A stretch of DNA of 64,000 nucleotides from an uncultured Verrucomicrobiae bacterium (GCA_963707025.1 CAVPOM010000008.1:96001-160000), one strand, 5' to 3'. Shown: positions 1-64,000, counted from the first letter of the stretch. Made by a program: numbers and translations. The notes: generated by a model from the sequence alone, not told the origin.

Positions 1-2
1 TT

Positions 3-221
3 ATGCCCCTTGGACCAAACCTCATTTCCTATCTGCGGACATTGCAAGAAGGGAACACGCCGAATTCACCTCTGTTCCCACGCTGTTTCCACCTGAGTCC
101 CAAAGCCCTGGTCGCTGAATTCAACCGTTTGCTGGTCGAAGCCAACGTGAACTCAAAAGTTCGACTTCGGTTCTCGTCCCTCCGCTTTGATCTGCGCTGG
201 CGTGACAAGAAATCTCGTTGA
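3..221 (+). pseudogene. C-terminal fragment of a tyrosine-recombinase-like protein (runs in from the window edge, truncated)
   Basis: PLGPNLISYL...SPLFP...FNRLLVEANV...LRFSSLR resembles the segment before the FHSLR box, but His is replaced and a stop precedes the catalytic Tyr region. Confidence 0.45.
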
Positions 222-332
222 GGAATGACCCCCATAGATCACATTCGAACTTCCCCTAATGAAAACCGTTCAGCGCCACTCCATTTTTGTTGAGGACGAT
301 GTTTACAAACTGCTCAAGATCGCGGACGCCGA

Positions 333-615
333 GTGGACGGCATCCGTGTTGACAGGATGGCTCTGGCGATATACGGCGCCCAAGCGATGGGGCGCGCGAA
401 TTTCGCTGCCTTCTATGCCCCGCTCCCGGGGAATTTGACCGTGCGGCAGAATCTCCGTGTCTTCGGCCTGCTTTGCGGGGCCAAGGGTTTGTCGGAGCGC
501 ATCAATGCTCTGATCGGCCAGCTCGATCTGGAAAAGTTTCGGAATGTGAAGTGTGGGGTGCTGTCCTCGGGCGAGTAGATGCGGATTGTTCTGGCGAAGA
601 CCATGCTCAACCCAG
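333..615 (+). pseudogene. ABC transporter ATP-binding protein remnant
   Basis: NLTVRQNLRVFGLL...LDLEKFR...LSSGE followed by an in-frame TAG (576-578), then MRIVLAKTMLNP. No Walker A or Walker B present. Confidence 0.7.
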
Positions 616-633
616 CGGCCAAGAACCGAGCGC

Positions 634-2214
634 TCAGAGCCTGGGCAAGGCTTCCGTTTGGAACTTCTGGTCGAGTTCGACGAACGCGGGATGATGGCCC
701 GGCCAGAATGACGCGCGCTTGGTCGGTTTTGGAAACAGATGCGAATCGAACCGCAGCAACCTGTGCATTTGGTGGAAGGCGAGGCCATCCATCCCGAGGA
801 GATTCTCGATCTCCTGGCCGGTGCGAGAGGTCGTCCCGGCCCGGTCGCTCTTGGCCCGGAAGGCCGCGTGGTTCATGAGGTTGACCACTCCGGCCTGCCA
901 GTCCAACTGCTGGTAGTAGTAGGACCGCATCAGCTCTGGACCAAGATCACACTCCGACTGGCTGAGGTGGTTGGACAGACGCAGGTTTCCGCCCAGCCAG
1001 GAGTGCGTCAGGTGGTTGGCGAGCGGGTAAGCGCGGAAGTTGGGGTCGGCAGAAATGTTTTGGATCAACCGCATGAAATTGGAGTAGTAGGGCTCGACGC
1101 GCTGGAAATAATTGAATCCCCGGATGGCGGCGTGCTGGGTGAAGACGGCGTAAGAGCTTAGATCTCCGGGCCGGTCCAGTTCCATTCGCCAATGGGTCAG
1201 GACGAGGGCGAAGACCAAGGGCTGTAGGGGAGCCGGCAGGGAGAAGGGCAGGCCATCGTGGGTGACCGCCCCCCGGAGCATGCAGGTGGCGTCCTCAAAT
1301 CCCTCGCGATCCAGCCCCAACTCCTGTTTCAACGCCGGGTCCAAGGTGGCGTAAGCGCAAGTTTCGCTGCGACGTGCCACGACCCGTTGGCCACTGGGCA
1401 AGAGCATGGCCCGATCCTCATGGTCTTGCAGAGTGAAGTCCTGCATGGAGTCGGTGGCCGCTCGGAAGGGGTATCCGTAATAGCGATCCCCGTTGCCGAA
1501 GCGGGCCAACACGCGCCAGGGGTCGGGTTCGCAGTCCACGCAGGGGTAGGCAAACCCGCCCGTGGTGGGCAGAATGTCCGCGAAGATGGGGGCCGGCATA
1601 TTGGCCAAGCCGCCCAAATGGGCGTCTGGATAAAGGTAACGCGCCGGGAACAACTGGGCCGGTCCCAGGCCCCGGGCCAGCGAACCGAGGAACAGAAACA
1701 CCTTCTCAAGCTGGATGTGGGGCGCGAGGGCGAACCCAATCTGCGGCAGGGCGAGGACGAGGGTCGTATGGACTCCTTGCAGCACCTTGGGCTTCAATTC
1801 CTGCCAGAGGCTGTGGTGGTACCGCACATGGCGGGCGTTGATCCCAAACCCGGTGGATTGCGAGGGTGATTCAAACCAAGGAAGATCCTGGAGGGTGGCG
1901 GCTTCCGGCGGCAGTGGCGCCAACTGCGGGAGCTGCGGCTCCGAGCAAAACTTCGGTTGGTATTTCCAATCCCGGAGCGAGTCAGGGAAATTGCCGGTGA
2001 CGGAGGTTGTGATGCAGTCGCCGGCGGTCAAGCCAGCGGGCATCTGGAAATCAGTGAGTGCGTGAGCCCGCGCCAGGGGGACCGCGCAGTTCAACACCTT
2101 GCGCCCCCGGCCGCAGCTGCGGATGAAATCCGTGAATGCCTGTTCGGTGTGTTCGGCGCCGGGATTGGCGATGACGTTCCATCGTTCTGCGAAGTTTTCG
2201 GTCTGTTGCGGCAT
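634..2214 (-). CDS. Hypothetical protein (~526 aa), no recognisable family
   Basis: Long uninterrupted ORF with protein-like composition from MPQQTENF (ATG 2214). The upstream extension to 2541 looks non-coding. Confidence 0.6.
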   Translation of the reverse strand: MPQQTENFAERWNVIANPGAEHTEQAFTDFIRSCGRGRKVLNCAVPLARAHALTDFQMPAGLTAGDCITTSVTGNFPDSLRDWKYQPKFCSEPQLPQLAPLPPEAATLQDLPWFESPSQSTGFGINARHVRYHHSLWQELKPKVLQGVHTTLVLALPQIGFALAPHIQLEKVFLFLGSLARGLGPAQLFPARYLYPDAHLGGLANMPAPIFADILPTTGGFAYPCVDCEPDPWRVLARFGNGDRYYGYPFRAATDSMQDFTLQDHEDRAMLLPSGQRVVARRSETCAYATLDPALKQELGLDREGFEDATCMLRGAVTHDGLPFSLPAPLQPLVFALVLTHWRMELDRPGDLSSYAVFTQHAAIRGFNYFQRVEPYYSNFMRLIQNISADPNFRAYPLANHLTHSWLGGNLRLSNHLSQSECDLGPELMRSYYYQQLDWQAGVVNLMNHAAFRAKSDRAGTTSRTGQEIENLLGMDGLAFHQMHRLLRFDSHLFPKPTKRASFWPGHHPAFVELDQKFQTEALPRL

Positions 2215-2746
2215 CGGTTGGTTTGTCGGAGTGGCGCTCGCCAAAGGGTGTGGGCTGAAGAAACGACCAGCGCCCCGACATGTTGAAGTATTTTTGAGCG
2301 TAAGCATTTGACGAGGAACCGGCGCACTCCGTTGAGCACGCCCCCGTCGTCGGCGCCGAGCTGGTCGAAATGTTGCCAGCCAGCCCCGGAAAAAGAGACG
2401 TGTCCTTCGACGAAGAACCATGCTGGACGGCCTTGCACATGGCCGAATTCCTCGGTGGTGTGCCGCGCTATCCGAAATTGCATCCGTGCGGGCTGGACCA
2501 AAGTTCAGCGGCGTCAGAGCCCCCGCCACCGCCGCCGACACCCTTCATCGGAGCGCCACTCCCCCCAGCGCCACCAACGCCGACACAACCAATGCGGCCA
2601 TTGTTGCCGTTCAGTGTCAAGAAATCCGACAATCCCCGCCCTCCTCTGGCCGGGTAATATTACCGCGATTCTCAGTTGAGTGGTTGTGGTTTTGCTGGGC
2701 GAACCTGAAATTTGAAACGCGTCAAGGGGTTGTGCTAATTGGAAGC

Positions 2747-3085
2747 ATGAATAATGAATCAGAAATCAAACGGCTGTCGGACGCTATGGCCTCCATTACC
2801 TCAACGATTACAGAAATCATTAACACAAGGTTGAAATTGGCAACTGAAATGTCCAAGGATGTAGATGGCTGGGCGGGGCGATCACTGGTTCCGAGGGCAA
2901 CTGAGGGATGGGTCGGAAAGATGGAGGTGGCTCGACATTTCAAAATCAGCCGCCGCACTGTTAATAATTGGATGAGCGACGGTTCACTCCCCTACATCCG
3001 AATCGGCAGAAACGTGAGATTCAAATTGAGCGAAGCCGATGAGGCATTGAACCGCCGCTACGGAAGTCAAGGCCAGGAAACGTGA
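2747..3085 (+). CDS. Excisionase-like helix-turn-helix DNA-binding protein
   Basis: WVGKMEVARHFKISRRTVNNWMSDGSLPYIRIGRNVRFKLSE is a typical Xis/HTH_17-type motif. Confidence 0.8.
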   Translation: MNNESEIKRLSDAMASITSTITEIINTRLKLATEMSKDVDGWAGRSLVPRATEGWVGKMEVARHFKISRRTVNNWMSDGSLPYIRIGRNVRFKLSEADEALNRRYGSQGQET

Positions 3086-3215
3086 GATCCGCGTGCTTGG
3101 TTCGCCAAGCCGGAGAACCAAAAATGTTTCCAGGATGACGAAAACGCCGAGCGAACCCGTGACTGGCAGCAGGAGCATCCTGGCTACTGGAAAAACACCG
3201 CTCGCTACCGGCGTC

Positions 3216-3370
3216 GCACCTTACAAGACGGCTGCCATAGAGCAAACTCCTGTGGCCCAGGAAGTTGCAAAAATCGCTCCGCGTTGTCCCTTACAAGACC
3301 CCTGTTCGATTCAAGTCCTTCTTATTGTGGGGGCTTGTCTCCATGTTCGTCGGAAGCACCTTACAAGACG
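3216..3370. repeat. Three direct copies of CCTTACAAGAC at exact 70-bp spacing
   Basis: Copies at 3219-3229, 3289-3299 and 3359-3369. Copies 1 and 3 extend to GCACCTTACAAGACG. Confidence 0.85.
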
Positions 3371-3447
3371 ACATCGCAACCAGCACCGACGTTTGGGAAT
3401 CAAGGGACACGACAATCTGGGCATGGCGCCCGGAATAAACCTTGAGA

Positions 3448-4424
3448 TTACCGCAAGAGGCCGTGAGTTCCAAAATCCGGCGCGGACGGCGCAGGAATGG
3501 CCGGCGCGTTCGGGTCGTTGGCTTCGAGCGTCGCTTTTCCGTCCTTGACGATGAAGTGCAAACTATTCGATTTGAGCGCCCCCAGGGTCCACCAAATTCG
3601 ATAATCGCCGTCGTTGAGATTCCTGAAGAACCCGACCGGATCGGCATAGGCGCCATACTCGCGCGTGATCCCAGGCAACAAATCCTGGATTGCTCCGTTC
3701 CACATTTGTGCCAGAGGCCTTTGTTCTTCCTGGCCATCCTTGGGCCACAGGTGGACGACGCCGCTCATGAAAAGACCAGGCTCATTCTCCTGGCCAATGG
3801 TTCTCTTCCCAGTATTCTTGACACGAAAAGCCAGCGGGTATTCGACCTGTTGCATGTTTGAAAACCGGCCAATCCGGGTATTGTCGCGGATGCCGAGGCT
3901 GATCTCGAATCCCATCACCTGCTCGACTTTCACCGTCGCAGGCCCGGTTTTCAACTCTCCCTGCCAATCCGCGGATCGCATGGGAGCGCCATTCGGTTCG
4001 TCCGGGAAATGAAAGGCCGCGCGCATCGTGTATTTTGCCGGGGCGGTCTGCGGGCTGAGAATTTCGCCGTTCATCACCAAATCCCAAATAACCTTTGGAA
4101 GCTCCGGCACAACCCAACCGCTCTTGATCACAATGTCCTCTCCCGGCCGGATGGCTTGTGCCCGCACATCGTTTGGTGAATTCAGTTCGTCCAGACGCCC
4201 GGGCTTCCAATCCACTTTTCCGCCCTTCTCGTCCTCCACATCCAAAACCTCCTCCCGCTTCGGCCAGTTCCAGGCGGACGAGATTAGCGCCTCCCGATCC
4301 CCGTCGTTGCGAACATCCCTGCCGGCGCCACGGCTGCCAAAACGAGCGCCATGACGCTCTTCCATCCAGTGCGCCATCGCTCCGAGTGAGACCAGACGAG
4401 CAGGTTCGTGATCCATCCTTTCAT
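3448..4424 (-). CDS. Hypothetical, probably secreted protein (frameshift near 4295)
   Basis: 322-aa ORF. An overlapping frame from ATG 4424 gives a signal-peptide-like N-terminus (WKSVMALVLAAVAPAGMFA). Confidence 0.5.
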
Positions 4425-5239
4425 TGACGGTTCATTTGGACGAATGCGGAAGGGCGTTCCCTTCCTTTGGGGACGATGCCAATATTCTTAGTCATTCGTA
4501 CGAATCCCGTCAACCGCAAACGTTTAAGAATCTAAAACGAAGGCCGGAGATCTGACCAGCCGGACGGCTGCCACCGCGGACAGGAAGTCAGCCAGAGTGG
4601 CGACGCGTCCCGAGCATCCGAAAACTCCTTCCGCATTTGAAATCGGCACAATCACCCGCTTCTCAAAGCGGCGCCAACACTGAGAAAACCGATCCATTGT
4701 CAACCGCCAGGATTGCATCCAGTTCGCGCCGCCGCTGACAAGCCTGCGACGCGTGACGGACAAGCTTGATAAACCAACCCTGACGGCAGTCGAATACCTG
4801 TCAAATAGCGGCTTCGTCCGTCGCCTGGTGGCTGGCGGACAGGCGTCAGGCCATCGGCTTGCCCGGGGCGGCAGAGGTCAGACTGGTTTTGGGGGCGCGG
4901 CGAGGGGGGAAGTTTCGGCAATGGCCCTGATGCGCAGCATGCCGGCTGATGGGAGTTGGCGAAGGCTTTTGCGCCCACGGCCGTGGCAGCCTATCTTCGG
5001 CGATTTGAGACGGAGGGAACGTCACGGAATGGAGGCGCGGGCCGGTGGCGCTGGAATGGAGCGGAGTGCTTGAGTTCCGCCAACAGTTCCGTCAAGGGCA
5101 CGCGCGCTTTGCGCCCGCGTGGGCTGCTGCGACAGCCCGCCAGCGACTGGAGATAATGCGGGAGATCACCGCGCCTGTCTCCTTTTGTCCCGCCCCGACA
5201 GGAAAAAGGCGAATTTCATGCCTGTACGGTGCCCTGGAT

Positions 5240-5269
5240 TGTCAGATAAAGTGGGTAGTTTTTCTGACA
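5240..5269. promoter_or_regulatory. Inverted-repeat operator upstream of the AbiEi/DUF6088-like gene
   Basis: TGTCAGATAAA-N8-TTTTTCTGACA (10/11 arm match), 20 bp before ATG 5290. Confidence 0.6.
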
Positions 5270-5289
5270 GGAATCGGAACCATTATTGA

Positions 5290-5460
5290 ATGCAAACCAT
5301 TGATGCCAAGCTGAAAAGCCGTATTTACGGCAGCGGGAGGGGTGCGGTCTTTAGCCCAAATGATTTTTTCGATCTCGGCGGGCGGGATGCCGTGGACAAA
5401 GCGCTGTCGCGTCTGACGGCCAAAAGGACGATCCGTCGGTTGGCGCGGGGGCTTTTGTAA
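5290..5460 (+). pseudogene. Truncated AbiEi/DUF6088-like type IV antitoxin (N-terminal wHTH only, 56 aa)
   Basis: MQTIDAKLKSRIYGSGRGAVFSPNDFFDLGGRDAVDKALSRLTAKRTIRRLARGLL*. Too short to appear on the ORF track. Confidence 0.75.
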
Positions 5461-5574
5461 AATCGGCACCAGGCCCAGGCTCTCACCCTCTGCCAACTCG
5501 CAAAGCCGCCGGGCGCTCATTTCCGAACGGAGGAACTTTTCAAATTTATCCATAAAGCCCGCCTATGCTGTACA

Positions 5575-5787
5575 CTAGACTTTTGATACCCCCTCTGACA
5601 TGGCGTCCTCAGCAAGCTCTGCGACCTCCTGCCAGAGCCCGGATTCCAGTGCTTCCACCGGTGTCATTCCGTCCATGTGGCATGGGGTGACCAGCCATTC
5701 TATAAATTGCTCGCTCCCCAGCCGGTTGCGCAGGGCCGTGATGGTGTTGAACTGAACCGCTCTTAACAGTCGTTCGCTTGTACTCAT
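5575..5787 (-). CDS. Small protein resembling the MbcA/ParS/Xre antitoxin C-terminal domain
   Basis: EWLVTPCHMDGMTPVEALESGLWQEVAEL matches the WL.tP...l.G.tP.e.l pattern. Start uncertain. Confidence 0.5.
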   Translation of the reverse strand: MSTSERLLRAVQFNTITALRNRLGSEQFIEWLVTPCHMDGMTPVEALESGLWQEVAELAEDAMSEGVSKV

Positions 5788-6055
5788 GCAGGTTAGTTTG
5801 GCATCGTTCATATAAGCCAAACCAAGAACTTCATCATGAGAGAAATTACTGCTTCCGATGTAGCTGCGTCCTGCACACAGGCCGTAACCCATCACGTCAC
5901 CCAGCAGGCTGCCAGAGGTTCCCTCCTGTGCGTTTCGACTACGGGACGCGAGGCTGGCTCCTCGGAGTCGGCTTCAGCATTTACCCGATCACGGTTGCAC
6001 GGTGGATTTTATAGTTGAATTAGAAGCTGATCTTGCACATTGGAAAGGGAATCAC

Positions 6056-7046
6056 ATGAACCAAAGAAGACTTGGATCACAGGGATTGACGGTTTCAGCG
6101 CTCGGACTCGGGTGCATGGGGATGTCGGAGTTCTACGGCGCGCGCGATGACCAGGAATCCATCGCCACGATCCACCGCGCGGTCGCTCTCGGGGTGACTT
6201 TGCTCGACACGGCGGACATGTACGGCTGCGGCGAAAACGAGCGGCTGGTCGGACGCGCCATCAAAGGCCACCGACGCGAGGTGATCCTGGCCACGAAATT
6301 CGGAAACGTGCGCGACGAGCGGGGCAATTTTCTGGGCGTCAATGGCGCGCCCGAATATGTCCGCCAGTGCTGCGATGCCAGCCTGCGGCGGCTGGGCGTG
6401 GATGAAATTGACCTTTACTACCAGCACCGGGTGGACCCGAAGGTGCCGATTGAGGAAACCGTCGGAGCGATGAGCGAATTGGTTCGCGCCGGAAAGGTGC
6501 ATTACCTGGGATTGTCCGAAGCGGCGCCCGCGACGATCCGGCAGCGCGATGAAAGCGCATCACATCAGCGCGTTGCAGACGGAGTATTCCCTGTGGACGC
6601 GCGATGTGGAGGCGGAAATTCTGCCGGTCTGCCGGGAACTGGGGATCGGCTTCGTGGCCTACAGCCCGTTGGGTCGCGGGCTTTCTCACGGCGAAATTCA
6701 AGAAAGCCGACGACCTGCCGCCGGGGGATTGGCGCCGGAACTCGCCGCGCTTCCAAGGGAGAGAACTTCGAGCGCAATCTGAGAATTGGTTGAGCGGATC
6801 GAAGCGCTGGCGAGGCGGAAGAAATGCACGGCAGCGCAACTGGCTTTGGGCTGGGTGCTGGCCCAAGGCGACGACATCGTTCCAATTCCCGGCACCAAGC
6901 GACGGAACTATCTGGAAGAAAACGTGGCGGCGCTGAACATCGAACTGACACCGGCGGATCTGGAAGAAATCTCGGCAGCGGCGCCTCCCGGAGCCGCCGC
7001 CGGCATGCGTTACCCGGAAGCCGGCATGCAGAGCGTCAACCGCTGA
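6056..7046 (+). CDS. Aldo/keto reductase (about three frameshifts between 6545 and 6765)
   Basis: [36 protein letters not shown], then [16 protein letters not shown] and PIPGTK in successive frames. Confidence 0.92.
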
Positions 7047-7096
7047 CCGTGAGATTCTGCTAAGTCGGGTCAAACCCGAGGAACGCGACAACCCGC

Positions 7097-7996
7097 TCAT
7101 TCAGCGTTATAAGGTATTAAAGACGGTCCTGTTTGTTCGTGCGACTTAAAGCGGACCAGGGCGCGAGCCATTGAACTCGTGGCGTAGCAATAGGCGCAGT
7201 TAAACAGGCACGAGTCATACATGCCGATATCTCTGCTGACAACGCAACCGCACGCAATCCGCTGCGCCGGGTCTTTCTGGTGATTCACATTGATGTTGAA
7301 AACCTTCAAAATCAAATCATCGTCCACGCACTTGCCAGGTTTGACTCCATAGCGGCTCAAATCAATCTGCTCGGCGCAACTCGTAATCTCCATGTTGTTC
7401 CGTTTGGCCGCGTTCACCATTTCAACCATGGTGCGCCCCAATTCGGCTTCGTTGCATTCGATAGGCACTATTCCCTGGCGGCTCAGAGCCTCCACCAGCG
7501 TCTTGATCTTATTATAAATATCCACAATGCTGGTCACCGACCTATGGGTGAAACCGCGAAGCGCGTCCGCAATGGAAGAATAGGAGTCAACGTGAAAACT
7601 TGGTTGGGTGACCGTCGTGAAGAAAATCGGATCGTACCGCCAAATAACGCGGCCGGGACCAATTCGCTCGGCCAGCTTTTTGAAAGTGGAAAGGGCGTCG
7701 GCAACACCCGGCACCTTCGGGTCGATCTCCCTGGGGTTGTTTAGGACTGTGTATTGAAAGTAATAGCGCAATCCCCGGCTGTCTAATTCGTCCAAATGCT
7801 GCATGAGCGGCTTGGGATTGCGAGTCCAAAATACAATTGCGGCTACATCGTCTGGTTTTAGGGAAACGCGACAAACCTGCTTTGGATTCACGGGATTGGG
7901 GACCTCGCAGTAACCGGCACGGACACGATTGATCAACCACTCCGAATAAAATGCGGCTATATCGGTACGACGACTGGCACTGATTATAGTCTGCAT
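7097..7996 (-). CDS. DUF1848 family protein (radical-SAM-like)
   Basis: IISASRRTDI..FY.EW, VFWTRNP, WRYDPI and C-terminal CGC..SRDIG.YDSC...C.YCYA. Confidence 0.88.
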   Translation of the reverse strand: MQTIISASRRTDIAAFYSEWLINRVRAGYCEVPNPVNPKQVCRVSLKPDDVAAIVFWTRNPKPLMQHLDELDSRGLRYYFQYTVLNNPREIDPKVPGVADALSTFKKLAERIGPGRVIWRYDPIFFTTVTQPSFHVDSYSSIADALRGFTHRSVTSIVDIYNKIKTLVEALSRQGIVPIECNEAELGRTMVEMVNAAKRNNMEITSCAEQIDLSRYGVKPGKCVDDDLILKVFNINVNHQKDPAQRIACGCVVSRDIGMYDSCLFNCAYCYATSSMARALVRFKSHEQTGPSLIPYNAE

Positions 7997-8106
7997 AAAG
8001 CGTTCGCTTCAGGGATGCCGCATTTAAATGCCTGGCGTCCTAACGCGCTTTTCAATAATACTCAAGTCGTTTTAGACGCATCTTTTCACGCCAAAGCTTG
8101 ATTTGT

Positions 8107-8352
8107 TCACCCCTGTTGCCCAAGATACCACTGGTCCGATTCGAGGTCGTGTTTGAGCAGGTACTCGCGCTCGTTCACGGCGCGCACTTTGAAATAGTCA
8201 GCGCGGGGCCACTCGGGTTTGCTCTCGACCTGGTACCAGCGGTCGAGCACTTCGCCCACTTCGATGGTCCGTCCTTGCCGGATGAACCGGCGGGGCGTCT
8301 CGCCGACTTTGGCCCCGGCGTAGCATTCGACTTGAATCGGGGTGAGTTTCAT
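8107..8352 (-). CDS. Small conserved hypothetical protein (DUF6504-like)
   Basis: VECYAG....ETPRRF......EV.EVLDRWY...DYFKV...YLL....DQW; its start overlaps the upstream gene's stop. Confidence 0.65.
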   Translation of the reverse strand: MKLTPIQVECYAGAKVGETPRRFIRQGRTIEVGEVLDRWYQVESKPEWPRADYFKVRAVNEREYLLKHDLESDQWYLGQQG

Positions 8353-9095
8353 GAACCATCCCCTGGGACACTCTTATCCGGACCAAGCTCCACCATGTGT
8401 GCGGCCGGCACCTGGCCGGCGATAATTTGACGAGACAGGTTAAACCAGCGTTGGCAGCGGTCCGGAATCGCGTGGTCCGAACTGGATACAACCTGGTCTG
8501 TGACAGAAAGAACCCGGTCGGGATTCATCACCAGTTCAACCTCCCAAGGCCAGCCTGTCCCATCGGCCACCTCCTGGATAATTCCTTTGAGGCGGCCGCT
8601 GTTGTCAACGGGGCTGTCCAGCAACCAGCGGCACTTGCTGACCGCCAATTGAGCAGCCATTTGGCCAATCGCGTGGAGTGCCGGGAGGGTCTCCTCCACC
8701 TTGTGGTAATGGGAATAAACCCCGGCCACGTCCCGGCAGCAATCGTCCCTGCCGATGAGGATCACTCCGCCGCCCAGGGCCGTCTCGACTGCCGTCAATA
8801 CGTTAAAACCGTCCAGCCAAAGCTCCTGGCCGCGCAACTGGGCCAGCTCGATGCAATGGGCCTGACGCCGCTCCTTGGCGGCCTTGGAACAGGCGCACCG
8901 GGCGATGGCGATGCGCTGCCAGCGGGCCAGGTGATGGCGATCCCCCACCAGTTCCGTAGCGCAGCCGATGCCATAACCATGGTCCAACAACCAGCACAAA
9001 TCACTGGTTGCCTGGCGCAAGGCGGCTAGGCGACCGGCGCCGAACAAACGCGCATCTTCGGGGTCTGCGCCCCTGTGCCGGTGGAGTTTTCGCAC
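8349..9095 (-). CDS. DUF434 domain protein
   Basis: RGADPEDARLF, LVGDRH.L, LDGFNVL.AVE.ALGGG, LDSPV.NSG.L. Confidence 0.85.
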   Translation of the reverse strand: MRKLHRHRGADPEDARLFGAGRLAALRQATSDLCWLLDHGYGIGCATELVGDRHHLARWQRIAIARCACSKAAKERRQAHCIELAQLRGQELWLDGFNVLTAVETALGGGVILIGRDDCCRDVAGVYSHYHKVEETLPALHAIGQMAAQLAVSKCRWLLDSPVDNSGRLKGIIQEVADGTGWPWEVELVMNPDRVLSVTDQVVSSSDHAIPDRCQRWFNLSRQIIAGQVPAAHMVELGPDKSVPGDGS

Positions 9096-9469
9096 GGTTT
9101 CGTACTCCTTTCAGAAACTGTTCCGCCTTCTTCCGTGTGGCCGGCGGCGAATTCTTGATCTGCTTTCGCACGAACCGAAGCGCCGGAGCCGGATTCTGGA
9201 GCAACTCAAAAAAGTCTCTGTGCCAAATCCGTCCATGACTTTTTCCAACAGCCGAGGGTTCTTGATCACCCTGCGGGCGAGTGGCTGCGGGTTTGAAGCC
9301 GCCTGGCGAACAGGTGCAAGCGAAGCGATCATGGCGCAAGGTTACTCCGCGCCGTGCGGAGGGTCAAATGCGCGCAACTCCGGGTCCAGCCCGCCGCGGC
9401 GCAGCACGCGGCCGGTTGCGTTTTCACGATGGGCTTGAGTGAAGAGTTCCCTGATGGTAGATGTTGATT

Positions 9470-9817
9470 ATGCCATTGCTAAAACTCGAAACCACCGTTG
9501 TCCTCTCCGAGGAAAAGCGGCAAGCCCTGCTGGCCTCTCTGTCCAAAACCGTCGCCGAATCCATTGGCAAACCGCAACAATACGTCATGGTGGCCGCGAG
9601 CCAGGCCGCCATGCAGATGTCCGGCAATCTGGGTGACGCGGCCTTTGTGGATGTCCGGAGCATTGGCGGGTTGACCGGCGACGTGAACCGGAAGCTCTCG
9701 CAGAAGGTCTGCCAGTTGCTGCACGATTCTCTCGGAATCCCGCCAAACCGCATTTACCTCAACTTCACCGAGGTCAAAGCGAGCCACTGGGGTTGGAACG
9801 GGAGCACGTTTGGGTGA
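9470..9817 (+). CDS. MIF/phenylpyruvate tautomerase family protein
   Basis: N-terminal Pro (MPLLKLET), GKPQQYVMV, VRSIG, RIYLNF, WGWNGSTF. Confidence 0.9.
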   Translation: MPLLKLETTVVLSEEKRQALLASLSKTVAESIGKPQQYVMVAASQAAMQMSGNLGDAAFVDVRSIGGLTGDVNRKLSQKVCQLLHDSLGIPPNRIYLNFTEVKASHWGWNGSTFG

Positions 9818-9857
9818 TGGCGATGGACCTGCCCGAGGCCAAAGGAACTTACGTGCC

Positions 9858-10327
9858 ATGCAAATCCAATTTATCACAGGTGACGCCACCGACCCCATTG
9901 GAGCCGGAAACAAAATCATCGCCCATGTCTGTAATGACATCGGCGCGTGGGGCGCAGTTTTTGTCCTGGCCATCTCCAAGCGATGGCCTCAGCCAAAGGC
10001 GGAATATCTGAAATCGCGGGGATGTCTGACACTCGGCACGGTCTCCCTGATCCAGGTTGAGCCCAGCATTTGGGTGGCGAACATGATTGCCCAAAGGGGA
10101 ATTCGCACCGAGGACAGGGTTCCTCCAATCCGCTATGCCGCGCTCAGGCAGTGCTTGGGAATATTGGCTGTCGAAGCGCGGAAACTACAGGCGACCATTC
10201 ACATGCCGCGAATCGGTTGCGGCCTTGCAGGCGGGAAATGGGATCCGTTGAGCCTTTGATTCGGATAGCAATCCCCACCACCGCGGTGTTTGTGTATGAC
10301 CTGCCGCCAACCGCGAAATTGAAGTGA
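9858..10327 (+). CDS. Macrodomain (Appr-1-p processing) protein (frameshift near 10243)
   Basis: ITGDAT, IIAHVCNDIGAWG, VANMIAQRG, HMPRIGCGLAGGKW; C-terminal VFVYDLP is in the next frame. Confidence 0.85.
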
Positions 10328-10416
10328 GACGGCCATTGACCGCCCCTGGCTGTCCCTGTGAGATCGGCCATTTCCGTGATTGACTCCAAACCCAAACCTG
10401 CATTACAAATTCCGCC

Positions 10417-10782
10417 ATGACCGATCTTGCCACTTTAACAACAACGCAACTCCGCCAAGTCCTCGCCATCAAGGAGCAGATCGAGACGCTGCAAGGCCAA
10501 CTCGATTCCATTGCTGGCGGAGGAGAAGTTCAATCCCCTTCAACTGAGGAAGCCCCCACTCCGGCCAAGCGCAAATATCACATGACCGCTGCCCATCAAC
10601 GCAAACTCATAAAGGCTCTGGCCAGGGCACGGAAGATACGCTGGGCCAAGGCGAAGGGAACCAAAACGAAGCCGACTAAAAAGAAGGATTGGCGCAGCAG
10701 CCCAGCGGTCAGGGCCAAGCTTTCAGCGGCGGCCAAAGCGAGATGGGCGAAGGCGAGGGCAGAGGGGAGGAAGACGTTGTAA
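10417..10782 (+). CDS. Small basic putative nucleoid-associated/DNA-binding protein
   Basis: N-terminal coiled coil (LRQVLAIKEQIETLQGQL) followed by two Lys/Arg/Ala-rich RWAKA repeats. Confidence 0.7.
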   Translation: MTDLATLTTTQLRQVLAIKEQIETLQGQLDSIAGGGEVQSPSTEEAPTPAKRKYHMTAAHQRKLIKALARARKIRWAKAKGTKTKPTKKKDWRSSPAVRAKLSAAAKARWAKARAEGRKTL

Positions 10783-10856
10783 GGTTGGCACGAAGTGCCT
10801 CCCTCCAGCTACCCCAAATGGCCGGACGCTTTCGCGGGGGTTAGGTTACCGCCGTT

Positions 10857-10942
10857 CTGACCACCCGACTCTGACCGGCCCAGTTCCTGACCGCTCCAGT
10901 TCCTGACCGCCCCAGCCCTCGACCGCCCCAGCTCCCGACCGC
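10857..10942. repeat. Imperfect 16-bp tandem repeat, about 5.5 copies (consensus CTGACCGCCCCAGYTC)
   Basis: Units start at 10857, 10871, 10887, 10903, 10919 and 10935. Confidence 0.85.
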
Positions 10943-11374
10943 TTATGTTTTTCCCAACCAACAGGCACTTGATAGACTAAAGTGCCGCGATCGCCTCAAA
11001 TCTCCCGGCAACGATGGAAAGACGTTGCTTCGCACCCAGCATCCCAGAACAGATGTCCAGAAAGGGAATCAGCAAAGTCGGGGTGCCGCAGGATTTTAAG
11101 AAATTCAGAAGCCACAAACGCTCGAATCGGGGCAGCCGCCTGGGCAACATCGTTCACGATGCTGGCGCGTCCATCCACCAATGTAACGATGCTGGTAGCG
11201 CCCGCGCTGAGACGAAACTTCCGCGCTGAAATCCTGCCTGGGATCGGCTTTTGCTGCTACGCAAGCTGACCGGAGCAACACGAAAGGATGTAACGCATCG
11301 AAGAATGAGATGGCATTGGAGGATGGCCATTCACCATCTTGACCTTGCTCGACGCAGAGCGGTTGAAAGCGAAG

Positions 11375-14300
11375 TTATCGCAGACTGGCATCCAGAATCA
11401 TTGCCCGAACCTTGATCCGCGCTTTGGACAACTCTGCTGCTTTGGCGTCAAGGCTCTCCTGCAACGCACTTTTGTCGGAGGGCGTCAAGTGCCTGCGGCG
11501 GTAATCTCCATCGTCCCATTTGTCACTGGTGAACCATCCCACCAAATAAACTCCATGCCGGCATGGGTTGTCTTGAAGGTAACGTCCGGCCAGTTGCGAT
11601 TCCAAGTCCGTCTCCAATTTGGGGTTCCAGGAACATTTTGTCTCGATAATGACACTGACCGTCTCATAAGAGCCGCCCTCCTCTTTCGCCACCGCATCCA
11701 CATGGATGTCTGTCTCCTGGCCGCGTCGAATCTCAACTTCACGTTTGGGAATGATGCCGCGTGAAATTAGATCGGTCTGGAGATGCTCCTTGGCAAGGTC
11801 CGCAAACGCGGCTTCGTCCTTCGGTCGAAATATGTTCTTGGCAACCTCATTCCAGAGATACTGGCGGAGAGGCGTCTCGCCTTGCAATTTTGCTCCCAGC
11901 TTGGAGAGGCTCTCCATGACAGCTTCCAGCAATTCATCGGCATCCCGGACGAGGCGGGCATCCCTTTGGTCGGCAAAAGCGAACAACTCGCCGGGGATGG
12001 GTGGCCGCCAGTTCTTCTTGCGTGTGATCGCCTTGGCGTGTGACAGCACTTGGTTGAGACCCAATTGGGGCAACCTGCTCTGGATGGATTCGATGGCAGA
12101 AAGGGTCGCCGGTGTTCCACGCTCGGAAAGATGTTGGAGCACTCCATCGCGCAATCGCTCGATCTTTTCCTCAGGGCCAACGAAATGGGCACGGGTGCGC
12201 CTGTTGTCCTTTTCATGCGGATAGTGCTCGACAAGCCAGCAATATAGTTCTGCAACTTGGTCTTCACTCAATCGATTAAGGAGCACGGTCGGCGTGAGAA
12301 AATAAGTGTAAGCAAGTCTTGCTACGAAATTTCTCCCAAAAGGGCCATCCTCGAGAATCAAAGGCCACAACGCATTCCAACTTCCTGGGGAATGCTCGAC
12401 CAAGATTCCAGCGGCAGCCAACGCTTTCTGACGGCTGGATTCATCGGCGGATGAGCGGAGATCAAGCAGCGATGAACCAAGTGAAACTGCATCGGTCTCC
12501 CTGTGCGCCATCAGGGCTTTGAGGAGGTCTGCCAGAGTATCCGGGCTGGTTTCCGGGTCTTTGGCGGTTTGGAGAACGAGGCCGGCAATCCGGCTGTCCC
12601 ACAAACCGCCCAACTTCCTCAAGACGGCCGGTCCTGCGGATTCCCGCTTCTCTTTTTGCAAGATTCTCGCAAACCATAACAGTGTGTCTTCCGGGACGAC
12701 CTCGTAGGCTTTTCGCGTCAAAATCGTGTGGGGTTCAAGTTCATCAAATACTGGATAACCCAGAATGATTGCGACCCACTTACTCCAAACACTGACGGGC
12801 AACGCGGGAAACAGGAGTGGTGCTTCCTTGTAAAGGAGATAAAGCGCCTTGAAGCCGGCTGCGGCCGGAAGATGGACAATGTTTGGTTCCGTAAACCAGG
12901 CATCGGGATTGGCGTCTTTGTCCCGGATATAAGTTTCCGCAGCTTTGATGATCCGGCCTCGAACTGACGAATCCGCCTCCTTCCAACCAGGCAATTGTGT
13001 AACGTCGGAAGCTTCTTCATTATCGTAATAGTTGCTCTTCGCTGTCAAGCAGAGTTCCCTGACCAGCAGCCAAAAGACATCTGTATTCCCGCCTTCGAAT
13101 TGCTCCAGAATTGAAAGGACTCTCTTATAGGGAGGCGGATCCAGTGGTTGTTGTGCTTCCGCTTCGTCTTGGTGGATGCTGGCGAGAGCTTCATACTCTT
13201 CACGCTCCCTTTTCGCTCTTTCTGAACCAAGTTCAATCGGACTCAAGTCGGGCAAGAATCGCTTGTGTGCGGCAGGGATTTTCTCCGCAAGACTCATGAT
13301 CCTTTCGGTTTGCGACCAATCCATTTTGATCCAAGCCAACTGCAACCACTGCGCCAGCACCGCCTGGCGCTCGCGGTTGTCTTCTCGCTCCAGATGATCC
13401 GCCAACCAGTTGAAATCATTTCGAGTCAGTATCGGACACTCCCCCATGAACATGGTCACCGACCCCTGGCTCTCATTGGCTTGCGAAAGTTCACACAGAA
13501 TTGTCTCGACAATATGCAACCTCAGTTGGTCGTCAGTCTTGAGCATCTGCAGCCACTCGTCAGACCGGATGTCCAAATCATGCTTTCGCAGCCGATCCAG
13601 GATCGTTCTTGAAAACTCATCAAGCACATCAGGTCCCTCCAGATTATTAGCAGCAATTTTGAGGATCTCCTCTAGTAGTTTGCCAAAGGAAGGACGAAGC
13701 CCACGTCGTGGCTTTTGCTGTCGCACCCATCTGAGCGCCTGTGGCAAATGTTCCGCCTTTATGTTGCCGATGAGCCGACGCGCTAGGAAATGCTTGTACG
13801 TGCCATAGAACCCGTTCTCTGGTGGAAGCGTCAGCACTGAAAAAAGTTCAGCACCGGACATTTGCTCCGGCCAACACGCTTCGAGGGCGCACCCCTTTAA
13901 ATCGTTTTTTGGGTCTTCTTCGGCGGATAGGTGGACCAGGGGCTTCAATCGCCCTTTTTCGGTCGCCAAACCGAGGTGGGCCACAAATAAAGCGGCGCCT
14001 TTGCGAAGCTGACTCTCCTCGCTGTGGTCCAACGCGATTTCCGCCAAGTCGTTGGCAAATTCCGTCAGTTCACAAGCTTCAGCGAGGTTGATTGCTTCCA
14101 ACCGGGCGTTCATTGACTTCGACCGGTCCAGGATGTACGGGCGGAGTTGGTCTGCCATTTTTGGATGCTTGAGTTTTGGCCACCTTTGACGCGAGGGAAG
14201 GCTGTCTAAGACTCCATCGTTGAGTTGTTTTAACAGGACTCTCACAAGTCCTTCTTTGTCTTCCTCGCCTGCGGACGAAATGTCGCTGCGCAACAGTATA

Positions 14301-16588
14301 TCCGGCTCGGTCTTGAACATAGCCTCACGGATACAGGCATCCATCGTCGCCAGCCAGGCTGCGGTTTCATGGAGTTGCGGAACCAGTTTTCCCTCGGCAT
14401 CTCCGTGATAGACCAACAACTTGAGCATTTTCTCAAGCGACATCTTGCTGTCATGAAGAAACTGAGCGGCCAGGAACTCGGCATACGTTTGATGCGCCCA
14501 TCCCAATCGGTTTTTTCCGCGAGAGCAGAACAATCCCGTATCAAGCGTTTCCTTCAGAATTTCATGGGTGACCGGAATTCCGGTTGCGGAAAAAGGCCCC
14601 GCACACAACTCGTCCAAAGTCAGGTCTGATTCCAACGGATCGCCGCAATTTGATTCCGTCCAAATCGCGTCCCGTTGGCACAAAATGGTCGCGGCCGCAA
14701 TGCGCGTGGCGATTTGAAACCGTTGGTCGCGCGTGAGCTTGCAAACTCCTTTCGCCCGTCTTCGGCCAGGGCTTTGCTCCTCGCAGAGAATGCGGCAGCC
14801 ATCTGCATACAGTTGCTTTTGGCTAAAACCATGCAAAGTGCCGCGTTGGAAGGCCAGAAGCAGGAATTTGAGCGTAATCGGTTTGAAGGCCAAAGCAACC
14901 AAGTCATGGTCGTCAATCAATCGCTGGAGAGCATTTGCGTCAATGCCACTGCCTTTGGCTGCTTCGCTGACATCGTTTCTGGTCAGCGGAGCCAATTCGT
15001 ACACGCCGAAGTCGGGTTCGAGCCATTTCGATTTCAGGGCTTGCTCCAATTCCGTCGGCCAGTCCGCCGTCCGGCACGCAATGCGGAGAGACAGACCTTT
15101 TACTGAGGGGAGTTGGCCGATCTCATCAGCCAATAATCCGGCGATGGTTTGCTGGTTCAAGAGCGCCTCGTCCAAGCTATCGAGGAAAAGATGAAGTTGA
15201 AATTCGCCGTTGGACCATCCCCGGAACTCGGGTGAACCAAACAAATCTTTCCTCAACCGTTCTTCGTTTCCATACGATTTAAGATCGAGAAAGAGCGGCT
15301 TCACCTTCGTGGCTTTCATCGAAGCATGAGCGGCTTTCACCGCCGCTCCGATGGCATGGCTCTTTCCCATCCCCGGCTCGCCCAACAAGACAAGGCATGG
15401 AATGGAGGCGATGGACTCATACGGCACCACTTCAGGTCGGGATTTGTCCCATGGAAATGAAGCGAGGTAAGGAAATCCGCCATCCGCGAGGCTGACTCTG
15501 CCTCCGCGGACCACCCACAATCGTTGCCAATTGAAGTCCCCGGCCGCCGGCAAGGTCCTTTGCATCGCTTCAATCAGACCGCCGGGTTTTCCCGGCAGAA
15601 GGTCAGCGCCGCCTCGCCTGGTGACGGGACGTTTGGGGATCGCCCGCAGCAGGTCATTTTCCACCTCGCGGAGGATTTTATCCTGTTCCGATTCCAGAAT
15701 GTAGGCCGTTAAATTCTCCTCGCGCATCGCGAAGACGCGGCGCCATACCGTGCTCAATGCCCGGGCTTGAGTTCTCCAATCAAACCAGCAAATCCCTTCA
15801 TCGAGAGCGCCAAGAAAACGCAACACCCTTTCGGAATCCGCAAAATACTCCTTTGCATTGCCGATATTCCGGACTTGGAAAACACCGGCGGATGTCATGT
15901 CCAACAGAGCATCTTGCACGCGACGCTGGGAATAGCCGAGTTCGCGGGCGATGCGCGTTGGATTAGAGGCTCCTTGCAACACGACGAAGGTAAAAACATC
16001 CGCGCGAATGCTCACACCAAACAATGCCCTTGCTTTGAACATGAAGTTCGCGGCGCTCCACTCCGATGCCGGCGACGCCAAGACAGGTGACGAAAGACCA
16101 CGCGTTTCCACAGGCGTGCGGAGCAATCCATAGGATTTGAAAGTGGCGTCTGGCTCCGAACCGGGCAGGAACAGCGGTTGGCCGTTTTTGCGGAATAGCG
16201 CCTCAGCCGACTTGTCCGGGAGTGGTTTTAACCTGGCTGCCAAGTTGCGCCATTTGGGTGTCTTGTCGTGACCCGACAGGGTGGCCGCGACAGCTCCCAA
16301 CACCTCTGGGGCGCAAATCCTGTCCGCATCAGACAACGCTGAAAGTCGGGCGACATTGATCCATCGGCCGTTCGTAATAAGCCAGTCGAGAACCTCGTCG
16401 AAGGTCCGCGGATCGTGCCGGGCGACCTCCAAGGTCAGCAGCAACAACGGCTCTGGGTCTATGACACGCGCTTGCTCCGGGGCGCGGGTGGCCATGACGC
16501 CGACGGCGGCCCACTGCTCAAGAACGAAGTTCAGTACCAGTTCGCTCAGTTTTTCCCTAAATTTGTTCAGCGATTCGCTCATAACCAA
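11375..16588 (-). CDS. 1737-aa multidomain protein: wHTH-containing N-terminal region + NACHT/STAND NTPase + helical repeats + C-terminal PD-(D/E)xK-like nuclease
   Basis: HTH NPTRIARELGYSQRRVQDAL; Walker A LLGEPGMGKS; Walker B LFLDSLDE; IACRT; WAHQTYAEFLAA; long helical region; C-terminal REVEI...TDIHVDA...IIETKCSWN. Confidence 0.8.
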   Translation of the reverse strand: MVMSESLNKFREKLSELVLNFVLEQWAAVGVMATRAPEQARVIDPEPLLLLTLEVARHDPRTFDEVLDWLITNGRWINVARLSALSDADRICAPEVLGAVAATLSGHDKTPKWRNLAARLKPLPDKSAEALFRKNGQPLFLPGSEPDATFKSYGLLRTPVETRGLSSPVLASPASEWSAANFMFKARALFGVSIRADVFTFVVLQGASNPTRIARELGYSQRRVQDALLDMTSAGVFQVRNIGNAKEYFADSERVLRFLGALDEGICWFDWRTQARALSTVWRRVFAMREENLTAYILESEQDKILREVENDLLRAIPKRPVTRRGGADLLPGKPGGLIEAMQRTLPAAGDFNWQRLWVVRGGRVSLADGGFPYLASFPWDKSRPEVVPYESIASIPCLVLLGEPGMGKSHAIGAAVKAAHASMKATKVKPLFLDLKSYGNEERLRKDLFGSPEFRGWSNGEFQLHLFLDSLDEALLNQQTIAGLLADEIGQLPSVKGLSLRIACRTADWPTELEQALKSKWLEPDFGVYELAPLTRNDVSEAAKGSGIDANALQRLIDDHDLVALAFKPITLKFLLLAFQRGTLHGFSQKQLYADGCRILCEEQSPGRRRAKGVCKLTRDQRFQIATRIAAATILCQRDAIWTESNCGDPLESDLTLDELCAGPFSATGIPVTHEILKETLDTGLFCSRGKNRLGWAHQTYAEFLAAQFLHDSKMSLEKMLKLLVYHGDAEGKLVPQLHETAAWLATMDACIREAMFKTEPDILLRSDISSAGEEDKEGLVRVLLKQLNDGVLDSLPSRQRWPKLKHPKMADQLRPYILDRSKSMNARLEAINLAEACELTEFANDLAEIALDHSEESQLRKGAALFVAHLGLATEKGRLKPLVHLSAEEDPKNDLKGCALEACWPEQMSGAELFSVLTLPPENGFYGTYKHFLARRLIGNIKAEHLPQALRWVRQQKPRRGLRPSFGKLLEEILKIAANNLEGPDVLDEFSRTILDRLRKHDLDIRSDEWLQMLKTDDQLRLHIVETILCELSQANESQGSVTMFMGECPILTRNDFNWLADHLEREDNRERQAVLAQWLQLAWIKMDWSQTERIMSLAEKIPAAHKRFLPDLSPIELGSERAKREREEYEALASIHQDEAEAQQPLDPPPYKRVLSILEQFEGGNTDVFWLLVRELCLTAKSNYYDNEEASDVTQLPGWKEADSSVRGRIIKAAETYIRDKDANPDAWFTEPNIVHLPAAAGFKALYLLYKEAPLLFPALPVSVWSKWVAIILGYPVFDELEPHTILTRKAYEVVPEDTLLWFARILQKEKRESAGPAVLRKLGGLWDSRIAGLVLQTAKDPETSPDTLADLLKALMAHRETDAVSLGSSLLDLRSSADESSRQKALAAAGILVEHSPGSWNALWPLILEDGPFGRNFVARLAYTYFLTPTVLLNRLSEDQVAELYCWLVEHYPHEKDNRRTRAHFVGPEEKIERLRDGVLQHLSERGTPATLSAIESIQSRLPQLGLNQVLSHAKAITRKKNWRPPIPGELFAFADQRDARLVRDADELLEAVMESLSKLGAKLQGETPLRQYLWNEVAKNIFRPKDEAAFADLAKEHLQTDLISRGIIPKREVEIRRGQETDIHVDAVAKEEGGSYETVSVIIETKCSWNPKLETDLESQLAGRYLQDNPCRHGVYLVGWFTSDKWDDGDYRRRHLTPSDKSALQESLDAKAAELSKARIKVRAMILDASLR

Positions 16589-17156
16589 TTCGTTCCAGCA
16601 CTTGGCAGAGGGCGGATTTGAACTCCGGACTGGCTTCTCGCCCGAGCAGCCAGGAGACTGCGGCCCTCACTTCATGTTCCTTCGGCTTGAGATCAAGCAG
16701 GTCGCTGAGGTGCCGGGTGCCTTCCTTCGGGTCCATGGCCGCGTACATTTTGAAATGCACCTGGTCAAAGCGGTTGATGAAATAAACTGTCAAACATGCT
16801 CCGTAGGATTTCTTAATGAGCCGCGTGGTCATGTTCAGCGGAAATCCAAAGGCGATCAGCGGACTGGCATGGAAGTTGAACCAGTCTTTCCGAATGTCTA
16901 ATTCAATCCCGATTTCCGCCACCAACCGTTCAACGTCTGCGGGCAGATTCTTGTCCGCCAGAACTTCAACATTAACCTGATTCACGCGAAGAAGTGCGAT
17001 GATATCAACGTCCTCTGTTGCCCGAGCCACTAAACCAACAGCGATGAGTGCAGTGCCTCCACACACCGCCACATTGAGCGGTTTCACCTCCGCATACACC
17101 ATTTTTCGATTCAGGTGGCTCAAGATTTCATTTATATTATCAGCCGATATACTCAT
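16557..17156 (-). CDS. DUF6036/AbiEii-like nucleotidyltransferase
   Basis: VCGGTAL...RATEDVDII (GG plus DxD pol-beta motif), WFN, FKMYAA.D...HLSDL; overlaps the start of the downstream gene. Confidence 0.85.
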   Translation of the reverse strand: MSISADNINEILSHLNRKMVYAEVKPLNVAVCGGTALIAVGLVARATEDVDIIALLRVNQVNVEVLADKNLPADVERLVAEIGIELDIRKDWFNFHASPLIAFGFPLNMTTRLIKKSYGACLTVYFINRFDQVHFKMYAAMDPKEGTRHLSDLLDLKPKEHEVRAAVSWLLGREASPEFKSALCQVLERIGYERIAEQI

Positions 17157-17167
17157 AAACGACGGTT

Positions 17168-17204
17168 TAATGCTTATATTAAGCGTTATTACGTCAAATG
17201 TCAA
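17168..17204 (-). promoter_or_regulatory. Sigma70-like promoter overlapped by an inverted-repeat operator
   Basis: Minus strand TTGACA (17204-17199), 17-bp spacer, TAATAT (17181-17176). Inverted repeat TAATGCTTA-N3-TAAGCGTTA at 17168-17188. Confidence 0.6.
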
Positions 17205-17530
17205 ATGGAAGTTTAGACTAAAATCGCTAAAGATGCAGAGGGCTTGGCACCAATGGATTTTGCCAAAGGGGCGCAAAGGCCCGGCAGAAAGCGTTCCAAG
17301 TGCCGGTACTGCGGCAGCCATTGCGCAAGAACGCTTCACATTTTAACGATTTTGTCAATTTGGCCGGCGACGGGGACGAACCGCGACCGCGCCCCTACCG
17401 CGCCTTCCATGAATACTTTGTTTCCGACCCATGAAGGCAAGGAGGAGTGCTGGGCCTTCGCCGCTTCACAGCGGTAACTCCGCAAGAGCCGTTGACCCCA
17501 TCCTGAGTTGCTGGTAGCGTCCACGTTGAG

Positions 17531-19653
17531 ATGAAAGCCACCCGATTGCTCCTGATGCTGGCGATGGCTTGGGGGATGCCCTCCAGGGGCTCAGGTTACC
17601 AACGGCCTGTTGGTCAACTCGTTTGAAACCAGCGCGGACCTGCTGCGATTCACGCGGAACAATTGCACCGTTTCTTCTTCGACCGAGGGGGTCACCGATG
17701 GGCAGAAAGCGGCCCTGGTCGTCTTTTCCAACGTGGATTGGCCCAACCTCCTTTTCAAAGTGGGAACGGGTTTTACCAACGGCGACTGGCGCGGCTGGGG
17801 CGCTGTGGCGATGGACATACTCAATACCAACCCGGCCAGCGTGATGGTGGACATCCGCGTGGATGACGACTTCTCGGCGGACGGAGCGAAACACTGCCAG
17901 ACCGGCTCCATTGGCGTTCCTGCGGGGCAAAAGGCTGCCGTGGTGATGCCCTTGAGCAAGAGCATTCCTCCTGGCATGAAAGGCGGCCCACCGATTTACC
18001 CTGGCGCTCTCCAAATGAACGTCTCCGGCCCCTCCATAGACCTTTCGCACATCGTCGCTTTCCAGATTTTCCTCCCCAGACCGGGCAGGCAAACGACCCT
18101 GTTCCTCGACAATATCCGCCTGTTGCCTCCGACGCCGCTGAACGGCTTGGCTGACCAGTACGGCCAATTCACGCGCGCCGATTGGCCGGGCAAAATCCAT
18201 CAGAACGCGGATTTCCAGCAGCAGGACACCGATGAAAAACAGTGGCTCGCCGCCCATCCGAAGCCTCCAGACCGGGATCTCTATGGCGCCTGGAGGGATG
18301 GTCCCCAGCTCACCAACAACGGTTTCTTTCGCACCGCCTTCGTGCTCAACGGGCAGGAGGTCAGCCCCGGTTCCGCGCCTGCCAACCAGGGTCGCTGGTG
18401 GCTTGTCGCACCGTCCGGGCGGCTTTTCTTCTCGCTGGGCGTGGACGTCATTGACTACGGAGAAACCACCCGCGTTGCCGGCCGGGAGAGCCTCTTCGAC
18501 TGGCTGCCAGGCCCCGGCGACCCGCTCCAGCAGTTTTCTTATCCCGGCCCCTCCAGGACGGCGGACTTTTATGGCATGAATCTTTATCGAAAGTACGGGA
18601 CCAACTGGAGGAGCCAGGCGCGTTCCCGCGCATTGGACCGGCTGGATTCCTGGGGCTTTAACACCATTGGTAACTGGTCCTCCAGCGATCTGTTTGACGC
18701 GCATCGCGTTCCCTACATCGTGTCGGTTGATTACAGCAATTCAGGCCTGGCCAAGTTCTTTTCCGCCGGCCAGCAAATGACGGATGTGTTTGATGCGCGT
18801 TTCCCCGCCCGGATGGCGGCGGGCATCTCCAACGCCGTTGCCTCCAGGAAGAACGATCCGTGGTGCCTGGGATATTTTGTGGAAAATGAACTGCCTTGGG
18901 CAGGCTGGGGCAGCGGCCCTACCGAGCAATACGCCCTGCCCATTGGCGTGCTGGCATCCACCAACGCCCTGCCCGCGAAGGCCGAGTTCGCCCGTCTGCT
19001 CCAGAGCCGATACTCCTCGATATCCCGGTTGAACACCGCGTGGAACACCAGCCTCGCTTCCTGGAACGACATTTCGAACCGCGCAGTCACACTTCCCTCC
19101 CCGCTGACGTCCGCCTATGTCGCAGACTTGGGCGGGTTCCTCACCGACTTCGCTGGCCGCTACTTCTCCATCGTCAGCGCGAACATGAGACGATTTGCAC
19201 CCAACCAGCTTTATCTCGGATGTCGGTTCGCATCCCAGCCAACCGAAACCGTGAGCGTTGCGGCCCAGTACAGTGATGTGGTCAGCTTCAACATCTACAA
19301 TCGAAGCCTGGATCCGAACACTTGGGGATTCGCCAGTACGCTGGGCAAACCCTGCGTGATTGGCGAATTCCACTTCGGCGCGCTGGATCGCGGAATGTTC
19401 CACCCCGGATTGGTGCGGACAGGAGACCAGGCGGACCGGGGACGGGCTTACCAGGAGTATATACGCAGCGTGCTCGCGCTGCCGGCATTTGTGGGGTGCC
19501 ACTGGTTCCAGGTACAGTGACGAACCCTTGACCGGACGTTTTGACGGGGAGAATTACAATATCGGCCTGGTTTCAGGCACCGACACTCCGTATGGGGAAC
19601 TGGTCGCCGCCGCGCGACAGATCCAGAGCGAAGTTTATACCCTTAAACAATGA
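17531..19653 (+). CDS. Secreted glycoside hydrolase, GH50 (beta-agarase/beta-galactosidase)-like (frameshifts near 17605 and 19512)
   Basis: Signal peptide MKATRLLLMLAMA; GRWWLVAPSG, WGFNTIGNWS, GYFVENELPW, IGEFHFGALDRG, GCHWFQ / DEPLTGRFDGENYNIG. Confidence 0.8.
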
Positions 19654-19759
19654 CTTTGTGGCCTCATGGTATTGACGTGGTTCCTGTCGTGACAACAGAC
19701 ACCAGTATGTATGATTCTTGCACCTGTTGCTCACCTCGATGGGGTGAAAGCAAGCGTTA

Positions 19760-21244
19760 ATGATAAAGCACGAAACCAGTTCGCTGGGAACGAAACTCGC
19801 ACCCATTCTGGGTAGTGGATTCTTTCGTCCTCTGACTCGACCGACCGCTCCGATCTATATCAATTGTGCGGAGCGCCTCGTTGAGGCCGCCGATGAGGGG
19901 GGACAGGTGGCGCACGCTGGGGCGCGCCTGCTCATCCGCGAAGTGCTGACAAATCACCCTGATGTTCAACTTGACGACGACGAAGGCGGGCAGCTCCGTG
20001 ATCTGAATCAACGGGCTGCCCAGTTTTTCAACAAACTCATCGAAGCGCATTGGCTCGAACCACGCCGCTTAAGTCTGGATGAGCACTTTGTTCTCATCAC
20101 TCCACAACTGCGACGGCTCCTGCGTCTGCTGCGCGAACTCGCGGAAGACCGTCCGGCCGAACTCAAGGACTTTGCCGCCACTCTTCGTTCGCTTTGCCGC
20201 GATTTGTTGAGGGAGGGTGCGCTGGATCCAAACAGGCTTGGTCCCGAGGAAATGCGCCAGACCGTGAAGGACCTGCTCGAACGTGCCGGCCGCGCCGATG
20301 ACCAGATGCACGCCGTGGAGAGCCTCATCCTTCAGCAGGAAACTGCCCAGCGCGCCAGTGGATCGGCGCAGGAGACGTTGCAGCGATTTCTCGTGGAATT
20401 CCACGCCGGCGAACACATGGTCTGCTACGACGCATTGCAGGAAGCCGGCCTGTTGCCGCGGTTGAATCAGGCGCGTTCAGTCGTGCAGGAGGCCCTGTAC
20501 GATCCGTTCACCAAACAGCGTCTGGCCGAAGGCCTCGCGAAACACCTCGAACTCGACCCATCTGTCGCGTATGTCGAGGCCGAACGCTGGATGGTCCGGT
20601 TGGAACGTCAGCTCGCGGCGATTCCCGTAAAGCAGCGGCTGATTGACGGACGCATGTCAGACTTCGCCAGGCTCTCGGATGCCCGCTACCGTTACCAAAC
20701 TGAAATGCGCGGACGCCGTCCGGAACAGGTGAAGGCGTATCTCGACGCAGCCGCCCGTCTCCATGCCGGCAAATCCTTCGGTGACCTCGCCAGCGAACCT
20801 GGCATGACGCTTCTGTCACCGACGGTCGAAGTTTTCTTTGGCTCGGATTCTCTCTCCCGCGCCCGCCGCCAGCGCGCGATGGTTGACCTGACCCTTGAAG
20901 CACCACCCACAGGTGCGGATTCCGAAGCCGCCAATGACGAAATTCGCCGGCGCAATTTAAACGTTCTCAATCCACAGCGGGCTGCGCGATTCATCGAAAA
21001 GCATTTGGCAGCGAAAGGCGCTCGAATTTCGACCGAACAGTTGCATGTGCTGACCGAAGACGACTTCCTCGACTTGCTCGCCGTTCTCGCCTTTGATCGC
21101 GGGCCGGCGGGTGCCTCACACCGCACCATTCGCTGGCGCATCCACTCTGCCAGAGCAGATCTCGGCACGGAGCCCGAGCGCATCCCGCGCGACGCCGAGG
21201 CTGACCGCCTCGTCGAACGCTTCATTCTTGAAAGGACTTCCTGA
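19760..21244 (+). CDS. jetA: Wadjet subunit JetA (MukF/kleisin-like)
   Basis: FFRPLT....IY..C N-terminus, helical 494 aa, first gene of a tightly coupled four-gene SMC operon. Confidence 0.78.
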   Translation: MIKHETSSLGTKLAPILGSGFFRPLTRPTAPIYINCAERLVEAADEGGQVAHAGARLLIREVLTNHPDVQLDDDEGGQLRDLNQRAAQFFNKLIEAHWLEPRRLSLDEHFVLITPQLRRLLRLLRELAEDRPAELKDFAATLRSLCRDLLREGALDPNRLGPEEMRQTVKDLLERAGRADDQMHAVESLILQQETAQRASGSAQETLQRFLVEFHAGEHMVCYDALQEAGLLPRLNQARSVVQEALYDPFTKQRLAEGLAKHLELDPSVAYVEAERWMVRLERQLAAIPVKQRLIDGRMSDFARLSDARYRYQTEMRGRRPEQVKAYLDAAARLHAGKSFGDLASEPGMTLLSPTVEVFFGSDSLSRARRQRAMVDLTLEAPPTGADSEAANDEIRRRNLNVLNPQRAARFIEKHLAAKGARISTEQLHVLTEDDFLDLLAVLAFDRGPAGASHRTIRWRIHSARADLGTEPERIPRDAEADRLVERFILERTS

Positions 21245-21245
21245 C

Positions 21246-21881
21246 ATGCCTCTCCCCTGGCCAACATTCTGGCAGCATATTCGGGTGGAAGATCGCGCTG
21301 CGCTTTCTGATGTGCTCACCGAACTGCTCGCTCACGGCGCGTTGCTTGGCGATGGCGGCCGTGACCACGAACTCTACATGGTGGCCCGGGAATATCAGCG
21401 TGAAATTGGCGAATACCTCGCGCCGTTGCATCTTGAATTGGTGCCTGACCCCGACCGGCCTATTTTCCAGGTCCGCCCTGTGCCCGGCGATTGCGGCCTT
21501 ATGGCGCGATTCAATAAAGCCGAGACGTTGCTTGTTCTGACGCTCTGGCGGATCTATCACGATGCGCGTATGGAGCGGACGGTTGAGACCGTGGTCGTCA
21601 GCGCCAACGACATCTGGCAGCGGCTCAAGCTCTACTTTGAACAGGTGGACCTGCCCACTGCCTCGCAACTCCGTGACATGCTCGGCAAGCTGCGCAATCA
21701 ACGGCTTGTGCGTTTGCAATGGCACGAGGATCCGAATCAGTTTGGCGAATCTCAGGTGGAAATCCTGCCCACGCTGGCACGAGCGATTCCATTCGAGAAC
21801 GAGTCCGCTTGGGAACAGCAGGCTGCATTGTATCAGCAGCCAGACGCCGAAACCGAGGAGAAGAAGGAGGAAGCGCCGTGA
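21246..21881 (+). CDS. jetB: Wadjet subunit JetB (DUF4194-like)
   Basis: EYLAPLHLEL, ETLLVLTLWRIY, EILPTL; lies between JetA and the SMC gene. Confidence 0.8.
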   Translation: MPLPWPTFWQHIRVEDRAALSDVLTELLAHGALLGDGGRDHELYMVAREYQREIGEYLAPLHLELVPDPDRPIFQVRPVPGDCGLMARFNKAETLLVLTLWRIYHDARMERTVETVVVSANDIWQRLKLYFEQVDLPTASQLRDMLGKLRNQRLVRLQWHEDPNQFGESQVEILPTLARAIPFENESAWEQQAALYQQPDAETEEKKEEAP

Positions 21882-24800
21882 GCCAGCGCATTTCTCTCAC
21901 ACGCATCATCGCCATCAACTGGTATGGCTTCCGCCAGATTTTCGACGTGGACGATAATGTCCTTATCTCGGGCGCGTTCGGCACCGGCAAATCGGCATTG
22001 CTCGATCTGATGCAATACGTCCTGCTCGGTGAACACTGGCGGGCAAATCGGGCCGCCACGGGCAATGCGCGCGGACGAGATCTCGTGGGCTATTGCCTCG
22101 GCGACACCAATCAGGCGGGCAAAGATGGCGGCCGTCACTTCCTGCGCCGAGGCGGCGTTACCCTCGTCGCGCTGGAGTTCACGCGCCCTTCCAGTCGTTC
22201 CGGCAAAGGCTCTGATCGGGAGACATGGGGCGTCCGTCTCGAATATTCCAGTCCGGACGCAAGGCCAAAACACACGTATTTTTTCATTCCCTCACGGCTC
22301 GAATATGCCGACATCGCGCCGAACGGCAAGATGTTGGGCGAGGATGAATTCAAGACTTGGATTCGACGAGAGGCTTTCACCGACTTTCTCATCACGGAGC
22401 GCCAGGGCGACTATTTGAAGGAGATGGCAACCCCGCGCCATCTCAATTTCGATGACACTGCCTTTCATCGCACTTTTCCGAAGGCCATAGCTTTTGAATT
22501 GGAGGAGAACGTGGAACGGTTCATCCGTGAGTTCATCCTGGAGGAAAGCCCACTGGACGTTCCGCGCGGTCCGCGACGCGCTGCGCGCCTATGAAGATAC
22601 CCGCAAGCGGTTGGAGACGCAGGAGGATGAAGCGGCGTTTCTCCGGCGCATAGGGGAGCAGCACGCGCTTTACGAAACCAACCGGCGCGAAGAGGCGATC
22701 CACCAGCACACCGCCCATGCGCTTAAGCTCCTGCAGGCAGAGGAGCGCCGCGAACGCCACGCCGCCGATTTGAAGCGACTCGAAGAATCCAACGCGGACG
22801 ACCTCAAAAACTTGAGCAAGGCGACAGAGGAAGCTGCACAAGTCGGCAAACTTCTCAACGAAGTCCGGTTCCAAGTCGGCAAGGACCCTGAAGCTGTCAA
22901 AATCAACGAATTAGATCGTCAGAAATTGGAGCTTCAACAAGCTGTGCAAGCGCTGCAGGAGGCTCGAAAGTCCGCACGCCAGCGGCTTGACGATCGGCAT
23001 TATCGTTGGATGCAGTGGCTCAAACATGGCGCCGCCTTGCCGCTGGCTAATTTGAAGGAATTGCTCGTCGTGGACGATAGCCTGTTGGCGAATCTACGCT
23101 CCGGAACAGATGCAGAGCGACTCGCGGCGCTCCAAAAACTCGCGGAGCGATTCAATGAGTTGTGGAATTTAGTCCGGGATCTGACCCGTCCGCTGGAAGA
23201 GGAAATCAAGACCGCCAAGAACCGGCTCCAGCAGTTGGCGGAGGATTTGGAGAACCTTTCCAAGGGCCAGTCACCCGGCGCATTCCCGCTCTTTCAAGCT
23301 GTTCGCCAAAAACTCGGCAACCGCGTCGAACAGCTTGGCCGGCTCATCGAAGTGAAGCCTGAAGCGGAGCGCTGGTGGCCTGCGCTTGAACTTTTCCTAG
23401 GCCGCAATCAATTGGTCATTGTTGTGAACGATGTCGCCGATTATGGGCAGGCGCTGGAAATTCTGCGAAAGACGCCTGCGGGCCGCGAACCTGAGTCGCT
23501 GCTCAATCCCAACGAAGCCCGCCAGCTTCGTGCCGGTGCGCGCGAAGACTCGCTTTTCAGCAAAGTTGAGGTGGCGCATCCAGTCGCCCGCCATTACGTC
23601 GAGCATCTGTTGGGCGACGTGCTCTGTGTCGAGAATATCGAGGAATTGGAATCGGCCGACACAGGCCGGGCCATCACGCCTGAAGGAATCTTCAAGCAAG
23701 TGCCATTGCGTCGTCGTCTCAAGTCAGCCGCCTCCGTCGAACTCACTTTAGGCCGGCAGGGACTCGAACGGATGCGGGCCGCGAAGCAAAAAGAGCAGAT
23801 CAACACGCGGGTAGAGTTCAATGCCCTCCAACAACGGCTCAGCGACGTGCAGACATGGCTCGACAACGGTCGCAAAGGCGGTTTGGCCGACAGCACTCTG
23901 CCAGAGCGCGCCGCGGAACTGCCCCAACTGCCCCAACTTGAGGCTAATCTGGGCCGTGTGGGTGAGACCATCAAACTATTGATGACACCGGAGCGGGAGG
24001 CGCGTCAGAAACATTTGAACAGCCTTGAGAAAACCGAAAAGGAGCTTCTCGCGAAGGTCGCCGTTCTGACTGAGAGACGAAACAATTTCGAACTGACCAC
24101 ACGACCCGAACGCGAGGGATTGGCGCGGGCGGAACAAGACTCGAAAGATGCGCGATTGGAAGTCGAAGCCAGCCGCGTCGAACTCAGCCGCCGCTGTAGT
24201 GGGATCCTTGACGGCGAACTCACAGAGCGGCGCGATCAATTCCACTCTGAATTTCCGAAATGGACGGAATGCTTTTCCAAGGTGGCCGAAGCGTCCGCCC
24301 AAGCCGGACAAATCGCCGTGGCGGCTCGGGCGCAGCGAAATGGTGAACGAGAGAAGCTGGCTACCATCCGTGACGAGCAGGGGAACCTCCGCCATCCCGA
24401 ATACCAGGGCGAATTCACGATTGACGATGAAAGTAACGAGGGCTGGTCAGCGCGGCTGCGCGTTTTGGAAGCCGTCGAGTTGGAGAAATCCCGCCAGCTT
24501 GCCGCCGACCGAAAACGAGAGTGGGAGCGCCGGCTGGAAGAGAACGTCCTCAACGAACTGAACCGGCGCATCACCGACGCGCAAAACACGGTTCGTCTGC
24601 TGGACCGTTACCTGAGCCAGCCGGTCGGCAAATTTCGCTACCGGCTCAGTCAGCGGAGAGATTCCGCCGGCTACGGAGCGATCTGGCGATTGCTCGATTC
24701 CGGGCTGGAACCGACCGATCCGTTGACCGCAGCCATCCAGGAAACGGAAATTCAGCACGCCAAAGATGAGTTGATGAAGGCAGTTGACGGAACCGAGCGC

Positions 24801-25295
24801 AAAGATCCCGAGCAGGATGCGCGCGCATTGCGCCTGCTGGACTACCGGAACTATCACCGCTACGACTTGGAAATGGTGCCCGCCGACAAGCCCGAGTCGC
24901 CGCCGATTTCGCTTGGCCGCAGCGGCCGCAACCTGAGCGGCGGCGAGGGGCAGGCCCCTTTCTTCATCTCAATGCTCGCGGCGTTTCGGCGGGTATATGA
25001 TCGTGGCGACCGCACCTCCGTTCGCTCGCAACAAATTGGTTTAGTCGTCATGGATGAAGCCTTTTCCAAACTTTCCAGCGACGGCATCGAAGACTGCCTG
25101 GCGCTGGCGCGCAGCTTCCAGTTGCAGCTCGTGATGGCTTTCCCGCCAGAGCGCCTCGGAGTGATGGTGCCGCACGCGGAAACCGTCGTGATGTGTCAAA
25201 AGGAGGTCGAGCGCGATGCGGAAGGATACGTCACAAAAATAACCAACATTCCGATGCTCACCACAATGGCCGAGGCCATTGAAGCCCTCTCCTGA
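21878..25295 (+). CDS. jetC: Wadjet SMC-like ATPase JetC (frameshift near 22560)
   Basis: LTRIIAINWY, Walker A GAFGTGKS, long coiled coils, signature LSGGE, Walker B VMDEAF. Confidence 0.9.
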
Positions 25296-25296
25296 C

Positions 25297-26408
25297 ATGA
25301 ACCCTGCTGACTCGCCAAGCGCCTGCGAACTGTTCTCCCAGTGGCAGCGCGCCCGCGGCGGGCGCGCGGAGCCGGCTTCACGTCCATTCTCGCGTGGTTG
25401 GGAAGACCTGCTCGAAGACGCGCGGCTTGTGTCCGCAACCGAGAGGGGGGAAGCCGAGCATGACGTGAGAATGCTCGAAACAAACGGCTGGCTCGAATTG
25501 AAATCAGTGCGGTACAAGTCACACCTGATTGATCGCGTTGTCATTCCACTCGATGCCGAGTTGCGCTGGTGCGAGGCATTCGGTTTTGTGGTTTCGTCCG
25601 ACGAAGAAAGTCGCCAGGTTCGTGAATTTCCGTGGGAGCCTGAACTGTCGTTCTTGCGCGAAGCAAGGTTGAATCTTTCCTTCGCCGAACTGTGCCGGGT
25701 GAACCAGTTTATAAAGGATCGTGGCCGCGAGCGACCGATTGTACCCATCAAGGAACGGTCGCTTCAGATTTTCGGGGACGAAAAACGACTGGACACCCTT
25801 CTATCCTCGGCGCTTTTCCGCTCTGACCGGCTCAATCTGGCAAAGAATTTGTTGTGTGAGATCATTGGGGTGCCACTTGCCTGGAAACGCGGTCCGTCAG
25901 CGGCATCCATGCAGCCGGTCATCGCTATCGAGAACGCTGCGACCTGGCACTCCTACTGTCGTTGGAACGTAGAGAGGAATCTGTTCAGCGCTGTTGTTTA
26001 TGGCGATGGCAATCGTTTCGTTGATGGCATCCGTTATTTGAGGGATCTTTTCACTGAACTCGGGGGCCTCGCTGCGTGTTATACTTTGGCGACCTCGACC
26101 CCCAAGGTTTGGTGATTCCGCAGGAAGCGTCTGCTCGCGCCCGGGCTGCTGGTCTGCCTGCGATTGAGCCTCATCTGTGGAGTTATCGCCAGTTGTTGAC
26201 TTTGGGTGTCGGGTGCAGTCAGCCCTGGAAAGGTGAGCAGCCATCGTCCACGCTCTGCGATTGGCTGGGATCCTGTGCGGAACCGACGCGTCAGCTTTTT
26301 GCCGCCGGGCACCGTTTGGCACAGGAGCATGTGGGTTGGGAGTTTCTCCTATCCAACAAACCTTTCCCAGAGAACGTTATGACGCATCCGGAAAGGCCTG
26401 AACAGTGA
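25297..26408 (+). CDS. jetD: Wadjet Toprim nuclease JetD (frameshift near 26072)
   Basis: KERSLQIFGDEKRLD, IENAATWHSY, YGDGN, then YFGDLDPQG...EQ-like tail in the next frame. Confidence 0.88.
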
Positions 26409-28280
26409 CGACCCTTCGGAAACAGCACCGTATTGGGGACCGTTGTCCTCCTCTTGGCGTATTCGCGCGCGCAGGCGCTCGACAGTCAACTGGCGCTGAC
26501 GAACGCGACCTTGGTGGTGAGCGTGAACACCTCCAATGCCACATTCTCGGTGCTCGACCGGCGGACGGGACGTCTCTGGACCCAGCGGGCCGTTCCGGTG
26601 GAGGTCGCTGTCACAGAAGCGCGTTTGGAATCCAACGAGATTGACCTGGGGCTGCGCCTTGTCCCGTCGGGTTTGGTCCTGAAAGCGCGCATTGTGCTCG
26701 AGGCGGCCAAGCCGAAGTTCACCTTCAGCCTGATTGGGGAGGGTGCCTTGTCCCGCCCGGTGCGTTATCCTTATCCCTTTGCGACTGAGCCATCAGACCG
26801 GTTGGTGGTGCCGATGAATGAGGGGATTTCTTTTCCAGTCGAGGACAAATCCATCGAAACCTTTCGTTTGATTGCCTACGGCGGGCATGGGATTTGCATG
26901 GCGTTCTGGGGAGTGACCGATGACCGGCAGGGACACGCTGTTATCATCGAGACGCCCGACGATGCCGCCATCCACCTGGTGCGCCTTGAGGATCGTCTGG
27001 CAGTTGCGCCGGAATGGGATACGCAGAAGGGGCAGTTCGGTTACGCGCGACGGCTGCGATATGTTTTCTTCGACGGCGGCGGGCATGTGGCCACTGCCAA
27101 ACGATACCGGGAATATGTGCGGCAGAAGGGCCTCCTGAAAACCCTGGCAGAAAAGCGTGGCGAGAATCCCAACGTGGATCTTCTGGTCGGCGCGGTCAAC
27201 ATCTGGAACTGGGACGCCGACCCGGTGCAGTTGGCCACACAAATGCGGTCGGCTGGCATTGAGCGGATCCTCTGGAGCCGCGGCGGTTCGGGGAATGCGC
27301 TCCGCAGTTTGAACGACATGAAAGTGCTCACCAGCCGCTACGACATCTACCAGGACACGATGAATCCGTCCAATTTCCCATTTCTGGCCGGAATTCACCC
27401 GGACTGGACGACCGCCGGGTGGCCTGCCGACATTATTCGTCAGGCCAACGGCGACTGGCGGCATGGTTGGGGAGTCAAAGGCACCAATGGCATCATGTAC
27501 GATTGCGGTGTTCTCTGCGACAGCCGGGCGCTGGACTACGCCCGGGCGCGCATCCCGGCGGAGCTGGCGACGCGCCCTTACCTCTGCCGCTTCATCGACA
27601 CCACCACCGCCTCACCGTGGAACGAGTGCTACGATCCTCATCACCCGATGACCCGGACCGAGAGCCGGGAATGGAAGATGAAGCTGCTGGATTATGTCTC
27701 GCACGACTGCAAACTGGTCACCGGCAGCGAGACCGGCCACGATGCGGCGGTGCCGTTCGTGGATTATTTCGAAGGGATGCTCAGCCTTGGCCCATACCGC
27801 GTGCCTGACGCCGGGCGGGACATGAAGCGCATTTGGGATGACCCTCCCGAACGCGTCGCCAAGTTCCAGCTTGGCCAGGCGTATCGTTTGCCCCTCTGGG
27901 AGCTGGTTTATCATGATTGCGTCGTGGCACAGTGGTATTGGGGCGACTACAACAACAAATTGCCGGCGCTGTGGGACAAGCGTGACCTGTTCAACGTCCT
28001 TTACGGCACGCCGCCCATGTTTATGTTCGACAAGAAACTCTGGGAGGCTCAGAAAGCGAGGTTCGTGCAAAGTTACACCAACACCTGTCCTTACGTTCGG
28101 GCCGCAGGTTATTCCGAAATGACCGACCACCGCATTCTGACGGCGGATCGCAACGTCCAGCAGACGGTCTTTGCCAATGGTGTCATGATCACCGTCAACT
28201 TCGGGACCACACCGTTTCGTCTGGGTTCCGGAGAGAACCTGCCGCCGGGCGGATTTCGCGCAGATGGAATGCCAAAATAA
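26405..28280 (+). CDS. Secreted glycoside hydrolase, GH129/GH101-like (start uncertain; possible frameshift near 26430)
   Basis: Signal-like VVLLLAYSRAQA; GHGICMAFWG, AKRYREY, SRYDIYQD, FIDTTTA, GSETGHD, PLWELVYHDC. Confidence 0.65.
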
Positions 28281-28287
28281 AGGAGAC

Positions 28288-30586
28288 ATGAAATCCTTGA
28301 CCTCTGGTTCATATTTGAAGGTCCTTTCGTTCTGGTTTTGCCTGCTCGGCGGACTCCTCCCGGCCAACTTGCCGGCCCAGTCGGCTCCCTGGCAACCCAT
28401 CGGCATCTCGGGTGGCGGTGGCATGTTCACGCCCGCGATTTCTCCGGCGGACCCAAATTTGATGATGCTGAACTGCGACATGAGCGCCGCCTACATCTCG
28501 GAAGACGGCGGCCGCAACTGGCGCATGATCGCCCACGCCCAACTGCGCAGCGATACCGTCTGCCGTCCGGCATTTCACCCGGCCGATTCAAACGTCCTCT
28601 ACGCCTCCTCCGGCGGACGGCTCAAAATCAGCCGTGACCGGGGCAAAACCTTCGCGCCCCTCGGCAATCTCAGGGATTCCCTGGGCGGAGAGATCGCCAT
28701 CAATCCGTCGGACGCAAAGATCATTCTGGCCGGCTCGCGCAGTGGCCGCTGCTGGCTCTCGCGCGATGCGGGGGAAACGTGGGCGGCGTGCCAGGGGCCG
28801 GCAGGCCAGGTGATCGCCTTTCACTTTGACCGCACCCGGCAAGGCCGCTCGATGTTCGCCGCCACGGACAGAGGCATCTGGCGATCCGACGACGGCGGGC
28901 AAACGTGGGCGGAGAAAACCCAGGGCCTGCCATGGAAGGAGATTCAAGGTTTCGCCGGCGGCTCGGACGCTGGCGGGGAATCTCGTCATGCTGTACTGCT
29001 CCATCCGAAGCAAGGACGAGAACGGCGTGTTCACGGGCGGCCTCTACCGCTCGCGGGACCGGGGCGAAACCTGGGAATCAGCGATGGGCCAGGGCCTCAA
29101 CACTGAGACGAAGACAGCCGACCAGTGGGCCTACGGTTCCATTTCGCAATACTACCAACTGCTCGCGACCGACGCGAAGCCGCTCACCGTTTATGCCTTC
29201 AACACCAGCACCGGCTTCAGTCCGCCGCACAGCGACACGGTGTATCGCAGCGACGACGGCGGCGAAACGTGGCGCGCGACTTACTTCCAGGACCCGCGTT
29301 TCAAGAATTACAACGTCGCGCCCGGATTGGGAAACCGCCTCGTGCGGGCAATGCTTCAAGGGCGGCGAGACACCCTTCGGCGTGGCCATCTGCAACACCG
29401 ATCCCAACCGGGTGATCCTCGTGCGCAACGAGCCGCACATCACCCATGACGGAGGCGCGGCGTGGTTCGGCGGGCACACTTATCCCGCGCCCGGCCAGAA
29501 GCCCGGCCCGCGCTCCGCCTGGGTTTGCAACGGCCTGGTCGTCACCACCACCTGGCATTTCTACATTGATCCGTTCGAACCGAACCGCCACTACATATGC
29601 TACACCGACATCGGGCTGGCCCGCTCCACCGACGCCGGCCAGAGCTGGATTTGGTGGGACCCGAAGTCGTGGTCGCCGTGGCGGAACACCTGTTACGAGA
29701 TGGCGTTTGATCCCGAGACGCCCGGCAAAATTTGGGGCGCGTTCTCCGACGTGCATGACATCCCGAACGACAACATCATCACCGAGCGCCACGGCCATCA
29801 GGGTCCCGGCGGCGTCTGCCTCTCGACCAGACTTCGGCGTGTCGTGGAAAAGCCAAACGGAAGGGCTGCCGCGCAAACCGGTGACCTCCATCGTGCTTGA
29901 TCCGGCGAGTCCGAAGAACGCGCGCACGCTCTACGCCGGCGTGTTTGACGAAGGCGTCTTCAAGTCCACCGATGACGGAAAGACATGGGTGCTGAAGAAA
30001 ACCGGCCTGGGGCATCCCGACAACATGCGCGTCTATCGGGTGATTCTCCACCGCGACGGCACGCTTTTCGCCGTCATCTGCGCCAAGCGGCCCGCCTCCG
30101 GCCAACCGCTCATGCCCGAAGGCGTCGGCCTCTATCGTTCCAAAGACGGGGCGGAACTTGGGAGAAGATCAACGCCTCCACGACCGCTGCTCTACCCCAA
30201 GGACTTCTCCGTCGATCCCCGCAACAGCCGCCGAATCCTGCTGGGCGCGGCGGACGCTGGCCGCGAGCGACCAATCCGGCGGCCTCTACCTCACCGAGGA
30301 CGGCGGCCAAACCTGGCAGCGCATCGGCCGCCAAGGGCCGCAGACTTTCGGCGGCTATTTCCATCCCAAGCACGACGGCTGGATTTATATGACCCTGACC
30401 GAAGACGCGCCCGGGGCGGGCCTGTGGCTCTCGCGCGACAACGGGAAGAGCTGGCGGGCGTTCGATGAACTGCCGTTCTCGAACATCCAGCGTGTCGAGT
30501 TCGATCCGGCCAACGATGCCATAATCCATGTGACGACCTTCGGCGGCAGCGTGTGGCGCGGGCCAGCGACACCGGCCGGACAATGA
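28288..30586 (+). CDS. Secreted BNR/Asp-box beta-propeller protein (GH74/sialidase-like), several frameshifts
   Basis: AGGAG RBS and signal peptide; repeated S.D.G.TW boxes (SEDGGRNW, SRDAGETW, SDDGGQTW, STDDGKTW, SRDNGKSW); ends TTFGGSVWRG. Confidence 0.8.
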
Positions 30587-30838
30587 ATGAGTCGTCTCCG
30601 TCCATGGCTGTTTCTCCGTGGCCAGTCCGAAAGGTGCGGCAGACGCGGGGGGCATGCAGTGTAGCCGAGCCGTCACGACGGCATTTCACCAGCCGGACGT
30701 TGGCCGGGCGGAACGCCTCAACAAACCCCATGCGGGGACGTCCACTTAACCGGATTTGCCCAACCGTTTTGTCGCAAACAAGGCAAATGGATTGGTTGCG
30801 AATCAGACCCCACAATGCTATTTCTAAGCGAAGAAAAG

Positions 30839-31819
30839 ATGCCGCGCTCTGATTTATTGCTCTCTCTCGTTCGCGCCAGCAGGCGCGGCGACCGGAGCCT
30901 GCTCCAAAAAACGGTGGAGGCAATCGCCGCCGAAGAGCGGGCGAAGAAGCACCATGTCTTGGCGGACCAACTCATCGGGCTCCTCAAAGAGAGCGATGAC
31001 ACCGTCGTTCCGGACAATCAACCGAAATTCAACGGTGCTCTTCACGGACCACTTTGGTATGAAATGTTGCCCTCACGCAGCCTGTCCTCCCTGGTTCTCC
31101 CTGACTCGGTGACGGTTGGCTGCACCGAGTTGGTGGAGGAACAAATGCGGTCCGAGCTCCTTCGCTCGCACGGATTGGAGCCACGGAACAGGGTCCTCTT
31201 AACCGGCCCACCGGGAAATGGCAAGACCGCGTTGGCCGAAGCACTCGCCGAAGGGATGACCGTGCCCCTCGTCATCGTGCGTTACGAATCCATCATCGGA
31301 AGTTATCTCGGCGAGACTTCCTCTCGACTGAGCAAACTTTTCGATTATGTGCGGGGGCGTCATTGCGTGCTCTTCCTGGATGAATTTGACACTTTGGGAA
31401 AAGAACGAGGTGATGAGCGAGAAACGGGCGAGATTAAGCGGGTCGTCAGCACACTTTTGCTTCAGGTGGATGCAATACCAACGCATGTCGTGGTTGTGGC
31501 TGCCACAAACCACCACGAAACTCTGGACCGGGCAGTTTGGCGACGGTTCCAACTGCGCCTCGCACTCCCCGCCCCATCGCTCGAACAAGCGACCACTTGG
31601 ATCGAACGGGAGGTGAAACGATTTAATTGGGACACCGGATTTGCAGCCAAAACACTCGCGACGAAACTCGCAGCCTCAAGTTTCTCAGAACTGGAGGACT
31701 TCTGCCTGGACGTGCAGCGTCGCATTGTGTTAGCACAAGGAGAACTCAAGACCACTGAAATAATTGCAACACGTTTAGCCTACTGGTCGCAGCGCGTGAA
31801 ACCGAAAGACCCACGCTAA
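30839..31819 (+). CDS. ietA: AAA+ ATPase of an IetAS-like system
   Basis: GPPGNGKT, SYLGETS, FLDEFD, GEIKRVV, AATNH..LDRAVWRRF; directly upstream of an S8 protease. Confidence 0.85.
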   Translation: MPRSDLLLSLVRASRRGDRSLLQKTVEAIAAEERAKKHHVLADQLIGLLKESDDTVVPDNQPKFNGALHGPLWYEMLPSRSLSSLVLPDSVTVGCTELVEEQMRSELLRSHGLEPRNRVLLTGPPGNGKTALAEALAEGMTVPLVIVRYESIIGSYLGETSSRLSKLFDYVRGRHCVLFLDEFDTLGKERGDERETGEIKRVVSTLLLQVDAIPTHVVVVAATNHHETLDRAVWRRFQLRLALPAPSLEQATTWIEREVKRFNWDTGFAAKTLATKLAASSFSELEDFCLDVQRRIVLAQGELKTTEIIATRLAYWSQRVKPKDPR

Positions 31820-31841
31820 CATTTTGCCAACACCGGCCATC

Positions 31842-34398
31842 ATGGCGAAGCACCCTTTACTAATATTCCCGAAGTCCGTCCCGGTTGACCGGGAAAAGCT
31901 CCGACCGGCCTATATCCCTCGCGCGGCCATCGGTCGTCGTTGGCAGGACTCTCACGTAGGACAACCACTCCTCAAATTGGAAGCAGCGATCGCCCGCCGC
32001 ACATTGGAGCTTTCCACCACTGCCTCGGGCGCAACAGCGGAAGAAGTGCTTGTCTTGGAAACGATTGGCAACGTAATTGATTTCGTTAATGCTGTCCGTC
32101 GGATTGAGGGTTTGGAGTGGCTGGTTTCCTTCGATGTCGCCGAAGCCGATGAGGAAAATCTTCCTTCGCTGGATGCTCCGGACGACGACTTCACGGAGGG
32201 GGGAAATCGTCTGTTCGCGCTCGCGACCGATGCCCAGGCTTTACACCAGCTCCTGTCCCTTTGGCAGAGGTACCAGACAGGTCAATCTTTTGAGCGCGGC
32301 TTCGGTGTATGGAAACAAGTTTTTGCACAATTGCGGGAGGTGCGGCGCTGGTCCGTAAAGGACCGCTTGTACGAGACAGGAATGGTAGAATTTTGGCGCG
32401 ATGCATTGGACATGGGTGATCCCACCATCACCTTTGCAGTAGAACTTTGGTTCCGTGCAAATCCAAGTGTGCGCCGCGCTCGGTTCGAATCGCTTCAGGC
32501 AGAAGCCGTATCTCTCGGTGGTCGGTTGGATCACTCCTACGAGCACGAGCCCACAGCCTTTCATGCCGCGGTGGCGACTTTTCCGCCGTCAGTTGTGAGG
32601 CAATTCCTCGAGCAGCCAGATACTTCGGCCTTTCTTGAGCGTGCCGAGGTTATGTATTGTCGTCCCCATGGACAGACCGCCATTCCGCTCCAAGACGGCG
32701 ATGCGTTCGGGATCGCCACAATCCCCACAACACCGCCGCCAGGGGAGCCTATGGTCGCCCTGCTCGACGGTTTGCCAGTGGAAAACCACTCTGCTTATGC
32801 TGGCTGGCTGCGGGTGGACGACCCCGACGGTTGGGCGGCAACGTATGAGGTGCGTGACAGACAACACGGGACGGGCATGGCTTCGCTAATCGTCCGGGGA
32901 GACCTAAGTTTAAATGAGGCGCCAATCAATTCGCCATTATATGTCCGTCCAATCCTCAAGCCGGACCCCAGCGATTTCCGCCGACCGCGACGGGAGGCTA
33001 TGCCGTTCGGGCGATTCCCCCAGGACTTGCTTGAGATTGCTGTCCGCCGATTCAAGATTGGAGATCCCGATAACCCCGCGACCGCGCCGAGCATTCAGGT
33101 CGTAAATTTATCGGTAGGGGACCCGTCTCGGTTGTTCGACGGGAGCATGAGTCCGTGGGGTCGAATGGTGGATTATCTCGCTTGGCGCTACAACTTGCTT
33201 TTTATCGTAAGCGCGGGAAACCATGCCTCATTCCGGATAGAGAAATCTCTCGCTCAGTGGGATTCTCTGACACCAATCGAGCGCGAACAAGAGGCACTTC
33301 TCGCGTGTTGGCGCGATATTCGGCACCGTCGCCTTCTGTCGCCGGCCGAGGCGATCAATGCGGTGACGGTGGCGGCGTTGCATATAGATAACAGCGGCCC
33401 TCCGCCGCCGTCGGGCGCACTGGGTACTATCCCAATCCAGAACCCAAACATTGCCTGCACAACTTCAGCCTTTGGCCCAGGCTGTTGAACGCTCAGTGAA
33501 GCCTGACATCGCCCTTCCTGGAGGCAGAAATGTGATGCGGGCAGAGTCGGGCCTGATTGTCAGAGCGGCAGGCACAGCGAGACCCCCAGGCCAACTTGTA
33601 GCTGTCCCCAGTGCTCCTGCGGCAACCGCAACTGGCCATACTCGCGGCACCAGCAATTCCGCAGCGCTGGCCACCAGGCAAGCCGTCGCCATTATCGAGA
33701 CGCTACGCAGCCTGACAATCGATGAGAATTCAATACCTGACGAGTTTCTGCCCGTGCTCACGAAGACAATGCTGGCCCACGCGGCGTCCGCTGCCCAAGC
33801 TGCGGTCAGACTTAGAGAAGTTTTCGATCCAGGGCACGATCAACGGGTCAACCTATTTCGAAAGCGCCATATCATAACTACCGTCGGCTATGGCACAGTG
33901 GATCCTGCACGCGCTACTGGCGCAGACGACCACCGCGCGACGCTCATTGGATGGGGCGAGCTAAAAAAGGAGCAGGGGCACGAATTTCGCCTTCCCCTTC
34001 CGCCGTCGCTGAACGCGGTTCGTGGAAAGCGTAGGCTTACCTTCACGCTTGCTTGGCTGTCGCCAATCAATCCACAAAGCCGCGCATATCGTTGTGCGCG
34101 CCTTTGGTTTTCGCCACCCAGCGAGACCCTCGCCACAGTACGCTCTGAGGCCGAATGGCGTTCTGTTCGCAACGGAACATTGCAGCACGAAATCTGGGAA
34201 GGTGAACAAGCGGCCGCCTTTTCCGATGGAACCGATATCGTCATCCGGGTGAACTGCCGGGAGGACGGCGGAAAGCTGCAGGGTGCTGTCCGGTATGGAT
34301 TGGCGGTATCCATCGAGGCTGCCGTCGAACTCGGACTGCCCATTTACGAAGAGGTCCGCCAAGCAATTGCCATTCGAGAGCCGATCCGGCCAACCTAA
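31842..34398 (+). CDS. ietS: S8 subtilase-family serine protease of an IetAS-like system (frameshift near 33478)
   Basis: Catalytic motifs ALLDG, HGTGMAS, SAGN, VKPDI, GTSNSA; no signal peptide. Confidence 0.85.
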
Positions 34399-34428
34399 CT
34401 TTCTCAAGGTTGCCTTCGCCGGCGGGTG

Positions 34429-35160
34429 CTAGTTTGGGGTGGAGTTGTTTTCAGTTTCAAGCCTGCGGCGCAACTTTTCGCGATGGGCGCTGAGGTTCTT
34501 CACTACTCTGGATGTAACGGATTCCTTTCCACGCGTGTCGGCTTCGTGGAGGAAGAACACTCTCCCGGTTTCGGTGTGCCGCAGTTCGCCGTTTTCCAGC
34601 ACGTTGAAACCATAGTGCGGCGCCTGTTGCCTCAAGAACTGAGCCAGGTTCCCGGTTGAACCGTCTTGCCGGAGAACCGGACCAAACACGAGCAGCAGCC
34701 GCAGGTTCTCGCATAATGGCAGCAACCGGAAGAGCCATGCAACGTCGCGCTCGACCATCCGACCGAATTCGAGCCTGTCGGTTGCGCCATTCGTGAGCAT
34801 TGCCGATGTGGGGCGATATGAGACATCGAAGTGCGTGGCGGTTCCTTCCTCGTAACTCAGGTCCAGCAATTTCAACCCGGCGCGCCACGGCTTAAACCAG
34901 TCGTGCGGTGGCGCTCTGTGGTTGAAATAATCCCTCAACCTTCGCTTCCAATCTAGTGGCGTTTTAACATCTGCCCAGCCACGGCTGAATTCAAACTCGG
35001 TGTTTGAAGGATTTACTCCGACCGTTGCGACGAGCGCCTTGGCGGGGTTCCCAAAGAAGGGTATCGGCCAGTGCGGGCATCGGATCCTATTCAACGGGAA
35101 GTCATTCTGACTTTCTCTCCAGTCCTGAAGCACGGCCGTCAGATGGTCAGAAATGGTCAC
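34429..35160 (-). CDS. Hypothetical protein, possible uracil-DNA-glycosylase-like fold
   Basis: PIPFFGN...VATVGVNPS..EF motif; GTG start overlaps the upstream gene. Confidence 0.5.
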   Translation of the reverse strand: MTISDHLTAVLQDWRESQNDFPLNRIRCPHWPIPFFGNPAKALVATVGVNPSNTEFEFSRGWADVKTPLDWKRRLRDYFNHRAPPHDWFKPWRAGLKLLDLSYEEGTATHFDVSYRPTSAMLTNGATDRLEFGRMVERDVAWLFRLLPLCENLRLLLVFGPVLRQDGSTGNLAQFLRQQAPHYGFNVLENGELRHTETGRVFFLHEADTRGKESVTSRVVKNLSAHREKLRRRLETENNSTPN

Positions 35161-35824
35161 GCGCCTCCGTTCTTGGCATTTCAACAGCCTGCGGCGGCGG
35201 AGCCGCCCATGAGACAACGCGCTTGGACAGACGCTCCAATTCCCCACCGGCGGTGATATGGGCGAACCAAACTTCGTCGGCCAAGGCGGCGACGAATTCA
35301 TTGCGCCGGGTGGCCAACGCGGCTGTGACGCGGTTCTCCCTGGGGGCGAACGGGGACAGGACCAGCAAGCGGCCGTCGGCCATCGGTTGTCTCCATTCTG
35401 GGGGCACTCGCCGGGGCAACGAGCGTGCCGGGCAAATGATTATAGGCTGCGAGCCGCGCAGGAGGATTTGCAGACACTCCTTTTCCACGGGGGAATGGAA
35501 GCCGCTGATGACGCAGCGACCGGCGTCGCGCCATTTGGCAGCCTGGTCGTAGGTAGTCAGGATGGCGTGGCCGGGACATCGGGCGGAACAGAAAAGTGCG
35601 GTTTTGGGGAGGGCGAGCAGGTCGAGGTTGCCGAGGACTGAGATTTGCTTCGGTGCATTGTTTCCCAACAGGCGCACGACCCGATGTGGGTAACCGGCAT
35701 CCGACAGCCTGATTTCAGTTGGGTGTGTTGGCGTCGGTTGGGGATTTCCTGCTCTAAGCTTCCCCGACACAACACATTCGTTGTGATTCGACGGCTTCTG
35801 CCGCGATTGTGGCCGGCAGATCAT
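35147..35824 (-). CDS. Short DprA/Smf-like SLOG-domain protein
   Basis: GNLDLL...ALFCS..CPG, ISGFHSPVEKECL, CPARSL, RRNEFVAALAD. Confidence 0.8.
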   Translation of the reverse strand: MICRPQSRQKPSNHNECVVSGKLRAGNPQPTPTHPTEIRLSDAGYPHRVVRLLGNNAPKQISVLGNLDLLALPKTALFCSARCPGHAILTTYDQAAKWRDAGRCVISGFHSPVEKECLQILLRGSQPIIICPARSLPRRVPPEWRQPMADGRLLVLSPFAPRENRVTAALATRRNEFVAALADEVWFAHITAGGELERLSKRVVSWAAPPPQAVEMPRTEARDHF

Positions 35825-37543
35825 GTAATTCCTTTCAAATATTCAAGCAGTTCCTCTGGGGAACTACCAATCTGCGTGTCATAAACCATGCCAAATTCGA
35901 GCGGCTTGTTGCGCATTTTCTGGGCCATGAATTTATCGCAAAATAACGCGTCGCAATACGGTAGTGCCTGCGCGGCGTGCAGGAAGTCGAGCATATCGTT
36001 CGGTTGCACTTTCCTGTTGGTTTCGAGTGCCAGTGCTGCGCTCAGGCCGGCGATCACTTCCAGGGACGGCACAGCTTTTAGGTCGCGCCCCTCATAAAGA
36101 GGGCCGAGTACAGGCCGCAACGTGGTCTTCGGGGGTTCCCGGAAGACCACTACACATCGTGAACCACTTCAAAAACTCATCTTTCAGCGCACCGAGCAGG
36201 TCAGCCCGATAATTTTTCACCAACTGTTCAAACTTGGGTTTCGCCTCGGCGGGTTGGGCTTTTCTTTGATCGGCTGCTTTTACCCAAGCGGCAATCCCTT
36301 CGTCCGAAATTGGAGTCCAATCCGGCATGGCTTGATACTCCGCGAATGTCATATTCCAACGCAAATCAATGTAGGCTTTCATCATCGCCGCACTGTTTTG
36401 CCCGGGCAAATGCGGGAAAGTGACTGTGTGCTCCCCCGCCCAGTAACCGGCTTTAGTCCAAATAGGAAACGTTGCTTCGTTGGTACGGCCGCCTCGCAAT
36501 GTCCGATAGACATGCCGTGCAAATTCCATTTCGATCAGGTGCAGCCAATTCTGAACACACACACCACCGCTCAGGTAATCCATTATTCGAGCGGTTGCGA
36601 GCCGAGTCGCAATGTCGTTTTGCTTCATGAGTTCCTCAAATAGCGGGGAACTTGTGGGGCAGCAAATGCGCTTCTTTTGCCTAAGCAATTCCAGGCGGCC
36701 CAAGATTTCATCGTAGATTGGAATGAGCAGGGGACTCTGCGTGACGACATGGCGAAGATTCACCCAGTATTTTGTGTCCAAATAAATTAGCTTTTTGTCC
36801 GCCAGATCGCCAGCAAGTTCGGCCCGCTTCTGGGCAAGATACTCATCTGGGGACAAATGGGGGTTGGCGCGGTGTTTGTCCGCAAACCCCTGGACACGAC
36901 AGTGGCAATCAACTGTTGTATACCACCGCTCCCACTCGTCGCTTTTGCCCTTGCTCGCGGAATGTCTAAGCTCTCCTGATTGCATCCGGAACAAATCTTC
37001 AATTGTGTGTTCGCTCATGAACCGTTCCTTGGCGCGGTTAAAATCAATCGTGCCCACGTTGCGGCACGATTCCTCAAAGAAATCCAAGGCTTCGCCAAGA
37101 CCGTAGTTGTTTTCAAACTCGAAGAACTCTCTTTGCCTCCCCGCCGTGCCGACGAGGAACAGATGCCAATGTGATTGCGCGGCAACGCTGCGCCACAGAC
37201 GCATTTGCGTTTCGTTTTTCGGGTCGAGGTAACAATCCCATGAGCAGAATGGTTCGCTCAGGGCCGCTGGGTTTTCGACCCAGAACAGAATGAAAACCAG
37301 CGGCCCGAAATCATTGCGCGCACAACCGTTTTTCATCATCAGGCGGAACGGTTTGACCTGCCTGAGTTCTTCCATAAAAGGCGTTTGGTCGCGCACAAAC
37401 AGGACCACTTCTTCGCCCACCGCAGGGTCAAGAATCACGGGCATTGGCATAAGGCCATCGCGCGGGCCAAAAAACTCATCAAGCGCCGGAATCTCAAATT
37501 CCGTCGGGCCATGCTGCCACTTATTTTGCTTTTGCTCGCTCAT
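35821..37543 (-). CDS. Two-domain protein: unknown N-terminal domain + PIN-like domain (frameshift near 36110)
   Basis: IYLDTKYW, LFEELMKQ, and NDMLDFLHAAQALPYCDALFCDK in the distal frame. Confidence 0.6.
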
Positions 37544-37653
37544 TCTATCTGGTGGAAAGGGCATTACTCTTCCCTCTGGGTGCTGAGGTCAGCCCAATCG
37601 CAGTCTCCTCGGATGCGAAACAGAGTAATCTGGTCTGACGGGTGTGAATGCGA

Positions 37654-38775
37654 TCAAACCACACCGGGAACCTGCGGTCTTGGAATTGCATAAGGTAATG
37701 GACTGGCCGTTTCCGGGATTGGAGCCGACGTGGAGTAAAGGGATTCAAATTCGGCGGGGTCCTTTAACTTCTGAATCAAAAACTCAACCCACGCCTGAGT
37801 ATATCCGTAGTCTTCGTGCATTTTGTCGTAAACGCAATACTTCCAATCCGTTTGGTGCGGACAACTGCTGCCGCTCGGAGGCCGGACCTTGTACTTGTGC
37901 CAACATCGCGCGTGCGCATCCAAGGTGAACTTGTTGACCTGCTTTCCGTAGCGAGTCACCTTTGGATCGCCCAGTCCCGCCTGGACTTTCTTAACGACTT
38001 CGCCTGGCCTGATTATATCCGGGTTTGCCACTGGGACTTCTTTGAATTTGACCATGGCCACGACGTGACCCAGTTTTTCTTTCTCCTCATTTGACAGCTT
38101 ATCATAGTGTACAAACTGTATGGGCAGAGCGTTTTCACTTTTGTGATTTGCAACCTGGATCAGGAACGCCTTGAAGGAGTATTTTCCACTGGCGATGACC
38201 TCCGGTGAAATGGTCGATCGATATTGGTGGATAAAATCTACGATCGGCTTCGCTCCCGGGTTACGCTTGATGGCATCAACGAGGTTCTCGGAGGATGGAA
38301 ACAGTTGTAGGGAGAAGGACAAGCTCTCGCGCAGGCAATATTCTAAGCCAAATTCCTTTTCAAGCATCGCGTCAAAATTGAGCAACATGGCCTGGCACTC
38401 GCCAAAAATACTGGCGTCAAGTTCCGGCATCGATCTGTGCTCGATTTTGTTCCGAAGCGGGATGAAAAACTCCAAGTTTTTCCGGACAGGATCGCCTGTA
38501 TCGGCTTTGAAATACTGTGACAAACACTCACCAAGTTCCCAATGTTTGAAATCGTTTTCAACCTTCAAGAAGCGGCCGTGATCCTTACAAAATGGTTTGC
38601 GCTTCCCCTTGTAGAAGATTGCGTGGAACAAGGATGTCCAAGCAATCACCATGAGGGTGATGTAGCCGCCCGACTTGAATTTTACAGCGGGTTTGTTGTA
38701 AACCTCAACAGCCAGCAAGGCAGAATCCCTCGCCTTTTCAAGGGCATTTTTGACCTTCCGTCCGAGTCGTTTCAT
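37654..38775 (-). CDS. DUF3644 domain protein
   Basis: LEKARDSALLAVEVYNKP, IAWTSLFHA, LRNKIEH (HEPN-like RxxxxH). Confidence 0.8.
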   Translation of the reverse strand: MKRLGRKVKNALEKARDSALLAVEVYNKPAVKFKSGGYITLMVIAWTSLFHAIFYKGKRKPFCKDHGRFLKVENDFKHWELGECLSQYFKADTGDPVRKNLEFFIPLRNKIEHRSMPELDASIFGECQAMLLNFDAMLEKEFGLEYCLRESLSFSLQLFPSSENLVDAIKRNPGAKPIVDFIHQYRSTISPEVIASGKYSFKAFLIQVANHKSENALPIQFVHYDKLSNEEKEKLGHVVAMVKFKEVPVANPDIIRPGEVVKKVQAGLGDPKVTRYGKQVNKFTLDAHARCWHKYKVRPPSGSSCPHQTDWKYCVYDKMHEDYGYTQAWVEFLIQKLKDPAEFESLYSTSAPIPETASPLPYAIPRPQVPGVV

Positions 38776-38891
38776 CTCGCCTCGCTTTCGCCGTCGAGGC
38801 CACGGCGGTGTTTGACGTCGCAGTTCTGGATGAAAACTGGAGTTGACAACGTCTGATCAAGTTTCTGTTTGTCGGGTTGGATATCCACAAG

Positions 38892-39479
38892 TCATCGTTG
38901 ATTGTTTTTGAATTTAGATTCCTTCGCAAGGAGCAGACGGCGGAATGCGGTCATGGTTTGTGGCGGAGCCTCGTGGATGTATTGCAAGGCCCTTTCTCTG
39001 GTCGGAGCGGACAGGCCGTCCAAATAATTCAAGGCCGCGGCTGGGCTAAACGGGATGCGGAGAACATCCTCGAACCGACGCCCCAATGCAGTCCAGATGA
39101 CGGCGTCAAAACCTTTAGCCTGCGCCCAGGCACTGATGCGTTCGCAGGATTTGGGATGGCGGCTCAAGGCGTTATGGGCAAAACGCCCGGCGGCGACTTC
39201 GCAAAAGCCGATGTCATCTTGCGAAGTTCGCTCACGCACCCGCAAATCGGCGATGGCCGGTGGCAAGTCGCTGCGTTTGCTCAAGGCGTGAAGCGTGGTG
39301 ACTTCTGATTCGCATTGTTCGTCAATCACGAGCGTCAGGCAACCCGCACGCGCCCCGCGTTGCGAGATGCGGGAAAATTCAATCCAGAGTTTCGGGCCAT
39401 CCGGTTGCCACTCGCCTTCGATGGGCAGCCCGCGCGGCTCTTTGATGAGCGAACCCCAGCCGAGGATGGCGATTTTCAT
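38892..39479 (-). CDS. Gamma-glutamylcyclotransferase-like hypothetical protein
   Basis: MKIAILGWGSLI...DGP.L.IEFSR.S...LTLV; the ATG overlaps the stop of the upstream peptidase. Confidence 0.55.
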   Translation of the reverse strand: MKIAILGWGSLIKEPRGLPIEGEWQPDGPKLWIEFSRISQRGARAGCLTLVIDEQCESEVTTLHALSKRSDLPPAIADLRVRERTSQDDIGFCEVAAGRFAHNALSRHPKSCERISAWAQAKGFDAVIWTALGRRFEDVLRIPFSPAAALNYLDGLSAPTRERALQYIHEAPPQTMTAFRRLLLAKESKFKNNQR

Positions 39480-40394
39480 TTGCGTGCTCCCTTCGTGGCG
39501 CGGGCATGGAATTCCTCCGCCAATTGATTGCACAGGGCCTCCAACGCTTCCTCTGGATCGGCAAACGCCTGCTTCTTCAGCGTCCGACCCGAATTTTTGA
39601 AATGGAGGGCGAGAACGGCAAACGCAATCGCTTTGGTGATATGATTGGCATTGCCAAGGAAACGATTGAGAAGAGAACGTCAGGCGGTCGTAAGAAAATG
39701 GATGGCTGTTGCCACCCAAATTCCCCCCGTATAGCCCGATAGCTGTAGCTAACAGAAACGCTTGGACAACGCCGAGCATTCGCTTAACGAATATGAGACT
39801 GTCTGCATCAATGCCGTCCAGCACCCATTCCGCCGCCGCGATGTCCGCCTCCTTTTCTTGAGAGAGACTTAATGCGTTGTCCACGCCGGCACTGTGGCGA
39901 AGACGTATGTGTGCCAACTCGTGATGAAGCAGGAAGGCGCAGGATACCAAGCAAAGCTCGTTCGCTGCATTGTCCGGCCCATCGGCGGGTGTCTCTTGGG
40001 GAATTGGAAGGTTTGGAGGCCAGTTGTCAGCAGTGTCGTTTTCAAGCTGGCAAATAATCGCCCAACGAAGCAACTTCAACGCGTTGCTGACGCCTCCATC
40101 GGAATGAGGGTCAATTTCCGTAGGCCGGTCAAGTTTCTTACCCTGGATCAACCGAGTGTAGAAAAGAAAATGGGCCAGTGACGAACACCAAATCAATTCC
40201 ACTGCGCCACGGCTGACAAAAACCACCCGCTTTGAGGGATCGGCGTCGGCACAAAATTTCCAGCGGCGCTCATTGGTATATATGAGGTCAAAGTTGTCGA
40301 GCGAAATATCAAACTCTGATTTGCGCTCTGGTGCGATATTGAAGACCGAGTTGCCTAGATTGTCTGCCATCAAATGACGAATCGGCGATTGCAT
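39476..40394 (-). CDS. Lit-like (peptidase U49) zinc metallopeptidase (frameshift near 39675)
   Basis: FLLHHELAH (HExxH), EKEADIAA, HPFSYDRL. The alternative frame gives a C-terminus ending ...KGARK* at 39476. Confidence 0.7.
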
Positions 40395-40435
40395 CGTCGC
40401 TAGGCATGTTCTGTCAATTCGGCGCATATCGTGTC

Positions 40436-41407
40436 TTATGCGGAACGATCTAGTCCCAAACGGACGTCAAACTTTGGGTAGATCTTCCGGAATGAATCCA
40501 AAATCTCACTTCTGATTTGGTCCATTTGTTGAATTGCGGAATGGGTTGGATGGAATACAGAACACTCCGGGACGTTGCAGCCACAGGGACGAATCTCACC
40601 GGCTTTGACCAAGCTTTCGTAAGTTGTCCGTAACTTCGCGAGCTGCTTTTCGATAGACCCCAATTCCTTTTTCGTCGCTGGCGACTGAATTTGGTGGCGG
40701 CTTGGGATTCGGCGTATCTCAGTGCCGTCCCTAAGTCGGTGGACGCCAGTGCCGAGGGCTTCGATTGTGTCGGTGATTGCTTTTTTGAACGCCGGAACAG
40801 AGCTTTCCTGATGGAAGGGTGTGTAAAATGCAGGCCGGTCAAAGAGGGAACTCATTAAAGCCAGTCGCTCTTCATCATTATCAACCTGAACTGAACCGAC
40901 AAAAAGCTGCAATTCTTTCGATGAATCCGGGAATGCCTCCCCGCCAAAAAAGCGTTTGAGCAGTGATTCGGCTTTGTCCCGAAGGCGTTCTTCAAACTCA
41001 GGTCCTGACCAAACCTCGCATTCGTGAATGGCAACTTTCGACGCCTCGTTCTTGATGGCATCACGAAGTTTAGCAGATATTACACCGCCGCTGATAACTA
41101 TGCACTTGTCTGGAAAACCGCTGGGGCTTTTCCTGAGCTTTGCCAAATCAGATTTGGCTTTCGCTTTTGTAAGCTTCTGCCAGTTGGCACAGAGAGCGCA
41201 AATTCTCTGCCCGTTGGGAAACCTGTCACTCTCCCTCAATCCCCAGATGTCTCGACCTGAATCCGAGCCCGTTTGCCCATACCAATCGAGTGAAATCCAA
41301 TCGTTAGTTCGCAAGAGGAACGCAAATACAAGCCGCTCAAATGTCGTGCCATCGTAATCCTCGAAGTGAATCCGATGCACCATGGTGGATGGCTGAGGTT
41401 TTCTCAT
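40436..41407 (-). CDS. Mrr-like restriction endonuclease domain protein
   Basis: FERLVFAFL...YGQTGSDSGRDI, IWSG-like EVWSGPEFE; ATGA overlap with the MTase stop. Confidence 0.65.
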   Translation of the reverse strand: MRKPQPSTMVHRIHFEDYDGTTFERLVFAFLLRTNDWISLDWYGQTGSDSGRDIWGLRESDRFPNGQRICALCANWQKLTKAKAKSDLAKLRKSPSGFPDKCIVISGGVISAKLRDAIKNEASKVAIHECEVWSGPEFEERLRDKAESLLKRFFGGEAFPDSSKELQLFVGSVQVDNDEERLALMSSLFDRPAFYTPFHQESSVPAFKKAITDTIEALGTGVHRLRDGTEIRRIPSRHQIQSPATKKELGSIEKQLAKLRTTYESLVKAGEIRPCGCNVPECSVFHPTHSAIQQMDQIRSEILDSFRKIYPKFDVRLGLDRSA

Positions 41408-44400
41408 TGTTCCTCGGTTTCGGTGTCGCGGCCAAGGCGGTATTTGATGTCGTAGTTCAGGATGAAATCCAACTCCTCCTCCGTGAACCCGTAGTGTCGT
41501 GCGAGCACCGAGTCAATTTCGTCGAGGATGGGCTTGGATGGTCGGAAATTAAAGTATTGGACGGTTACGTTGCCAACTCCTTTATAAAGAACAGTTCTAT
41601 GTGTCGAATTTTTATTGTAGCTCGCCATCAACCGAGAAAGCGTACTTGGAAAATCCTTTGTCTCGGCCTCTGGAATCTTCGGTATTCGAAAACCGAGGAT
41701 TTCTCGTTTGTTGAGATTCCGGCAGTCGGAGTTCACCACATTAAACCAATAAAAAAGCGACGACGACAAACATGCCAAAGCCACATCTCGATCATGGCGG
41801 TTCGCGAAAGGCAACACCTTTAATTCCGATGGTTCGGCTTTTCTTCCTTTGCTGTCTTTTACCTCTGGAATGAAATCCAAAAACTGAAGAAAGAAAGAGA
41901 CCTTACGAGTGAAATACAGCCGAAATTGTGGGGTTCCGCTTGTCAACATCTCGATTGTGAGCGGTTGGGCGCGGAGCTTCTTCAAAATTTGCCGTTCAAT
42001 ATTCGTCTGAATTTTCGTCATCGAAGCATCGAAGAATTGCCTATCTCCAGTAGGCGGAAGGCCAAGATAAAATGGACGCACGTTGAAAAGCTGCGGCCGT
42101 TCGTCGGAATACCATTTCAGGTATTTTGAAGTGAAAATGCGACAGTCGGCTTTGCTCTTGCGGCGGGACAGAACGATTTCTAAGCGCTTATCAACACCCT
42201 CGAACAGCTTTGCGGGGTGTGCGTCTCCTGACCAGTGGCTCACCCACAGATCTGCGTTGTTCTCATAGTAAAAAGCTTGGAAAGATTTGAAGCCGCCAAC
42301 GGAAAAGGCGCTAAGCGGCACAATGAATCCCAAGGCGGAATTTGGGCGGGCCAATTCGACGGATCGTTCAAGACAAAGATTGTATAAGTCGCCGCAATCG
42401 CTTGTCGAATAGCCGCGCACCACATAGCCAGTAACATCCTTAAGTTCTACATACGGCGGGTTCCCAATAATGACATCGAAGCCGCCGCTTGCGAGGATGC
42501 CGTAGAACTGAATGAACCAGTGGAATGGCTGATGAGATTTTACCCACTTGGCGTAGGCAACTTTGTCGCTCCCCTTTACGCCGCATTCGCTGGCAAGGTA
42601 ACGATTGAGTTCGTCTTCCAGCGCCTTGAGCCGATTCTGGAGATTCTGCTTGTCGGCGGTGGGCACTGAACCGTCGCCTTCCGTCTGGAGTTGGCGGAAT
42701 TTGCTAAACGCCTGGTCCACGTCGGCACAACGGGTATTGAACCGCGTGAAGCTGCCCAAATCAGCTTCGTCCATCAATTTCATCTGGCCGCCAGCGAGTT
42801 CCTTCATGCAACGGCGCACCTCTTCTGCCGTGGCGTAGCCGACAAGGGTGTTGCCAGCCCGGATGTTGAAATCAATATCCGGCAGCGGCTCGATACCGAG
42901 GTTATCGCGAGCGGGGTTCGGCTCGACCTGGGCGGCAAGCTTGAGGAACAGGCGCAGTTTACAGATTTCCACCGCCTCTTCCATGATGTCCACGGCGTAG
43001 AGATTATTGAGGATGATGGATTTCAGGACGAAGTAGCGTCGGTTGGGGTGAGCGTCCACGCGAGCAAGGACTTCGCTGAATTTCTTGTGGTAGTTGGGAT
43101 GGGCCTTGCGGCCGTTGTCGCCCCACTCAGCAAGGAACGCTTCCATGCGGTCGAGACAGGCTTCGTAGAGGGGTTCAAGGATGTTGAGTGCGGCGAAGAT
43201 GAATGCGCCCGAGCCGCCAGTGGGGTCAAGGACGGTGATGGTGGTGATGGCCTGCCAGAAGGCCATGAGCAGGTCGGGGCCTTCGCAATTCTGGATGACA
43301 TCCTGCGCGAACTGGCGGAGATCGAGATTGAGGGTAATAAAGTCGTTGACCTCCCGGACTTCGCCTGCGGCAAGTTTCTTATTGACTTCCTCGCAACGCT
43401 GCCGCCGGGCAACGACTTCACGCCAGATTTCGGTGGGCAGGGCATACTCGCCGGACGCGGGTTTATTCCACGTCTTGCGGCGTTCGATCAGGTCGGGCGT
43501 TGTGGTAGCCAGACCGGCAACAATTTCCGGCGGGAGTTTTTTGTCCGTGCCATGGCGCACGGCGGGGTAAATGTAGCGATCCGGATTTTCGCGGAGCAAA
43601 TCCCAAACGGTCGGGCCGTTGGGATTCTCAAAGGCCACCTTGCACTTGGCGCGGGCGGCGTCGAAGAGGAACGGAAGAACCGTGTTTTTGCTGATGTATT
43701 CGGTGATGTCCTCCTTCGTGTAATACGCCCCCATTTGCTTCTGGTTGATATATTTCTCGAAGATGTAGCCAAGCACGTCGGGATTGATCTCGTTGTCGGC
43801 GCGGAGCGGGCGCTCGTCCAAGTGCCATTGGTATTGATCAAAATAATCGAAAACGCGCTCGAAGGCTTTGTCGGGAATCTGGATGTCCTTGCCATAGCGT
43901 TCGGGCTGTTCAAGTTCATGCACGTCGAACAAGCCGCCGTTAAGATACGGGATGTTGCCAAGGAGTTTTTCGAGGTCGGGCGCGCGGTCTTTGCGGCGCT
44001 TGCCAAAGCCTTCATGGAAAAGGCGGAGCAGGAAATAACGGTAGAATGTGTAGAACTTGTCCTTGCCCTGCTCCTTTTGGCAGCGATCGAGGCGGTTGCG
44101 GAGGTAGTTGTGGTCGCCGTCGAGGAACCCCTTGCGCTGGATGAAATAGACGAACATCAAGCGATTGAGCATGACGGAGGCATACCATTCACGGTCGGCC
44201 ACTTCGCCAATGCCGTCAATGAATTTGAGGAAGGCTTTGCGGTGCGTGTCGAAGTCACGGTAGAACGCCTTGGTGACACGCTCGATGTCGAACGCGGCGC
44301 GGGCGCGCCCGGCAATGGTGATGGTGGACAGTTCGCCTTTTTCCTCTTCTTCGAGCGAAACGTAGAGAATTTGCAGTTTCTGTAGCAGGGAGTCGCCGGG

Positions 44401-44766
44401 CTGGGCGCGATTGAAGTCGTGCTTGCGGGCGGAAAGCGGGCGGCCCGGCTCGCGGCGCACCCATGTCCAGGATTGTTGGGCGAAGTCACCGGAGGCGAAT
44501 ACGATGAGATGCTCGAAACTGGTCTGGGTAAGGGCGCGGTCGAGCTTCAACCGCGTCGTGTGATCGGGCAGGACCCCGTCCACGCTGGCGCAAAGCCAGG
44601 CGGTGAAGCCGCGCTTTTCGGCGACGGCCGTAAAGGCGAAATCGGTTTCCCGTGCGCGGAGCGTGAGCTTTTGGCGGCACGGCTCCCAACCGAGTTCTTC
44701 GACAAACAACGTGGTAAGATTCCCACTTTGCAGCAGGGGGCGCGCGCGTTGGAAATCGAATGGCAT
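41404..44766 (-). CDS. Large N6-adenine DNA methyltransferase (Eco57I/type IIG-like)
   Basis: PYLNGGLF, LGYIFEKYIN, GAYYT, LDPTGGSGAF, YAVDI, IIGNPPY. Confidence 0.92.
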   Translation of the reverse strand: MPFDFQRARPLLQSGNLTTLFVEELGWEPCRQKLTLRARETDFAFTAVAEKRGFTAWLCASVDGVLPDHTTRLKLDRALTQTSFEHLIVFASGDFAQQSWTWVRREPGRPLSARKHDFNRAQPGDSLLQKLQILYVSLEEEEKGELSTITIAGRARAAFDIERVTKAFYRDFDTHRKAFLKFIDGIGEVADREWYASVMLNRLMFVYFIQRKGFLDGDHNYLRNRLDRCQKEQGKDKFYTFYRYFLLRLFHEGFGKRRKDRAPDLEKLLGNIPYLNGGLFDVHELEQPERYGKDIQIPDKAFERVFDYFDQYQWHLDERPLRADNEINPDVLGYIFEKYINQKQMGAYYTKEDITEYISKNTVLPFLFDAARAKCKVAFENPNGPTVWDLLRENPDRYIYPAVRHGTDKKLPPEIVAGLATTTPDLIERRKTWNKPASGEYALPTEIWREVVARRQRCEEVNKKLAAGEVREVNDFITLNLDLRQFAQDVIQNCEGPDLLMAFWQAITTITVLDPTGGSGAFIFAALNILEPLYEACLDRMEAFLAEWGDNGRKAHPNYHKKFSEVLARVDAHPNRRYFVLKSIILNNLYAVDIMEEAVEICKLRLFLKLAAQVEPNPARDNLGIEPLPDIDFNIRAGNTLVGYATAEEVRRCMKELAGGQMKLMDEADLGSFTRFNTRCADVDQAFSKFRQLQTEGDGSVPTADKQNLQNRLKALEDELNRYLASECGVKGSDKVAYAKWVKSHQPFHWFIQFYGILASGGFDVIIGNPPYVELKDVTGYVVRGYSTSDCGDLYNLCLERSVELARPNSALGFIVPLSAFSVGGFKSFQAFYYENNADLWVSHWSGDAHPAKLFEGVDKRLEIVLSRRKSKADCRIFTSKYLKWYSDERPQLFNVRPFYLGLPPTGDRQFFDASMTKIQTNIERQILKKLRAQPLTIEMLTSGTPQFRLYFTRKVSFFLQFLDFIPEVKDSKGRKAEPSELKVLPFANRHDRDVALACLSSSLFYWFNVVNSDCRNLNKREILGFRIPKIPEAETKDFPSTLSRLMASYNKNSTHRTVLYKGVGNVTVQYFNFRPSKPILDEIDSVLARHYGFTEEELDFILNYDIKYRLGRDTETEEQ

Positions 44767-44769
44767 AGA

Positions 44770-47700
44770 TCAATCTTTACGGACGCCAAGGGAGCAAATG
44801 ATTTTGGGTTCGCGCGCTTTCACGTCATCCTTCTGAATGCAGAGGCGGTCTTCTTCATGGAGTGAAAGGACCAGAGCGACAAGTTTTTCATCACTGACGC
44901 CAGCGCGAAGTTCACGGTTGAGCAAATCACGGGCGGCCTCGGTCAGCGGCGACTCGTAGATTTCGTCAATTGCCTGATGGAGCGGTTTGATGTCAAACAA
45001 ACTGTCCTTCACATGGGCGGCATATTCCTTGAGCCGCTCATAGATGCGACGGCGCGCGCTGGATGGTTTACCGAGCTGGCCACCAGTGGTGATGCGTTCG
45101 GTCTGGATGCCACCGATGGCTTTTTGAACGAGGGGATGGTGATTGGCCAGGCGCGGGATCGTGGGTGTGGCCGGTTCGCACGCGGCGGCGCGCAAGATTT
45201 CGTGCTGGCTTTCGGTGACGGTGCGCCCTTCTTCGTCCACCCAGGCGAGCGCATCGTTCCCATCGGCTGTGCGGACGTAAACCATGACGCCGGAGGCGGG
45301 CTGGGGGCCGGATGCGCCAACGGGCTTGGCAGGAATGGCAGTCAGGGCCTTGGTCGAAAAAATGACACCGGGCAGATCGGGGATAGTTTTTTTCAGGGTT
45401 GGGTCGGTGTCGCAGGCGTTTTTCCAAATCTGGTAGGCCAGTGACGCCAGGTCCACTTCGTCGTCCGCCGGATCGTTCAAAATGCCGGATTTTTCCGTGA
45501 AGAGGTCGCGGATAACCGTGTCGTGTTTTTCGTCCTCGAAAAATGTTTCGTCCGTGCCGACGACTTCGGCATTTTCACTCAAGCGCTGGCGGACCCGCGA
45601 GCGCAAGCGGATCAGACGCTCGACTCCATCCGCCGGGACAAACGAATAACAAAGAATCTCCTCCGCTTTTTGGCCGATTCGATCCACACGGCCCGCACGT
45701 TGAATGAGGCGGATAATGGCCCACGGCAAATCGAAGTTCACGACGATGGCGGCGTCCTGGAGGTTCTGACCTTCGCTCAGAACATCAGTGGCGACCAGCA
45801 CGCGGAGTTCTTCGGCTGGTGAAACGTAGTGGGGTTCCCCTTTGTCCTGAGCTTTGTTGCTCTCCGGGCTGAAACGGCGGGCGTAGCGGGAAGGGTCTTC
45901 GATGTCGCCGGTGACGCCCGCCATCTGTTTGAGTTCGCGCTCGTGCAACTGGGCCGCGAGGTAAGAAACAGTGTCGGCAAACTGCGAGAAGATGAGAATC
46001 TTCTGGCCGGGATGCTTTTTGGTCACAAGCTTGTGGAGTTCGGCCAGCTTGTGGTCCTCCTCGGGTTCCCATTGGCCCGCAAGTTCGAGGATGGAGAAAA
46101 GGCGTTGGGCATCCTGCCGCAGGTGCTCGGCAAGGTCTTCGATAAAGACGTTGGCGCGCAACCAGTCGAAATTGCGGGTGTGCTCGGTGCGGAGCGTTTG
46201 ATAGCCGGTTGCCCCGGCTTTGGCAAAATCGGCCAGGGACTTTGCAGTGATTTCGGTTGGAGTTGCAGCTGCTGTCTCGTCCGTGCCGAACAACGTGCTG
46301 TCGCTGTCGTGATCGTCAGCGCGGGTGTCGAACAGGGCGGAATCCTGCGTGCCAATGGGAAGAGGCAAGTCATTTTCCAACGCATGGAGAAAGATATAAT
46401 TGCGCAGGATGTGGCGGCGCACAGAGAGAAGAAAGGAATGGCCGCTGCTTTCCAGCCGCTTGAAAAGGTTTGTCCGGCAGAAACCGATGAGACGTTTGCC
46501 GGCGCGGGAAAGGTTGTCCATCACTTCGGCTTCATTCTGGGCCGGTGGCACGTCGGATGGAGGCTTGAGATAATTGGCGAGGCCGTAGCGGGGCAGGTGC
46601 AGCACACGGACGGTGTCAACCACCTGGTCAGAATAAAGCCGGGCGTATTGGTCGTTCGGGTCGCTGTCACGAATCCGAAACGTGAGGGTCTTCGGCTGGC
46701 GTTTGGGGAAATGAAAACGGCTGCCGCCTTCAAGGATGAGGAATCGCCGGTCTTCTTTGGCCTTGGCGCGTTGGCAGTTGGAACATTTTCCCTGGGTGGG
46801 CAGGAGCACGGTGGCGCACGCGGGACACTCCGTGAAGGCGTAATTCCGTTCAACGAAGCTGCGCGTGCGGCGAACCATGAACAGGCGCATCAACTCGCGC
46901 CAGTCGTCGGCGTAACCGCTTTTCTCAAAGGCGGAGAGGCAATTGACGGCGCACTGATGGCGGCGGGTGAATTCATCGGGGCGACCGTCGCAGTCGCGTC
47001 GGAGGTATTCCTCGGGCCGGATGCCAACCACGTCCTCTGGATTCATGAACAGGCGAAGCTGGTTGGCGAGATCGAGATAAGCTTTGTTGTAGGGCGTGGC
47101 CGAAAGGAGGATGCACTTGCTCGCGTTGCGCGCCAGATAATCTCGCACCACCGCCCAGCGCCGGCCCTCGCGATTTCGCAAGTTGTGATTTTCGTCAATG
47201 ATGACGACGCGGTAGCGGCGGAGGTCGGGCAGGCTGTTCTGCGCCTGGGTGATGGAGACGACCTCCGCGATCAAGCGGTAACGGTGCGCGTAGTCTTTCC
47301 ACATGCCGACGAGATTTTTCGGGCAAAGGATGAGGGTTTCGAGCGAGCGGGGCGGGTCCTGAAATACGCGGGCAAGTGCGGTGGCCATGAGAGTTTTGCC
47401 AAGCCCGACGACATCGCCGAGGATTACACCGCCGCGCTTTTCCAGATGCCGGGCCGCGATGCGCACGGCGGCGGACTGAAATTCCAGCAGCGTATCACGC
47501 ATGTCCGGCGGGATGGTAAATTCGGACAGGCCGGCGCGCGCCTCTTCCGCCAAGTGATAGGCCATCTTGACGTAAATTTGGTAGGGCGGCGGACATTCAG
47601 GCCGCGCCCAACTTTCGTCAATCACCTGGATGAGTTCCTTGGTGATGTCCACACACCAACGGTCGCACCAGCGGTTCTTGAACCATTGTTCGAGCTTGGT

Positions 47701-48252
47701 TGAGGCGTCGTGGTCGAGGACGTCCACGTTAAGTTCGCCCTGATGGGAGAGACCCGCCAACGTGAGATTGCTGGAGCCGAGAAAACCGGTGATTGGATTG
47801 TTAGGGTCGAGACGAAAACAGAGGTAGAGCTTTGCATGAAGGGTGTGACGGAGGAACAATTTCACAACCACTTTGCCCGCCTTGAGCTGGGCTGAGAGGC
47901 GGCGAAGGCCGGCCTCGTCGGCGTCGGTGGGGGCGCCAAATGTAAGCTGGGCGCGAAACTCCTCGGCGAGACGCCTTTTCAAACGAATGACCGCCTGCTG
48001 GCTGATCTGGTCCTCCTGGGGCAAAAGGCTGTAGGCGAGGCGCAGTTCGTCTTGGGCGAGCCGTTGCATCCCGACGAGGAGACGACATTGGGCGCCCTCG
48101 CCGCCCGCCCACTTTTCGATCAGGCCGTCAATCGCTTTCCAGCCGCGCAAATTGAAATAGCCAACGCAAAAGTCGGAGCGCTGGGAGATTTCAAGCGTAT
48201 CCCGTAGCGCTGGGAGCAAATCAGTTTCGATGTTGTCGAAGATACGCGGCAT
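44770..48252 (-). CDS. PLD (HKD) nuclease-SNF2 helicase fusion
   Basis: LHAKLY...GSSNLT...GELN; DVVGLGKT; IIDENH; LSATP; LSEGQNLQ; QRAGRVDRIGQ. Confidence 0.92.
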   Translation of the reverse strand: MPRIFDNIETDLLPALRDTLEISQRSDFCVGYFNLRGWKAIDGLIEKWAGGEGAQCRLLVGMQRLAQDELRLAYSLLPQEDQISQQAVIRLKRRLAEEFRAQLTFGAPTDADEAGLRRLSAQLKAGKVVVKLFLRHTLHAKLYLCFRLDPNNPITGFLGSSNLTLAGLSHQGELNVDVLDHDASTKLEQWFKNRWCDRWCVDITKELIQVIDESWARPECPPPYQIYVKMAYHLAEEARAGLSEFTIPPDMRDTLLEFQSAAVRIAARHLEKRGGVILGDVVGLGKTLMATALARVFQDPPRSLETLILCPKNLVGMWKDYAHRYRLIAEVVSITQAQNSLPDLRRYRVVIIDENHNLRNREGRRWAVVRDYLARNASKCILLSATPYNKAYLDLANQLRLFMNPEDVVGIRPEEYLRRDCDGRPDEFTRRHQCAVNCLSAFEKSGYADDWRELMRLFMVRRTRSFVERNYAFTECPACATVLLPTQGKCSNCQRAKAKEDRRFLILEGGSRFHFPKRQPKTLTFRIRDSDPNDQYARLYSDQVVDTVRVLHLPRYGLANYLKPPSDVPPAQNEAEVMDNLSRAGKRLIGFCRTNLFKRLESSGHSFLLSVRRHILRNYIFLHALENDLPLPIGTQDSALFDTRADDHDSDSTLFGTDETAAATPTEITAKSLADFAKAGATGYQTLRTEHTRNFDWLRANVFIEDLAEHLRQDAQRLFSILELAGQWEPEEDHKLAELHKLVTKKHPGQKILIFSQFADTVSYLAAQLHERELKQMAGVTGDIEDPSRYARRFSPESNKAQDKGEPHYVSPAEELRVLVATDVLSEGQNLQDAAIVVNFDLPWAIIRLIQRAGRVDRIGQKAEEILCYSFVPADGVERLIRLRSRVRQRLSENAEVVGTDETFFEDEKHDTVIRDLFTEKSGILNDPADDEVDLASLAYQIWKNACDTDPTLKKTIPDLPGVIFSTKALTAIPAKPVGASGPQPASGVMVYVRTADGNDALAWVDEEGRTVTESQHEILRAAACEPATPTIPRLANHHPLVQKAIGGIQTERITTGGQLGKPSSARRRIYERLKEYAAHVKDSLFDIKPLHQAIDEIYESPLTEAARDLLNRELRAGVSDEKLVALVLSLHEEDRLCIQKDDVKAREPKIICSLGVRKD

Positions 48253-48476
48253 TGTGGGCCTCAGTTGACGATGGAATGCACGACAATGCCTCGCTTATGG
48301 CTGTCCCGTATGCCTGAGTTGTTTGGTGGTCCCGACATGGCTGGCTGATTATGCTACCGGCTGCCAAATTTTCAAATAGATTGATTGGGCGGCTTTCCAG
48401 CGCGGGTTGAGAGACGGTGTATAAGGGGGGGTGAGGAGGCGTTCGCGCCGGACGGCACTCCGCAACGGGGTGGCCA

Positions 48477-50039
48477 TCAGAGTCCCCATTGCCTGTCGGA
48501 CGCTTCTTTGGCCGTTATCTTCATGAGGGTTTCAACCCCAAGCGAGAGGCCGTGGGCCACGCTCAGGCGGTCGAAATCTTCCGCGCCGACCTCCTCAGCC
48601 ACAAATCCCGCAGGCTGCATGAAGTGAATGCGGTTAAGGCCCTGGCCGAGACTGCGACGACGATAAGGCTCAATCTCCCAGGCGGTGAGATTGATAATGT
48701 GCTGCTCCAGCCGTTTCGGGAAGAGGTCCAGATAAAAGTCCGCACGGCTGCCGCCACCAGAGAGGATGAAGTTTGCTTTTGTGCGAAACGCGGGCGGGCG
48801 GCGGTTTTGAAGCAGGAACGGTTCATCAATGTACCGTTTGAAAGCGGCAAAGTTGCCCCGGCATGCATCGAGGCAATCTGAGGCAAAGGCTGCGCGGCTC
48901 TTGTGATAGGCGGTTTCGAGTGAAGAATCGGTACGTGCGTTCGGAACCAGGAACCCAGCGGGAGAATCAGGGATGCGCCAATCGGGGTCTTCCCCGACAG
49001 ACACGGCGGTGCGGACTTGAGCAGGCGACACAGCGCGCAATGCCTGGTCAATTCTCTCGTAGAGCCTGAATGCTCCAAGCTGGGCCACTTCGCAAAAATG
49101 GAATGAGCAAATCTCCTCGCCGTCAATTCTGTGAAGTATGAGCGTGGAGATGTCGAGAGTTCCGGCACCAACGTCAAGCAACAGGAGAGGGCCTTCGCTG
49201 CGGTAGGGTGAAAAGGCATAGCCAGCCAATTGAGCTGCGATCTCGGGATAAAGGGAAAGCCTTTCATCTGCGAGTCGCTGGGTCTCGCTGGAGGGTGGCA
49301 ACCCTGAGGTCATGCACATGCGCACCAACTCGCGCGTGATGGTTTGTCGGGAATCCACCGCGCAAATGGCGGCCCTGGCAGCCAACAAATAGGAGTCGAC
49401 CAGTTTTGGGTTGTTTTTGAGTCGCTTGGCGGGAAAGCCGATGTTCAGCCACCAGCATGGCTGCCTGGCGCGGTGATCATTGGCGTGATTATCTTGATAC
49501 CAGGTAAAAGTATGCATGAGCACCAGGGCGATGAAGATTGCAAGGTCGAGCGCGGCGTCAGATTCGCCTGATCCGCGCGTGATGGCGTCCACCAGCCGGA
49601 GCTTAATGTTTGAAGTCGGCTGCACTCCGTCGAGAGGGTGGAGCGTCGCGGTTTGGGTTGATTCGTAGAAACGGGTTGGGATGAGATATTTTGTGACACC
49701 TTTTGCCCTCGGGGCAAAGACCACACCGTAGTGGCGATCCCAATGGGAATCGCCAATGGCAACCTTGCTGCAGCTCGTTCCGATGTCGAGGCCGATGCGG
49801 AGATCCACGACTGGACTTTGCATGGAACGAAGATTGGGCTGTTCCGGGGGCAGGACGGACGGGGCTTCCTGGTAGCGGACGCGTTTTTCTGGCGGCGCGG
49901 CAGGCTCTGGGGGTGCAGGCGGTGGGGGGCCGGCAGGGGTGATGCCCTTGGCGGAGTCCGCCGGCTTGGGCACTTGGGGAGGCGGTGTGTTTTGCTCGCC
50001 TCTCAGCCACATCCGTAATTTCTGAAACCAGCCAGCCAT
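48477..50039 (-). CDS. Actin/Hsp70-fold ATPase with a Pro-rich N-terminus
   Basis: IGLDIGTSCSKV, YPEIAAQ, LLDVGAGTLD, ILSGGGS; GAGAGG RBS-like sequence before ATG 50039. Confidence 0.7.
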   Translation of the reverse strand: MAGWFQKLRMWLRGEQNTPPPQVPKPADSAKGITPAGPPPPAPPEPAAPPEKRVRYQEAPSVLPPEQPNLRSMQSPVVDLRIGLDIGTSCSKVAIGDSHWDRHYGVVFAPRAKGVTKYLIPTRFYESTQTATLHPLDGVQPTSNIKLRLVDAITRGSGESDAALDLAIFIALVLMHTFTWYQDNHANDHRARQPCWWLNIGFPAKRLKNNPKLVDSYLLAARAAICAVDSRQTITRELVRMCMTSGLPPSSETQRLADERLSLYPEIAAQLAGYAFSPYRSEGPLLLLDVGAGTLDISTLILHRIDGEEICSFHFCEVAQLGAFRLYERIDQALRAVSPAQVRTAVSVGEDPDWRIPDSPAGFLVPNARTDSSLETAYHKSRAAFASDCLDACRGNFAAFKRYIDEPFLLQNRRPPAFRTKANFILSGGGSRADFYLDLFPKRLEQHIINLTAWEIEPYRRRSLGQGLNRIHFMQPAGFVAEEVGAEDFDRLSVAHGLSLGVETLMKITAKEASDRQWGL

Positions 50040-50059
50040 TGCGACCTCTCTTTGCTTGC

Positions 50060-53000
50060 TCATCCAACGGCAAGCAGTCCGAAGCAGATTTTGGTGAAAC
50101 TCAGCTTCAGTCCTGGCACGCTGCTGTATCTCCCGGCGCTGAAGGGCGCACCGTTCCTTAAGTTTTTGGATCTGACCGAAGGTCGCCTCAGCGAGACTGT
50201 CGCGACCTTTATCCATGTGGGTCCGGAGCACTTCGTTCAATTTCTCGACCCGCCGGAATTCAAAGCGATCGAACGGATGTCTGTTGAATCTTGGCGCGAT
50301 CATCATTCTCGTCCATGCACTGCTGTTCGAAGACGAGAAACTCCTCTGAAGCAAGGGCCTCCAGCCTGGTGACCACCGAGGCAACCTTGGTGAGATCAAC
50401 GTCAATGCCCGGGTCTCGCCAATCCTCGCCGGCACCGATGGCCTGCTCCAGCGCGCGTTCGACTTGGGCACGGTCGGGAAGAGGCTCTCCGGACGTGAGC
50501 GGGGCGGCGAGAAAATGTAGTTTTTCGATTTCTCGGAGGCCGGTAACCTGCCAGCGCTGAACGTTGAAGACATAAATGCCTGGCGCGAGACCCTCTGGGT
50601 GCGCAACGTGGGCGAGTCTTATTGCGACGGGCACGCAGTGGCTTAGCTGCTCGGTGCGAGTTTTCCAGGCGGCGAATCGGACGAGGGGATGGGATTGGGA
50701 AACGATCTCCTCGCCGGCGGCTGGCTTGAGGAAGCTGCGGTTGTCGAAGAGGAGGCGCCGTTTCTGGACGGTGTTGAGGCGGGTTTGGCCGATGAGATTC
50801 CTGAGCTGGAGGAAGCGATCGAACTCGAAAAGAGCATCGTTATCCAGGCAAAGGTCGAAGGAATGGTCGCGTGCGTTTACGCCTTGTAGCCCAGTGACGG
50901 GAAAGCATTTGCGGAAGAAGTCGAGCATGTAGCGCTCGATTTCTTCGGCTTTGATCCAGCGCTCCATCCGGTGGCTCGCTTCGATCTGGCGGAGGATATA
51001 ATCACCGTAAGCGGCGAGGACGACGGCCTTTTCCTCGAGTTCCTCCTGGAATTTGATGCCGTAAGCGAGGGCCTGCTCGGCACGTTTGATGCATTCCTGC
51101 TGCTGCTCCGGCGACAAGCGATGAGTCAGGAGGTCGCGAGTCAGCTCGGAAAGGATTGGCCCCAAAACCGCTTCCAGATCACCCAGGGCGCGGCGGAACA
51201 GGTTCAAGCGCATGTAAAGGCGGTCGTAGATGCGTTCGTCAATAGTGTCTTCGGCGATGAGGTTGAAGATGAGGATGCGGTCAGCTTGTTGCCCAATACG
51301 GTCAAGGCGGCCGATTCGTTGTTCGACAACCATAGGGTTCCAGGGAAGGTCGTAGTTGATGAGCACTTTCGCGAATTCAATGTCCAGCCCTTCGCTGCCG
51401 ACCTCGGAGGAGAGGAGGAGGCGTGCGGTTTTGGATACGCGGAAGTCGTTAATGATTTCCTGCTTGCTCTCGGCCATCCCCCCGAGGAGGAGGATCGTCT
51501 CGATGCCCTTGGCGGCCAGCCTGCGGCGGAGGTAGTGCAGGGTGGGGCGGAAGTAGGAGAAGAGCACGACTTTCTCGGCTGGGTTTTGATCCCAGTAATC
51601 TTTGAGGGTGGAGGCGAGCATGGCGAATTTGGTATCGCATGCTTCAAGGCTGGCCGGGGTTCCAAGGTGCTGGACATTCTCGCTGATGAAGGTGACCAGG
51701 GGGTGGCTTTCATCGCTGTCGGCCGCCGCGTTGTCGAGGTCTGGATTGATCTCCATTTCTTCCTCCAAGTTGAGGGAGTGGGTGTCCCATCGGGCGCAAG
51801 CGGCAGCCATGCAACTGGCAACCTGGCGCTGGGGCATGACGAACAGGAAGCCTGCCGGTAGATCATGCTGCTCGGCATAGCGGAGTACGAGTTCAGTGAC
51901 GCCGTCGTAAAATGCTCGCTCCTGATCCGTGAGTTTCACACGAACGGTGTTCACTTCACGCTCGACACGCCTTCCAGGGATGTCGCGCTTTCTGGTGCGA
52001 TTGATGGCGTGGCCGAGGAGATTGACCTTTTCAACCCGATAGGCCAGTTCAATGCGGCTTTGCGGAGTCGCCAATACGGCAGGATCTCCTTGGATTTGCT
52101 TTTGGATGCTTTCCAGGACGCGGCTGTCTTTGAGGAAGGGGTTGAGCGCAGCCTCAGTGAACTTCTGGCGAATATCCTCAAGCTTACCGGCCGGGTTCAG
52201 GAGGAGGTCGCGCAGGCAGACTAAAGGCGCGTTTGCCTCAAGAATGCTGCGGAAGGCGTAGGGGTTATTAAATGTGTCAGGATCCAGGAGGCGCAGCAGG
52301 TTGTAGAGATTTTCGTTGCTGGTATGGATGGGTGTGGCGGAGAGAAAGACACGATGGCTGGCGGCAGCGGTGGCGAGTTCGCCAAGCTCGGCGGTGCGGT
52401 TCTCCCTGTTCCGCATGTAGTGGGCTTCGTCAATGACGACGAGATCAATGGGGGTTGAATTCGCAGACAGTTCTGATAGGAGATGGGCAACGGCGATGCG
52501 GGGGTTCTTGTCCGGGGCTTCCTCTTGCCAATTGGATGGGGGGCGGAGGCCGTGGAACGAGGCAACAATCGCAAAGGAGTGGTTGGGGTCCTGGCGCAAC
52601 TGGCGGAGGTGGCCGAGGACTTCTTTCGCGCCACAGATTTCGGCTTTGACGCCGAAACGGTTCTTGAGACTCCATGACCCACTTTTCGCGGAGATGCGGT
52701 GGGCAAATGACCAGCAAGTTTCTGGCGCCAGACCGGGCGCGCAATTCAGTCCAGATGAGTCCAGCTTCAATCGTTTTGCCGAGGCCAACTTCGTCGGCGA
52801 TAAGAAGGCTGTTGGTGGGGGATTCGAGAAGCTTTAAAACCGGCTTGAACTGGTAGGGAAGGAACTCGGTCTGGGAAGTCTCCATCGAGTAGATGACGTT
52901 GGCGAGGCGGCCGGTGAGCTTTTCATGGGTGAGGATGCGCTGAAAGCTGGCGAGCCCCTGGATGCGGCCATTCACAAGGTCATCGAGAGGATCTGCGTGG

Positions 53001-53185
53001 GTTGGTTGGCGCTCCAGGTTGGCCGCCCGGTGCCAAGTTGCCACATGGCTGCCATCGAAGAGAACTCTGACCATTAAGATGCCGTTGACGTCCCTGCGAA
53101 AGCGCTCGGCAGAAATCACGCCGGCGCGCTCCGGGTTGCCGATCAGCCGGACACGAATGTTTGATTGGATTTCGCGCTCTTCCAT
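50060..53185 (-). CDS. SNF2/RapA-like helicase (frameshifts near 52670, 50290 and 50095)
   Basis: [62 protein letters not shown]. Confidence 0.88.
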
Positions 53186-53771
53186 GGGGCGGCTAGATGC
53201 TCACATTTGGTAAGTTTGCTCCTGGAAGTGCGTGCAACGTCTCCTCGGCTTGCCGGTTCGTAGTTTGGGTGTACCGGCGGTCTGGTCTCGGACGAGACGC
53301 GTTCCGAGTGGTGGTGCTGTTCGTTGCACCGAGTAACGGCACAGGGATGTCAGCAGATCACTCATACTGCGCACCCCAGTAAGGCGACACCATTTGTGCC
53401 GAACCAGTTGTTGTCCAGTTGGCAGAACATTCGCGGCTATTCTATCACTGTGCGCCTGTTTGCACGAGCAAGGATTTTTGAGCGGTTCCCCCAGATGGGC
53501 AGATTGCATTGGTGAGCGCGGTCGGGGCCTGTTCCGGTGTCTGGCCGTCCAAGTCGTTGATCCCCAGTCTTTCAACTGCCCTGCCATCGCCAGGCTGCTG
53601 AATGTCGCGAATAAATCTCCCGGTGGTTGAATGGCCACCCAGTAATTCAGCAGGTGCTCACGCCTGGAACAAGGCACCGCGACGGCCTTTCTAACGCCTG
53701 CCAGTACCACGGCCATGACGAGGAAAGCGTTCAGACCGTTTTTCCATCGGCGCAGGCGGCGGTAGAAGGAA

Positions 53772-53806
53772 ATCCAGCGCATTGGATAAAATCCAACGGG
53801 TTGGAT
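53772..53806. promoter_or_regulatory. Tandem 16-bp palindromic operator-like sites ATCCA-N6-TGGAT
   Basis: ATCCAGCGCATTGGAT (53772-53787) and ATCCAACGGGTTGGAT (53791-53806), in a divergent intergenic region. Confidence 0.55.
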
Positions 53807-54078
53807 ATGAGTTTACGGATGTTACGGCCTCCGCATAATCGCCACGATGAAAGAGAAATCAAGTTTCGGCGCGGGGCACGCATTGGCTAATCAACAGGCA
53901 CCCGGCCTCATCGAGAACCAACCGCATCGCCTGGGTGAAACGCACCTGTTGGCGGAATTGCGCGGAGGCAAAAATTGCTGGGGATTGGTGGCCGTTCAGG
54001 CTTGCGCCGCAGGTCGGCGATTAACGCGAGATGTTGAGGTTGGTCCATTGTCTCCATTTCAATAAATTAAATTCAACC

Positions 54079-54702
54079 ATGTCCAATCCAACACTTGGAA
54101 TAACCCTGGCAGCTCCCACAATTGCGGTTTCTGCCACCGCTGTGGGATCCGAATACATTCGGCTTCCGCGCCCTGGCGAGCACGACCCGTTCTTCGGCCT
54201 CACGCGCTCATATCTGAATCTTCTCATTTTGCCCTCAAGAGAGAACGACTTCCGGCCTCCAGTGCGCAGCAGCGTGTTGCGACAAGGGAACGCGAGGACG
54301 GGCGTGCGCTTGGTGAATGTGGCCAGCTTGCGAGCGCATCTAAAAAATCAAATGCAAGCCGCAGATGAGCAATCCTCAGTTGCACCAGTTGGCGAAGAGG
54401 CCTCGGACCAGCCACCACCCATTTCGAACGTGGAATTCTTGCGCGTCCCCAAGCCGAAAGCGCGGGACCCGCTCTTCGGTCTTTCACGCTCGTTTTTAAA
54501 CCAATTGATTTTGCCCTGTGAGGAAAACGGACATCGCCCGCCTGTGCGCAGCCATGTGCTTCGAAGAAGGGGTTATCGCACTGGAATCCGGCTCATAAGC
54601 GTGGACAGTCTGCGGGATCACATCAGGGCGCACGAGGATCCCAGCGCAAGCCCTCCAGATTCAACGGCGACCACACATGGCACTGGGCAAGGCGATATTT
54701 AA
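54079..54702 (+). CDS. Protein with two tandem AlpA/excisionase-like DNA-binding domains
   Basis: The motif E(Y/F).R.P.P...DP.FGL.RS.LN.LILP..EN..RPPVRS.VLR.....TG.RL....SLR.H occurs twice; close to the integrase. Confidence 0.65.
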   Translation: MSNPTLGITLAAPTIAVSATAVGSEYIRLPRPGEHDPFFGLTRSYLNLLILPSRENDFRPPVRSSVLRQGNARTGVRLVNVASLRAHLKNQMQAADEQSSVAPVGEEASDQPPPISNVEFLRVPKPKARDPLFGLSRSFLNQLILPCEENGHRPPVRSHVLRRRGYRTGIRLISVDSLRDHIRAHEDPSASPPDSTATTHGTGQGDI

Positions 54703-55319
54703 CTTCCCAGATCCTCAGCGAGATCCTTCAACACGCGTTTCGCGAGCACCCGGACCTGCCTGCTGTGGTCTCTAACTCTGTGATACGGCACATGGTCCGC
54801 CCAAAAGAATGACTTTTCCCACTCATCAATGTCTGGAAGCAACTTTGGCGGGGCCTTCCTGTGAAGCCGCAGAAAAAACTCCCTTTTGAGGTCCACCAGG
54901 CTGGCATCCGCATCGGGCTCAGTCCCGGCTACGAGCACAACGGTGGTTTGCTCTTCTTCGCCGTCCCAGGTGCGATGAATCAACTCATGGATAAAGAGCA
55001 GCTCGCGGTTTCGCCAAGTTCCTTCTATCACGGAATTGGTGGCCGATCTGATGTAATGCAGGAAGGCGCTTTTTGTTCGCACATGTTCCATCTTTGGCCG
55101 GCGGCCGGAATTGCCATTCCGGGTCCCGCGAATAAGTGAGAGCAATGCCTTTTGGACCGCATCCTCCCCTGAAAACCGGCTGCGGGGGAGCCAACCCAGC
55201 CGGCGTTCGGCAAATTCGGCCAATCGATTTAGATCCGCGGCTGTGAGCTGGTGCAACTGTTCAATTGTGAGCGCTCGAATTTGACCAAGGCGCGCTGCCT
55301 TTTTCGACGGCGTTTCCAT
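54699..55319 (-). CDS. Hypothetical protein resembling sigma-70 region 2
   Basis: LAEFAERRL...GEDAVQKALLSL...FLHYIRSATNSVI pattern; region 4 not clear. Confidence 0.45.
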   Translation of the reverse strand: METPSKKAARLGQIRALTIEQLHQLTAADLNRLAEFAERRLGWLPRSRFSGEDAVQKALLSLIRGTRNGNSGRRPKMEHVRTKSAFLHYIRSATNSVIEGTWRNRELLFIHELIHRTWDGEEEQTTVVLVAGTEPDADASLVDLKREFFLRLHRKAPPKLLPDIDEWEKSFFWADHVPYHRVRDHSRQVRVLAKRVLKDLAEDLGS

Positions 55320-55460
55320 GATCTTTCGTTTGGCGCAGATTTCTCTGGCCAAACAAGCGCCGGCTGACCGGGAGACTTCCGTTGGGGGCGGATGAAGAGC
55401 GTGAAGGGCGGCCAGGCGCGATCCGGAGCCTCGCTGACTGCCTTCGCCGGGTGAAGGGAT

Positions 55461-56527
55461 TTACTTTGCGGCTCGAACTTGCTGGGTTTCCACATCCACC
55501 TCCTGCGGCAAGAGAATCACCTTGCCGCCGCCATTCTGGTAAGCCACTTCATAATCCTCCAATGCCGGAATTTTCACCTTCGCCTTTTTCGCATAGGCGC
55601 GGGCCACCGCCTTGGAACCGTGTCCCAGCCCGGATTGCGCGTGCCGTTCGGGATAGCCACAGGTGGCGGCGCGTTCCGCCCATCCGTAACGATAGCTGTG
55701 CAGCGTGACCCCCTCGATGCCCAGCCCACGGCAGCGCTGCTTGAATTCGGTGGCGCGGTATTTTTCACGGATCGTGATCAGATACGGGAAAAGCGGACCC
55801 AACTTCGGCCGCCTCGCCAGAACGGCTGCCGTTTTATCCCGAAGCGCTGGAGCGCGTCCCTGCCGTTTTTCTTCCGGCGATAAAACACCGTGCGGTCCTT
55901 CCAGTTTACATCCTCGGCATGCAGCGATGCAACATCCGTCTGGGAGCCTCCCAAAAACCACAGCAACTCGTAATAATCGCGCCGCTCCGGGTTCTTCTCG
56001 CGCGCGATGATCTGCTGGTGTTCCCCCAGCGTGATGCCGCGCTTTTCGCCGTACACGACCTTGGGCCATTGCTTCCTGGCCAGAATGCCCCAGGCCAGCC
56101 AGTTCATGGCCAGGGCATGGTTGTGCAGCCGCCGCAGGAACACATTGGTCAATACCGTGCCATGCTTGAGCATCTTTAACAGATGATCGGCCCGTGTTTG
56201 CACTACCGGGAGATTCCAAAGAGCGGCCAGGGCCTTGTCCTTTTCCGTGTTCTCCCAGCGTGTCCGGGTGGGCCCGGTTTTCTCCTCGATGATGGAGCGG
56301 ATAACGTCGCGCCAGGTTCGTTCTGGCATGAGGGGATCGGATGCCACCATGTAAGCTCGGGCGATTTGCAGATTGAGAGTTCCCATCTGCCCGGCTTCAT
56401 TTTTCGCGTGCAGGATGCGCCCGGCATCAACTTTGTCACAGGTGTGCAGGCTCTCCTGCTTCCCCGTGGCATTGTCTTGACAGTAGTAAACCTTCTTCCG
56501 CCGATAAAGTCGAAAGCTGTGCTTCAT
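55461..56527 (-). CDS. Tyrosine recombinase/integrase (frameshift near 55840)
   Basis: N-terminal YRRKKVYY..DN.TGKQESL arm-like domain; TLHSYRY, LGHGSKAVARAY. Confidence 0.9.
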
Positions 56528-56647
56528 GACCGGCTCCAGTCGGGAAGAAGTTTAGAGCAGACGAAAACAGCACCGTTATGAAGTTCAAGGCTAGTTCTAT
56601 GGTAGTACGAGCATAGTTCGAGCCAGTTTGAGGCGACTGCGTCATTT

Positions 56648-56667
56648 TGCTGGCATTTCTGCTGGCA
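56648..56667. repeat. Direct repeat TGCTGGCA x2 (12-bp period), possible integrase arm-type sites
   Basis: 56648-56655 and 56660-56667, between the integrase start and the tRNA 3' end. Confidence 0.45.
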
Positions 56668-56715
56668 CTTTATTTTTTTAAAGTTACAACTGATTGCAGC
56701 AGAGCATGTTAAAGA

Positions 56716-56790
56716 TGGAGGCGGGGGTCGGAATTGAACCGACGCATACAGCTTTTGCAGAGCCGTGCCTTACCACTTGGCTACCCCGCC
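56716..56790 (-). tRNA. tRNA-Cys (GCA)
   Basis: GGCGGGGTAGCCAAGTGGTAAGGCACGGCTCTGCAAAAGCTGTATGCGTCGGTTCAATTCCGACCCCCGCCTCCA: 7-bp acceptor stem, GCA anticodon, TTC loop, U73, encoded CCA. Confidence 0.98.
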
Positions 56791-56857
56791 CCATTCCGAA
56801 AAATCGTACCGCTTTATCACGCGCACGCAAGCTAACTTTTGCGCCGCTGCCACCACC

Positions 56858-58201
56858 CTATCCGGCCTGACGGATCCATTTCTTCCAGATCAGGGCGAAG
56901 GAGGGAGCGAAGTCGCGCGGAGTTCGGGCCAGCCAATGGTTGACTTGGGCAGAGGTGAACCAGGCGCCGCGCTCGATTTCTTCGGGGTGCAGGGTGAAGG
57001 GGCCTTCTGACTCGCCCCGATAGACCCGGATAAATTCCTGGCCGGTTTCGGCGCAGGCGGCGATTTTGAATAACGGCCGGAGGGGAACGGGGGCGCTCCA
57101 ACCCAGTTCTTCGCGCAGTTCGCGCACGGCGCCGGCGGCGTAGTCCTCGCCGCTGCCCAGATGGCCGGAGGCGGAGGAATCCCAGGCGCCAGGAAAAGTG
57201 TCCTTGGTCATCGAGCGCTTTTGCAGAAAGATCCGGCCGCGGCCATCAAAGACCAGGACGTGGACGGCCCGGTGTTTGTGGCCGTCGCGATGGACCAGGC
57301 GGCGCGGGAGCTGGCCGATGACCTCATCCTGGCCGTTGACAATGTCAAAAATTTCCTCGGGCATGGGTGAATCAGTTTGGGGGCGGCCCAGGATTTCGAC
57401 CAGGCGGACGAATTGTTCGAGGGTGACGGCCTCGGCGCGGATTTGCGGGGAGAGGGCCAGTTGGCCGAAAGCCTGGGCCAGCCGGGCCTCGGGCCAGTCT
57501 TGTTTGAGGAGTTTGAACATCATTTTTCGCCGCTGGGAGAAAGCGCGCTTGACCAGGGCGGCAAACCGGGCCTGCCCTTCGGGCGCCAGCAAGGCAACGG
57601 GCCGCCGAATGAGGGTGACGCAGGCGCTGTCAACCTCCGGCTCCGGGAAGAAACAGGAGGGTGGGATTTTGAACCAGCCGGCGCATTGGCAGGGCAGTTG
57701 CAGCAGGAGGCCAAGAATTCCATAGTGCTTGCTGCCGGCCCCGGCGGCGATGCGCCGGGCCACTTCGATTTGCAGGGTGGCCACCATCCGCTCCGGCGGG
57801 TTTTCGGCCCGGGCCAACTCCACCAGCATGGCGGAACCGGCCGAGTAGGGCAAATTGGAGACCAGCTTCCAGCCGCTCCAGGAGCGGTGGGTTTTCAGGT
57901 AGCCCAGGGCATCGTCGTGGAGCAGTTGCAAATGGGTGTGGCCCGCGAATTTTTGTTGCAGGAAATCGAAGAGGCGCCGGTCTTTCTCGATGGCCAGCAC
58001 TTGGGCGCCGCACTCCAGCAGCCCCTGGGTCAGCGGACCGAGGCCGGGGCCGATTTCCAGAATCTTGTCCTGCGGCCCGGCCTGCGCGGCGGCCAGAATG
58101 CGGCGGACCTGGTTCTGGTCGTGCAAAAAATTCTGGCCGAGCGATTTGGACAATGACAAAGCGCGTTCCGAGAGGATTTTCCGGATGTCGCTCAGGGTCA
58201 T
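56858..58201 (-). CDS. rsmA: 16S rRNA dimethyltransferase RsmA/KsgA fused to a C-terminal NUDIX domain
   Basis: SLGQNFL, LEIGPGLG, VSNLPY, FSQRRK; then HRAVHV, SASGH..GE...GAVRELREELG. Confidence 0.93.
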   Translation of the reverse strand: MTLSDIRKILSERALSLSKSLGQNFLHDQNQVRRILAAAQAGPQDKILEIGPGLGPLTQGLLECGAQVLAIEKDRRLFDFLQQKFAGHTHLQLLHDDALGYLKTHRSWSGWKLVSNLPYSAGSAMLVELARAENPPERMVATLQIEVARRIAAGAGSKHYGILGLLLQLPCQCAGWFKIPPSCFFPEPEVDSACVTLIRRPVALLAPEGQARFAALVKRAFSQRRKMMFKLLKQDWPEARLAQAFGQLALSPQIRAEAVTLEQFVRLVEILGRPQTDSPMPEEIFDIVNGQDEVIGQLPRRLVHRDGHKHRAVHVLVFDGRGRIFLQKRSMTKDTFPGAWDSSASGHLGSGEDYAAGAVRELREELGWSAPVPLRPLFKIAACAETGQEFIRVYRGESEGPFTLHPEEIERGAWFTSAQVNHWLARTPRDFAPSFALIWKKWIRQAG

Positions 58202-59517
58202 CTGGCGGGCAGATTTTTGAGGGCCTGGCCGAAGACGCGCGCCGTGGCGGCCAGTTGGGCGCGGGTGATGGTCAGGGGCGGGGTGAAACTGATTGTATTT
58301 GACGCTTCTCCTTCCGGCAGGACGATGAAGCCGACGCGCAACATGTCCCGCAGCACGCCCAGGGCCGCGGCGGAGGAGGGCGCGCCGTCCGGCTGGCGGA
58401 TTTCCACGCCAGCCATGAGGCCCAGGCCGCGAATTTCAAACTGATATGCCGACGGCGGAATGCGGACGCGCAGTTCTTGCAGGAAGAATTGGCCGAGGGC
58501 GGCGCTGCGCTCCGCCAGGCGGCGTGTTTGAATCTCCTGGATTTGCGCCAGGGCCATGGCGCAGCCGACCGGATGGCCGAGGAAGGTGCTGGTATGGATG
58601 GCTTCGCCGGTGGAGCGCGGCCAGGCGGCGTCCATCAGATCGGCACGCCCGACGCAAGCGGAGAGGGGAAATCCGCCGGTCAGGGCCTTGCCCAGGCAAA
58701 TCACATCCGGCACAACGCCGCCGTGCTCGCAGGCGAACCATTTGCCGGTGCGCCCAAAGCCGGTGTAAATCTCGTCCAGTATTAGCAACGCGCCAAACTG
58801 GTCGCACAGATCGCGCAGGAGCGGGACAAAGCCGGCGGGCGGAACGTTGATGCCGCCCCGGGCCTGGACCGGCTCGGCCAGAATCGCGCCGAAGGAATTG
58901 CCTCTGTGCAATTTTCGAATCGCGCCCGCAAGCGCGGGCAGAGCGGAGTCGTTTTTCGGAAACGGGGCGAAGGCGGCGAATTTGGCCAATTGCGCCCGGA
59001 AGGGAGCGCGGAAATGGGCGCGATGGGTCGCGTTGAGCGCGCCGTAACCCAGTCCATGATACGCGCCGGTGAAGGCGAGAATCCGGGGCCTGCCGGTGGC
59101 GAGCAGCGCCGTTTTGAGGGCCGCTTCCACCGCTTCAAAACCGGAATTGGTGAAAATGGTTTTGCCGGTGAGACGCCGCTCCTCGGTCCAGGCCGCGGTC
59201 CAGCGTTCGAAGGTGATGCGGCTGAGTTGGCGGGCCAGTTCGGCTTTGCGGGCGTGCGGGTAAACGTCGCCCATGGCATGCAGGAGAACGCCCATCTGCC
59301 GCCGCGCCGCCGCCACCACGCGCCCATTGGCGTGGCCCGCCGCCGCCACGCCGAACGCCGCCGTCAAGTCGAGATATTTTTTGCCGGCCGCGTCCCAAAC
59401 ATGGACTCCGCCGGCCCGCTCCCACACGGCCGGCGCGGAAAGGTCCGGGGCGATGGCCAGGATGTTGGGCGATTCGTAGTCGCGCAGCAGCCCCAGGATT
59501 TTTTGCGTGCGGTTCAT
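58198..59517 (-). CDS. Class III PLP aminotransferase
   Basis: YLDLTAAFGV, NSGFEAVEAALK, EPVQARGG, LDEIYTGFGRTG, GKALTGG. Confidence 0.93.
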   Translation of the reverse strand: MNRTQKILGLLRDYESPNILAIAPDLSAPAVWERAGGVHVWDAAGKKYLDLTAAFGVAAAGHANGRVVAAARRQMGVLLHAMGDVYPHARKAELARQLSRITFERWTAAWTEERRLTGKTIFTNSGFEAVEAALKTALLATGRPRILAFTGAYHGLGYGALNATHRAHFRAPFRAQLAKFAAFAPFPKNDSALPALAGAIRKLHRGNSFGAILAEPVQARGGINVPPAGFVPLLRDLCDQFGALLILDEIYTGFGRTGKWFACEHGGVVPDVICLGKALTGGFPLSACVGRADLMDAAWPRSTGEAIHTSTFLGHPVGCAMALAQIQEIQTRRLAERSAALGQFFLQELRVRIPPSAYQFEIRGLGLMAGVEIRQPDGAPSSAAALGVLRDMLRVGFIVLPEGEASNTISFTPPLTITRAQLAATARVFGQALKNLPAR

Positions 59518-59518
59518 G

Positions 59519-60253
59519 TCAGACTCCGCGCTGGTCCGGGGGCCAGATGAATTTGTGCATTTGCAGTTGAAAGCGGACGGGCAGGGCGTCGGCGATGATT
59601 TTTTCGACGAGTTGGCGCCGGGTGATGGCGGTTTGGCCGGGCGGGACTTTTTTCAGGGATTTGTCCTGCTGGTGCGGCTGGAGGGGCGACACCCAGGAAA
59701 AAAGGACGGGACAGATTTTGGCGAGCTGGCGGGCGGCCAGTTGTTCCCTGGCCCAGTCATAATCCTGCGCGGTGCCGATGACGAATTTGATTTCGTCGGT
59801 GGGCTTGAGGAGCGGCAGGTTCTGCCAGCGGTTGCGCTTCAGTTCGCCGCTGCCGGGGCATTTCAAGTCCATGATGCGATGAACGCGGGGGTCCACCGGG
59901 GCGATGTCCAGCGCGCCGCTGGTTTCCAGAAGCACGGTGTAGCCCGCGTCGCACAGGGACTTCATCAAGGGGAGCGAGTTTTTTTGCAGGAGCGGTTCGC
60001 CGCCGGTCAGTTCGACCAGGGGAAGGCGGGAATGGAGCATGGCGACGGGAGCCTGGTGAAAAGGCGCGGCCAGTCCGGCGACGCGGGCGGTGATTTCGGC
60101 CAGGGTCATTTTGCGGCCCTGGGTGAAGGCGTAGGCGGTGTCGCAATAAGAGCAGCGCAAATTGCAGGCCGTCAGCCGGATAAAAATGCAGGGCAGCCCG
60201 GCAAAAGTGCTTTCCCCTTGCAGGCTCAAATAAATTTCGTTGATGGTCAACAC
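59519..60253 (-). CDS. queE: 7-carboxy-7-deazaguanine synthase (radical SAM)
   Basis: NEIYLSLQGES, CNLRCSYCDT, LTGGEPL, ETSG, QLQMHK. Confidence 0.9.
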   Translation of the reverse strand: MLTINEIYLSLQGESTFAGLPCIFIRLTACNLRCSYCDTAYAFTQGRKMTLAEITARVAGLAAPFHQAPVAMLHSRLPLVELTGGEPLLQKNSLPLMKSLCDAGYTVLLETSGALDIAPVDPRVHRIMDLKCPGSGELKRNRWQNLPLLKPTDEIKFVIGTAQDYDWAREQLAARQLAKICPVLFSWVSPLQPHQQDKSLKKVPPGQTAITRRQLVEKIIADALPVRFQLQMHKFIWPPDQRGV

Positions 60254-60266
60254 TATGGAAATAATC

Positions 60267-61308
60267 TCAATTCCTTCGTGGAATGCGAATAGATGCAGTT
60301 TTTCCCTGCACGCGAATCTCAACTGGCGTCCAGGACAACTGGATGGTTTCCGGGCCAACGTCCTCATGTTTTGCCATTTCTGTGAGCGAAGGGCGAATGT
60401 AGCGTTCCAGAAAAACGGACATGGTCTTGCCTGGCCTTGGATTCCAGGTGCGCCCAGGCATCCGCACCGACATGGTGTTTGCCGCGGTTTGTTTTGAACG
60501 CTTCGATAAGCTCGTCTAGGCGCGGCGAAGGGGTCGGGTCGAGAACGATGAGCACGGGGGTCAAGCCGGCCGCGCCAGCTTCGCGGGGAAAGGACAGTTC
60601 TTCAGCGAAGCGGCCTTGACCGCTCGCCGCGATGGTGACGCGCAATTTGAATTCGTAGGCGAGGTGATGCTCACCGTCGTAGCAGTCAATCTGGCGGCCT
60701 TCGCCGGTTGGTTCGCCGCGCTCGTTCAGGCGTTTTACCGGCGAGTGCTTTGAGCCGACAGCCTCACCGCCCAGACAACTGGCCAGCACCGGTTCAAATA
60801 AATATCCCGTTTCCTGCGCTGCCCGGTTGTCCAGGTCGAAAATCCATTTCCGCCAAACGAGCCACGAGGCGAGCAAGGCATCATCCACTCCGCCATATTC
60901 CAGCAGGCTGCGTGGACCAATTTGATTCATGGTGGGCTTTGGCTGGGTGGAAAGGATGCGTTGGTACTTGCGCCGACGTTTATGGAGGGTGGCAAGGTTC
61001 TCAAAGTAGAGGCGGAAGTCGGCCTCCTGCGCGGCACATGATGAGAGGCTCTCCAAAAGCAATGTCGCAGTTGGACAGCCAGCCTGGGGTGTTTGAAACC
61101 ACGCAAGAGGAATTCGGAAATAATCGGCCCCGGGTGGAGCAACGGAGAGCTCCGGCAAATGGGAAACAGACTCAGCCACAGCCAAATCGCGGCAGCATTG
61201 AGCCAGCAGACAGAACAACTCATTCTCGGAAAGCGCCACACGGTCATCCCCGTTTCCCAGAATTCTAGCGGCGCTGAAAGCTTTTTTGATTTCGGCGGAA
61301 ACAGGCAT
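60267..61308 (-). CDS. Putative type II restriction endonuclease (frameshift near 60430)
   Basis: GYLFEP...RQIDC......AYEFKLR (PD-(D/E)xK-like); directly downstream of a C5 MTase. Confidence 0.7.
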
Positions 61309-61314
61309 TGGTCC

Positions 61315-62682
61315 TCAAGGGTTGGGTTGTTCGAGCAAGTCCAATTGTTCGGTTCGGGAATCTGACAATTCAGCCAGCAGAAATTCAGTTCGCGCCAGGG
61401 CCGGACTCATGCCTTCCGAGCGCGTCAGACTGAAGCGCAGGGCGGGGCGGGCAGCGCCCTGATAGCTGGGTTGGAAGCCGTAGGTCCGCACGATGTGCTC
61501 GGCAATCCTTCGCGCGAGCAAGGGAGGGATGGCGTTTCCAATCTGCTGGATTCGACTGGCGGCGCTGCCGGTGAATCGGAACCAGTCTGGAAACGTTTGC
61601 AGGCGGGAGCATTCGCGCAGCGTGAGCAAACGGTCTTCCGTCGGATGCACAAATTCGCGGGTGGCCGCGCCGGTAATGGTCAGACTTGGCTCGCCGGCAA
61701 TGAGCCGCTTCAAGCCGGAGGGCGCCCCGCCGCGTTTCTCGACCGGCGTTCCATCCATCACGCGGCGAAAGGCGCGCCGGCGAAAGGATTCATGCTGCAA
61801 GTCCTCAGGCAAGTCCTTCATGGTCTGGCCGGGCCGCAAGGCGCGCACGCGCTCCAACTGGATTCCTGACAGCGCGGGCGCGCAGTGGTCGGTGATGCTT
61901 TTTGCTGCTCCCCGCAAATAAGCCTGCAGTTCGTTGTGTGGCCGCCCGCCATATTCCAGCGCACGCTCCGCGTCCTGACTCGCTGGCGGGAGATCACTGG
62001 TGGCGGTCAGAAATGTGACTTCGCCTTTCCGAAAAATGCTGCCCGAAAACGGCGTGACCGGTTTGGGGAAAAGAAAATCGTGTCCCAGGCGATTGCCAAC
62101 GATGAGCACCCGTTTGCGCCGCTGGGGAACCCCGTAGCCTTGAGCGTAAACCTTCTCGACGTTGACGGAATACCCCGCTGCCAAAAACACCTCAACCGCA
62201 TCCCGAATGTGCAAGCCACCCGCGTTGGTCAGGAGTCCCTCAACATTTTCCATGACAAACCATTTCGGGCGAAGGCCTTCCAGCAAGCGGACATAATGGC
62301 AGAGCAGAAAGTTGCGCGGGTCGTCGCCGGACTTCACCCCCGCGCTGCTGAATCCCTGGCACGGCGGCCCGCCGAGCAGGATGTCCAGTTCGCCGTCATC
62401 CAGACCGATGCATTCCAGCAAGGATGCAACGCCCAGCTCCCGGATGTCTGCCGCCACACAATGAGTTTTGCCAAAGTTGCCGCGGTAGGATTCAACTGCA
62501 TCGGCATCAATGTCAGTCGCACACCGAATATCGTAATCCGCCTGTTGAAATCCGAGCGAACAGCCGCCGGCGCCAGCGAACAGGCTAACCGCGGTTGGCC
62601 TGCAATGTCGGGAGTCCCGGTCGGTGAATGTTTTGACCAACTGCTTCACCGGTTTAAACGCTTGATCGAAATTGGAAGGCAT
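61315..62682 (-). CDS. DNA cytosine-C5 methyltransferase (start uncertain)
   Basis: SLFAGAGG, GGPPCQGFS, MENVEG, PQRRKR, RLQTFPD, IGNAIPP. Confidence 0.93.
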   Translation of the reverse strand: MPSNFDQAFKPVKQLVKTFTDRDSRHCRPTAVSLFAGAGGCSLGFQQADYDIRCATDIDADAVESYRGNFGKTHCVAADIRELGVASLLECIGLDDGELDILLGGPPCQGFSSAGVKSGDDPRNFLLCHYVRLLEGLRPKWFVMENVEGLLTNAGGLHIRDAVEVFLAAGYSVNVEKVYAQGYGVPQRRKRVLIVGNRLGHDFLFPKPVTPFSGSIFRKGEVTFLTATSDLPPASQDAERALEYGGRPHNELQAYLRGAAKSITDHCAPALSGIQLERVRALRPGQTMKDLPEDLQHESFRRRAFRRVMDGTPVEKRGGAPSGLKRLIAGEPSLTITGAATREFVHPTEDRLLTLRECSRLQTFPDWFRFTGSAASRIQQIGNAIPPLLARRIAEHIVRTYGFQPSYQGAARPALRFSLTRSEGMSPALARTEFLLAELSDSRTEQLDLLEQPNP

Positions 62683-63150
62683 CTCCCAGGACGGTAACAA
62701 CAAGCAGGGGCCAGTGGCAAGCGCGGCGGGGCGGAAGCGGGAAACTTCAGGGAGCGGTCGGGGTGCGAGGACGGCAGGGCGGGGCGGACGGATCGGGTGC
62801 GGTTGGGCCGGGAGGGCGGCAGGGCGGCGCGGATGAACCCGGCTCCATTGCATGGAACAATCCCTTGCCCATGAACCGGCTCCGCGCCTTGCACCCCATC
62901 TGCCAGGCCGTGATCCAATTGCGCCGCGGGGACCAGCGCGCCGCCGAATTGGGTTTCGCTCCGGCACGCCGGCACCGCAGCGCTCCGCCCTCCCATCTCT
63001 TGGGCTCCATCAAGCCAAATCAAGCCAAATCAAAGTAATTTTTTTTACAACTGCGCCTCTGCCGGCCGGCAAGGCGTCCTTCAACGGTGGGAGGGACTTT
63101 TGGCGGAGGCGGCTTGACTTGGGGGGCGGAGTTGGGATAGGGTCGCCGCC

Positions 63151-64000
63151 ATGAATCGCTGGTATATTCGAGTTTTTTTGGTGGGTCTGGCGGTAGTGCT
63201 GTTTCCGTTCCGGTCGCCGGCGCCGCTGGTCTATCGTCCTGGTGAAGGCTGGAGTTATGAAAGCCCGTCGGGCAAGGCGGTGGACTGGCACAAGCTGCGG
63301 GCCAAGGATCAGTTGGAAGTGGCGCAGGCGGCGTTCGATAAAAAGGATTACAAGCTGGCGATGAAAGCGGCGTTGCGCGTGGTGACGGTCTGGCCGTTGT
63401 CGGATTACGCGCCGCAGGGCCAATATCTGGTGGGGCGCTGCTACGAGGAGCACCACCAGGATGAGAAGGCCTTCAAGGCCTACGATCAGTTGCTGGGCAA
63501 GTTTCCGAAAATGAAGAGCGCGCAGGAAATCCAGGGCCGCCAATTCGAGATCGCCAACCGCTTTCTGGCGGGGGAATGGATCAAGCTGTTTGGCTATGTC
63601 CCGTTTTTCCCGTCCATGGACAAAGCGGCGGAGATGTATGGGGATATTGTCCGGTTCGGCCCGTATGGGCCTTACGGCCCGGCCTCGCAAATGAACATCG
63701 GGGCGGCGCGGGAAAAGCAAAAGGATTACCAACTGGCGGTGCAGGCCTATGAAACGGCGGCGGATCGTTACAGCGCCCAGCACGAAGTGGCGGCCACCGC
63801 GCTCTACAAGGCGGCGCTGGCCTGGAACAAGCAGGCGCGCAAAGCCGATTACGACCAGAGCGCCGCCGGCCAGGCGATTGCGTCGTTCAACGATTTTAAG
63901 GCGCTGTATCCCGGGGACCCGCGGGAGGCGGAGGCGAACAAGATCATTGCGTCGCTGAAATTGGAGCAGGCGCGGGGCGATTTTTCCATTGCGCAGTTTT
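63151..64000 (+). CDS. bamD: Outer-membrane assembly factor BamD-like TPR protein (runs off the window; absent from the ORF track)
   Basis: MNRWYIRVFLVGLAVVLFP signal; TPR helices AQAAFDKKDY...WPLSDYAP, YDQSAA..AI..FNDF..LYP. Confidence 0.8.
   Translation, partial: MNRWYIRVFLVGLAVVLFPFRSPAPLVYRPGEGWSYESPSGKAVDWHKLRAKDQLEVAQAAFDKKDYKLAMKAALRVVTVWPLSDYAPQGQYLVGRCYEEHHQDEKAFKAYDQLLGKFPKMKSAQEIQGRQFEIANRFLAGEWIKLFGYVPFFPSMDKAAEMYGDIVRFGPYGPYGPASQMNIGAAREKQKDYQLAVQAYETAADRYSAQHEVAATALYKAALAWNKQARKADYDQSAAGQAIASFNDFKALYPGDPREAEANKIIASLKLEQARGDFSIAQF

Follow-up and report, generated by a model that had tools for sequence, protein, structure and literature searches.

What is a probable toxin–antitoxin (TA) pair doing on an NLR-like receptor? 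In the 64,000-nucleotide stretch of an uncultured Verrucomicrobiae genome analysed here (GCA_963707025.1, CAVPOM010000008.1:96001–160000; hereafter the window), the gene of a nucleotidyltransferase (NTase) overlaps the start of a giant gene, whose product runs from a winged helix-turn-helix (wHTH) region into a NACHT ATPase and a nuclease-like end. A first-pass annotation proposed that this was a new defence system. The questions are whether the giant gene is real in this assembly, whether its parts are of known kinds, and what the join could do.

Architecture of the two-gene operon

The minus-strand frame 11375–16588 is open throughout and encodes 1737 aa counted from TTG 16588; the likely start, shared by the closest homologues, is ATG 16582, giving a fusion gene of 1735 aa (11375–16582). 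Residues of the fusion protein are numbered according to the 1737-aa form unless marked “from ATG 16582.” The NTase gene (16557–17156, minus strand, 199 aa) overlaps the ATG 16582 start of the fusion gene by 26 nt, and in related loci it nearly always ends ~22–28 nt inside the start of the partner. Ahead of both lies a sigma70-like promoter (17168–17204, minus strand), with a −35 box TTGACA at 17204, a −10 box TAATAT ending at 17176 and an inverted repeat (17188–17168) over the −10 box. With 2.7 sigma70-like sites expected in the region and three found, the site is weak alone; the likeness between the window cassette and related copies stops at the promoter box. The open frame, the 26-nt overlap and the promoter bear out the annotated layout of one promoter followed by an NTase gene overlapping the start of a 1737-aa ORF.

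From the N-terminus, the fusion protein (all parts on the minus strand) begins with a helical domain, a predicted NTase-binding antitoxin domain for which no family name was found (residues 3–187; 16028–16582), followed by the wHTH (residues ~190–263; 15800–16021) and by the closing helices of the partner and a linker (residues ~264–349; 15542–15799), with the fusion point near residues 346–350. The NACHT/STAND ATPase module (residues ~350–760; 14309–15541) has its Walker A at 15359–15382 and its Walker B at D470. It leads into a long sensor region (residues ~761–1520; 12029–14308), presumably helical as in its family and the fastest-diverging domain, and the protein closes with a C-terminal nuclease-type domain (11375–12028) containing D1627, E1649 and K1651, which we take to be the motif of a PD-(D/E)xK-type nuclease. 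The Walker A and B motifs and the residues D1627/E1649/K1651 show no variation across 11/11 full-length fused proteins aligned, in keeping with the NACHT ATPase and nuclease-like end first annotated. Pfam PF28130 is a precomputed annotation on six fused proteins. RNA contigs from one run (X15) overlie stretches of the fusion gene in its 5′ half, which is no measure of expression.

The in-frame fusion is real

Three genes of the window are split between frames, probably by assembly indels: JetC (21719–25295), IetS (31824–34395) and a gene at 6002–7046 that, from its sequence alone, we presume to be aldo-keto reductase-like. Because JetC and IetS are split, the junction within the giant gene was tested four ways. 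The alternative, raised as a caveat in the first-pass annotation, is that an indel has joined what is really a three-gene operon; beside the split genes, an internal Met at 15565 speaks for it. First, contig C7 of the same genome carries a second copy, 92% identical, in a single frame across the junction. Second, the Logan contigs of 3/3 DNA runs, from three studies, cross 15560–15660 with substitutions and zero indels, which answers the call for a check of the reads over this interval at the level of contigs, not raw reads. Third, residues 1–345, searched against proteins of 955–3040 aa, gave 11 matches among 7999 scored candidates (52–99% identical), and 11/11 have the N-domain with the same NACHT, eight of them at full length (1703–1782 aa); a twelfth fused homologue of 1747 aa has an N-domain 46% identical. 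Finally, the internal Met is present in 4/12 aligned fused rows and missing from the C7 copy.

The in-frame fusion of the N-terminal ~345 aa to an NLR-like protein is real because of the in-frame C7 copy, the indel-free contigs, the fused homologues and the unconserved internal Met. The first ~335 aa, with their wHTH, do run in frame into the NACHT, and we regard an operon joined by an assembly indel as next to impossible. The expected full-length homologues with an NTase gene upstream exist as well, at 8/8 intact-fusion loci having flanking DNA. The fusion is rare: open fused frames occur in 2/401 genomes of the order of the host, the source genome counted in.

Window positions 13122–14197, in the sensor, are identical to the C7 copy (G000:C7) over a 1076-nt run, the two being 80–95% alike elsewhere, which is either gene conversion or an assembly mosaic. 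A third, truncated copy (G000:C2:122870–124184) consists of the promoter and the first 42 NTase codons together with ~1.1 kb of the flank upstream, and lacks the partner.

The nucleotidyltransferase is a probable toxin

The window NTase scores below the gathering scores of two Pfam families, AbiEii (20.3 bits; gathering score 22.5) and DUF6036 (PF19502; 17.8 bits; gathering score 23.6), and 75/77 of its relatives match DUF6036 at E ≤ 0.01. Its best PDB match is MenT1 (8an4, E 0.055). The structure model (pLDDT 94.8) compares with MenT1 at VIA Z 8.1 and an rmsd of 4.2 over 163 residues, and the top fold matches include a fungal NTase-like protein (Z 8.3), MenT1 (8.1), MenT4 (7.3) and an AbiEi antitoxin chain (7.2). 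The fold and the GG (here G33–G34), RxTxDxD, K and D motifs of DUF1814 toxins are all present. R45, T47, D49, D51, K136 and D152 are conserved in 75–77 of 77 relatives and align with R37, T39, D41, D43, K137 and D152 of MenT1, so that in this alignment the catalytic residues of MenT1/AbiEii are kept; MenT1 T39 is described as the site of antitoxin-induced auto-phosphorylation (PMC11375011). We believe the NTase to be MenT1/AbiEii-like (DUF6036-like) and probably a translation-blocking toxin.

The partner is predicted to bind the NTase active site

In the AlphaFold2 model of the partner (pLDDT 89.6), the wHTH occupies ~residues 190–263 and gives a fold comparison of VIA Z 9.9 with an rmsd of 2.8 over 72 residues. 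No AbiEi family is found among the matches listed for the 77 partners at E ≤ 0.05, which comprise 25 of 31 Pfam families, the other six each matching at most one member; nor did a profile search of the PDB with the partner match an AbiEi structure. Single-protein sequence searches of the PDB found nothing, Foldseek with the NTase and partner models gave no match at E ≤ 0.001, and the helical domain (residues 3–190, seen only within the partner model) had no usable named match in the Atlas. Comparison of their profiles shows no similarity between partner and NTase.

The suggested modelling of the complex gave 0.63 for NTase with partner against 0.00 for the best control; the mark for such models is reached by 116/157 solved and 2/215 mismatched pairs, rough counts that come from our own alignments. 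At least 71% of the contacts agree between runs, in which the partner has a pLDDT of at least 78. The predicted interface brings R45, T47 and residues 143–154 of the NTase together with the invariant R59, D62 and R155 of the partner (from ATG 16582), so the helical domain is predicted to bind the active site of the NTase; no solved complex like it was found. Beside this interface lies partner position 164 (from ATG 16582), a Ser/Thr kept in 74/77 relatives. The type IV, non-binding kind of TA pair first assumed is not borne out, since the model predicts direct binding and AbiE has been reassigned to type VII in a recent preprint (bioRxiv 2026.01.19.700257).

With the type VII TA systems MenAT1/MenAT3 and AbiE, whose toxins are DUF1814 NTases, the locus shares the toxin fold, the catalytic residues and the phosphoacceptor Thr. 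Direct antitoxin binding, predicted by a model with T47 in the interface, would be a further likeness, and so would autoregulation at an inverted repeat in the promoter, as for abiE. In contrast to these systems, the window partner matches no AbiEi family listed, has its wHTH in the second half and is fused to an NLR. The gene order differs too: here the NTase gene precedes the partner gene, whereas in AbiE and MenAT the antitoxin comes first.

The inverted repeat of the promoter is a candidate operator for the wHTH. By itself the window repeat is not significant, being equalled in 74/200 shuffles; the promoter of the C7 copy has a perfect 9-bp inverted repeat, and 30/96 related promoters beat all 20 of their own shuffles where ~5 are expected, a count in which kin are not independent.

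A widespread stand-alone pair

As a separate protein, mostly of 330–360 aa, the N-domain was found 86 times among 8000 candidates, and stretches of it were confirmed in GTDB contigs (345) and metagenomes (528), 80 being fetched from each. It occurs in 32/401 genomes of the order of the host. Verrucomicrobiota predominate among the named carriers, which also include Kiritimatiellota, Lentisphaerota, Acidobacteriota and others; in viral contigs, 0 relatives of the partner were confirmed among 49 pattern matches. A search centred on the NTase found the partner at 25/29 loci. The NTase and residues 3–346 form a widespread two-gene module, apparently undescribed, and the N-terminal ~345 aa of the giant protein are this usual partner of the NTase fused to an NLR-like protein, just as had been surmised.

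The stand-alone pair lies directly before hsdS at 23/98 distinct loci with enough flank, and before hsdM at two more. The mapped operons have the order hsdM–NTase–partner–hsdS–(cargo)–hsdR, with the pair between hsdM and hsdS in L032, L034, L041, L055, L057, L065, L067, L153 and others. PrrC is described as a guard inside a type I restriction–modification (RM) system, forming a tRNA-targeting second line (PMC12707154). The likeness of our pair to PrrC/EcoprrI would be that of a tRNA-targeting toxin nested in another defence system as a second line; PrrC, however, is an anticodon nuclease under the restraint of the RM enzyme, whereas the NTase would be held by its own antitoxin, and homology is not claimed.

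Some related loci depart from this scheme. The L153 operon also encloses a TIR gene and one that is CD-NTase-like. Intact related NTases without the partner are found at L261 (1123–2106) and L262 (1402–2447), with a conserved 120-aa basic gene just upstream that is a possible alternative antitoxin. In L080, a Planctomycetota record, a homologue of the partner is part of a 782-aa frame, possibly a different fusion.

The NLR half is a relative of Avs10

Judged by profile matches, residues ~350–1737 are a relative of Avs10 (Erebus/Hypnos) that lies below the curated cut-offs. The NCBIfam models EruA (NF058535) and HyoA (NF058534) match at 2e-67 and 2e-50; the Avs10 equivalog cut-offs are missed (228/1000 and 171/1200), as they are by all 15 relatives scanned. 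The NACHT (EruA 1.3e-36, HyoA 3.1e-22), the first half of the sensor (HyoA 5.5e-7) and the C-terminal domain (EruA 2.4e-17, HyoA 3.9e-13) match the models in the same order, and a single alignment joins the fused homologue P0104 to EruA positions 18–1273 of 1318, with position 18 falling at about residue 385 in the fused form. The parent NACHT family, with 2239 representatives at E ≤ 1e-30, is normally unfused: the best 150 of these 2239 proteins are mostly ~1400 aa long and start at residue ~350 of the window protein, three having an extension of ~340 aa and one other an extension of ~190 aa. An unfused relative is located on a plasmid of Nostoc PCC 7120. Erebus, Hypnos and bNACHT64 are reported to constitute Avs10, which senses phage major capsid proteins (PMC13581612; bioRxiv 10.64898/2026.01.04.697583).

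The window protein thus resembles Avs10 in its NACHT, whose Walker A and B are intact, in the first half of its sensor, by the HyoA match, and in its C-terminal domain, all three in the same order. Unlike Avs10, it starts with a further N-terminal antitoxin/wHTH module of ~345 aa, lies downstream of an NTase gene and scores under the cut-offs, and the second half of its sensor is without a match; Avs10 proteins begin at the NACHT, whereas the window fusion does not. As far as sequence can place them, both halves are like known kinds, Avs10 and MenAT/AbiE, and the locus as a whole falls outside Avs10, by cut-off and N-terminus, and outside AbiE, by antitoxin family.

The proposal of a new defence system stands for the layout, as far as the literature searched goes, but not for the NACHT–sensor–nuclease part, which is a relative of Avs10/Erebus/Hypnos. 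In the literature searched, we found no described system with the same layout and no description of the pair, a search in which the large supplements of the STAND survey could list it and the original Erebus/Hypnos paper lay outside the coverage. The main text of that survey has no mention of nucleotidyltransferase, AbiE, HTH or toxin–antitoxin, and none of six terms was found in those of its supplementary files that were readable; literature on DUF6036, on bNACHT with SfsA, or on antiviral STAND proteins with an AbiEii TA and NLR yielded nothing. The recommended PADLOC comparison did not assign the fusion to any family at E ≤ 0.05, and the relatives give only weak matches to AbiEii or wHTH.

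Probable history: one old fusion and repeated loss of the NLR

A NACHT tree of 62 rows separates the 13 fused proteins, as a single clade, from the 49 unfused (SH-aLRT 95), and its branching resembles that of the N-domain tree. In the N-domain tree, the fused rows fall into one clade (support 95 in the quick tree and 90 in a second tree); a topology in which the fused N-domains have a clade to themselves is rejected (AU p 2e-41), and the stand-alone forms therefore nest inside. The simplest account, to which the trees point, is one fusion, probably via a lost stop codon, and then repeated loss of the NLR, although recombination could mimic repeated loss. In the NLR losses, the breaks fall near residues 345–350 with unrelated DNA downstream, the antitoxin being spared whole, and the halves are therefore modular. 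Each half also occurs without the other. No clean three-gene form was seen, which carries little weight given that the NACHT has lost its own start.

Compared with L086, L006 and C7, the NTase and every folded domain have a dN/dS of 0.04–0.33, the exception being the near-identical C7 sensor at 0.52, and these ratios indicate that the folded domains are under purifying selection. The linker is of variable length and weakly constrained (0.33–0.77). The L092 row (0.95) was unreliable and left out, and the dN/dS of orphan partners does not separate selection before the loss from selection after it.

Loss of the NLR seems to go with loss of the toxin. At 7/8 intact-fusion loci the NTase is intact, one locus being nearly identical to the window. 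At the seven loci of the NLR-lost clade, in contrast, it is broken or absent in five, carries G34D in one and is intact in one (L228), a reversion with the NLR lost and the NTase pair intact; outside the clade, the NTase is broken in 17/122 loci (Fisher p 0.0016 with G34D uncounted and 1e-4 with G34D counted, for a small sample in which kin are not independent). These counts point to a dependence of the NTase on the NLR within this clade; general decay also fits. The loci of this count were found with the partner as query, L089 and L092 having <150 nt downstream, and L090/L091 (rearranged), L119/L019 (several breaks) and L132 (frameshift, short flank) were left out.

These results bear on whether the fusion is merely passive, that is, whether a stop codon between neighbouring defence genes was lost by read-through, the halves remaining independent and the join tolerated. 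The weakly constrained linker would agree with this, as would the working-looking reversion at L228, the start of the parent NACHT family at the junction, and the position of hsdS, which often starts 3–7 nt after the stop codon of the partner and makes read-through easy. A fusion that has lasted down to ~46% identity, with synonymous sites saturated and trees congruent, argues against passive persistence, and so does the correlation of NTase loss with NLR loss; we consider the idea improbable.

The NLR can also persist without the NTase, since in L010 a frameshift disrupts the NTase gene while the fusion next to it is intact, and in runs X1 and X2 the NTase gene appears interrupted by an insertion element. 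Such cases, set beside the rarity of an intact NTase with a lost NLR (1/7), look as if the toxin usually goes first, and would suit a role in regulation and addiction only: the TA would give the costly NLR an auto-repressed promoter and make the cassette hard to lose, while the NLR would defend by its own nuclease, with no signal to the NTase. The promoter inverted repeats across the family, the occurrence, at unrelated sites, of a cassette bounded by promoter and stop codon, and deletions that spare the whole antitoxin are consistent with this. The deletions, however, also speak against it, since a cut after residue 346 leaves the antitoxin whole and addiction would therefore not protect the NLR part; moreover, at 105/122 loci that have no NLR the NTase of the ancestral pair is intact, whereas that of the reverted pairs mostly is not. 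Regulation and addiction alone thus seem to us a rather unlikely explanation, though one to be reckoned with.

The same broken NTases weigh on the polarity of the pair. In MNT-HEPN pairs the NTase acts as a modifying antitoxin, and the NTase here could likewise be a modifying enzyme or antitoxin that nucleotidylates its partner and holds the repressor or the NLR off, for which the leading position of its gene and the kept Ser/Thr at partner position 164 might speak. Yet loci with a broken NTase retain the partner or the fusion, at 17 of the 122 loci and in L010, X1 and X2; the partner is present at most NTase loci, and where an intact NTase lacks it, in two cases only, another small gene lies upstream; and the closest folds include MenT toxins. 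Such a reversal is, in our judgement, very improbable.

Genomic surroundings

The window is a defence island: between 19760 and 62967 it holds Wadjet jetABCD, IetAS, PDC-S19, a Lit-like protease, a type IIG restriction enzyme, DrmD-like helicases and a cytosine methyltransferase. On the other side of the cassette, a DUF1848 gene (7097–7996) has a strong PADLOC match to a DRT-associated model, and ~five tandem copies of a 16-nt unit lie at 10871–10950. A 28-bp direct repeat (86%; 11190–11217 and 17509–17536), longer in related contigs, flanks the cassette and is a possible insertion trace. A 37-nt stretch common to many contigs resembles the end of an insertion element, and the similar element that appears inserted in the NTase gene of X1 and X2 comes with an 8-nt duplication; the window positions concerned are 11245–11285 and 16901–16908. 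At L010, a SIR2-TIR gene (6799–8166) follows the fused gene and overlaps its end.

A proposed toxin–antitoxin arm tethered to the NLR

Our leading explanation, in which we place about as much belief as doubt, is that the TA pair is a back-up arm tethered to the NLR, in a two-gene anti-phage operon that arose from one old fusion with an Avs10-like NLR. It builds on the anatomy of the locus, the reality and age of the fusion, the intact catalytic residues and the linkage of the two genes, as observed above. To judge from its fold and motifs, the NTase would add nucleotides to tRNA 3′ ends and so stop translation. In the modelled resting state, the N-terminal helical domain would hold the NTase off at its active site, possibly via auto-phosphorylation of T47 as in MenT1/AbiEii, and the wHTH would repress the operon at the promoter inverted repeat. 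By analogy with Avs10, the sensor would bind a phage protein, probably the major capsid protein, whereupon the NACHT would oligomerise and the C-terminal nuclease cut DNA. In the least certain step, oligomerisation, or degradation or shut-off of the NLR driven by the phage, may free the NTase and lift the repression. The antitoxin being part of the NLR, the state of the toxin would follow the fate of the NLR, and the freed NTase would provide a second abortive arm as a guard outcome.

That the toxin is released during infection is something we infer. For AbiE/MenT-type toxins in general, the trigger of release during infection is called mostly unknown, and the AbiE of S. agalactiae is described as giving no protection against 32 coliphages (bioRxiv 2026.01.19.700257). 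A more specific form of the tethered arm, tentative and on the doubtful side, would be an immune receptor of double output: oligomerisation of the NLR, set off by the capsid, would fire the DNase and, through an antitoxin at the usual position of a STAND effector, would also release a tRNA-modifying toxin and lift the repression of its own operon, the pair being a portable guard that is also found in type I restriction operons.

This work defines a widespread NTase family of TA-like pairs, an unnamed antitoxin domain and a frequent seat of the pair in type I restriction operons. As the antitoxin is welded to a receptor from a family with a known trigger, a single co-expression test could address TA activation by pattern recognition. 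If the proposed mechanism is true, a bacterial NLR would act by freeing a separate toxin, beyond clustering a fused enzyme.
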